Origin: Calditrichia bacterium
Lineage (GTDB): Bacteria; Calditrichota; Calditrichia; RBG-13-44-9
Direction: 5' to 3'
Length of the DNA stretch: 40,547 nt
Assembly (NCBI GenBank): GCA_037381445.1
Contig: JARRQT010000031.1
Coordinates: forward strand, 1-40,547
Each line of letters starts with the position of its first letter. The first letter of the stretch is position 1. A program made the translations under genes and the position numbers. The notes under the pieces are model-generated. The model was not told the DNA's origin, made no database searches, and worked only from the letters and a program-made list of their open reading frames with translations. Below are positions 1-40,547 of the stretch, piece by piece.

Positions 1-1144
1 GGAGCCGCTGATTGCTTTGCCCAGCAGTCCCGGAAATGTGGTGTCGGTCAGAGAGGTGGCGGGGAAGGAAATTTATCAGGCAATGGTGGGATCCTCGGCC
101 AATCCGGGATTCAGGGATTTTGCCATTGCGGCGCTGATTGTTGAGGGCAGGATAACTCACGACCGTGTATCATTCGACATCAATCCGACTTCCCGGCAAA
201 TTCTGGAAAATTTATCGGCAAATGGCTATCTGGAAAAATTAATTCATGCCGGTGCAAGAATACACCAGGCCGGCTGCAATGGCTGTATCGGGATGGGCCA
301 GGCGCCGGCGACAGGGAGAATCAGTCTCCGTACCGTGCCCCGGAATTTCCCGGGAAGATCGGGCACTAGGGAAGACCAGGTCTATCTCTGCAGTCCGGAG
401 ACCGCTGCCGCGTCTGCACTGACGGGCGTCATCACCGACGCGAGGACCCTGGACATGGCATATCCCAAATTCAGAGAGCCGGTCAAAATAACCATCAACA
501 AGGACATGCTGGCTGAACCTGCCCCGGAGGATGAAGATGTGGAGCTGCAGAAAGGCCCGAACATCAAGCCAATCGGGAAATTTGATCCGCTGCCCGATAA
601 GCTGGAAGGCCCTGTTTTGCTTAAGGTAGGTGATGATATCTCCACCGATGAGATCATGCCGGCAGGCACCCGCGTGCTTCCCTTCCGCAGCAACATTCCG
701 GAAATAAGCAAATTTGTTTTCGAACAGGTGGATACATCCTATTACGACCGGGCCATGAAATACCAGAAAAACGGCTCGTTTGTGGTGGGAGGAAAAAATT
801 ACGGACAGGGTTCCAGCCGTGAACATGCCGCGCTGGCGCCCCGTCACCTGGGATTGAAGGCAGTCATCGCAAAAAGTTTTTCCCGTATTCATTTTCAGAA
901 TCTGGCCAATTTTGGTATCCTGCCGCTGGAGTTCGTCAATCCCGGCGACTATGACAAAATTGAACAGGAAGATGTTCTGGTTCTCGAAAATATCCGCGAT
1001 GCGATCCAGAAAAAGGAATCGGTCAGGATTCAGAATAAAACCAGGAATCAGACCTACGAAACGAAACATTCTCTGACCAAACGGCAGATTGAAATGGTTC
1101 TGGAAGGCAGCCTGATCAATGTTGTGAGGAAGGAGGAAGGCTGA
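1..1144 (+). CDS. Aconitate hydratase family protein (single-chain, 'putative aconitase' type), 5'-partial
   Basis: Frame is open from the window edge (EPLIALPSSPGNVV). It contains GCNGCIGMG, RNFPGRSG, SPETAAASA, the swivel-domain motif DDISTDEI and NYGQGSSREHAALAPR. The first Fe-S ligand motif reads GSSAN instead of GSCTN. Confidence 0.9.
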   Translation, partial: EPLIALPSSPGNVVSVREVAGKEIYQAMVGSSANPGFRDFAIAALIVEGRITHDRVSFDINPTSRQILENLSANGYLEKLIHAGARIHQAGCNGCIGMGQAPATGRISLRTVPRNFPGRSGTREDQVYLCSPETAAASALTGVITDARTLDMAYPKFREPVKITINKDMLAEPAPEDEDVELQKGPNIKPIGKFDPLPDKLEGPVLLKVGDDISTDEIMPAGTRVLPFRSNIPEISKFVFEQVDTSYYDRAMKYQKNGSFVVGGKNYGQGSSREHAALAPRHLGLKAVIAKSFSRIHFQNLANFGILPLEFVNPGDYDKIEQEDVLVLENIRDAIQKKESVRIQNKTRNQTYETKHSLTKRQIEMVLEGSLINVVRKEEG

Positions 1145-1262
1145 TCCGAACGGTTTATTTGCAGACGCGTAATCAGTGTTTAATGGTTGATAATTCAGAG
1201 TGAATTCGACAGAAATAAACAACTGATATCTGAAATGATACTCAGGGAAATTTTGCGGGAAA

Positions 1263-2591
1263 ATGGCCACTGAGAGTCGCATTAATACGGTATATGAAAT
1301 TTTGAGCGGGGATGACAGCCAGGACCGGGCCTGCCAATCCATTCCCGATGAAGCCTGCACAAATGTGCCGCGGAACTATGTCCTGAATGTTCTGAACGGA
1401 TCGGCTACCAAGCTGGCGGAGCAATTGGCGGGTCCCAATCTGGTACTGCCCTGGATTTTCAATGTCATCGGGGCGCCGGCCCTGCTGCTGGGTTTTCTGA
1501 TGCCGGTGAGGCAAACCGGATCCTTGCTCCCCCAGATGGTTGTGTCCGGACAGATCCGCAGGTTTCCCAGGAGGAAGTGGTTCTGGGCAGGTGCCGGAGT
1601 GGTGCAGGCCATCATGCTCATGTTGATGATACCTGCTATCATTTTCTTTCCCCCGTTGTACGCCGGTCTGGCCGTTATCGGATTGCTGGCGCTTTTCAGC
1701 ATGGCCAGCGGAGTGGGTTCGGTCGCCTTCCAGGACGTGGCGGGCAAGACCATTCCAAAAGGGCGGCGCGGAAGGCTTCTGGCGAACCGGGCGACCATCG
1801 GCGGAATTCTGACCATTGCGGCGGGAATCATTCTTCGTTTCTGGATCGGAAATTCAACGGATTATCACATCTATCTCATCCTGATTTTCATCGCGGCGGT
1901 ACTGTGGCTGGCTGGCGCCCTTTTTTTCTCCAGAATCAAAGAGCTGGCCGGTGCCACCGGGGGCGGCCGCAATGCTATTTTGGAAGCGAGAGCCGGCATC
2001 AAGAATGTAAGAAAATTTCCGGGTTACCGCAGATTTCTTCTGACCCGGCTGGCACTGCTTTCCATCGAAATCGCAACGCCTTTCTATGTGCTGCATGCCC
2101 AGAAATTGCTGGGAAATCAGCTCAGTTCATTTGGGATTTTTGTGATTGCGGTGGGAATTTCCAAAGTGTTCAGCAGCCCGTTCTGGGGAAAATTTGCCGA
2201 TACTTCCAGCCGCAAGGTGATGATTTACGCCGGTTTGATGGGAGCGCTCACCGGTGCTGTGGCCATTGGAATCAGCCTGCTGCTCAATGTCTGGCATTAT
2301 GCCTACATTTATGCAGTTGTATTTTTGCTGATCGGTTTTGCTGAAGCCGGGGTAAGGCTGGGACGCAAAACGTTTCTGATTGATGCCACCACCGAAAAGG
2401 TGCGCGCCACATATGTTGCGTTTACGAATACTATTGTCGGCGTGTTCACCTTACTGTCCGGATTGCTGGGGCTGATTGTTCAGTTTATCAGCGTGGATTT
2501 CCTGATCGGCGTTTTCATTTTTCTGGGACTGCTGGGAGCATTCTCCGGCTTACGCATGCCGGAAGCCAGGAATATGTTAAAGCAGGAATAA
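1263..2591 (+). CDS. MFS transporter (about 12 TM) with N-terminal CxxIPxxAC motif
   Basis: 442 aa with about 12 hydrophobic segments and MFS loop-like motifs (GQIRRFPRRK, GKFADTSSRK). Confidence 0.85.
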   Translation: MATESRINTVYEILSGDDSQDRACQSIPDEACTNVPRNYVLNVLNGSATKLAEQLAGPNLVLPWIFNVIGAPALLLGFLMPVRQTGSLLPQMVVSGQIRRFPRRKWFWAGAGVVQAIMLMLMIPAIIFFPPLYAGLAVIGLLALFSMASGVGSVAFQDVAGKTIPKGRRGRLLANRATIGGILTIAAGIILRFWIGNSTDYHIYLILIFIAAVLWLAGALFFSRIKELAGATGGGRNAILEARAGIKNVRKFPGYRRFLLTRLALLSIEIATPFYVLHAQKLLGNQLSSFGIFVIAVGISKVFSSPFWGKFADTSSRKVMIYAGLMGALTGAVAIGISLLLNVWHYAYIYAVVFLLIGFAEAGVRLGRKTFLIDATTEKVRATYVAFTNTIVGVFTLLSGLLGLIVQFISVDFLIGVFIFLGLLGAFSGLRMPEARNMLKQE

Positions 2592-2624
2592 AGGCTGCAA
2601 AAATTGCGACGTTTGAGATTGACC

Positions 2625-2659
2625 AAAAAAAGAGCGGTCCCCAAAAGGCCGCTCTTTTT
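2625..2659. terminator. Bidirectional rho-independent terminator between the convergent MFS gene and nuoN
   Basis: AAAAAAAGAGCGGTCC-CCAAAA-GGCCGCTCTTTTT: an inverted repeat with an A-tract on one side and a T-tract on the other. Confidence 0.85.
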
Positions 2660-2686
2660 CTGTTTAGGGGGTGAAAAACAACTTTT

Positions 2687-4180
2687 TCAGGGAATCAGAC
2701 CTGCGGTAATCATTGGGGCATATCCAAATCCCGCAATTGCAGATTTGATTATAACCATCAGGTTCTGCGGATAAACTCCGAACCAGATCAGGAAAAAGAT
2801 GACCAGCACCAGCACAAATCCGCTGACTACGGAAACAGAGGGAGGCAGGGGGGCTGCTTTCTCTGCGGATTCTGCTTCATTGGTATGTTCGAGATACATG
2901 TAGACAATAATCTTGAGATAATAATATAATCCAAGCGCGCTGTTGATGACCAGAATGATAACCAGGTACCACAGGGATGAATTGACTCCCGCGGCAACCA
3001 GATAAAACTTTCCGATGAAACCGGCAGTGAGGGGAATGCCGGCCAGCGAGAACATGAAAATCGTGAATATTGAGGCGATCCACGGATGGCGCCAGTAAAG
3101 TCCCCGGTAATCTTCAATCTCTTCCGCTTCCCTCTCTTTTCCGGAGAGAATCGTAATAGTACCAAATGTCCCGATAATTGTAACAAAATAGGCGGTCAGG
3201 TAAAATGCTCCGGCTTCAATCCCCATATTCCCGGCGGCCAGGAAGGCCACCAGAATGTATCCGAAATGGGCGATCGATGAATAGGCCATGATCCGTTTTA
3301 CATTGTCCTGCAGCAGCGCAAGGAAATTCCCGATGAACATGGAAGCGATGGCGATGATGCTGAATACCAGCACAATGGAGCTGTATTGGGTGATGTGATA
3401 TTCCAAAAACAGGCGAAAAAGAAGGCCAACCATTCCGCCTTTGGATACGGAGGCAATGAACCCGGAGACCGGGGCGGGCGCGCCTTGATACACATCCGGG
3501 GTCCACATGTGAAACGGGACCACCCCCAGCTTGAAACCGATGCCCACAATGATAAGGGAAAAACCGGTGAGAATCAGCATGGTGTTTAATCCCGGTGCTC
3601 CCAATCGGCGGGCAATCTCAGGAAAGGCCATCGAGCCCAATTCGGCATAAACAAGCGCCATGCCGAACAATAGAAAAGCAGAGGAAGCGGCGGCCAGCAC
3701 CAGGTATTTGATGCCGGCTTCAACACACTGTTCGTTTTCACGAACATAGCCGATCATGGTGTATAAAGAGACGCTCAGGATTTCCAGACCCAGGAAAAAC
3801 GAAATAAAATGAGTACTGGCAACCAGCACGGATGAACCGAGAGTGCCGAGGATTATCAATATATAAAATTCCTCTTTGCGGCCCTCATAATTTTCCAGGT
3901 AACCGTGCGAGAGAGCCGTTAAAACAAAGGAAGCGGCAATCATCAAACCAATATAGAATACGGAGTAAGTGTCCATTGACAGCAGGGGCGGGATGTGCCG
4001 TGCTGCTGGCGGGACAAGAAGCGGGTAGGCCAGGGAAATAAATGCCAGCAGCAAACCCAGAAGCGCAAGGACGCCGGAAATGGCATGATTACGCTGAATG
4101 GCAATGCTTATCATGATGACAATGGGAGTTGCCGCCAGGACCATGAGAGGTAACAGTGCGCTGAAATTTTCGGATGTCAT
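2687..4180 (-). CDS. nuoN: NADH-quinone oxidoreductase subunit N
   Basis: 497 aa membrane protein with EAGIKY, GFKLGVVPFHMWTPDVYQGAP and KRIMAYSSIAH; last gene of the nuo order. Confidence 0.97.
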   Translation of the reverse strand: MTSENFSALLPLMVLAATPIVIMISIAIQRNHAISGVLALLGLLLAFISLAYPLLVPPAARHIPPLLSMDTYSVFYIGLMIAASFVLTALSHGYLENYEGRKEEFYILIILGTLGSSVLVASTHFISFFLGLEILSVSLYTMIGYVRENEQCVEAGIKYLVLAAASSAFLLFGMALVYAELGSMAFPEIARRLGAPGLNTMLILTGFSLIIVGIGFKLGVVPFHMWTPDVYQGAPAPVSGFIASVSKGGMVGLLFRLFLEYHITQYSSIVLVFSIIAIASMFIGNFLALLQDNVKRIMAYSSIAHFGYILVAFLAAGNMGIEAGAFYLTAYFVTIIGTFGTITILSGKEREAEEIEDYRGLYWRHPWIASIFTIFMFSLAGIPLTAGFIGKFYLVAAGVNSSLWYLVIILVINSALGLYYYLKIIVYMYLEHTNEAESAEKAAPLPPSVSVVSGFVLVLVIFFLIWFGVYPQNLMVIIKSAIAGFGYAPMITAGLIP

Positions 4181-5778
4181 TTCTGATCTCCGTCCTTTGG
4201 TTTGATCTGAGCAGTGTTCAAGCTTTTTTCAGTCATCTCGTCCCTGGCGGGATTGACCTGATATGCGGAAGATTTTTGATGGTATGGCTGGAAAACATTA
4301 TAAACATATTGCCGCATATTTTTAAATGCTTGCCTTGAAGTGTTCAAAATTGTCTGCGGATAGAGGCCCATCCACATCAGCCCCACAACCATTATTACCA
4401 TAATGGCGACTTCCCGGGGATTATGATCATGCAGTTTCCAGCTCTGAGTGTTTTTACCCCAGAAGGCCCGCTGTATGATCCACAGGGAATAAATGGTGGC
4501 GACAATGAATCCGATGGTGGCGATAATTCCCAGCGTTACACTGACCTGATAAACGCCAAATAAGACCAGAATTTCGCCCACAAAATTTCCGATACCAGGC
4601 AATCCAAGTGAGGCCATGGAAAAGAACATGGCATAGCCGCCCATGCGCGGCATGGTATCCCACAGGCCGCCCATTTTTCCCATTTCCCGGGTGTGGATGC
4701 GGTCCTGCAAGTCGCCCACCAGAATAAAGAGAGCGCCAGTGCTGAGCCCGTGGGACAGCATGATGATAAGTGCTCCCTGCAAGGCAAGCTGATTCCATGC
4801 AAAGGCCCCCAGCAGGACAAAGCCCATGTGGCTGATGCTGGTGTAGGCTACCAGCCGTTTAAGGTCAGTCTGCCCGAACGCAACCACCGCACCATAGATG
4901 ATGCCCACTACAGACAAAATCATTGCCACTGGAGCAAAACTGAAAGAAGCTTCCGGAAACAGCGGGATCATGAAACGAATGAAACCGTATGCGCCCACCT
5001 TGAGGACCAGCCCGGCCAAGTCCACACTGCCTGCTGTAGGTGCCTCGGTGTGTGCGTCGGGGAGCCAGGTATGCACAGGCACGAGGGGCAACTTGACGCC
5101 GAATGCGATGAAAAATCCGAGCATCAGCCAGAAAGCCGTGGTGCCCGACATGGGCGTGCCGAGCAGGTCCGTATAGTTGAAGGTGTAAATCCCGGTGCTT
5201 GCTCCATGAACAAAATAGAGACCCAGAATAGCCAGCAGCATAAACAGACCGCTGGCCTGGGTGAAGATGAAAAATTTTAATGTGGCATAGGTCCGATTTT
5301 CATGGCCCCAGATTCCTATCAGGAAATAAAGCGGTACCAGCATGATTTCCCAGAAGAAGTAAAACAGAAAGAGGTCCATTGCCAGGAAAATGCCTACAAT
5401 GGCCGCCAGGATCCACAGAAGGTTGAAATGAAAGAATCCGATGCGGTACTGGATTCCTTCCCAGGATGCCGCCACTGCCATAATTCCCAGAAAATTGGAT
5501 AGCACAATCAGCAGCAAACTGAAACCGTCCAGCGCCAGGGAATAATGTATGCCAAAACGGGCAATCCAGGGCACGTTGATTTCCATGATCCAGGGGCCGC
5601 TCTGGATTCCGGCGCTCTGGGCGGCCAGATATTTAATCCAGATGATGATCAGAACAGCCATGTGAATGCTCAGAAAACCAAGTGAAATCCAGCGAGGAAA
5701 ATTTTTGCTCCAGCGACCGGAAATCCATGCCAAAATTCCGCCAATAACAAACCAAAGGTATAAAAAAGTTAGTGTCAT
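4177..5778 (-). CDS. nuoM: NADH-quinone oxidoreductase subunit M
   Basis: FFWEIMLVP, VKLPLVPVHTWLPDAHTEAPTAGS and KRLVAYTSISHMG; ATGA overlap with nuoN. Confidence 0.97.
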   Translation of the reverse strand: MTLTFLYLWFVIGGILAWISGRWSKNFPRWISLGFLSIHMAVLIIIWIKYLAAQSAGIQSGPWIMEINVPWIARFGIHYSLALDGFSLLLIVLSNFLGIMAVAASWEGIQYRIGFFHFNLLWILAAIVGIFLAMDLFLFYFFWEIMLVPLYFLIGIWGHENRTYATLKFFIFTQASGLFMLLAILGLYFVHGASTGIYTFNYTDLLGTPMSGTTAFWLMLGFFIAFGVKLPLVPVHTWLPDAHTEAPTAGSVDLAGLVLKVGAYGFIRFMIPLFPEASFSFAPVAMILSVVGIIYGAVVAFGQTDLKRLVAYTSISHMGFVLLGAFAWNQLALQGALIIMLSHGLSTGALFILVGDLQDRIHTREMGKMGGLWDTMPRMGGYAMFFSMASLGLPGIGNFVGEILVLFGVYQVSVTLGIIATIGFIVATIYSLWIIQRAFWGKNTQSWKLHDHNPREVAIMVIMVVGLMWMGLYPQTILNTSRQAFKNMRQYVYNVFQPYHQKSSAYQVNPARDEMTEKSLNTAQIKPKDGDQK

Positions 5779-7667
5779 AATACCACCGCGATTGTTAAAA
5801 TGATTATGGCACCGATAACGATACTCATCGCATAGGCCCTGATTCTGCCGCTTTCCGTAAAACTGAACATACGATTGAAAACTCTTGATATCGCTGCGAT
5901 CCCGTCGTAGATCAGGTCAAAGACATCCTCTTTATTAATGCGCGCTATCCAAATGTAGGGTCTGACAAACAGAAGATCGTAGAACCAGTCGAAGGCCCAG
6001 CCGCTGAACCAGTAGCGCTGAAGAGCTGCGCCAAAGGTGGTTTTGGTAAATTGCACGATAAATTCAAATTTACGAATGAAAAAGAAATAGGCCAGGTAAA
6101 TTCCCACTAACGAAGCCAGGGCGGTGTAGATCTGGAAAAAGAATTCCTGGGTCAGGGTTTCGTGAAAGGTCCTCACTGCCGGCAGCGCGAAGTGCAGGAA
6201 GTCCGAAAATGGAGTGAAATGGCCCATTGTTTCCGGAAGATTGAGAAATCCGGCGATGACAGATAGAGTGCCCAGCACGACCAGCGGTATTTTTAGCCGG
6301 ATACCGGGTTTGTGGGTCGCCTCCATACGGGGCTCCCCGAAAAAGGTGATAAAGACCATGCGGAAGGTGTAGATGGCGGTGATGAATGCGCCCACAAAAC
6401 CAGCCACCCACAGCAGCGGGCTGCCCTGTTCACTGGACCATGCATACCAGATGATGGCATCCTTGCTGTAAAACCCGGCCGTAACCAGCGGGAAAGCAGC
6501 CAGGGCACCGGATGCTATCAGGAAGGTCCAGAAGGTTACTGGTAATTGTTTGCGGATTCCCCGCATTTTGAACATGTTATGCTCATGATGGTGGGTCAGA
6601 ATAATCACGCCGGCACCAAGAAAGAGAAGGGCTTTAAAGAAGGCATGAATCATAAAATGAAAAATGGCGGCGGACCAGGCGCCCACTCCCAGACCGAGGA
6701 ACATGTAACCGATCTGGCTGATAGTGGAGTAGGCCAAAACCCGTTTGATGTCCACCTGGGTAATGGCGCTGAAACCGGACAGAAGCAGGGTCAGGGCACC
6801 CACAATGGCGACAATGAGCATGGCAATTGGGGAAAGGGCGAAAACCACATGCATACGGGCGATGAGGTAAACACCGGCTGTCACCATGGTGGCGGCATGA
6901 ATCAAGGCACTGACCGGCGTAGGACCTGCCATGGCATCCGGTAACCAGGTCTGCAGCGGTAATTGCGCCGATTTTCCCACGGCGCCACCCAGGAGCAGAA
7001 GAGCGGCGGCGGTTGCCACCGGAGCGCCTATCGCCCACAGGTCCGGGGCCTGGGTCAAGATGCTCTGAATGTTGAGGGTGCTGAAATGTTTAAAAAGCAG
7101 GAATAAGCCAACCGCCATGGAGGCATCACCGACGCGGGTCACTACAAAGGCTTTCCGTGCCGCGTAGCCGTTGGCGGGGTCCTGATACCAAAAACCGATC
7201 AGTAGGTAACTGCACAATCCAACCCCTTCCCAACCGAGGTAGAGGAGCAGCAGGTTATTTCCCATCACCAGTGTCAGCATGGAACCGATAAAAAGATTCA
7301 TATATGCAAAGAAACGGCTGTAACCGTCATCATCCAGCATAAATTCCGATGAGTACAGGTGGATCAAAAAACCGACAAAGGTTATCACCAGCATAAAGAT
7401 CATCGACAAAGAATCAAGGTAGAAGGCGATGGCAGGAGTGAAACCGGCCACATCAATCCATACCCACAGGGTTTGTGCAAAATGGTGTCCGGCCGGCGGT
7501 GCGGTTATGAATGAAATCGCGATGAGGATAGTGAGGATTCCGGAAATACCAACTGAACCCACTCCAATCAGCGCCACACCGGTTCGGGAAAGGTGTTTCC
7601 CAAACAGGACCAGCAGCAGGAAGCCCAGAAAAGGTAAGGCGGGTACAATCCACAAAAGCTCGAGCAT
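5775..7667 (-). CDS. nuoL: NADH-quinone oxidoreductase subunit L
   Basis: GWEGVGLCSYLLIGFW, GKSAQLPLQTWLPDAMAGPTPVSALIHAATMVTAG and HAFFKALLFL. Confidence 0.97.
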   Translation of the reverse strand: MLELLWIVPALPFLGFLLLVLFGKHLSRTGVALIGVGSVGISGILTILIAISFITAPPAGHHFAQTLWVWIDVAGFTPAIAFYLDSLSMIFMLVITFVGFLIHLYSSEFMLDDDGYSRFFAYMNLFIGSMLTLVMGNNLLLLYLGWEGVGLCSYLLIGFWYQDPANGYAARKAFVVTRVGDASMAVGLFLLFKHFSTLNIQSILTQAPDLWAIGAPVATAAALLLLGGAVGKSAQLPLQTWLPDAMAGPTPVSALIHAATMVTAGVYLIARMHVVFALSPIAMLIVAIVGALTLLLSGFSAITQVDIKRVLAYSTISQIGYMFLGLGVGAWSAAIFHFMIHAFFKALLFLGAGVIILTHHHEHNMFKMRGIRKQLPVTFWTFLIASGALAAFPLVTAGFYSKDAIIWYAWSSEQGSPLLWVAGFVGAFITAIYTFRMVFITFFGEPRMEATHKPGIRLKIPLVVLGTLSVIAGFLNLPETMGHFTPFSDFLHFALPAVRTFHETLTQEFFFQIYTALASLVGIYLAYFFFIRKFEFIVQFTKTTFGAALQRYWFSGWAFDWFYDLLFVRPYIWIARINKEDVFDLIYDGIAAISRVFNRMFSFTESGRIRAYAMSIVIGAIIILTIAVVL

Positions 7668-7668
7668 A

Positions 7669-7977
7669 TCAGCCTCTCATTTTACTTGCAGCATCGGAGT
7701 CCAGTGTTTTAAAGCGATGATAAATCTGAAGTATCAGTGCCAAACCCACGGCGACTTCGGCGGCGGCCATGGTAAGGATGAAGATAAACATTACCTGTCC
7801 GTCCGGCTGTCCCCAGCGGGCACCGGCGACGATAAAGGCCAGGCCGGCCGCATTCAGCATGATTTCAAGGGACATCAGAACGAAGACGACGTTGCGGCGG
7901 ACCAGCAAACCCACCACTCCCAGTGCAAAGAGGATCCCCGCCAGCAGCAGTCCGCTTTCCAGGGGAATTGAAATCAT
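7669..7977 (-). CDS. nuoK: NADH-quinone oxidoreductase subunit K
   Basis: 102 aa, 3 TM, with [11 protein letters not shown] and [11 protein letters not shown]. Confidence 0.97.
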
Positions 7978-8504
7978 TCCGAACCTCCTTCCTGAAGGAA
8001 CCGGTGAGTTGATTTGTGCTTTCTGTGTCCCAAATGATAAGCGCCTACAATTCCGGCGATCAGCAACATGGCGGCCAGTTCAACGCCCAGCAGGTAGGTG
8101 CTGAAGAGGGATATCCCGACTGCCTGCGGAGGAATCACAGTCCCCGGAATGGCCTGGCCAGCATCCGCCGTAAGAATCCAGATAAATTCTCCCACCAGAA
8201 TAAGGGCAAGTATGCCGGGTCCTATCCACATTCCGCCGGTGAGCAATTTGCTCTCCTCGGCTGCGGCCTCTTCGCCCAGATTCAGCATCATCACCACAAA
8301 AATAAACAGGACCATAATAGCGCCCGCGTAGATAATAACTTCCAGGGCTGACACAAAAGGAGCGCCCAGAGTAAAGAAAATGACCGCTACTGATAGAAGG
8401 GAAACCACCAGATAAAGCAGAGCATGGACGGCATTCAGCCGGGTGATGACCATGACGGTTGAAACGACTGCAACTCCGGCAGCAATATAAAAAATTACTG
8501 TCAT
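7974..8504 (-). CDS. nuoJ: NADH-quinone oxidoreductase subunit J
   Basis: 176 aa with NAVHALLYL and [21 protein letters not shown]. Confidence 0.97.
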
Positions 8505-8656
8505 ATAAGTTATCCCATGTTCAGAATTCAGAATCTTCTTTTAATTATTGTTTGCCTTTGTCTTTCCTCTACAAATATTTTTCTTTATTGAACGTACCAT
8601 TATTTGGCTTAACAAGATCAGCGCCTCCTCATTCGGCAACCTCAATCAATTCATAT

Positions 8657-9172
8657 TTATGGCAGCAGACTTCTGATATCCACGGGAGGATCTTCCCTGA
8701 TTGCTTCTCCTTTATCTTTCCCCCCAATTTTTAAACCCGATCTCCGGTAAAAATTATAGCCGGGATATTTGCCCTGTCCCTCGGTCAGAAGCTCATCCTT
8801 TTCGTATACCAGGTTCTGGCGGATATATTCGGCCATCTCAAAATCAGGGATGAGCTGAATGGCATAGGTGGGACAGGCGTCTTCACACAAGCCGCAAAAG
8901 ATGCAGCGTGAGAAATTTATACGAAAAAATTCCGGATAGCGCCGCCCGTTTTTGTCCTCGGTGGCCTGCAGGGAAATACAATCGACAGGACAAGCGACCG
9001 CACACAGATAGCAGGCGACACAGCGTTCTTCGCCATCGGGGTCGTGCGTTAAAATGATGCGGCCCCTCCAACGCGCCGGAAGTACCGGTTTCTCGTCGGG
9101 ATATTGAATCGTGACCCTTTTGCGAAACATGTGCAGGAAAGCAATCCACATGCTTCTCAGCGCACTGAACAT
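8657..9172 (-). CDS. nuoI: NADH-quinone oxidoreductase subunit I (2x[4Fe-4S])
   Basis: [12 protein letters not shown] and [12 protein letters not shown] ferredoxin motifs; TIQYP. Confidence 0.97.
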
Positions 9173-9239
9173 CTAACCCCCTTATTTATTTTAATACATT
9201 ATTCATCTTTCATTTATTTAGTTTTAATTGAGCATTTTG

Positions 9240-10193
9240 TCAGGTTGCCAGCACGATGGCACCGGTAACCAGAATATTCAGCAATGCCAGCGGCAGCAGG
9301 AATTTCCAGCCGTAGCTCATGAGCTGGTCATAGCGCGGCCGTGGCTGCGAGGCCCGGAGCAGCACAAAAAACAGAATAAAAAACACCATTTTTATGAAGA
9401 ACCAGATAAATCCCGGGAAAAACGATGGTCCCAGCCAGCCGCCGAAAAACAGCGTGACAACCAGTGCCGATATCAGTGTGATTCCCAGATATTCGCCTAC
9501 AAAAAACAATCCGAATTTCATACCGGAATATTCGGAATGATAGCCGGCAACCAGCTCGCTCTCCGCTTCGGGAATATCGAAGGGCAGGCGGTGAGTTTCG
9601 GCAATTCCGGCCATCATAAAAATGATGAAACCAAAAAATTGCGGGACGAAGTACCAGATATGCCGTTGTGCTTCCACGATTTCCACCATGCTGAAGGAGC
9701 CGGTTTGTATCACCACACCCATCAGAGACAGCCCCATAAAAACTTCATAGGTAAACATCTGGGCGGAACCACGAAGGGCGCCAACCAGCGAATATTTATT
9801 ATTGGAAGCCCATCCTCCTAAGACCAGGCTGTAAACGCCCAGGGAAGACATGGCCAGGAAAAATAATAGGCCGATATTCAGATCCACCACATAAATGTAG
9901 CTGGAATACGGGATGATGGCAAAACTCATCAGAACGGTCGCGACGATGATTGCAGGCGCCAGGATAAAGACCGGTTTGTCAGCGAATGGGGGAATCCAAT
10001 CTTCCTTCAGAAAAATTTTTATCATATCGGCCATGACCTGCAGAAGCCCGAAGGGACCGGTCCGGTTGGGACCGTACCTGTCCTGCCAGGCGGCCAGCAT
10101 CCGCCGTTCCACATAGATTAAGGCTGCCGCGATGGTAAGCATTACTATAAGGACCCCGATTATGATCAATACTAATGATATGGTCTGGCTCAT
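9240..10193 (-). CDS. nuoH: NADH-quinone oxidoreductase subunit H
   Basis: [37 protein letters not shown] and PRPRYDQLM. Confidence 0.97.
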
Positions 10194-12904
10194 TTTCCTG
10201 CTCCTGAAATTTTCCCCCGGGCCGGCAGATCGATCATCGCCATACCAGGCAAACCGACAGGCAATCCGGCGAGACCCTGCGGCATTTCATTCCGGTATTT
10301 TACCGGCAGACGGAGGACGTTTCCTGCCAGTTCAATTTCTGCCTCTTTTGCTTCCTCTATTTTCAACTGTGCCGCATCCCCGGGATTAAGGTCCACATAT
10401 GGCTGTGGGACGCGCTTTGAAACCGATTCCGACAGGACGCTCAGTTCCTCGGAACCAAAAATATGATGCACGGGAACAATCAGCCATTCGTCCTTTTGGG
10501 GATGAAACGCTTCGGGGATTTCGGTGAAGTAGGAGATCTTGCCGTTGCCGGACGGCTCGATTAAACGGCGGCCGGGATCTCCTCCCCGCAGCGGTCCGCC
10601 AACCTCAGTCTGATATTTATTTATAGATTGCGCCGAGTTCCATCCCGGAGACCAGAAAAAGGGAATCAGCGAAGACGGGGGCCTGCCAAAATATCCTTCC
10701 ATGGTGAATGAAAGAGCCGAATCGGAATCATCGGGTGGTTTGGGTACATTCACATCAATGTTGGCGGTCATAGCTGTCCGGCCGCTGTAGCGATGGGGCT
10801 GCCGGGGGATCTTCTCTCCCGCTATCCGGAAACCGGCTGGCGGAGCAGCATTCCGGATTTCCTTGAAGAATGGATATTCTTTAATGAGGGCTTCGCTGAA
10901 GTCATCCAGTCCATTCAAGCTTTTGGCATCAGCGTGCCCTTTTTCAGCCAGAATATCTCTCAGCCAGCGCCAGCTTTCCTGAATCACCTCGTCAGGCCTG
11001 AATGCCTGATAGAACCTTTGGGCGCGGCCTTCATTGTTCACGATCGTACCGTCAGCTTCCGCGAAGGTGCCCACCGGAATAACCACATGCGCCCGCTCGG
11101 TCGTCCGGTTTTCCAGATAATCCAGGACCGTGATTGTCTTGAACTTGTCGAAAAACTGATTGACGGCTTCCTCCGGGGCCCGCCGGTAGAGATCATTTTC
11201 CAGTACCATGAGCGCTTCTGTTTTACTCTGCTGCGCCCTTTCCAGCGCATTCTCCAGACTCTGGCCGCCCAGAAGGGCAGCGCCCATGCTGTTGCTCTCC
11301 TGAACTGCAAAAGAGAGCCGTGCCTGCTTGCCGCTATCGCACAATGCCCAGGCGATATTTGCCGCTGCCCGCATTACCGCTTCACTTCCGGAACCTGTGC
11401 CGGAAACGATGAGCGGATTTTCCGCGTTTTTCAGCGCTTCGGCGATTTCCTCAATTAATGATTTAAGCTCTTTGTCTGAATTTCCGGCAGCGGGGGCTTT
11501 TGAATTCAGGGAGTGGGCAATATCAAACCCCAGGCGGGCGATATCATCCGGCGCAGCTCGCCAGGTTTTCGTGGCGATCTCATCCAGTTTGGTTGCCTGG
11601 GAAGTCGCTACGTAAAACGGTCCCTTTTCATCCTGCAGCGCTTCACGCACGGCATGGTCGTTCCACTCCGGGATGTTCATTTTTTTGATTTTCTGTTTTG
11701 GTTTCTGACGGGCAGCCTGCCGCAAAGCCAACGCCAGCATGGGCGCAGTATTGGTCAGGTCTTCGCCCAGAACCAGCACGACATCCGCTTTTTCGGCCTC
11801 TTTCATCGATGGGGTCGGTGCCGGGCCGTCCTGCAGGATTTCGATTGCCAGGTTGATGAGCTTCAGCTCCCGGCCGGAGATTCCGATATAGTAATTATTT
11901 TCTCCTACCAGCTTTTTAAGCATGTAATTCGATTCCAGCGACGCCCGCGGAGAACCGATGCCGATCATCCTATCTTTGGAAAAGTTCTTATCGAGATGTT
12001 TCAAAATTGTTGATTTATCCACCGGTTCAAGTTTCCCGCTGGCATCGCCGCGGCGCAGAATCTGGCGAATCCGTTTCTGGCTGTTGACGAATCCGTAGCC
12101 GAACCGGCCCCGGTCGCAGATGAAATATCCGTTCACTTCTCCATTATACCGGCTGAGAATCCGGCGCAAACCGCCGTAACGCTCTCCGGCAATAATATTA
12201 CAGCCCAGGCCGCAATGATGGCAGATTGAGGGAGATGCGGTCAGATCCCATTTACGGTTATAATGCTCTTTCAGCGTTTTATCGGTAAACACCCCGGTGG
12301 GACAAACTTCCACCAGATTGCCGCTGAATTCATTTTCCAGCATTCCCTCTTCCTGCCGGCCGAAATACACATGGTTATGGGCGGCAAAAGCGTTCAAATC
12401 CCTTCCGTCTGCATATTCTCTGTAAAATCGCACGCAGCGGTAGCACTGGATGCAGCGGTTCATCTCATGATTGATGAAAGGTCCCAGATCCTGATTGCGG
12501 TAGGTCCGCTTGTTATAGCGGTGCCGACGGTAGGTATGTCCGGTCATCACCGTCATATCCTGCAAATGGCACTCCCCTCCTTCGTCACAGATGGGGCAGT
12601 CGTGGGGATGGTTGGTCATCAGCCATTCGATAACACTGGCCCTGAACTCCACTGCTTCTGGGTCAGTGATGGATATTCTGGTACCATCGCTGGCGGGCTC
12701 CATGCAGGCCATGAAAAGCTTGCCCTGTTTGTCATCCTCATCTTTGAATTTTTTGATCGCGCATTGACGGCAAGCGCCCACCGACCCCATGGCGGGGTGC
12801 CAGCAGAAATAGGGCAGATCATAGCCGAGTGAAAGGCAGACTTCCAGCAAATTTTTATTGGGATCGACTTCGTAAGCCTTACCGTCGATGTATATCTTGG
12901 CCAT
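10190..12904 (-). CDS. nuoG: NADH-quinone oxidoreductase subunit G (long E. coli-type form with N7 cluster motif)
   Basis: 904 aa with [36 protein letters not shown] and CHHCGLGC...C. Confidence 0.97.
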
Positions 12905-14182
12905 TCACAACCTCCAGGGACATCGCTTTTCTTTGACGTGTCGTTCGAAATCTTCTTTGAAATACTTCAGGGCGCTTTGCAGCGGTTCCACCGCTCCCGG
13001 CGCCAGGGCGCAGAAGGTGTTCCCGGGTCCAAGGTATTTGGAATGCATGGAAAGCAGATCCAGATCTTCCGGCTGCCCGTCTCCGTCTTCAATGGACTGC
13101 AGGATTTTTTCAACCCAGGGCAGTCCTTCCCGGCAGGGTGTGCACCAGCCGCAGGACTCCTGCGCAAAAAAATGTTCCAGGTTTTTGACAAAAGCCACCG
13201 GGCAGGTCTTGTCATCCAGGATGATCATGGTGCCGGTCCCCATACGGCTGCCCACTTTGGAAACCTCGGTGTAATCCATCCTCACATCCAGATGCTCTTT
13301 GACCAGAAAATCCGTTGAAGCGCCGCCGGGAAGCAGTCCCCGAAATTTTACGCCGTCCTGCATTCCGCCAGCATGTTCTTCCAAAATTTCCCGGACTGTG
13401 GTTCCCATGGGCAATTCCCACAATCCCGGTTTTTTGACCCTGCCGCTTACGCCGTAAAGTTTTGTGCCTCCATCATCGGTATGACTCAAGTCCTTGAACC
13501 AGTCTGCGCCGTGGGTAATAATGCCCGGGACGGAGGAAAGTGTTTCAATATTGTTGACGATGGTTGGCTTTCCGAACAGGCCGCTGACCTGAGGGTAAGG
13601 GGGCTTGGCGCGGGGGGTGGCGCGTTTTCCCTCCAGGGCATTCAGCAGTCCGGTTTCTTCTCCGCACATATAGCGGCCCACGCTGGTGTGGATGTGCATT
13701 TCCAGATCGAATCCGCTGCCCAGAATATTCTTGCCCAGATAGCCGGCATCATAGGCTTCCCGGATGGCCTTCTCTACTGCCAGAGCCGATTGTTTATAGG
13801 CCCAACGAATAAAAATGTAAGCCACGTTGGCCTGGATGGCATAGGCGCTCACAATCATGCCTTCAATCAGCAGGTGCGGATCCCCTTCCAGGATGAGCCG
13901 ATCCTTGAAGGTACCGGGCTCCATTTCATCTCCGTTGGCGATCAGGTATTTTGGCTTTGGCGCATCATCGCCCATGGGAACAAAACTCCATTTCATGCCG
14001 GTGGAAAAACCAGCCCCGCCGCGGCCTTTCAGATTCGATTGTTTCACTTCCTCCTGCACATCCTTGGGAGACATCTCTTTCAGCGCCTTCCGCACGGCCG
14101 CGTAGCCGCCTGCCTTTTCATATTCATTCAGCGGCAGAGGGCCTTTACCCGGTTGAATGTTTTTGGTCAGTGGCTTTTCCAT
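12905..14182 (-). CDS. nuoF: NADH-quinone oxidoreductase subunit F (FMN/NADH binding)
   Basis: GRGGAGF, DEMEPGTFKDR, YMCGEETGL and ESCGWCTPCREG. The start is more likely the ATG at 14182 (MEKPLT) than the ORF-track TTG at 14233. Confidence 0.96.
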   Translation of the reverse strand: MEKPLTKNIQPGKGPLPLNEYEKAGGYAAVRKALKEMSPKDVQEEVKQSNLKGRGGAGFSTGMKWSFVPMGDDAPKPKYLIANGDEMEPGTFKDRLILEGDPHLLIEGMIVSAYAIQANVAYIFIRWAYKQSALAVEKAIREAYDAGYLGKNILGSGFDLEMHIHTSVGRYMCGEETGLLNALEGKRATPRAKPPYPQVSGLFGKPTIVNNIETLSSVPGIITHGADWFKDLSHTDDGGTKLYGVSGRVKKPGLWELPMGTTVREILEEHAGGMQDGVKFRGLLPGGASTDFLVKEHLDVRMDYTEVSKVGSRMGTGTMIILDDKTCPVAFVKNLEHFFAQESCGWCTPCREGLPWVEKILQSIEDGDGQPEDLDLLSMHSKYLGPGNTFCALAPGAVEPLQSALKYFKEDFERHVKEKRCPWRL

Positions 14183-14240
14183 ATGTAAGAAATCTTGCTC
14201 CTGGTAATTGTCCCTATTTAATTGAAACAACAAAATGTTT

Positions 14241-14705
14241 CTATTGATATTCTTCCAGTATCTTATCGAGTTTTTCGGGCGTCAGGTCCCGGTGCAAATC
14301 GTCGTCTATCATCAGGGCCGGCGCATGATCACAGGTCCCCAGGCAAGGGATGGGCAACAGCGTGAAACGGTCATCACTGGTTGTCTCGCCCAGTTTAATC
14401 CCCAGCTTTTCGTTGAGGTGGGAGAGCAGTTGTTCATACCCCAGTATCCAGCAGCTCACGCTATCGCAGATCAGAATGACATGCCGCCCTACCGGTTTTC
14501 TGAACACCAGGTTGTAAAAGGTGGCCACGCTGTCCAGTTCTTCAGCGGTCATGTCGAGATATATTGCCAGATCCTGCAGGCTTTCATCGGAAATCCAGCG
14601 GCGGTGTTTTTGCACAATTTTCAGCGCTTCAATACAGGCGGCCCGTTTGTGAGGATACAACTTAAGATGTTCATCAATTTCGCTGATTTCGTCCTTCGTG
14701 AGCAT
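14241..14705 (-). CDS. nuoE: NADH-quinone oxidoreductase subunit E ([2Fe-2S])
   Basis: VATFY, CDSVSC and CLGTCDHAP. Confidence 0.97.
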   Translation of the reverse strand: MLTKDEISEIDEHLKLYPHKRAACIEALKIVQKHRRWISDESLQDLAIYLDMTAEELDSVATFYNLVFRKPVGRHVILICDSVSCWILGYEQLLSHLNEKLGIKLGETTSDDRFTLLPIPCLGTCDHAPALMIDDDLHRDLTPEKLDKILEEYQ

Positions 14706-14732
14706 TCAGTACCCTGCCTGTTTTAGTTATTT

Positions 14733-16481
14733 TCAACGATCGACATCTGCCAAAACAAAATCTATGCTTCCCAGGATGGCCAGAAAATCCGGGATGGTGT
14801 GACCCCGGGATATAAACGGAATCATTTGAAGATGGGGAAAGGACGGTGTTCGAATCCGCGTCCGGTACGAGGTGGTGTTACCATCGCTGATCAGATAATA
14901 CCCGTTATTCCCTTTGGAGGCTTCAATGCCGAAAAAGGCTTCCCCGGCGGGAATTACCGGTCCCCAACTGACATTCAGAAAATGAGTAATAAGGGTTTCG
15001 ATATCCTTCATGGTGTGTTCTTTTAGAGGCGGTGTCGCCAGGTGATTGTCCGATTTATAGGGACCTTCCGGCATATTATTCAGACACTGCTCGATAATTC
15101 TCAGGCTCTGACGCATCTCTTCCACCCTCACCAGGGCACGGTCGTAGCAGTCCCCGTCCTTCCCAGTGGGAATATCGAATTCGAATTGATCGTAACCGGA
15201 GTAGGGACGCTTTTTCCGGAAATCCCATTCCAGGCCAGTGGCCCGCAGACCGGGACCTGTGACACCCCAGTCAATGGCTTCATCTGTGGTATAGGAGCCA
15301 ATACCCCTGGATCTTATTTTGATGAGTCGGTTTTTCATCACAAACTTGTCATATTCTCTTATTCTGGGCGGGAAATATTTGACAAAATCCCTCACCAGTT
15401 TATCCCAGCCTTTCGGCAAATCCTGTGCGACGCCCCCGATCCGGAACCAGTTGGGGTGCATGCGATCGCCGCAAATTGCCCCAATAATGTCGAAAATCTT
15501 TTCCCTGTCGTAGAACATATAGAAGACGCCCGACATTTGTCCGATGTCCTGCGCGAAGGTTCCATACCATACCAGGTGGCTGGAAATACGGAATAATTCG
15601 GCAAGCATTACGCGAATCACCTGCGCCCTTTCCGGGACCTTTATGCCGGCCAGTTTTTCCACCGCCAGCACATAGGCCAGGTTGTTCATCACACCGCCTA
15701 GGTAATCGATCCGGTCGGTATAGGGAATGAAGGTGTGCCAGGACTGCCGTTCCGCCATTTTCTCGGCACCCCGGTGATGGTAGCCGATATCCGGCACCGC
15801 ATCGATAATATCTTCGCCGTCCAGCTGCAGAATGACCCGCAATACGCCATGGGTGCCGGGGTGCTGCGGACCCACATTCAGAAACATAAAGTCCGAATCT
15901 TCACTATGTTTTTTCAGTCCCCATTCTTCGGGATGGAACTGGAGGGCCTCCTGCTCGCGTTCTTCTTTATCTTCGGGCAACCGGTATTCGCCCATTTCGG
16001 TGGCGCGCGCCGGATGATCCTTGCGAAGGGGGTGACCTTCCCACGTGGGAGGCATAATGATTCTCCGCAGAAAAGGATGCCCCTCGAATTTTATTCCGAA
16101 GAGGTCGAACGCCTCGCGCTCATACCAGTCTGCGGCGGGCCATACTTTTATTGAACTGGGAAGAGAAGGTTCGTTCCCCTCCAGGGCCACTTTCAGGCGA
16201 AGGTCGTCATTTCTTTCCGGAGAGAGCAGATGATAAACCACCGTAAAATCGCTCTTGGGTTGTCCCTCGCGCCTGTTCCGGGTCCGTTCATCAATAGCGG
16301 TAAGGTCGTACAGCATGCGGTAGGGTTTGGGAATTTCATTTTTCAGATAGCCCAGAACTTCCGTGATCTGATCTTTTGACACCCAGAGGGTGGGAAATTC
16401 ATCCCGGGTGGGTTGCTCAGTAAAAGAAGATTCGCTGAATTTTTTAGTCAACTGCTGCAGCACATCTGAATGATTATCCAT
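14733..16481 (-). CDS. nuoCD: NADH-quinone oxidoreductase fused subunit C/D
   Basis: 582 aa. The NuoC part ([23 protein letters not shown]) is fused to the NuoD part ([21 protein letters not shown]-terminal DVDR). Confidence 0.96.
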
Positions 16482-16578
16482 ATCAACCGCAATATTATAT
16501 TTTTATTATCGTTACCTGCTACCGACTTTTATCTCCAAACCCGCAGTCGGAAATGAAAACAGGGTTATCCTGCCAATT

Positions 16579-17217
16579 TCAAATTTCATCGGCCGGCTTA
16601 AATGTGGTCATTGCTTTTCTTGTTTCTTTTTTTCGCTCCTTTATGGAAGCCTTTTCAAATTTTTGGACACCCTGCGGTCCGACTACCCAGCTTAAGGGCC
16701 GTTTCTCTTTGCCGACGGCTTCACTGAGCAGGACCAGTCCTTCCATAAATGCATCCGGCCGCGGAGGGCAACCGGGGACGTATACATCCACCGGCATAAA
16801 TTTATCGACTCCCTGCACAACGCTGTAGATGTCGTACATACCGCCAGAATTGGCGCAGGAACCCATGGAAATCACCCAGCGGGGTTCCATCATCTGTTCG
16901 TAAAGGCGTTTCACGATTGGAGCCATTTTCATGAAAACCGTGCCCGCGATGATCATAACATCCGCTTCCCGGGGGGTGGCACGAATCACCTCGGCGCCGA
17001 ATCGGGCGATATCATATTTGCTGGTCAGGCTGGTAGCCATTTCCACATAACAGCAGGAAAGCCCAAAGTTGAAGGGCCACATGGAGTTTCTGCGCCCCCA
17101 GGCGATGAGGTCCTGCAATTTGCTGAAAAGAATTGATTTTTGAATTTCCTCTTCGAAAGAACCGCTTCCTCCACTCGCCTGCGAAGGATTACCCGGTTTG
17201 CTCAGCCGCCATTTCAT
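16579..17217 (-). CDS. nuoB: NADH-quinone oxidoreductase subunit B
   Basis: [18 protein letters not shown] and [13 protein letters not shown]. Confidence 0.97.
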
Positions 17218-17558
17218 ATTTTTATCTTCGTTTTATTGAGTGTTTTGTACTTTTTCAAAATATCTTTTCCCTTTAGGGCATAATCCAGGGCACCGATGCT
17301 CCACTCATAAATCAGGACGATGACCAGTATGCCAATGAAAATCAGTGCTCCAAAGTAGCCAGTCCATCCCACTTCGTTTATCGAAACCGCCCAAGCTACA
17401 ATGAACACTGCTTCCAGATCGAAAATCACAAAAAACATGGCCACCACATAGAAGTGGACGGGGAAACGAAGACGCGCGCTTCCGGTGGTTATCATTCCCG
17501 ATTCATAGGGATCTCCAGTGGTCCTCTCCTTGTGCCGCTCTCCGAGTAAAGCTGAGGA
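17214..17558 (-). pseudogene. nuoA: NADH-quinone oxidoreductase subunit A, 5'-truncated or disrupted as assembled
   Basis: The frame reads *SSALLGERHKERTTGDPYESGMITTGSARLRFPVHFYVVAMFFVIFDLEA. An in-frame TAG lies just upstream of SSALLG, so TM1 and the start codon are missing. Confidence 0.85.
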
Positions 17559-18098
17559 CTAACGCAAATTTGATTAAGAAACAGGCACTCCAAAATACCT
17601 GCAAATGAATAGCAATAACGGATATAAACCAAAAATTAATGACTGTTCTGGTCAGTCTTTGCAATTCTGCCACACTGGTGAAAACAGTAATTAGACATTT
17701 CTTCGAATTTTAGGTTTTTAAGAAACAAGCCGAAATCCTTTGAGAAGTACACCAGAACAATAATTAAAACATTTTGATCTAACGCATTATATTATATTTA
17801 AAAACAAACAAGAAATAAATCAAGCAAAATGATTTGAAAGATTTTTATTCAGGTATTTTATACCCGATTTCACATGTGAATCATTGAGTAATACTCAGAG
17901 CTTTCCCGAGTTGTTCCGCAATCATCCTGCAAAAATCGGTCAATAGGAAAATCTCTTACACAGAATTGGAATGAATTTCCAGAATTTAGATTATAAGGAA
18001 CCATATTCCATTTGATAACAAGATGATGAGTAGGAATTGCTTTTTGTTGAAATTTTTGCAGAATTATACCCCGGCCCCTGCATGCTGTGAGTTTTTTG

Positions 18099-18127
18099 TT
18101 GAAGTGCGCGGGTTTTATCTCTATTTT
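18099..18127 (+). promoter_or_regulatory. Putative sigma70 promoter of the Cys-rich gene
   Basis: TTGAAG-17 nt-TATTTT, followed by AAGGAG at 18142-18147. Confidence 0.5.
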
Positions 18128-18153
18128 GGTGTTAAGGACGGAAGGAGAAGACC

Positions 18154-19065
18154 ATCAAAAATCCATATAAAAATACAGCTATTTTCCGATGTGTTCACGA
18201 AACCCACCGGGGATTCAAGAACAAAGTTTCAGTCTATCACATACTCAAAGAAAAGGCATGTTATCCGCAGGGCTGTCTATATTTCCGCTGGAGGTGCAAG
18301 GAACTGAATAAAAAGAATAAATGCCATCGCGGATTTCAATATGTGGGCAGGAAATGCTTTGAATGCAAAGAATTCTATGAGGAGAAAATCCATAATCATG
18401 CGGAGGTGCAGGTCAGCACCGATGAATATAAAGCATTTTTAAAGGAGCTGGAATTATTTGATGACTGGATGCTGGAGATGCGAAACCGCGAGATTGAAAT
18501 TGCCGGGACAATTGATGGGGTGAAGCCGCATTTTGTGAAAAAAGTTTATCCCAAAGCGAGCTTCCTGTCGTTTCGAGGCTACATCCTGACTTTTAGGGAG
18601 ATCTATATAGGACGAGTCCATCTCGAAGATTACGCATATGCCCGCATTTCCGATCAGCTATACCAGAAATTGCAGGTCGGCGCGGGAGATGAAATCGAAG
18701 CGCGGGCGCGCGTAAAGCTCGATCACGGAAGATTAATTCTGTATGCCCTGAAAGCCATAGAGCCCGTCAAAAGGGGAGAACCGGCGATTTGGAGCGACCA
18801 GAAAGTGCAGCTCGCACGTGAAGTCTCCACGGAATTCACTATCCAGCCGGAGGAGTGCGTGCAATGCCCCTTTGGAGCGCTGATTGATGTTGAATATATG
18901 AAGGATCATCATTCCTCCCCCCGCCGGCAGTTGATGTGTCTTAAAGGAATTCGTGATTATCGGGATTGTTACGTGAAAGCAGAATATTGTGGTCTGGAAA
19001 ACGATGCGGATTCGGGTCCGCAGGAAGCATGCGGGCAATCATACAAAGCATATTATCCGCGCTAA
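18154..19065 (+). CDS. Hypothetical Cys/His-rich (metal-binding) protein, about 303 aa, possible central OB-fold; apparent ATC start
   Basis: The 18343 ORF frame stays open upstream to a TAA at 18133. AAGGAG lies 6 nt before ATC (18154). The extension adds FRCVHETH..CYPQGC..WRC..KCHRG ahead of KCFECK. The C-terminus has CVQCP..C..C. Confidence 0.7.
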   Translation: MKNPYKNTAIFRCVHETHRGFKNKVSVYHILKEKACYPQGCLYFRWRCKELNKKNKCHRGFQYVGRKCFECKEFYEEKIHNHAEVQVSTDEYKAFLKELELFDDWMLEMRNREIEIAGTIDGVKPHFVKKVYPKASFLSFRGYILTFREIYIGRVHLEDYAYARISDQLYQKLQVGAGDEIEARARVKLDHGRLILYALKAIEPVKRGEPAIWSDQKVQLAREVSTEFTIQPEECVQCPFGALIDVEYMKDHHSSPRRQLMCLKGIRDYRDCYVKAEYCGLENDADSGPQEACGQSYKAYYPR

Positions 19066-19148
19066 GGGAAATCTTTGCGATGCCCTGTGCATACCTCTAA
19101 AATAGCACTTGCCACTTATTAAATACAGTATATGGGTGCAACTGGAGG

Positions 19149-20537
19149 CTAATTATTCAGATCGGAGTTCCAGTCCTGGGTGCGTTTTACCAGACGCTCC
19201 CAATCAGGCTGATTGATTTCCCGGCTGTAGGTACTGTGCACCAGTTCGTAATCGCCGAATCCTCTCAGATCCGCGAATACAAAGATAACGCCGCCTTCCA
19301 GTTTGTGGTATTCCCAGATTTCATATGGCTTGGAGTCCGTTGCCATATAATGGCGCTCAATATTATCCGGGCGGCCGTACTGCAATAAAACTCTTCCCCG
19401 CTCCGATTTCCATCCATTTTTCCGGCCGTGCCCAAAGTTCGCGTTGGCGTAATTCACCCTTTCAAAATAATCCTGCCTGAACTCGTTAATTTCGGTTGCG
19501 GGATTGGGATCAAATTTCCTCCAGAAATTTGCCAGAAAAATTCGCTTGCTGTTTGTATCGAGGGTGGAAAATAGTTTTCTTTCCCGGTCGGTGGATATAT
19601 AGCGGGCCTGCTCAAATTGGGCTTCCATTTCTTCATCGCTGAGACCGGCGTATTCGGCCATATCCGAACCACGGCTCTGAAAAGCAACCACTGTATCCTT
19701 TTGCGTGGTTTGATTCTCGTTCGGTTTCACCATCCAAAACTTTTTGGTTTCATGAACAATATTCCCGGTCTGTTCGTCCGTGATGTCCAGATTTAAAAGA
19801 TAGGCCGCTGAGGGAAGCGCGATGATATTATACCCTGCCTCATGCAAAGCCGATCTTCCCGGTTTCTGATCGGTATTTTCCGGATATTCCCGGATAAAAC
19901 ACCGAACAGTGTATTTGCCACTCTCTTCTTCGGAATAATTGAGATTATAGGTTTCAGCATAATAGTAGATTATCGGCAGCGCGACGCTGTAAGTGCAGGA
20001 GGGATTTGGCAGAACATGATATGTGTTTTTGTTGAATTCGTCCTTGGTTTTGCTTTTTGATATTTTGCTGGCAAATTGTATGTCGCTCAACTTCAGAGAA
20101 TCCATCCCGAAAGGGCGTGTTTGAAAATCGAATTCATATTCACCGGATTTGTTCGAATTCGCATCCCGGACCACAACCTTTGTTTTATATTGGCCCTGCG
20201 GCAGCTCGAAATAAAAAGTGTTGATGAACTGTCTTGTGGGGGATATCTGGCCCAGCGAGTCGACAGTGCTGCGGACAGTCTTTATGTTTTTGCTGACAAT
20301 TGAATCTCCCGTTTGCACTTGCACAAGCGCAATATAGTCAGCCTGGTACTTATTCTCTTTCTGCAAATAGCTCAGATTGTTCTGGTAGAAAGAAAGATAG
20401 ACTTCCAGATAATTCTTATTATCATTGCCCCGGTACATCGCATGATCTACGGTAAGGGGGATAAAAGGGGTTTGAGCGAAAAGCGAGCCGGAAAAGAGCA
20501 CAATCAGGGGCATGATTGATTTAAAAAGCCTTTTCAT
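19149..20537 (-). CDS. GWxTD-domain exported protein
   Basis: Signal peptide and Ig-like N-terminal region. The C-terminal part reads FLANFWRKFDPNPAT..NEF...RVNYANANF...GWKSERGRVLLQYGRPD..PYEIWEY..FVFAD. Confidence 0.85.
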   Translation of the reverse strand: MKRLFKSIMPLIVLFSGSLFAQTPFIPLTVDHAMYRGNDNKNYLEVYLSFYQNNLSYLQKENKYQADYIALVQVQTGDSIVSKNIKTVRSTVDSLGQISPTRQFINTFYFELPQGQYKTKVVVRDANSNKSGEYEFDFQTRPFGMDSLKLSDIQFASKISKSKTKDEFNKNTYHVLPNPSCTYSVALPIIYYYAETYNLNYSEEESGKYTVRCFIREYPENTDQKPGRSALHEAGYNIIALPSAAYLLNLDITDEQTGNIVHETKKFWMVKPNENQTTQKDTVVAFQSRGSDMAEYAGLSDEEMEAQFEQARYISTDRERKLFSTLDTNSKRIFLANFWRKFDPNPATEINEFRQDYFERVNYANANFGHGRKNGWKSERGRVLLQYGRPDNIERHYMATDSKPYEIWEYHKLEGGVIFVFADLRGFGDYELVHSTYSREINQPDWERLVKRTQDWNSDLNN

Positions 20538-20653
20538 TGCAAATCCTCTGCTTCTTGTATGATATAAAGTAACGACTTATTATAGCCCGGAATCAGGTTT
20601 TGTTCCAGGAAAAAAATATATGCCAGATAATATGAAGATTTTAAAAACCAGGG

Positions 20654-20685
20654 AAAATAAACAGGGGATGCCTTGGCATCCCCTG
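20654..20685 (-). terminator. Rho-independent terminator
   Basis: Perfect inverted repeat CAGGGGATGCC-AA-GGCATCCCCTG followed by TTTATTTT on the minus strand. Confidence 0.85.
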
Positions 20686-20720
20686 CGGAGTTGGGAGGGA
20701 GGTTTTGACCTTTACAGGTC
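20654..20720 (-). ncRNA. Candidate ~67-nt small RNA with a C-rich anti-SD-like segment
   Basis: Has its own promoter, a 5' GNRA hairpin (GACCT-GTAA-AGGTC), single-stranded AAAACCTCCCTCCCAACTCC, and a terminator hairpin with U-tract. Confidence 0.6.
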
Positions 20721-20726
20721 GAAAGT

Positions 20727-20755
20727 AAAATAATAGATTGATATAAATTTGTCAA
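20727..20755 (-). promoter_or_regulatory. Sigma70-type promoter for the candidate sRNA
   Basis: TTGACA (20755-20750), 17 nt, TATTTT (20732-20727). Predicted +1 is about 20720. Confidence 0.7.
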
Positions 20756-20796
20756 GTGCTTTTTCAAAATACTACAATAAAAATGAATTGAACAAA

Positions 20797-21564
20797 TTAC
20801 CGCCAGAGTACCGTATATATCAACCCGCTGAGAAAGGCATAGGAAACCCCCAGCGAAATATCGGACAAACGGTCATATTTTTTAGTATTGCTCCAATACT
20901 GATCTATCAATTTTGGATTGGTGGTTTCCCGGTACTTGCTGTAATTATCATCCGCTATATTTTTAAGGTAGAATGCCAGCCAGTGCGTGACAACGGTGCT
21001 GGTCAGAAAAATGAATTTCGATTTTAGACGGGTATGGAAAAGCGCATATCCGAAAGAAGTATCTTCTTCCTTTGTGATGTTCAAATCCAACGGCTCCAAT
21101 TCAAACAGATAGGGTTGCTGTTTTTGCAGTCTGAATTCCTGACTCCGGTAGCCGGGCTTTTCCAGTCTGAAGGTTTTGCCCTGGTTCTCATCAAACGGAA
21201 TGGTCAGCGGCGTCCGGCCCAGCATTCTGTTTTTCAAAATTAGTCTGGCGTTATAGGGAATGCTGTTAATGCTGACTTCTTTCTGAAACCTGAGGTGTAT
21301 AGTGGTGTCCTGGTTGCTGTACAGCGTGAAGGTTTGCATCAAGTTGGTCATATTCCAGATACCGCTAAAAGGGGAAAGTGCCTCAAGGCGGTGTGGACCC
21401 GGTCTTAATTCCAGATTTTCCAGCGGCGTGCTGCCTATAATCACCGAATCCAGGCGAATCTGCACATTTGAGGGAACTGAATAGATTGACAGATGCGCCG
21501 GTTCCTCCTGGGCGCCGGCGAATAAGAACAAGAGTAATATCAGAAAAACGCTTAGTATCTTCAT
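20797..21564 (-). CDS. PEGA-domain exported protein with C-terminal hydrophobic helical hairpin
   Basis: Signal peptide and two PEGA-like repeats (SIYSVPSNVQIRLD..IGSTPL; SINSIPYNARLIL..LGRTPL..LEKPGY). ATGA overlap with the upstream gene. Confidence 0.8.
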   Translation of the reverse strand: MKILSVFLILLLFLFAGAQEEPAHLSIYSVPSNVQIRLDSVIIGSTPLENLELRPGPHRLEALSPFSGIWNMTNLMQTFTLYSNQDTTIHLRFQKEVSINSIPYNARLILKNRMLGRTPLTIPFDENQGKTFRLEKPGYRSQEFRLQKQQPYLFELEPLDLNITKEEDTSFGYALFHTRLKSKFIFLTSTVVTHWLAFYLKNIADDNYSKYRETTNPKLIDQYWSNTKKYDRLSDISLGVSYAFLSGLIYTVLWR

Positions 21565-22756
21565 TTTTTATTGTCCATCTTTTTGACAAGCTGTTTATTA
21601 CCCAGGCAATAGATATGGTCATTGGAAGTGTGGAAGAATATCCGATTGCGGTAAATGATGGGAGAAGATTTGATGGGCCGGTTAAACTCCTCACTATACA
21701 GCAATTTTCCGCTTTTCCTCTCCACCACATAAAATGTCTTATCCCAGGAACCAAAATAGATAAAATCCGGCCCGGCCAGAGGTGCCGTATTAATAATTCC
21801 CTTTGCTGAAAATTCCCATAAAATTTTCCCGGTGGCAGCATCAAGCGCGATTAGCTTATGCGCATTATTTCCAACATAAACCGCGCCATCCCGGTATGCC
21901 GCATTTCCGTAAATGGAGCCATGAGTTTCCCTTTCCCACAAAATTTTCCCGGTGGCAGCATCAAGCGCTGAAATGGTGCCGGCGGTACTGCCGATAAACA
22001 GCTTGTTATCTCCCACAACCGGACCGGCATAGAGATTTTCCGCTAACCGGGAAGTCCATATTTTTTTCCTCCATCGGCGTCCAGGCAGTAGACATTACCT
22101 TTAATATCTGTAAAATATATCCGGCTGTTCAGGCTGGCGGGAACGCCAAAAAGAGAAGATGCTGCTGTGAACTCCCATTTCTTTTCCCCCGAAGCCTTAT
22201 CGAATGAGAAGAAATCGCCGTTAAATGCACCGACGAACAGGTTTTTTTCCAGCAGAAGGGGAGACGTGTTTAAATTCGGAAGCTTGTTTTCCCATATTTT
22301 GTCCAATTTGGAAATGTTAAAGGCACCCAGTGTCTTATCGCCTAGATTTGCGGCATAATAAAGCACATTATCCGAAATTGTGCCAGAATGACTAAAGCCC
22401 GGCGCCAGCCTGCCGTCGCCCATCATTTCGCCCCGATCGGATTTAATGAAGGCCAGCATTCCGTTCCGGGTTGTGAAGATCAGGTAATTATCCACTGCCA
22501 GCATCTGGTCGGTCACCACCGAACGATAGCGTTTGTCCCACAAGACCTCATAGGGCGGCAGCACATCATTTTCGACTGCATTCTGGCGCTGATTGTTTTT
22601 GAATGCGGTCAGCCAGGATTCTTCAGGATTTTCATAAGCTTTTTGAGGAATATTCAATTTCACCAGGCCCGCGCACTGCAGGAAGATGAATGCTGTCAGT
22701 CCAAGCAATCCGCTTTTCAGAATTCTTCGAGTTATTTTGTGATCAGGCATTTTCAT
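21561..22756 (-). pseudogene. BamB-like PQQ-type beta-propeller lipoprotein, split by a 1-nt deletion in a homopolymer (about 398 aa if repaired)
   Basis: Lipoprotein-like signal (..FIFLQC) and repeated AxDxxTGxxxW blades in both ORFs (22043-22768 and 21561-22016). Adding one A to the A7 run at 22061-22067 gives DADGGKKIWTSRLAENLYAGPVVGDNKLF and joins the two ORFs. Confidence 0.85.
21813..21968. repeat. 36-nt direct repeat (1 mismatch), 120 nt apart, encoding ALDAATGKILWE twice
   Basis: TTCCCAYAAAATTTTCCCGGTGGCAGCATCAAGCGC at 21813-21848 and 21933-21968. Confidence 0.9.
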
Positions 22757-25596
22757 CAGAAATCCCATCCAAAGAAAAATTGTGTAAACCAGCTGGAAGT
22801 AAATTTTTTGAAGTCGGTGGTCTTCCCAATGTCCAGACGCAGCACCAGAAAGCCGCCCAGGTTCATCCGGACACCGAAGCCGGTGCTTCCTATCAGGCCA
22901 TTCCAGGTAGTGTTCCAGGCGTTTCCCGCATCCAGGAATAGAGCACCCCGGATTCCCTGGAAGCCCATGCCGAGAAAGGGGAATTTGATTCCCAGATAAT
23001 CGATGAATGGGAAGCGCAATTCATTGGAAATGAAAGCGATTTTCTCTCCCCGGATAGACCAGCGGGGGTAACCGCGCATGTCCCAGCTGCCGCCCAGGTA
23101 GTACCAGCGGGTCTCTTTTCCCGCATTGTATAGAGTCATCAAACGCACCGCGTATGTTAAGTTGGTGCTCAAACGAAAATATTGCCGCAGATCCACCGCG
23201 AACGTGTAATAATTAACATTGGACCAGCGGAGGTCGTAAGTATTGCCGATGGTGATATTATAGCGGTGACCATCGATTGGACCAGTATACCACCAGATCG
23301 AATTATCGGAGATGAAGGATAGCCAGTTTGAAGTAAGAATGGCATATCGGCGGTAGGTTCCAACCACATCTTTATCCGAATAGCTCAGGTTCGAATTAAA
23401 CTCCATGCGGTTAAACTGTGTGAATGGATAACTGATGGTGAAGAATCCGCCGACCCGGTCTTCGTAATAAAATCCGTCTTTATAATTGTAATACCGTCCG
23501 GCAAAGCGGAACAAACCGTAACCATAATTCGTGCGTTTTTCCAGGGACACCTTGGTGACAGCGGCATTAAAACTTTTCAGGAAATCACCCCGGCTCTGGG
23601 AGTTGTTGTAAACCAGTATGTAATACTGGTCATTTCCGAGAAGATCGGTGAAGGCCAGCAGCGCCCCGCCGGTAGTCCCCCAGAAAGGATCCTGACTGAC
23701 CTGAGTCTGGGCAATATCCAGATCATATTTTTTGCGGTATCGCAATTTGGAAATGACCTTGCTTCCGGATAGCCGGTTGAAATGCCATTGCCGGTGACCC
23801 CACATGGTGTGGTTGGCGAGAACTGTGGAGGTGGAATCGATCTTCTCCCGCAGGTGGTCCATCATGCGAATCTGAAATCGGTTGTTCTCATAGGCCGTGA
23901 AGAGCAGCCGATTATCACTGGCCCATTCAGGATCGAAAGCCGCGTTCGCAAAAAAGGACACTTTCTTCAATTTTACTTCTTTATAACTTTCTGCATCGAG
24001 CTGCGGCACACCGGTCAGATCTGCAACCCATATGTTTAAGGAAGAATCGCGGTCGGAGGTAAAGGCGATATAATTTCCATCGGGTGACCAGACCGGTGTG
24101 TTGTCCTGAAATTTTCCGGCTGTCAGATAATAGGTCAGATCATTATCCAGGTCATACACAAACAGGTTGTAGGCCCATTGGTTGCCGTACCGGGTCCGGT
24201 CGGAGGAAAAGACGATTTTATGTCCGTCCGGTGAAAAAGCGGGTGCCTGATCCTCGTAGAAATCATTCGTCAGGCGGATTAATTTGTCTTCATTTTTGCG
24301 GAAAATATAGAGATCCTGTTTGCCGCTGAAATCCAGTCCTGTGAAAACAATAGTGTTTCCGTCCGGCGAAAATGACGGCGATGAAATCCCCACGATGTCC
24401 GCCCACTGATGACGCTGCACAACCCTTTCTTCCGGAATATTATAGATATAAAGGGCATCGTTCTCGCCGCTCTTGGCCACGAATGCCAGGTTGCCCTGCT
24501 TGTCCACATCTATTTTGCTGGTAAACAAATGAAACGATTCGAATTCGGAAGTTCGCTCCCCTTTTACCAGCGTTTTCAATTTTGCGGAGTGTTCCATTGG
24601 CAGGGTCTTAAGGTCGGACATATAGATGTTTGAATATCCGGTCCGGTTTCCCACAAAGACCACCTTCTCATTTCCTTCCGCATCCTTGTAATAGGCGGGT
24701 TTGAAATTATACCCCCTCCGGACAATAGTCTTGGTCACCATCTTGGACATATCGTTATTTTTTAAAAGGGGATAATATCGCTTCTTGAGGCTGTATATCC
24801 ATTCCTGATCAAATTGTTCATATGTTTTTCCCACCACTTCGGTAAAGACATCCGAGAACTTGCTGTACTTCCAAATCTGGTCCATCAGCAGCAGGACCTT
24901 CTCCTCGCCATAATTCTCTGAAATATACTGGAGAATGGCCTGGCCTTCCTTATACATCATGAAGGTGCCGTATATTTGATACATCCGGGATAGCGGCACG
25001 ACGTAGTTATTCAACACCGCATCTTTCATTACCATTTCCGCCTGAGAATCCCAGCCGCTGGACCAGTATTCCGCCAGTCCTTCCGTAAACCACAGGGGAG
25101 GATAGGTTCCCTCAAAACGGGAATGCTCTTTGTTCACGAAATAGATCTTGCTGTGCATAAAAACATGCACCAGCTCGTGATAGATGACTTTACGGAACTG
25201 ATTCATATTCCCGTCGCTGGGAATAACCACCCGGCCCTTCAGAAATTCAAAAAAACCGCCCACGCCTTCCGGTATAAATGAAGGGGTGACATTGGTTTGC
25301 TGAAAATGAAGGTGTGAACTGTAAAATATAAGAGGGATGCGCCGGTTGATGGTAAAATTGAATTTATTCTCGAGGTACCGGTAAGCTTCCTCAGCAAAAT
25401 TTGCTCCCTGCTCCGCCAGCTCTTCCATTTCCGGATAATAATAAATATCGAAATGATCTGTTTTTAAAATATGCCAGTTAAAATCGGTATATTGAATCTT
25501 ATTCCGGCCAAAATAAAACCATTGCGCATGGGCATTTTGAAATAGAAAGGAACTGAGCAGAATAAAAATAGGGAAGAATTTTATTGAAGCTTTCAT
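22756..25596 (-). CDS. Outer-membrane protein: N-terminal MA-clan (gluzincin-like) Zn peptidase + TolB/PD40 beta-propeller + C-terminal Omp85/BamA-type beta-barrel
   Basis: Signal peptide; HELVH..PLWFTEGLAEY; repeats of P.FSPDG..I.F; barrel with GGSWDMRGY (VRGF/Y-like loop 6), ELRFP, FLDAGNAW, GFGVR and terminal FFFGWDF. Confidence 0.85.
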   Translation of the reverse strand: MKASIKFFPIFILLSSFLFQNAHAQWFYFGRNKIQYTDFNWHILKTDHFDIYYYPEMEELAEQGANFAEEAYRYLENKFNFTINRRIPLIFYSSHLHFQQTNVTPSFIPEGVGGFFEFLKGRVVIPSDGNMNQFRKVIYHELVHVFMHSKIYFVNKEHSRFEGTYPPLWFTEGLAEYWSSGWDSQAEMVMKDAVLNNYVVPLSRMYQIYGTFMMYKEGQAILQYISENYGEEKVLLLMDQIWKYSKFSDVFTEVVGKTYEQFDQEWIYSLKKRYYPLLKNNDMSKMVTKTIVRRGYNFKPAYYKDAEGNEKVVFVGNRTGYSNIYMSDLKTLPMEHSAKLKTLVKGERTSEFESFHLFTSKIDVDKQGNLAFVAKSGENDALYIYNIPEERVVQRHQWADIVGISSPSFSPDGNTIVFTGLDFSGKQDLYIFRKNEDKLIRLTNDFYEDQAPAFSPDGHKIVFSSDRTRYGNQWAYNLFVYDLDNDLTYYLTAGKFQDNTPVWSPDGNYIAFTSDRDSSLNIWVADLTGVPQLDAESYKEVKLKKVSFFANAAFDPEWASDNRLLFTAYENNRFQIRMMDHLREKIDSTSTVLANHTMWGHRQWHFNRLSGSKVISKLRYRKKYDLDIAQTQVSQDPFWGTTGGALLAFTDLLGNDQYYILVYNNSQSRGDFLKSFNAAVTKVSLEKRTNYGYGLFRFAGRYYNYKDGFYYEDRVGGFFTISYPFTQFNRMEFNSNLSYSDKDVVGTYRRYAILTSNWLSFISDNSIWWYTGPIDGHRYNITIGNTYDLRWSNVNYYTFAVDLRQYFRLSTNLTYAVRLMTLYNAGKETRWYYLGGSWDMRGYPRWSIRGEKIAFISNELRFPFIDYLGIKFPFLGMGFQGIRGALFLDAGNAWNTTWNGLIGSTGFGVRMNLGGFLVLRLDIGKTTDFKKFTSSWFTQFFFGWDF

Positions 25597-26087
25597 TATA
25601 GCTGCTCCATTAAATTCCAGGTCAAATTATTTAATGCTTAAAACGATACCTCTGACTCATTATGGATTTTGGTGAACAGGTATCTTTGATTTTAATATAC
25701 AGTTACCCAAAAGTGAATGGTTGTATTCGAAAAATGTCTCTTATTTACCTGCTTCTCTATTATGATTCCATGAGAGAGATGTCCCGGCCTCGAATGAAAA
25801 AATTCAAAACGAATTGTGCGATCCTGTAAATCACTTGTCGGAAATAGTCGGACCCTTCCAAAAATGGCTAAAAACCTAAATTTAAAAATGTGGTATGGAA
25901 TACAAATTTATCGACCGTTAAGGTTTAAACTCCTTCCGCTTATTTAAAATAAATCAGTGAAATCAGTTCACAGCACCTTCATAAATATTTGAATTTTTAT
26001 CCGGAATACAAGTTCCGTGAACACCAATTTTAAATGAAATCTGCTCGGAAAAATGATAGTACTAAATTTCTCACCAAAGGAGTTCGT

Positions 26088-27026
26088 GTGACAACCAAAA
26101 CCAGGACAGTTCTGATATACGGTATCATCGGGATTTGCTTTACATTGCTTTTCGTTGGCGGTCCGGATTATTACTCCTCCAGATCTTTCAAGCAGTTCTG
26201 GAACCTGGGACATATTTTTTTCTTCGCTCTTCTGACCTTTACCCTTATGCAGCGATGGAATTTATTGAAAAATATGGATCTGTGGAAACAGCTGCTATGG
26301 ATACTTCCGGTTACATTTTTGATGGGGGGAGTGATTGAATGGGCCCAGGTCGATTTTCAGCGGACTTCGGAATTCGAAGACGTCTGGCGGAATATGGAGG
26401 GCGCAATGCTGGCCATCTTTTTCTTCTCACCGGGCCGGAAAGCCGTCGCCCCCAATATGCTGAAAGCATTAAAAATCGGCGTGATTGCATTGATAATAAT
26501 GGAAATATATTCGCCGCTCAGCGCCGTATTCGATGAAACGATGGCCCGCGAGCAGTTTCCGGTTCTATCAGATTTTGAAAGTCGGCCTCAGGCGGAACGC
26601 TGGCAATCTGAAAACGCGATGAGCATTACTTCCGAAGAGGTGCATTCCGGCAAATATTCTCTGAAAGTCCAACTGTCCACGAAAAAATACTCGGGTGTTT
26701 TTCTGGAGTATTTCCCCCGCAACTGGGAGGGATATCGCATTTTGAATTTCAGCGTCGCTAATCCCCGGCCGGACACCCTGATGCTGGTCTGCAGGATTCA
26801 TGATGCACAGCACGTGAGAGGCGACCAGCGTTATTCCGATCGGTTTAACCGCCGTCTGACGGTTTGTCCGGGCTGGAATCAATATTCAATTTCACTCTAT
26901 GATATTGAACATGCCCCCCGGGAGCGCGAGATGGATTTGAAAAATATTATCAATTTCGGACTGTTTGCGGTTGAGCTGCCCAATCCGAGGATCATTTATA
27001 TCGATGATGTCTATTTGACTAAATAA
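26088..27026 (+). CDS. VanZ-family membrane protein with C-terminal soluble jelly-roll/CBM-like domain
   Basis: GHIFFF, GGVIEWAQ..RTSEFEDVWRN and about 5 TM. The C-terminal domain runs SDFE...HSGKYSLKV...IYIDDVYL. The start is likely GTG at 26088 after AAGGAG (ORF track gives 26034). Confidence 0.7.
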   Translation: MTTKTRTVLIYGIIGICFTLLFVGGPDYYSSRSFKQFWNLGHIFFFALLTFTLMQRWNLLKNMDLWKQLLWILPVTFLMGGVIEWAQVDFQRTSEFEDVWRNMEGAMLAIFFFSPGRKAVAPNMLKALKIGVIALIIMEIYSPLSAVFDETMAREQFPVLSDFESRPQAERWQSENAMSITSEEVHSGKYSLKVQLSTKKYSGVFLEYFPRNWEGYRILNFSVANPRPDTLMLVCRIHDAQHVRGDQRYSDRFNRRLTVCPGWNQYSISLYDIEHAPREREMDLKNIINFGLFAVELPNPRIIYIDDVYLTK

Positions 27027-27159
27027 AGTCTCAAATACTCTTTTTTTAACAAATGTATTTTTTGCTTAGGGGAATTCAGCATTTTTAGCGGCAATATTTT
27101 GTTTGTCCCAAGGTTACTGCGAAAAATTATTTTTGAAGTATGACCCTTCCTTTTTATGA

Positions 27160-27188
27160 TTGACAACCTATAAGATGCACACTAACTT
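27160..27188 (+). promoter_or_regulatory. Putative sigma70 promoter upstream of the S9 peptidase
   Basis: TTGACA-17 nt-TAACTT. Confidence 0.45.
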
Positions 27189-27346
27189 ACAGGCAGAATT
27201 TTTTCTCTGAAGTGTCTGGTATTGGTAAAATTTCAGCAACTTGATATTTCAGTACCGTGAGATTTTCCCAGCGCTTTGCGCCTTACTAAATTTGATTTTC
27301 GTTATACTAGATATTGTTCGTTAAACTTCATATTCGGGAGGAATAA

Positions 27347-29257
27347 ATGATAAATTTGAAAAATCTGACGGCTCTTCTGATATTTAGTGCCATTGCAATG
27401 CTTGTTTTTTCCTGCGCCAGACCCCAGCCTAAAATCATCCCGCGTAAGGTTCTTTTTGGCAATCCGGCAAAAACCAATCCCCATATTTCGCCGGACGGCA
27501 GTCAGATAGCATATCTTGCTCCGGTTAAAGGGGCGCTGAACATCTGGGTAAAAACCCTTTTAGAGGATGATGATCATGCCGTCACCCAGGATACGTTGAG
27601 CGGCATCCATCGTTATATTTGGGCGCAGGACAGCAAACATATTTTGTTTCTGCGCTCTGGAAACGGAAATGAAAAGCGGCAGCTCTATGGCGTCAATATA
27701 GAGAGTCTGGAGGAAAGAGAGTATACACCCTTTCCAAATGTCCAGGTACGCATTTTGGCAACCAGCAAGTTTTTTCCCGATGAAATATTGATTGAAATGA
27801 ATAAGGAAAATCCCGGATTGCATGATGTCTATATGCTGAATCTGACATCGGGTGATTATCATATGGTTGCACGGAATCCGGGCAATGTCATCTCCTGGCT
27901 GGCTGACGCCGATTTCAAGGTGCGGGCGGCCGTGGCGTCAGATCCCGACGGAGGAACCGAACTGCTCATACGCAAGGATGAACAATCCACCTGGAAATCC
28001 ATTCTGACCTGGAGTCCTGAGAACAGCTTCATCAGCGGTCCGGTGAGTTTCAGCCGGGGAGGCGATTCTCTTTATATGATTGATTCCCGCGGATATAATA
28101 CCGCCGGGCTGGTGTTGATGGATGTTGCCAGCCGGGACACCACCGTTATTTTCCGGAATCCCGATTATGATGTGGGGGATGTCATGATCAACCCTGATTC
28201 CTATAAAGCGGAAGCTGTTTCCTATATCTCAGCCCGCCGTAACTGGGTGCCCCTTGATCCCAAAATCGCGACTGATTTTGATATCATATCACACCTGGAT
28301 TTCGGAGATTATATAATTTATGATCGTGATGCCGAAGATGATGTCTGGTTGATTGGTTTCACCAAGGATATCGGTCCTGTTTCTTATTATACCATTAACC
28401 GGGAACGTGATGAAGTGGAATATCTGTTTGATCAGCAGCCGAATCTCAAGCGTCATGCGCTGGCCAGAATGGATTCTATTACCTATACTGCCCGGGACGG
28501 ACTTCCCATTCGCGGGTACATCACGTACCCGGTCTGGAAAAAACATAAGAAGCTGCCCCTTATTCTGGATGTACACGGCGGGCCATGGACCAGAAATACC
28601 TGGGGTTATGATCCCGATGCGCAATGGATGGCGAACCGGGGATATATCTGCCTGCAGGTGAATTACCGGGGTTCCACCGGCTATGGAAAGAAATTCTTGA
28701 ATGCGGGGAACAAGGAATGGGGCGGAAAAATGTATACCGATCTGGTGGATGCCGTCAACTGGGCAGTGCAGCAGGGGTATGCAAATCCCCGCAGGATTGC
28801 CATCTATGGTGAATCCTATGGTGGATATGCCGCCCTGATGGGCGCCGCCAAGAATCCGGCATTGTATCGCTGCGCGGTGGATATTATGGGCCCGACCAAT
28901 CTGGTTTCCCTGATTCGTTCTATTCCCCCGTACTGGACTCCCTATTTGGCCGCCCTTAACGAACGCGTGGGGAATCCGGAAACTGAAATTGAGTTTCTGC
29001 GCTCCCGTTCACCGATTTTCAATGCGGACAGCATCCGGATTCCTGTTCTCATTGCGCAGGGAGAAAATGATCCCCATGTCCATCGTACCGAGACTGAGAA
29101 AATGGTGGAAGCGCTGAAAGAGAAGGGCGTCAAGGTGGAATATCTTCTTTTCCCGAATGAGGGCCACGGGCTGACCCGACCCGAAAATCGACTGAAATTT
29201 TATTCGGATGCTGAAAAATTCCTGTCCCGCTACCTGGGAGGGCGTTATGAAGAGTGA
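27347..29257 (+). CDS. S9 (prolyl oligopeptidase family) peptidase, lipoprotein
   Basis: Lipobox LVFSC; VHGGPW, NYRGSTGYGK, nucleophile GESYGG, QGENDPHV and EGHG; GGAGG RBS. Confidence 0.92.
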   Translation: MINLKNLTALLIFSAIAMLVFSCARPQPKIIPRKVLFGNPAKTNPHISPDGSQIAYLAPVKGALNIWVKTLLEDDDHAVTQDTLSGIHRYIWAQDSKHILFLRSGNGNEKRQLYGVNIESLEEREYTPFPNVQVRILATSKFFPDEILIEMNKENPGLHDVYMLNLTSGDYHMVARNPGNVISWLADADFKVRAAVASDPDGGTELLIRKDEQSTWKSILTWSPENSFISGPVSFSRGGDSLYMIDSRGYNTAGLVLMDVASRDTTVIFRNPDYDVGDVMINPDSYKAEAVSYISARRNWVPLDPKIATDFDIISHLDFGDYIIYDRDAEDDVWLIGFTKDIGPVSYYTINRERDEVEYLFDQQPNLKRHALARMDSITYTARDGLPIRGYITYPVWKKHKKLPLILDVHGGPWTRNTWGYDPDAQWMANRGYICLQVNYRGSTGYGKKFLNAGNKEWGGKMYTDLVDAVNWAVQQGYANPRRIAIYGESYGGYAALMGAAKNPALYRCAVDIMGPTNLVSLIRSIPPYWTPYLAALNERVGNPETEIEFLRSRSPIFNADSIRIPVLIAQGENDPHVHRTETEKMVEALKEKGVKVEYLLFPNEGHGLTRPENRLKFYSDAEKFLSRYLGGRYEE

Positions 29258-30020
29258 GAGCCCGCAGAAACTTTCGGTAGATGATCGAATTTGTGATATT
29301 AAAAATTTCAGAATAAAAGCGTGAATAATCCACCGATCCCAAGGCAGGAAGAAGTTCAGATATAACCGCCGGGAATGGATTGGTCCGGAGATACACTCCC
29401 GCAGAGGGTGATATGTTTGCTGTCGGGCCCGAATGGGTTATTCGGAATTAGTTCGGTAAGCTCGCTTTTTACGCGAATACCAAAACTAAAAAAAGTAAGA
29501 CACAAAATTTGCATCTAAAAAGCGAATGGATTGATTTTTGTTTGGATTGCAGCGGGCAGTAAAAATTCAGGAATCCTGATAAGGCAGTTGGTGCCACGCT
29601 TTTTATCTTATTCATCGGTTGTGTCCATTTGAGTAGCAAAACGGATTGTGATTTTCTCTTTTTTCCCGATGTCTCGTTCCAAATCTCTTTTTGCCATTCA
29701 ATAACAAGATCCCTGCAGGTTTTTTACGGAAAATGTATTAGAACCACATGCCAAAGGCAATTTGGGGGAAAGCGTACAATATCAACTTAGCCGCTGGCAC
29801 CGGAAATCCTGGCGGATTGAAGCCGCGGCTCTCGTCATGAAACTACCCGTCATGTTTGGTGTTACAAGAAAAGACGTGAGAAGTTGATCAGGAAGGAAAG
29901 ACAAATAAGTCGCCTCATCATAATGAAAGCTTGTGAGATATTTACCTGTCCGGATTAAATTCAGAAGGAGGCGATAAACGATAACATTTTGTTTCGAGGA
30001 CGAAAACCGGAGTAAATAAT

Positions 30021-32828
30021 ATGCATCGATGGAGAGAGTTGGATTTTGAAGCGAATGGCAGCGGCATTTCCCGGCCGTTGAGTCGGCAGATCAATCTGGT
30101 GGGAACACTACTGGGGCAGGCCATCCGAATAGAGGGCGGGGAAGAGAACTATGAGTTGGTTGAAAAGCTCCGGCGTTTGAGCAAGGAGGCCCAGCGCTCC
30201 GGCGATCAAAAAATTCTACAGCAGATCGCTGACGAAATTCATGGGCTCAGCTTTGAGCAGATTCAGCTCTTGCTGCGCGCTTATACGACCTTCTTCCATC
30301 TGGTGAACAAAGCCGAACAACTGGAAATCACGCGCATCAACCGGGAGCGGGAGAAAAAAGCCGACCCGGATCATCCTCGGGCTGAATCGGTGGCCGAAGC
30401 CGTCTTCAAACTGAAACAGCAGGGAAGAACGCTGGAAGAAGTGCGCAAGATTGTGGGCAAACTGGAGATTCAACCAACGCTTACCGCACATCCCACCGAA
30501 GCCCGTCGCCGCGGCATTCTGCAGAAGCAGCAGCATATCGCTGCCTTGCTGGACCATCTCTCCGGTCCGGATATTACGCCGTCGGAAAAAGAGGAAACCA
30601 TCACGGAAATCTATCACCACATTCTCCTGCTGCTGGCAACCGATGAGATCCGGGCCGAAAATCTCTCGGTTTATGATGAAGTCCAGCACGGGTTATATTT
30701 TTTCGCCCGCTCCATCTGGGAGACAATCCCCCGCATACATCAGGACTTGCAGGATGCACTGGAACTTTATTACGGTTCGAAAGAGGAAATCCCCATTTTT
30801 TTGCGGTTCCGCTCCTGGATTGGGGGAGACCGCGACGGCAATCCGAAGGTCACACCGCAGGTTACCCGCCGCACGTTGCGAATCCAGCGTGAAACCATCT
30901 TGCAGTTGTATCTGGAGGAATTGAAGGAATTGCGCAGGCATTTGAGTCTCTCATCCCGCCTGTTGCCCGTATCGGAGGAACTGACCGAGTCTCTGGAAGA
31001 AGATGCGGCGAACTATTTCCTGGATGAAAGCACTGTGAATTTCTACCGGTATGAGCCTTTCCGGCTGAAAATAAATTATATCATTGCAAAAATCGAAAGA
31101 TTATTGCAGGATGAGGATTCAAATACCGAGATGAAAAAAGAAGACAGACAGGGAAGCGTGCCGGTTTATGGTGCGGAAGCATTTATCTCCGATCTGGAAT
31201 TAATTCGCCGCTGTCTGCGGGAGAGCGGACTCATCGATATTTCCGAACGTGGTCCCCTGGCGAAACTGGCCATTCAGGCCAAAACGTTCGGTTTTTGCCT
31301 CATGCCGCTGGATATCCGGCAGCACAGCGCCGTCCACCAGAAGGCGGTGGCAGAGCTGCTCGACCTGGCAGGCGTCACCCATGACTATCTGAGTCTTTCG
31401 GAAGAAAAACGTCGTGAACTTCTTCGGAAAGAATTGCAGAATCCCAGGCCGTTGCTGCCTGGCGGCGCCACTGTTTCAGATTCTACCCGCCAAATGCTCG
31501 AGGTTTTTGAGGTGATGAAGCAGGGTCTGAAAACAGATCCCGATTGTCTGGGACTCTATGTCATCAGCATGACGCATCGCGTCAGTCATATGCTGGAAGT
31601 TCTGCTGCTGGCGAAAGAGACCGGATTGTGGTATATGAAAGATGATAAAGTGGTGTCCCCGCTGGATGTGGCCCCATTGATTGAAACGATCGGGGATCTG
31701 GAAAAAGCCGATGTCCTCATAAAAACCATTTTTGATGATCCGATTTACAGGAAACATTTGCAGTCGCGGCAGGACTTTCAGGAAATCATGCTGGGCTATT
31801 CCGACAGTAACAAGGACGGCGGTTACTGGATGGCAAACTGGGCCCTGCATCGCGCGCAGGAAAAGCTGGCGGCTATCTGCAACAAATATCATATCGAATT
31901 CCGGCTCTTCCATGGCCGGGGCGGTACCGTGGGCCGGGGCGGGGGCCGTGCCAATCAGGCCATTCTCTCCCTGCCGGCAGAAAGCCAGAACGGCAGAATC
32001 CGATTCACTGAGCAGGGGGAAGTCATCTCTTTCCGCTACGCCATGCCTGAAATTGCGCACCGCCACCTGGAACAGATTGTCAACGCCATGCTGCAGTCCA
32101 CCGCAAAGAATCTTTCCGGTAAGGATCCCTCCGAATTGGAGAATACCCGGCGCATGATGGACGCGATGGCCGGCCACTCCATGGATGCCTACCATTCGCT
32201 GATCAAAGCTCCCGGGTTCTGGAAATGGTACACGGAAATTACTCCTATAGAACATATTAGTCACTTGCCCATTGCTTCCCGGCCGGTTTCCCGGGCCTCC
32301 GGGGACTCTGTCGATTTTGACAGTCTTCGTGCCATCCCGTGGGTGTTCGCATGGACCCAGACCCGTTTTATCGTTCCCGGCTGGTATGGCACCGGAATCG
32401 CCCTGAAAACACTTATTGAGCAGGATGACGGAAATCTGGCAAAACTCCATAGGCTGTACCACGATTGGACCTTCTTCAGAACGCTTCTGGATAATGCACG
32501 ACAGGAAATGGCCCGGGCGCGCCTTGAGATTGCCCGCTTCTATAACAATTTGTCCGAACGGGATTTCAGCGAAAAAATACTGGATGAGTTCGATGAGGGG
32601 CGGGCCGCCATTCTTCAGATTACCGGAGATGATGCGTTGCTGGACAATCGGCCGGTAATTCAAAAATCAATTATGCTTCGGAATCCGTATACAGATGTGC
32701 TGAATCTGCTGCAGATTGAATTGATGCGCCGCTGGCGTGACGCGGAGGAATCCCAATATGAATCCCTGCGTTATGCATTATTTGTGAGCATTAACGGTAT
32801 TGCCGCCGCTATGCAAAGCACCGGTTGA
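30021..32828 (+). CDS. ppc: Phosphoenolpyruvate carboxylase
   Basis: LTAHPTE, SWIGGDRDGNP, QEIMLGYSDSNKDGG, FHGRGGTVGRGGG, LRAIPWVFAWTQ and C-terminal GIAAAMQSTG. Confidence 0.97.
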   Translation: MHRWRELDFEANGSGISRPLSRQINLVGTLLGQAIRIEGGEENYELVEKLRRLSKEAQRSGDQKILQQIADEIHGLSFEQIQLLLRAYTTFFHLVNKAEQLEITRINREREKKADPDHPRAESVAEAVFKLKQQGRTLEEVRKIVGKLEIQPTLTAHPTEARRRGILQKQQHIAALLDHLSGPDITPSEKEETITEIYHHILLLLATDEIRAENLSVYDEVQHGLYFFARSIWETIPRIHQDLQDALELYYGSKEEIPIFLRFRSWIGGDRDGNPKVTPQVTRRTLRIQRETILQLYLEELKELRRHLSLSSRLLPVSEELTESLEEDAANYFLDESTVNFYRYEPFRLKINYIIAKIERLLQDEDSNTEMKKEDRQGSVPVYGAEAFISDLELIRRCLRESGLIDISERGPLAKLAIQAKTFGFCLMPLDIRQHSAVHQKAVAELLDLAGVTHDYLSLSEEKRRELLRKELQNPRPLLPGGATVSDSTRQMLEVFEVMKQGLKTDPDCLGLYVISMTHRVSHMLEVLLLAKETGLWYMKDDKVVSPLDVAPLIETIGDLEKADVLIKTIFDDPIYRKHLQSRQDFQEIMLGYSDSNKDGGYWMANWALHRAQEKLAAICNKYHIEFRLFHGRGGTVGRGGGRANQAILSLPAESQNGRIRFTEQGEVISFRYAMPEIAHRHLEQIVNAMLQSTAKNLSGKDPSELENTRRMMDAMAGHSMDAYHSLIKAPGFWKWYTEITPIEHISHLPIASRPVSRASGDSVDFDSLRAIPWVFAWTQTRFIVPGWYGTGIALKTLIEQDDGNLAKLHRLYHDWTFFRTLLDNARQEMARARLEIARFYNNLSERDFSEKILDEFDEGRAAILQITGDDALLDNRPVIQKSIMLRNPYTDVLNLLQIELMRRWRDAEESQYESLRYALFVSINGIAAAMQSTG

Positions 32829-33201
32829 AAGTCAGGAAATTTCAACGGTCTTCAGTTTAGCAGAGCATGCGACAAAAAGCTGGTTCCGGCATGGAGAAAG
32901 CATTCGCCCCCAAATGATTGCAGCGGGGCCCATTGAGCCTAAATTCGCAGCCGGCAGTTTGAACATGGAAATTGAAGATAATTTTCGTAACTTTCTGCGG
33001 AGAGCAGGAGTTGAATTGCGATAAAGTGTGTTTTGATTAAGACTTGGATAAACACTCATCTTCAGCCTCATTTTTATGGCATATCTTCCGGCCCATTCTG
33101 TGGCCGTCAATTGTGCCCGTTTTCCGGCACGAATAGTCAATCAGCAATTTTTATTATCGAAAATATTCCGAGATCGGCAGCTTAAAAAGTAAGGAGGGGT
33201 C

Positions 33202-33813
33202 ATGAGAGCGGTTGTGATGTCAATAGTCATCGGGTATATTCTGGTGCTGGCGGGGATAAGTCCCGCCGATGCGCAAGATTTCCCCACGGATCAGGGCAGC
33301 TTTCTGGTGATGGGAGGATTCTCCTTTTCCAGTGCGGGGGGCGATCTTTACAAGAATTCCGAGAATGATCGGTTCAACACCCTGCAGCTCAATCCTTCCG
33401 TAAACTATTTTGCTATTCCCGGTCTGGCGCTGGGCGGTAAATTAATCTATAATCGAAATTCCCAGGGCGATATCAGCAGCACACTCTGGTCGGTAGGACC
33501 CAATCTCATGTATTTTGTCGGCGGAACGCAAGGTATACCACAATCCAAAGGAGTCACATATCCCTACATTTCCGCAGGCTTCCTTTACGGCAAGATAAAA
33601 AATTCCTACTCCATTCTGGGTAGTAAAGGCAGTTCAACCACCTCACAAACCGTTTTCAATTTTGGGGCGGGCATGATGTATATTGTAACCAATACGGTAG
33701 GACTTTTTGGTGAAGGCAATTTTGAGCTGGACAGCATGAAGCCAAAAAATGGTAATTCTGTGAATGGGAATAAGTTCAATATCGTTGCCGGCTTCTCTAT
33801 TTTTATTTATTAG
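33202..33813 (+). CDS. Small (about 8-stranded) outer-membrane beta-barrel protein
   Basis: Signal peptide, alternating beta-strand pattern, YPYISAG and terminal AGFSIFIY; strong RBS AAGGAGG. Confidence 0.8.
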   Translation: MRAVVMSIVIGYILVLAGISPADAQDFPTDQGSFLVMGGFSFSSAGGDLYKNSENDRFNTLQLNPSVNYFAIPGLALGGKLIYNRNSQGDISSTLWSVGPNLMYFVGGTQGIPQSKGVTYPYISAGFLYGKIKNSYSILGSKGSSTTSQTVFNFGAGMMYIVTNTVGLFGEGNFELDSMKPKNGNSVNGNKFNIVAGFSIFIY

Positions 33814-33991
33814 GACCGTAAAATTGGTTTCAGGCTGATGTTCATTTGCGAGCTATTGACAGCTTTTTCGGGGCCGGGTAAGGGCAGTGTGGAACGAAAC
33901 AGATGAGATTTGAGTGATTTGCCTCCGATTTTCGGGGAATAGTGCGGCTAATGCAAACAAAATATGGCATATCTAAGACAGGAGAAGCTGA

Positions 33992-34750
33992 ATGAATCCG
34001 GAAAACAGTGTTGCGATTGTCACCGGAGGCGGACAGGGAATCGGAAAGGCGGTTGCCCTGCGGCTGCTGAAGGACGGAATGAAAGTCGTTATCGCGGAAA
34101 TCGATGTGGAAGCAGGGGAAGAGACTACGCATGAGCTGAAAGAACTGGGCGACGTGCGCTTTATTCAGTGTGATGTCGCAAGCGAGACTTCAGTGAAGAA
34201 TATGATTCAAAAATCAGTGGAATATTTTAGCGGCATCCGTGTTTTGGTTAACAATGCCGCCGTCGCCGCAAACAAACCGTTGGGAGAGCTCAGTTTTGAA
34301 GAGTGGAGCAGGGTTATCGGAGTGAATCTGTCCGGTGCGTTTTTATGTGCGAAATATGCTGCGCCCCATTTGAGGGAAAGCGGGGGCGCTGTCATTAACC
34401 TTGCTTCCACCCGGGCTTTCATGTCAGAGGCCAATACCGAAGCCTATTCGGCAAGCAAAGGCGGGATTTTCGCGCTGACCCATGCGCTTGCCGTAAGTTT
34501 GGGATCCGAAGTCAGGGTCAATTGCATAAGTCCCGGCTGGATTGAAACCGGGGAATGGCAAAAAACCTCGCGGCGGGAGAAGGCGCAATTAAGACCGGAA
34601 GATCACGGGCAGCATCCCGCGGGCAGGGTAGGACGGCCGGAGGACATTGCTTCTGCGGTGGCTTTCCTGATTTCTGAAGAGAATTCATTTATTACAGGCG
34701 CAAATTTTATCATTGACGGCGGGATGACGGGAAAAATGATCTACGTGTAG
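33992..34750 (+). CDS. Short-chain dehydrogenase/reductase (classical SDR)
   Basis: TGGGQGIG, NNAA, catalytic YSASK and NCISPGWI. Confidence 0.95.
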   Translation: MNPENSVAIVTGGGQGIGKAVALRLLKDGMKVVIAEIDVEAGEETTHELKELGDVRFIQCDVASETSVKNMIQKSVEYFSGIRVLVNNAAVAANKPLGELSFEEWSRVIGVNLSGAFLCAKYAAPHLRESGGAVINLASTRAFMSEANTEAYSASKGGIFALTHALAVSLGSEVRVNCISPGWIETGEWQKTSRREKAQLRPEDHGQHPAGRVGRPEDIASAVAFLISEENSFITGANFIIDGGMTGKMIYV

Positions 34751-34805
34751 GATTTATTTTATTGTATGGAAGGCGACTTTTGGGTTTAATCCAGGAGGTG
34801 CTGAA

Positions 34806-37800
34806 ATGGACGAAATGCGCAAAACAAAATCGAAACTTACGCGGCATATGGAAGAATCGACAGACCGCGCCAAAATACTGGAGGCGATGGAACGCGAATA
34901 CGAAGAAACCCGGAAGGAGCTGGAGCGGATCAACAGGGCATATAAGACCCTGAGCGAATGCAATCAGGTTCTGGTGCGCGTCAAAGAAGAAAGCCAATTG
35001 CTGCAGGACATTTGCCATCTCATTGTGGATGTGGGCGGCTACCGTCTGGCATGGGTAGGAATGGCCCTCAATGATAAACGCAAATCTGTGCGCGCGGTAG
35101 CCCAGAGCGGATTTGAGGATGGTTATCTCAAGAGTATCAATATCAGTTGGGCGGACAATAAACTGGGTCGCGGACCCACCGGAACTGCTATCCGAACCGG
35201 ACGGCCGTCGAAGGTGCGGAGCATCATAAGCGATCCCGATTATACGCCGTGGCGCAAGGAAGCCGCGAAGCGCGGATTTGAATCATCGATTGCCCTGCCG
35301 TTGATAACGGAAAATCAAACACTGGGAGCCCTCAATATTTACGCAACGGAACCGGATGCATTTGATGCGCAGGAAGAACAGCTATTGCTCGAGCTGGCCC
35401 GCGATATTGCCTATGGAATCATGGCTCTTCGCCACCGAAAAGAGCAGGAGAAAGCGGAATCGAAACTGCGGGAAAGAGAAAATCTCTTTCGCTCCCTTAC
35501 CGAGACAACCACCTCGGCCATCTTTATTGTTCAGGGAGATCATTTCAAATACATGAACCAGGCGGGAATAAATATTACCGGCTATAGCCTGGAGGAACTA
35601 TACCAGATGAAATTCTGGGATGTCGTGCACCCGGATCAGCGGGAGGTAATAAAAAGCAGGGGACTGGCGAGGCAGAAAGGAGAGGCGGTTGAGCCTCACT
35701 ATACTTTTAGAATCGTCCGGAGAGATGGAACTGAGCGATGGCTCGATTTTACTGCTACTTATATTGAATACGAGGGCAAACCTGCCATGCTCGGCACCGC
35801 CTTTGATATTACCGGGCTCAAAGAATCGGAGAAAGCCCTGCAGGATTCCGAATTTAAATTCCGGACCCTCGCCGATTTTACCTATGACTGGGAATTCTGG
35901 ATGGATCCGTCCGGCAAATTTATTTACGTGAGCCCCTCCTGTGAGAGAATATCCGGCTACCAGCCGAAAGATTTCCTGGATTCCGACAGGCTGTTCATGA
36001 ATATTATTCACCCTGACGACCGCGTAAAAATTCAGAAGAGACTGGAAATCTGGGTGTCCATGGTATCCAATCCAATTAGAGACAATAACGGGAATTTTTT
36101 CGGCGTCAGGGGTTCAATTCGGGACATCTCGGAGCGGGTAAAAGCAGAAGAGGATTTGCGCAAAAGTGAAGAACACTATCGCTTTCTCTTCGAAAAACAG
36201 GGCGAGGGAATGGCATTCATTGACCCGGAGGAAAATTTTGCTTTCAGCAATTCTGTGGCAGAATCAGTTTTTGGGCTGCCCCCCGGAAAATTGGACGGGA
36301 GGAACCTCCGGGAATTTATGAGTCCGGAGAGTTTTAAATTTATTCAGAAACAAACGGGTAAAAGACGCCACGGTGAGAAGAGCACCTATACCATTGAGAT
36401 AATCCGGCCGGATGGCGAAAAGCGTTTGCTGCTGGTTACTGCCACCCCGCAATTCGACGACAGCGGGCAATATCAGGGGGCGTTCGGCATTTTTAGGGAT
36501 GATACCGTTCGGCAGCAGACTCAGATTGCGCTTCGCGAATCGGAGGAAAAATACCGGCTGGTGGTGGAAAATGCCAATGAAGCGATTTATGTTGTGCAGA
36601 ACGACCTGATTGTTTTTGTTAATCCCAAATTGAGTGAATTGACGGGTTTCTCCGGAGAAGAGCTGTCGGGCAAGCCTCTGGCAGATTTGCTCCATCCCGA
36701 AGGTCGAAATATGGTTTTGAAGCAGATGGACAGTCGATTAAAAGGGGAGAAAGACTCTCAGCCTTTCTCTTTCCGGATATTAAGCAAACAGAATGATGTG
36801 AAATGGATCGAATGTACTTCGGTATTTATCACATGGGAAAATAAGCCGGCCACGCTCAACTTTTTGCTGGACGTTACTGAACGGAAAGCCATTGAGAAGG
36901 AAAAGGAGCATATCCAGGCACAACTGCTTCATGCCCAGAAAATGGAGGCCATCGGCACCTTGGCCGGCGGACTGGCCCACGATTTCAATAATTTATTGAC
37001 CACCATCCAGGGCTACGCCGATCTGGCACTGATGACCATCGATGAATCACACCGCTTCTACTGGAATTTCAAACAGATCAACCGCGCTGTGGTCCGCGCC
37101 GCAGGCCTTACCAGCCAGCTCTTACTCTTCAGCCGGAAGCAGCCGGCCGAGGTCAAGTTGGTGGATTTAAACGAATCGGTGGAGCATCTGCTGCTGATGG
37201 TGAAGCGGATTATTGGCAGGGAAATTGAGATCATCAACGATTTGGATCCGGATTTATGGGGGATCATGGGAGATTCCGGCAATATTGAACAAATTGTGAT
37301 GAATCTGCTGCTGAACGCCCGGGACGCCATGCCTGGCGGCGGGAATGTCAAAGTTAAAACGGAGAATACGGTTTTCGATACCAAAAAGGCATTGGCGGTC
37401 AGTGATGCCCGCCCAGGCCGGTTTGTCCTGTTATCGGTCACTGACAACGGAACAGGGATGGAACCGGAAGTGCTTGAGCATATCTTCGAGCCGTTCTTTA
37501 CCACCAAAGAAACGGGAAAAGGCACCGGACTTGGCCTGTCGGTTGTTTACGGCATTGTCAAGCAGCATCAGGGATGGATCAATGTTTCAAGCAAAAAAGG
37601 AGAAGGAACCAATTTTCAGATTTATTTTCCGGCAACTCTGGCAAAAAGACGAAAAAGTGAGGTCAGGAAGATAGAATTAAGAGACCTTCCTACCCGTCGG
37701 GAGCGGATCCTTTATATTGAAGATGAAAAAGAAATCCGGGATTTTTCCACAATTATTTTAAAGGAATATGAGTATACGGTTATTCCCGCCGCCAGTGCAA

Positions 37801-38069
37801 AGGAAGCGCTCGAAGTGTTCAAAAAAGAGAAAGGGAATTTTGACCTCATTTTCAGCGATGTCGTGCTGCCCGACGGAAACGGCATTCAACTCGTGGAAAA
37901 GCTGCTGGAATCTGCGCCGGAACTGCCGGTACTGTTCACCAGCGGCTATATGGATAATCGCTCCCAGTGGCCTGTCATTCAGGAAAAGGGATACGCCTTC
38001 CTCAAAAAGCCATACTCGCTCACTGAGCTGGTAAAAACCATTCATGAAGTCCTGAGTAAAAAAGAGTAG
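34806..38069 (+). CDS. Cytoplasmic hybrid sensor histidine kinase (GAF-4xPAS-HisKA-HATPase-REC)
   Basis: GAF (GRGPTGTAIRTG, SSIALPL), four PAS/PAC units, H-box AHDFNNLL, N-box NLLLNARDAM, DNGTGM, FFTTK..GTGLGL, and REC with SDVVLP. Confidence 0.93.
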   Translation: MDEMRKTKSKLTRHMEESTDRAKILEAMEREYEETRKELERINRAYKTLSECNQVLVRVKEESQLLQDICHLIVDVGGYRLAWVGMALNDKRKSVRAVAQSGFEDGYLKSINISWADNKLGRGPTGTAIRTGRPSKVRSIISDPDYTPWRKEAAKRGFESSIALPLITENQTLGALNIYATEPDAFDAQEEQLLLELARDIAYGIMALRHRKEQEKAESKLRERENLFRSLTETTTSAIFIVQGDHFKYMNQAGINITGYSLEELYQMKFWDVVHPDQREVIKSRGLARQKGEAVEPHYTFRIVRRDGTERWLDFTATYIEYEGKPAMLGTAFDITGLKESEKALQDSEFKFRTLADFTYDWEFWMDPSGKFIYVSPSCERISGYQPKDFLDSDRLFMNIIHPDDRVKIQKRLEIWVSMVSNPIRDNNGNFFGVRGSIRDISERVKAEEDLRKSEEHYRFLFEKQGEGMAFIDPEENFAFSNSVAESVFGLPPGKLDGRNLREFMSPESFKFIQKQTGKRRHGEKSTYTIEIIRPDGEKRLLLVTATPQFDDSGQYQGAFGIFRDDTVRQQTQIALRESEEKYRLVVENANEAIYVVQNDLIVFVNPKLSELTGFSGEELSGKPLADLLHPEGRNMVLKQMDSRLKGEKDSQPFSFRILSKQNDVKWIECTSVFITWENKPATLNFLLDVTERKAIEKEKEHIQAQLLHAQKMEAIGTLAGGLAHDFNNLLTTIQGYADLALMTIDESHRFYWNFKQINRAVVRAAGLTSQLLLFSRKQPAEVKLVDLNESVEHLLLMVKRIIGREIEIINDLDPDLWGIMGDSGNIEQIVMNLLLNARDAMPGGGNVKVKTENTVFDTKKALAVSDARPGRFVLLSVTDNGTGMEPEVLEHIFEPFFTTKETGKGTGLGLSVVYGIVKQHQGWINVSSKKGEGTNFQIYFPATLAKRRKSEVRKIELRDLPTRRERILYIEDEKEIRDFSTIILKEYEYTVIPAASAKEALEVFKKEKGNFDLIFSDVVLPDGNGIQLVEKLLESAPELPVLFTSGYMDNRSQWPVIQEKGYAFLKKPYSLTELVKTIHEVLSKKE

Positions 38070-38251
38070 ATTTGTCCTGCACATCAGCCGGATCTTTTGC
38101 GGATAAGCTGGGTTCAGCACCCAATCTGAAATGTCCTGTCACTTTTTTGTGATTTTTCGGCGATTTGCAAAACATTTCTCAATATTTTCCGTATTTTGGT
38201 GAGGCTGATTTTGCCGGAAAATACAAAATGCAAAATGGAGGCTTGTTGAAA

Positions 38252-39373
38252 ATGAACCTGAAAAGTTGCCTTTTTGGACACATCAAAAATTTTACACCTT
38301 TCAAAAATCTTTTCCCGTTTTTATTTCTGATTTTTTGTTTTTTCTCGTTTTCCGGGAATTTGGCTGCGCAAAGTCTTGACATCCCGACCCGCCATTCTGG
38401 CATCAGTTTTGGAAATTCAAAGGTCTTCAATGGGCTGAGAATAAATTTCCGGGACAACCAGGTTGAAAGAATTAATGGAATAAATGTCACCCTGTGGAGC
38501 GCCAAAGAAAACAAAAATGCGGTTGTGAACGGATTGTCTCTTGGGCTGGTCGCGCCGGAAGCTGCCTATCTCAAAGGTCTCTCAATCGGTGTATTGGGTG
38601 TCGCTGCTGAAAAAGACCTTTCCGGAATTCAGGTTGGATTGCTGGGTGCCGGCGCGGGAGGAAATGTCTCGGGCATCACTATCGGTGGATTAGGGGCTGG
38701 TTCGGGCGGTGACATCTCCGGGCTGGTCATTGGCGGATTGGGCGCCGGCAGCGGCGGTTCCCTTAAGGGAGCGATTCTGGCCGGTCTGGGTGGCGGCTGC
38801 AACGGCGACCTTACCGGTATTGCTTTTGGCGGTCTGGGATTTGGTGCCCAGGGAAATATCCGGGGACTGGCGGTTGGCTTGCTGGGCGTTGGCGGGGGAC
38901 AGGATATCACCGGTATAACCTTTGGCGGTCTGGGCGCGGGAGCCAGCGGAAATATGACGGGGCTGAATATCGGGGGGATCGGAATCGGTGCCGGAAAGGA
39001 CCTTTCCGGAATTACCTTCGGCGGTGTGGGCGCCGGATGCGGGAATGAGCTCAAGGGCGTCACGATCTGTGGGATTGGCGCCGGTGCCCCCACTATCAAA
39101 GGCGTGACACTTGCCGGAATCGCGGTTGGCGGAGATAGAATTTCGGGGGCCAGTTTGGCGCTGGGTATGATCAAAATTCAACATGATGGCGCCCTGAAAG
39201 GATTTGCCGCCAGCGCCTATAATCAGATTAAAGGCCGGCAAACCGGGGTGGCCCTGGGGGTTTTCAATTACGCCTGGCAGTTGAACGGAATCCAGATCGG
39301 CCTGATCAATTACGTACGGGACAATCCCAAATATCTGAAGGTCCTTCCGCTTTTTAATGCGCATTTCAAATAG
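38252..39373 (+). CDS. Exported Gly-rich 16-aa-repeat protein (LA_2272-like surface repeat)
   Basis: Signal peptide; about 11 repeats like ISGITFGGLGAGAGGD; ends GIQIGLINY..LPLFNAHFK. The start is likely ATG at 38252 after GGAGG (ORF track gives 38165). Confidence 0.75.
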   Translation: MNLKSCLFGHIKNFTPFKNLFPFLFLIFCFFSFSGNLAAQSLDIPTRHSGISFGNSKVFNGLRINFRDNQVERINGINVTLWSAKENKNAVVNGLSLGLVAPEAAYLKGLSIGVLGVAAEKDLSGIQVGLLGAGAGGNVSGITIGGLGAGSGGDISGLVIGGLGAGSGGSLKGAILAGLGGGCNGDLTGIAFGGLGFGAQGNIRGLAVGLLGVGGGQDITGITFGGLGAGASGNMTGLNIGGIGIGAGKDLSGITFGGVGAGCGNELKGVTICGIGAGAPTIKGVTLAGIAVGGDRISGASLALGMIKIQHDGALKGFAASAYNQIKGRQTGVALGVFNYAWQLNGIQIGLINYVRDNPKYLKVLPLFNAHFK

Positions 39374-39384
39374 ACAGAAAAATT

Positions 39385-39429
39385 GCCGGCGGCGATATGG
39401 CAGAATCTATATCGCCGTGCCGGCTTTTT
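39385..39429 (+). terminator. Rho-independent terminator after the Gly-rich repeat gene
   Basis: GCCGGCGGCGATAT...ATATCGCCGTGCCGGC (bulged stem) followed by TTTTT. Confidence 0.7.
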
Positions 39430-39975
39430 ATCTGTAATCCTGAATTCGGTTATGGCCTACGTAAAAGGCCAAATCATTCCTGTGATCCGATCCAACGGGA
39501 ATCCGTTTTGGGCACGGATCCTGCTATTCCTTTTGATGCAACGCCTCTGCTTCATTTTCTTTCATCGCGACAGCCGAAATTATAGATTGATGGAAGCCTG
39601 CCCAGGGCGGATGCACCCGCGGCCCGCCGGGAACTCAAGCCTCTCCTGTTCCGTTCATATATACGATTTTATTTTGCTTTAATTTTTGAGTGTCTTCCTG
39701 GTTTTTGGGAATAGATTACCGATAACAATTTTACATTTTGAGGGTACAGGAGGGATGCAAATCTTGCGGAACCATAGATAAAAATTTCATATTTTATACT
39801 TCCCTCAAAATAAGAACCGTTCTGTTTCAGCGGAATAAGCTTGTCATTTGAGAAGCAGCATCAGGCGGCTGCATTCCCTGCGGCGGGGCTTCATTGATCG
39901 GACTGTCAATTGAAGGAGATGTGATAGTAATCAAATCAAAAATCAAATCATAATACAATTGCAGAGGAGGTTTTC

Positions 39976-40547
39976 ATGAAAGCAATGGTCATCACAGGTT
40001 TCGGGGGGCCGGAGGTATTTAAAAAGACCGATCTTGAGAAACCGGTTCCGGGCCCCAATGAACTGCTGGTAAAGGTGTATGCGACGTCTGTCAATCCGGT
40101 TGATTATAAAATCCGCAAGGCAGGTTCATGGGCAGGACTTGAATTGCCCGCGGTTATCGGATATGATGCTTCCGGGGTGGTGGAAGAAATTGGGCCCGGG
40201 GTGCAGGATTTCAGGCCCGGCGATGAAGTATTCTATACGCCGGAGATATTCGGAAAACCGGGGACCTATGCCGAATATCATGTTGTGGATGAAGCGATAG
40301 TCGCCAGAAAACCGTCCAATCTGACCCACGAGGAAGCCGCAGGCATTCCGTTGGCGGGCGGCACCGCCTGGGACGCCCTAATGACCCGCGGTCTTTTGAT
40401 GGCCGGAGAGACCGTGCTGATTCACGGTGGAAGCGGCGGAGTCGGTTCGCTGGCGGTCCAGATTGCAAAGGCGGCCGGGGCCTATGTCTATACCACCTGC
40501 GGAGATTATAGCAAAGACCTGGTCAGGAAACTGGGTGCGGACCGCGC
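39976..40547 (+). CDS. MDR-superfamily (zeta-crystallin/quinone oxidoreductase-like) oxidoreductase, 3'-partial; absent from the ORF track
   Basis: GAGGAGG RBS, then MKAMVITGFGGPEVF..ATSVNPVDYKIR..GYDASGVV..GTYAEY..VLIHGGSGGVGS, open to the window end. Confidence 0.92.
   Translation, partial: MKAMVITGFGGPEVFKKTDLEKPVPGPNELLVKVYATSVNPVDYKIRKAGSWAGLELPAVIGYDASGVVEEIGPGVQDFRPGDEVFYTPEIFGKPGTYAEYHVVDEAIVARKPSNLTHEEAAGIPLAGGTAWDALMTRGLLMAGETVLIHGGSGGVGSLAVQIAKAAGAYVYTTCGDYSKDLVRKLGADR

Follow-up and report, generated by a model that had tools for sequence, protein, structure and literature searches.

Most studied Omp85 proteins assemble or translocate proteins. The locus described here raises the question of what such a protein might do when it carries a peptidase and a propeller in place of recognizable POTRA domains and is encoded together with two further envelope proteins. 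It lies on contig JARRQT010000031.1 of a Calditrichia bacterium (assembly GCA_037381445.1), of which the whole analysed stretch of 40,547 nucleotides is hereafter called the window. Its protein-coding features are as follows.

22756..25596, minus strand: gene 1, 946 aa, with a Sec signal, gluzincin peptidase, TolB-like beta-propeller and 16-strand Omp85 barrel
24757..25524, minus strand: gene 1 peptidase domain, residues ~25-280 (H140, E141, H144, E172, Y215)
23827..24744, minus strand: gene 1 TolB-like beta-propeller, residues ~285-590 (fold match and PD40)
22759..23727, minus strand: gene 1 Omp85 barrel, residues 624-946 (strand count, fold match and motifs)
21561..22756, minus strand: gene 2, a PQQ_2-type beta-propeller lipoprotein, BamB-shaped
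20797..21564, minus strand: gene 3, 255 aa, with a signal peptide, two PEGA domains and a conserved C-terminal hydrophobic helical hairpin
19149..20537, minus strand: GWxTD-domain protein, 462 aa (TIGR04514 above cut-off)

Gene 1 is a member of the WD40-like Omp85 subfamily. In Pfam, Peptidase_MA_2 (PF13485) matched residues 88-270 (35.4 bits against a cut-off of 32.4), PD40 matched three stretches and Omp85 (PF01103) matched residues 674-931 (39.4 bits against 24), in agreement with a preliminary description of this DNA that had placed a PD40 propeller in front of an Omp85-type barrel. That description had also noted the lack of POTRA domains, and indeed no POTRA match was obtained at E<=0.01 and the BamA model TIGR03303 did not match gene 1. 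Both marks of BamA are found in a separate gene elsewhere in the genome (C98), which has POTRA domains and scores above the TIGR03303 cut-off, as expected of a canonical bamA. The claim of an intact HExxH...E zinc peptidase was likewise upheld: HELVH occupies residues 140-144, a downstream glutamate lies at 172, and H140, E141, H144, E172 and Y215 are all kept in 94/94 gene 1 sequences of one set (A1) and 61-62/62 of another (A4). This combination of HExxH, downstream glutamate ligand and conserved tyrosine is the signature of the gluzincins (clan MA), so that gene 1 is predicted to encode an active zinc peptidase and probably acts as a protease.

In the alignment-based AF2 model of gene 1 (pLDDT 84, pTM 0.77), a DSSP count gave 16 barrel strands. 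Structure alignment matched this barrel to BamA of D. radiodurans (8xnb; Z 22.1, rmsd 4.6, 304 aligned) and to Sam50 (Z 21.9), bearing out the earlier expectation of a 16-stranded Omp85 fold, and the propeller aligned with TolB (1c5k; Z 26.5, rmsd 2.3, 242 aligned; VIA-align). The BamA/TamA-type insertase motifs (loop-6 RG(F/Y), FxDxG and a last-strand glycine) are present as WD(L/M)RG(Y/W) in loop-6, FxDxG and Gly943, with R841, D889 and G943 each kept in 94/94 sequences and G842 in 83/94. We take loop-6 RG(Y/W), FxDxG and the last-strand glycine to be marks of the closed lid and lateral seam of BamA/TamA, and their retention argues against an open pore.

In the window, the loss of one base at 22060, within an A/T run, breaks gene 2 into two reading frames (22043-22768 and 21561-22016). 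The missing base is present in contigs of all three sequencing runs considered, including the probable source sample, and relatives have an intact single ORF of about 390-400 aa; the split is therefore an assembly error, and a programmed frameshift or pseudogene is ruled out. The BamB-like lipoprotein of the preliminary description stood in part. PQQ_2 matches both halves (in L013, whose orthologue is unbroken, PF13360 scores 110 bits) and a lipoprotein-type cysteine is found in 62/62 sequences, but the BamB equivalog model TIGR03300 gave 131.8 against a cut-off of 285.2. For gene 3, the name PEGA protein fits the window copy, which has two PEGA domains, better than its family: PEGA was detected in 41/64 orthologues, and in many relatives the gene 3 protein has no detectable PEGA domain. 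The part conserved among them is the C-terminal helical hairpin, which hydropathy also supports (median KD19 of 1.28, a moderate value, for the first helix and 1.79 for the second). DUF5683 clusters are among the Atlas look-alikes of this hairpin, and LpoB, CsgG or OMP domains occur in some of them; the likeness is structural only. An identity with DUF5683 is unsupported, as 0/64 family members match PF18935 and hhalign found no significant profile similarity to DUF5683-like proteins (probability 0.7-0.8%).

Two bacterial phyla share the three-gene unit. Genes 1 and 2 are joined by TGATG at 22758-22754 and genes 2 and 3 by ATGA at 21564-21561, overlaps that the preliminary description had located correctly, and its expectation of a gene order shared with relatives also held. 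A gene 1 orthologue at >=50% identity occurs in 79/86 Calditrichota genomes, with an adjoining partner in 72 of the 79, and in 56/251 genomes of the phylum of an Ignavibacteriota record (G086). In the loci of the latter phylum, genes 2 and 3 are adjacent in 37/40 and 33/40 cases (3/40 are without an adjacent gene 2 and 7/40 without gene 3), and in metagenome loci in 56/57 and 40/46, so that gene 2 accompanies gene 1 almost perfectly. The genes flanking the trio, presumably of housekeeping type to judge from their motifs, vary among relatives.

The GWxTD gene, which had been counted with the unit, does not belong to it. It adjoins the trio in 9/69 genomes, all of one family, and starts 259 nt after gene 3, with a promoter-like site, a candidate sRNA and a strong terminator between, which together rule it out as a fourth subunit. 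Its C-terminal domain, which we had assumed to resemble BamE, had no PDB sequence match better than E 2 and returned only GWxTD-like clusters from the Atlas, and the BamE-like assignment was dropped. A search of largely open-access literature found no papers on GWxTD proteins.

The intervening candidate sRNA is a transcription unit separate from the trio, with two features.

20727..20755, minus strand: sigma-70-like promoter of the candidate sRNA (consensus scan, 10/12)
20654..20720, minus strand: candidate sRNA of ~67 nt, with a 5' hairpin, a single-stranded C-rich 17-mer (20687-20703) and an intrinsic terminator (20661-20686)

In 30/30 loci read by eye, TTGACA stands upstream at a short and comparable distance. 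Of the 37 genomes of the order, 34 contain the exact 17-mer core, and the reversed sequence, used as a control, gave 0. The stems covary, with two-sided changes in 7/14 pairs (0/500 shuffles), and the fold has a z of -6.4. Rfam gave no match at gathering score; under strict filters the sRNA model hit 0/101 genomes in the phylum of G086 and, outside the order, gave weak matches only (best 1.8e-5, in one genome). The candidate occurs in other gene contexts, which rules out a leader of the GWxTD gene, and it thus has the attributes of a trans-acting sRNA: its own promoter, a conserved core, covarying stems, a terminator and independence from flanking genes. Its C-rich core likely acts by pairing with ribosome-binding sites. 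In a search of 5,722 crude start regions of the genome, pairing energies did not improve on those of 12 shuffled cores; values for the four start regions of the operon were only -4.0 to -11.4. The layout of 5' hairpin, unpaired C-rich linker and terminator hairpin is shared with cyanobacterial Yfr1, an RNA of 54-69 nt with an ultraconserved unpaired C-rich linker (Voss et al. 2007, PMC2190773); the likeness is one of layout, as the core sequence differs and the candidate was found in one Calditrichota order only. Independently of the trio, it offers a lead of its own: a candidate regulatory RNA of Calditrichota that Rfam does not contain.

What, then, might the three proteins do? The reading that we prefer, with a rough probability of 0.45, is that genes 1-3 form a conserved single-copy envelope module of housekeeping type, a second Omp85 system apart from canonical BamA. 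The Omp85 barrel would keep the predicted-active zinc peptidase and the propeller on the side of the outer membrane that faces the periplasm; there they probably trim or degrade envelope proteins while these are being assembled. The lipoprotein would probably serve as an adaptor, and the hairpin protein as a partner in the membrane. In favour of this reading are the invariant catalytic set, the retained barrel motifs, the wide inheritance of gene 1 with its neighbours, the zinc proteases known in OMP quality control of E. coli, and a paralogous clade (C46) that has fixed partners of its own, with a DUF5683-like gene downstream in 60/61 loci and a T9SS-tail protein upstream in 54/61. A periplasmic location of the peptidase is suggested by the position of its domain before strand 1 and by the precedent of PlpD. 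The 'machine' of the preliminary description would further imply that the three proteins interact physically and serve in maturation or quality control; gene order speaks for co-inheritance and is not proof of a complex. A complex prediction limited to the L013 propeller and barrel (A4 262-925) and the lipoprotein (A2 60-393), run without controls, scored 0.00 and speaks neither for nor against contact. Against the preferred reading counts the peptidase itself, which by its sequence is an M1/collagenase-type gluzincin and not of the BepA-type M48 kind, and without POTRA domains gene 1 has no known route of substrate delivery. The genome encodes four peptidase-propeller Omp85 proteins, a number that specialized roles fit as well as one general role in quality control.

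A rather unlikely alternative is that the trio is a dedicated assembly and maturation line for co-encoded clients. The gene 3 hairpin protein would be inserted by the barrel and trimmed by the peptidase, the lipoprotein perhaps being flipped as well, and each paralogous clade would serve its own small outer-membrane clients. Two clades each have a downstream signal-peptide protein with hydrophobic helices, namely gene 3 and, in the C46 clade, the DUF5683-like gene (60/61 loci), and the C-termini of the latter proteins end in an aromatic-tipped strand-like segment. The moderately hydrophobic first helix of gene 3 and the faster evolution of the partners (26-27% column identity, against 54% for gene 1) would also suit clients, and the DUF5683 look-alikes in the Atlas offer a lead. 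However, the profile comparison with DUF5683-like proteins was insignificant, the second helix suits an inner-membrane anchor, and the C55 and C208 paralogues have no signal-peptide, hydrophobic-helix gene adjacent in this genome. A nutritional or recycling peptidase, its barrel mainly an anchor or gated channel, its propeller filtering peptides as in tricorn and DPP-type proteases and its partners scaffolds, appears unlikely: near-universal, single-copy and highly conserved inheritance is more typical of housekeeping genes, the closed-lid motifs are kept, and no transporter genes are among the recurring neighbours. It does draw on weak profile matches of the peptidase to collagenases (E 0.09 and 0.64), on tricorn among the fold matches of the whole model, whose lists are filled by propeller and barrel matches, and on the peptidase matches in a 2014 table of Omp85 proteins, which are to tricorn factor F3, M1 aminopeptidases and collagenases.

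Gene 2 could also be the ordinary BamB of canonical BamA, with gene 1 as an accessory protease that docks onto the main BAM complex, the operon serving to co-regulate BAM accessories and not encoding a second machine. Genes 2 and 3 are each single-copy, gene 2 being the sole member of its family in the genome at E<1e-8; its best natural PDB matches include structures of BamB, and in several Calditrichia the trio lies near or divergent from a tamB-like/bamA/skp/lpxD cluster. Yet other PQQ-type propellers outscore BamB, the equivalog score is low and gene 2 follows gene 1 almost without exception, and we regard this account as quite improbable. Least convincing, and very unlikely, is an autotransporter-like surface protease whose barrel exports its own peptidase-propeller passenger. 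An N-terminal enzyme with a C-terminal Omp85 barrel is a layout once proposed for type Vd secretion (PMC4104836), but PlpD, the model for that route, keeps its enzyme domain periplasmic (Hanson et al. 2024, PMC11116518), and gene 1 has no POTRA and a folded passenger of ~570 residues.

A bolder and rather speculative extension, which we think on balance probably wrong, is that Omp85 proteins with a peptidase and a propeller make up a second class of machines for outer-membrane assembly, one that lacks POTRA domains and brings its own processing protease. Together with co-encoded partners particular to each clade, they would insert or mature helical-hairpin proteins and lipoproteins that are not clients of BamA. 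The window would then hold one complete machine and, behind it, an anti-Shine-Dalgarno sRNA that is spread through the order and uncatalogued. If gene 1 does insert or mature proteins without POTRA, the known range of the Omp85 scaffold widens. The WD40-like class has been without a function since its cataloguing in 2014, and the locus supplies handles for testing one: an invariant catalytic set, two fixed partner genes and orthologues in a cultured species (H1XRH5, Calab_2848, Calab_2847).

As to known systems, the protease-Omp85 fusion is not new, and the remark in the preliminary description that WD40-type architectures had been catalogued proved apt. Table S3 of Heinz & Lithgow (2014, PMC4104836) lists H1XRH5 of Caldithrix in the 'WD40-like' subfamily with BamA-barrel, TolB-propeller and 'aminopeptidase' matches, the same architecture as gene 1; H1XRH5 falls in the cluster of P0121, which shares 56.7% identity with gene 1 across 937 columns. 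In the passages covered, that article discusses only the propeller and mentions no partner genes; the word 'peptidase' is absent from its main text. The class was still called uncharacterized in 2024 (PMC11116518), and a search of largely open-access literature found no functional study of WD40-like or peptidase Omp85 proteins, and nothing on activity, substrates, localization or mutants. The trio resembles BAM (BamA with BamB) and BepA in that BamA motifs mark its Omp85 barrel, its lipoprotein is a PQQ-type propeller and a zinc protease is linked to the barrel, and E. coli BepA, YcaL and LoiP are zinc proteases in OMP quality control (PMC13067283). It differs in that it has no POTRA, its protease, a Peptidase_MA_2 gluzincin rather than an M48 enzyme, is fused to the barrel, and its lipoprotein falls below the BamB cut-off. 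PlpD and the patatin-like Omp85 proteins (PMC11116518) share with gene 1 an enzyme domain fused N-terminally to the barrel and provide the precedent for a periplasmic enzyme; whereas PlpD carries a patatin domain with a single POTRA and assembles into homodimers, gene 1 combines a peptidase with a propeller and has co-encoded partners.

The product of gene 1 is a 946-residue protein in which Peptidase_MA_2, PD40 and Omp85 all score over cut-off and in which the domain search matched no POTRA, in keeping with the preliminary description. In its AlphaFold2 model, computed from the narrower alignment of 94 sequences (pLDDT 84, pTM 0.77), the peptidase domain is helical and is followed by a propeller and, over residues 624-944, by 16 strands. 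The propeller resembles TolB (Z 26.5, rmsd 2.3, 242 aligned) and the barrel resembles BamA (Z 22.1, rmsd 4.6, 304 aligned), Foldseek being concordant for both, and Sam50 is likewise a fold match of the barrel; the PD40 propeller ahead of a 16-stranded Omp85 barrel, as earlier proposed, is thus borne out. The HExxH...E set of the predicted Zn-peptidase, described as intact, is so throughout: the narrower alignment keeps H140, E141, H144, E172 and Y215 in 94/94 sequences and the wider set keeps them in 61/62 (62/62 for Y215), the sole miss being a fragment without its N-terminus. Mean column identity is higher in the peptidase region (0.78) than in the barrel (0.73), where R841, D889 and G943, which we take to be the lid-lock and seam motifs of BamA, are invariant in all sequences. 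The most conserved part (0.85 column identity) is the start of the mature protein, residues 25-50 (window 25524-25447, minus strand); residues 22-32 are poorly modelled, and this segment might plug the active site or dock onto the barrel.

Gene 1 lies on a contig of a 5.1-Mb genome (92% complete) whose nearest relatives by this gene are MAGs of Calditrichaceae, Calditrichia or Calditrichaeota (68-81% identity). The region is flanked by a nuo operon and a VanZ-like gene; features in and beside it are the following.

22756-25596, minus strand: gene 1, peptidase-propeller-Omp85 protein
21561-22756, minus strand: gene 2, PQQ_2-type propeller lipoprotein
20797-21564, minus strand: gene 3, PEGA and hairpin protein
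20654-20755, minus strand: candidate order-wide small RNA with its own promoter and terminator and an invariant C-rich core
19149-20537, minus strand: GWxTD gene
17214-17560, minus strand: nuoA, 5'-truncated; contigs of two runs carry about 137 extra bases at 17548

The TGATG and ATGA overlaps said to join genes 1 to 3 are both genuine, and the three-gene unit is, judged by sequence, real and conserved. A gene 1 match occurs in 85/86 Calditrichota genomes. Among the 79 with an orthologue (at least 50% identity), gene 2 is adjacent in 66, gene 3 lies within 2.1 kb in 70, both are found in 64 and at least one partner in 72. In at least four of the seven genomes with neither partner, the gene 1 match ends less than 1 kb from a contig end on the downstream side. 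In the phylum of genome G086, whose locus is titled Ignavibacteriota, an orthologue-level match was found in 56/251 sampled genomes; of 40 such loci, searched with gene 2 and gene 3 profiles built from Calditrichota sequences only, 37 have an adjacent gene 2 and 33 a gene 3. The best 80 of 667 metagenome loci gave gene 2 adjacent in 56/57 with sufficient flank and gene 3 in 40/46. Since kin are non-independent, all of these counts record how the unit is inherited and have no standing as a statistical test. By protein membership the wider gene 1 clade includes KSB1, Latescibacteria/Zixibacteria and Eisenbacteria records. At one locus (L023:2009-9876) the unit is divergent from a gene with a Cys-rich N-terminus, followed by a tamB-like/bamA/skp/lpxD cluster; such a gene is upstream of the unit in nine Calditrichia loci.

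The partners fit their earlier descriptions in part. Gene 2 retains its lipoprotein-type Cys in 62/62 sequences, but an intact orthologue misses the BamB cut-off (131.8 vs 285.2). Gene 3 combines a signal peptide and PEGA domains with a C-terminal helical hairpin that is conserved (median helix hydropathy 1.28 and 1.79), but PEGA was detected in only 41/64 orthologues, and in two families (f5, f6) the match is mostly confined to the hairpin. The gene 2 reading frame is broken in the window. Because contigs of 3/3 runs, which come from at most two samples including the probable source, have an additional base at 22060, relatives have one uninterrupted ORF, and the same contig is short in the GWxTD gene and nuoA, assembly error is the simplest reading. 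The nuoA truncation is likewise a likely assembly deletion; the 24 nt missing in frame from the GWxTD gene at 19892, relative to contigs of three runs, could be a difference between strains, as those contigs also diverge at other letters. Convergent to the unit is a Cys-rich ORF (18343-19065, plus strand) with no Pfam or NCBIfam match, conserved there in several family members, whose versions have about 60 additional N-terminal residues.

The GWxTD gene, previously described as the co-directional follower of the three genes, does not belong to the core of the unit. In 9/69 genomes that have both, all from the window's family, its orthologue comes after gene 3 (some misses possibly being contig breaks); in three single-contig genomes it lies 2.8, 1.2 and 0.16 Mb from the unit. 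A GWxTD gene follows gene 3 in 4/34 metagenome loci, three of them with another paralogue (E 1e-14 to 1e-19) in a separate clade. This paralogue, directly 3' of gene 3 at L317:9634-11118 and likewise at L318 and L322, represents an independent recruitment beside the unit. The adjacency thus arose at least twice but is not core, and the gene is a passenger. Elsewhere, a GWxTD paralogue immediately precedes another PQQ-type propeller gene, making a second GWxTD-propeller pairing:

G065:C1:236092-238645
G063:C1:2955203-2957747
G064:C4:4990-7183
G050:C123:5051-8043

The 259-nt gap between gene 3 and the GWxTD gene carries the longest terminator-like stem of the region, with a promoter-like site immediately upstream, and its 76-nt candidate small RNA segment has a folding z of -6.4. 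A single exact copy of a 17-nt C-rich core sits in 34/37 genomes from the order, and 0/49 other Calditrichota have it (reversed-sequence control, 0). By eye, 30/30 loci examined have an upstream TTGACA, a 5' hairpin and a terminator. In an alignment of 28 copies, 97% of cells pair, with two-sided changes in 7/14 pairs (0/500 shuffles; slid controls 41-52%), figures biased in favour of the structure, which was derived from the same sequences. Rfam gave nothing at gathering score. The element follows gene 3 in 10/12 loci of family f1 and has other gene contexts in the 18 loci of f2 and f3. This putative small RNA is the new element at this locus; Yfr1 has the same layout (PMC2190773).

As anticipated, a separate canonical BamA is encoded elsewhere, on C98 (TIGR03303 482 vs 297 bits, POTRA domains), adjoining skp and a TamB-family gene. 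The genome has 12 Omp85-family matches. It encodes three further peptidase-propeller-barrel proteins (C55, C208, C46; 22-29% identity, HExxH in all). The clade of the C46 protein occurs in 85/86 Calditrichota genomes and in 31/151 from the phylum of G086. At its 65 loci, less four with short flanks in each count, a DUF5683-like gene is downstream in 60/61, and upstream in 54/61 is a protein whose tail is of T9SS type, judged by motif. The C46 gene lies in the conserved run below, which suggests a link of this clade to type IX secretion.

L148:3653-12941 (contig C46): PorV-family gene, T9SS-dependent M6-like inactivated protease, Omp85 gene, one or two DUF5683-like genes

Also seen were several patatin-like Omp85 candidates (C69, C125, C231), their GxSxG-type motifs judged by eye, and, on C129, a second TamA/TamB-like pair.

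The analysis establishes the anatomy of gene 1, its intact catalytic set, the gene linkage and the separate BamA. A housekeeping role is suggested by three features: the gene is inherited near-universally in single copy, its barrel has BamA-type motifs, and its envelope partners are fixed. The N-terminal domains of gene 1 would face the periplasm, as for PlpD, a precedent for this orientation (PMC11116518), where the unit could mature or quality-control envelope proteins at the outer membrane; we favour this reading tentatively, at a probability of roughly 0.45. Among the rival readings, we consider a dedicated client-assembly line rather unlikely, a nutritional peptidase somewhat less probable, a BAM accessory operon less probable again and a self-exported protease the least probable.

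Our literature search, with incomplete coverage of subscription literature and supplements, found neither a functional study of the class nor an account of its partner genes; PMC11014939 contributed nothing further. The protein class is already catalogued, and its partner set was not found in print. The WD40-like Omp85 class was defined by Heinz and Lithgow (2014; PMC4104836), whose table gives H1XRH5 with barrel, TolB and peptidase matches; this is the Caldithrix orthologue of gene 1 (56.7% identity). In 2024, one paper mentioned "WD40 and peptidase domains" (PMC11358297) and another termed the class uncharacterised (PMC11116518). For the favoured role in maturation or quality control, BepA, YcaL and LoiP provide the analogy (PMC13067283).
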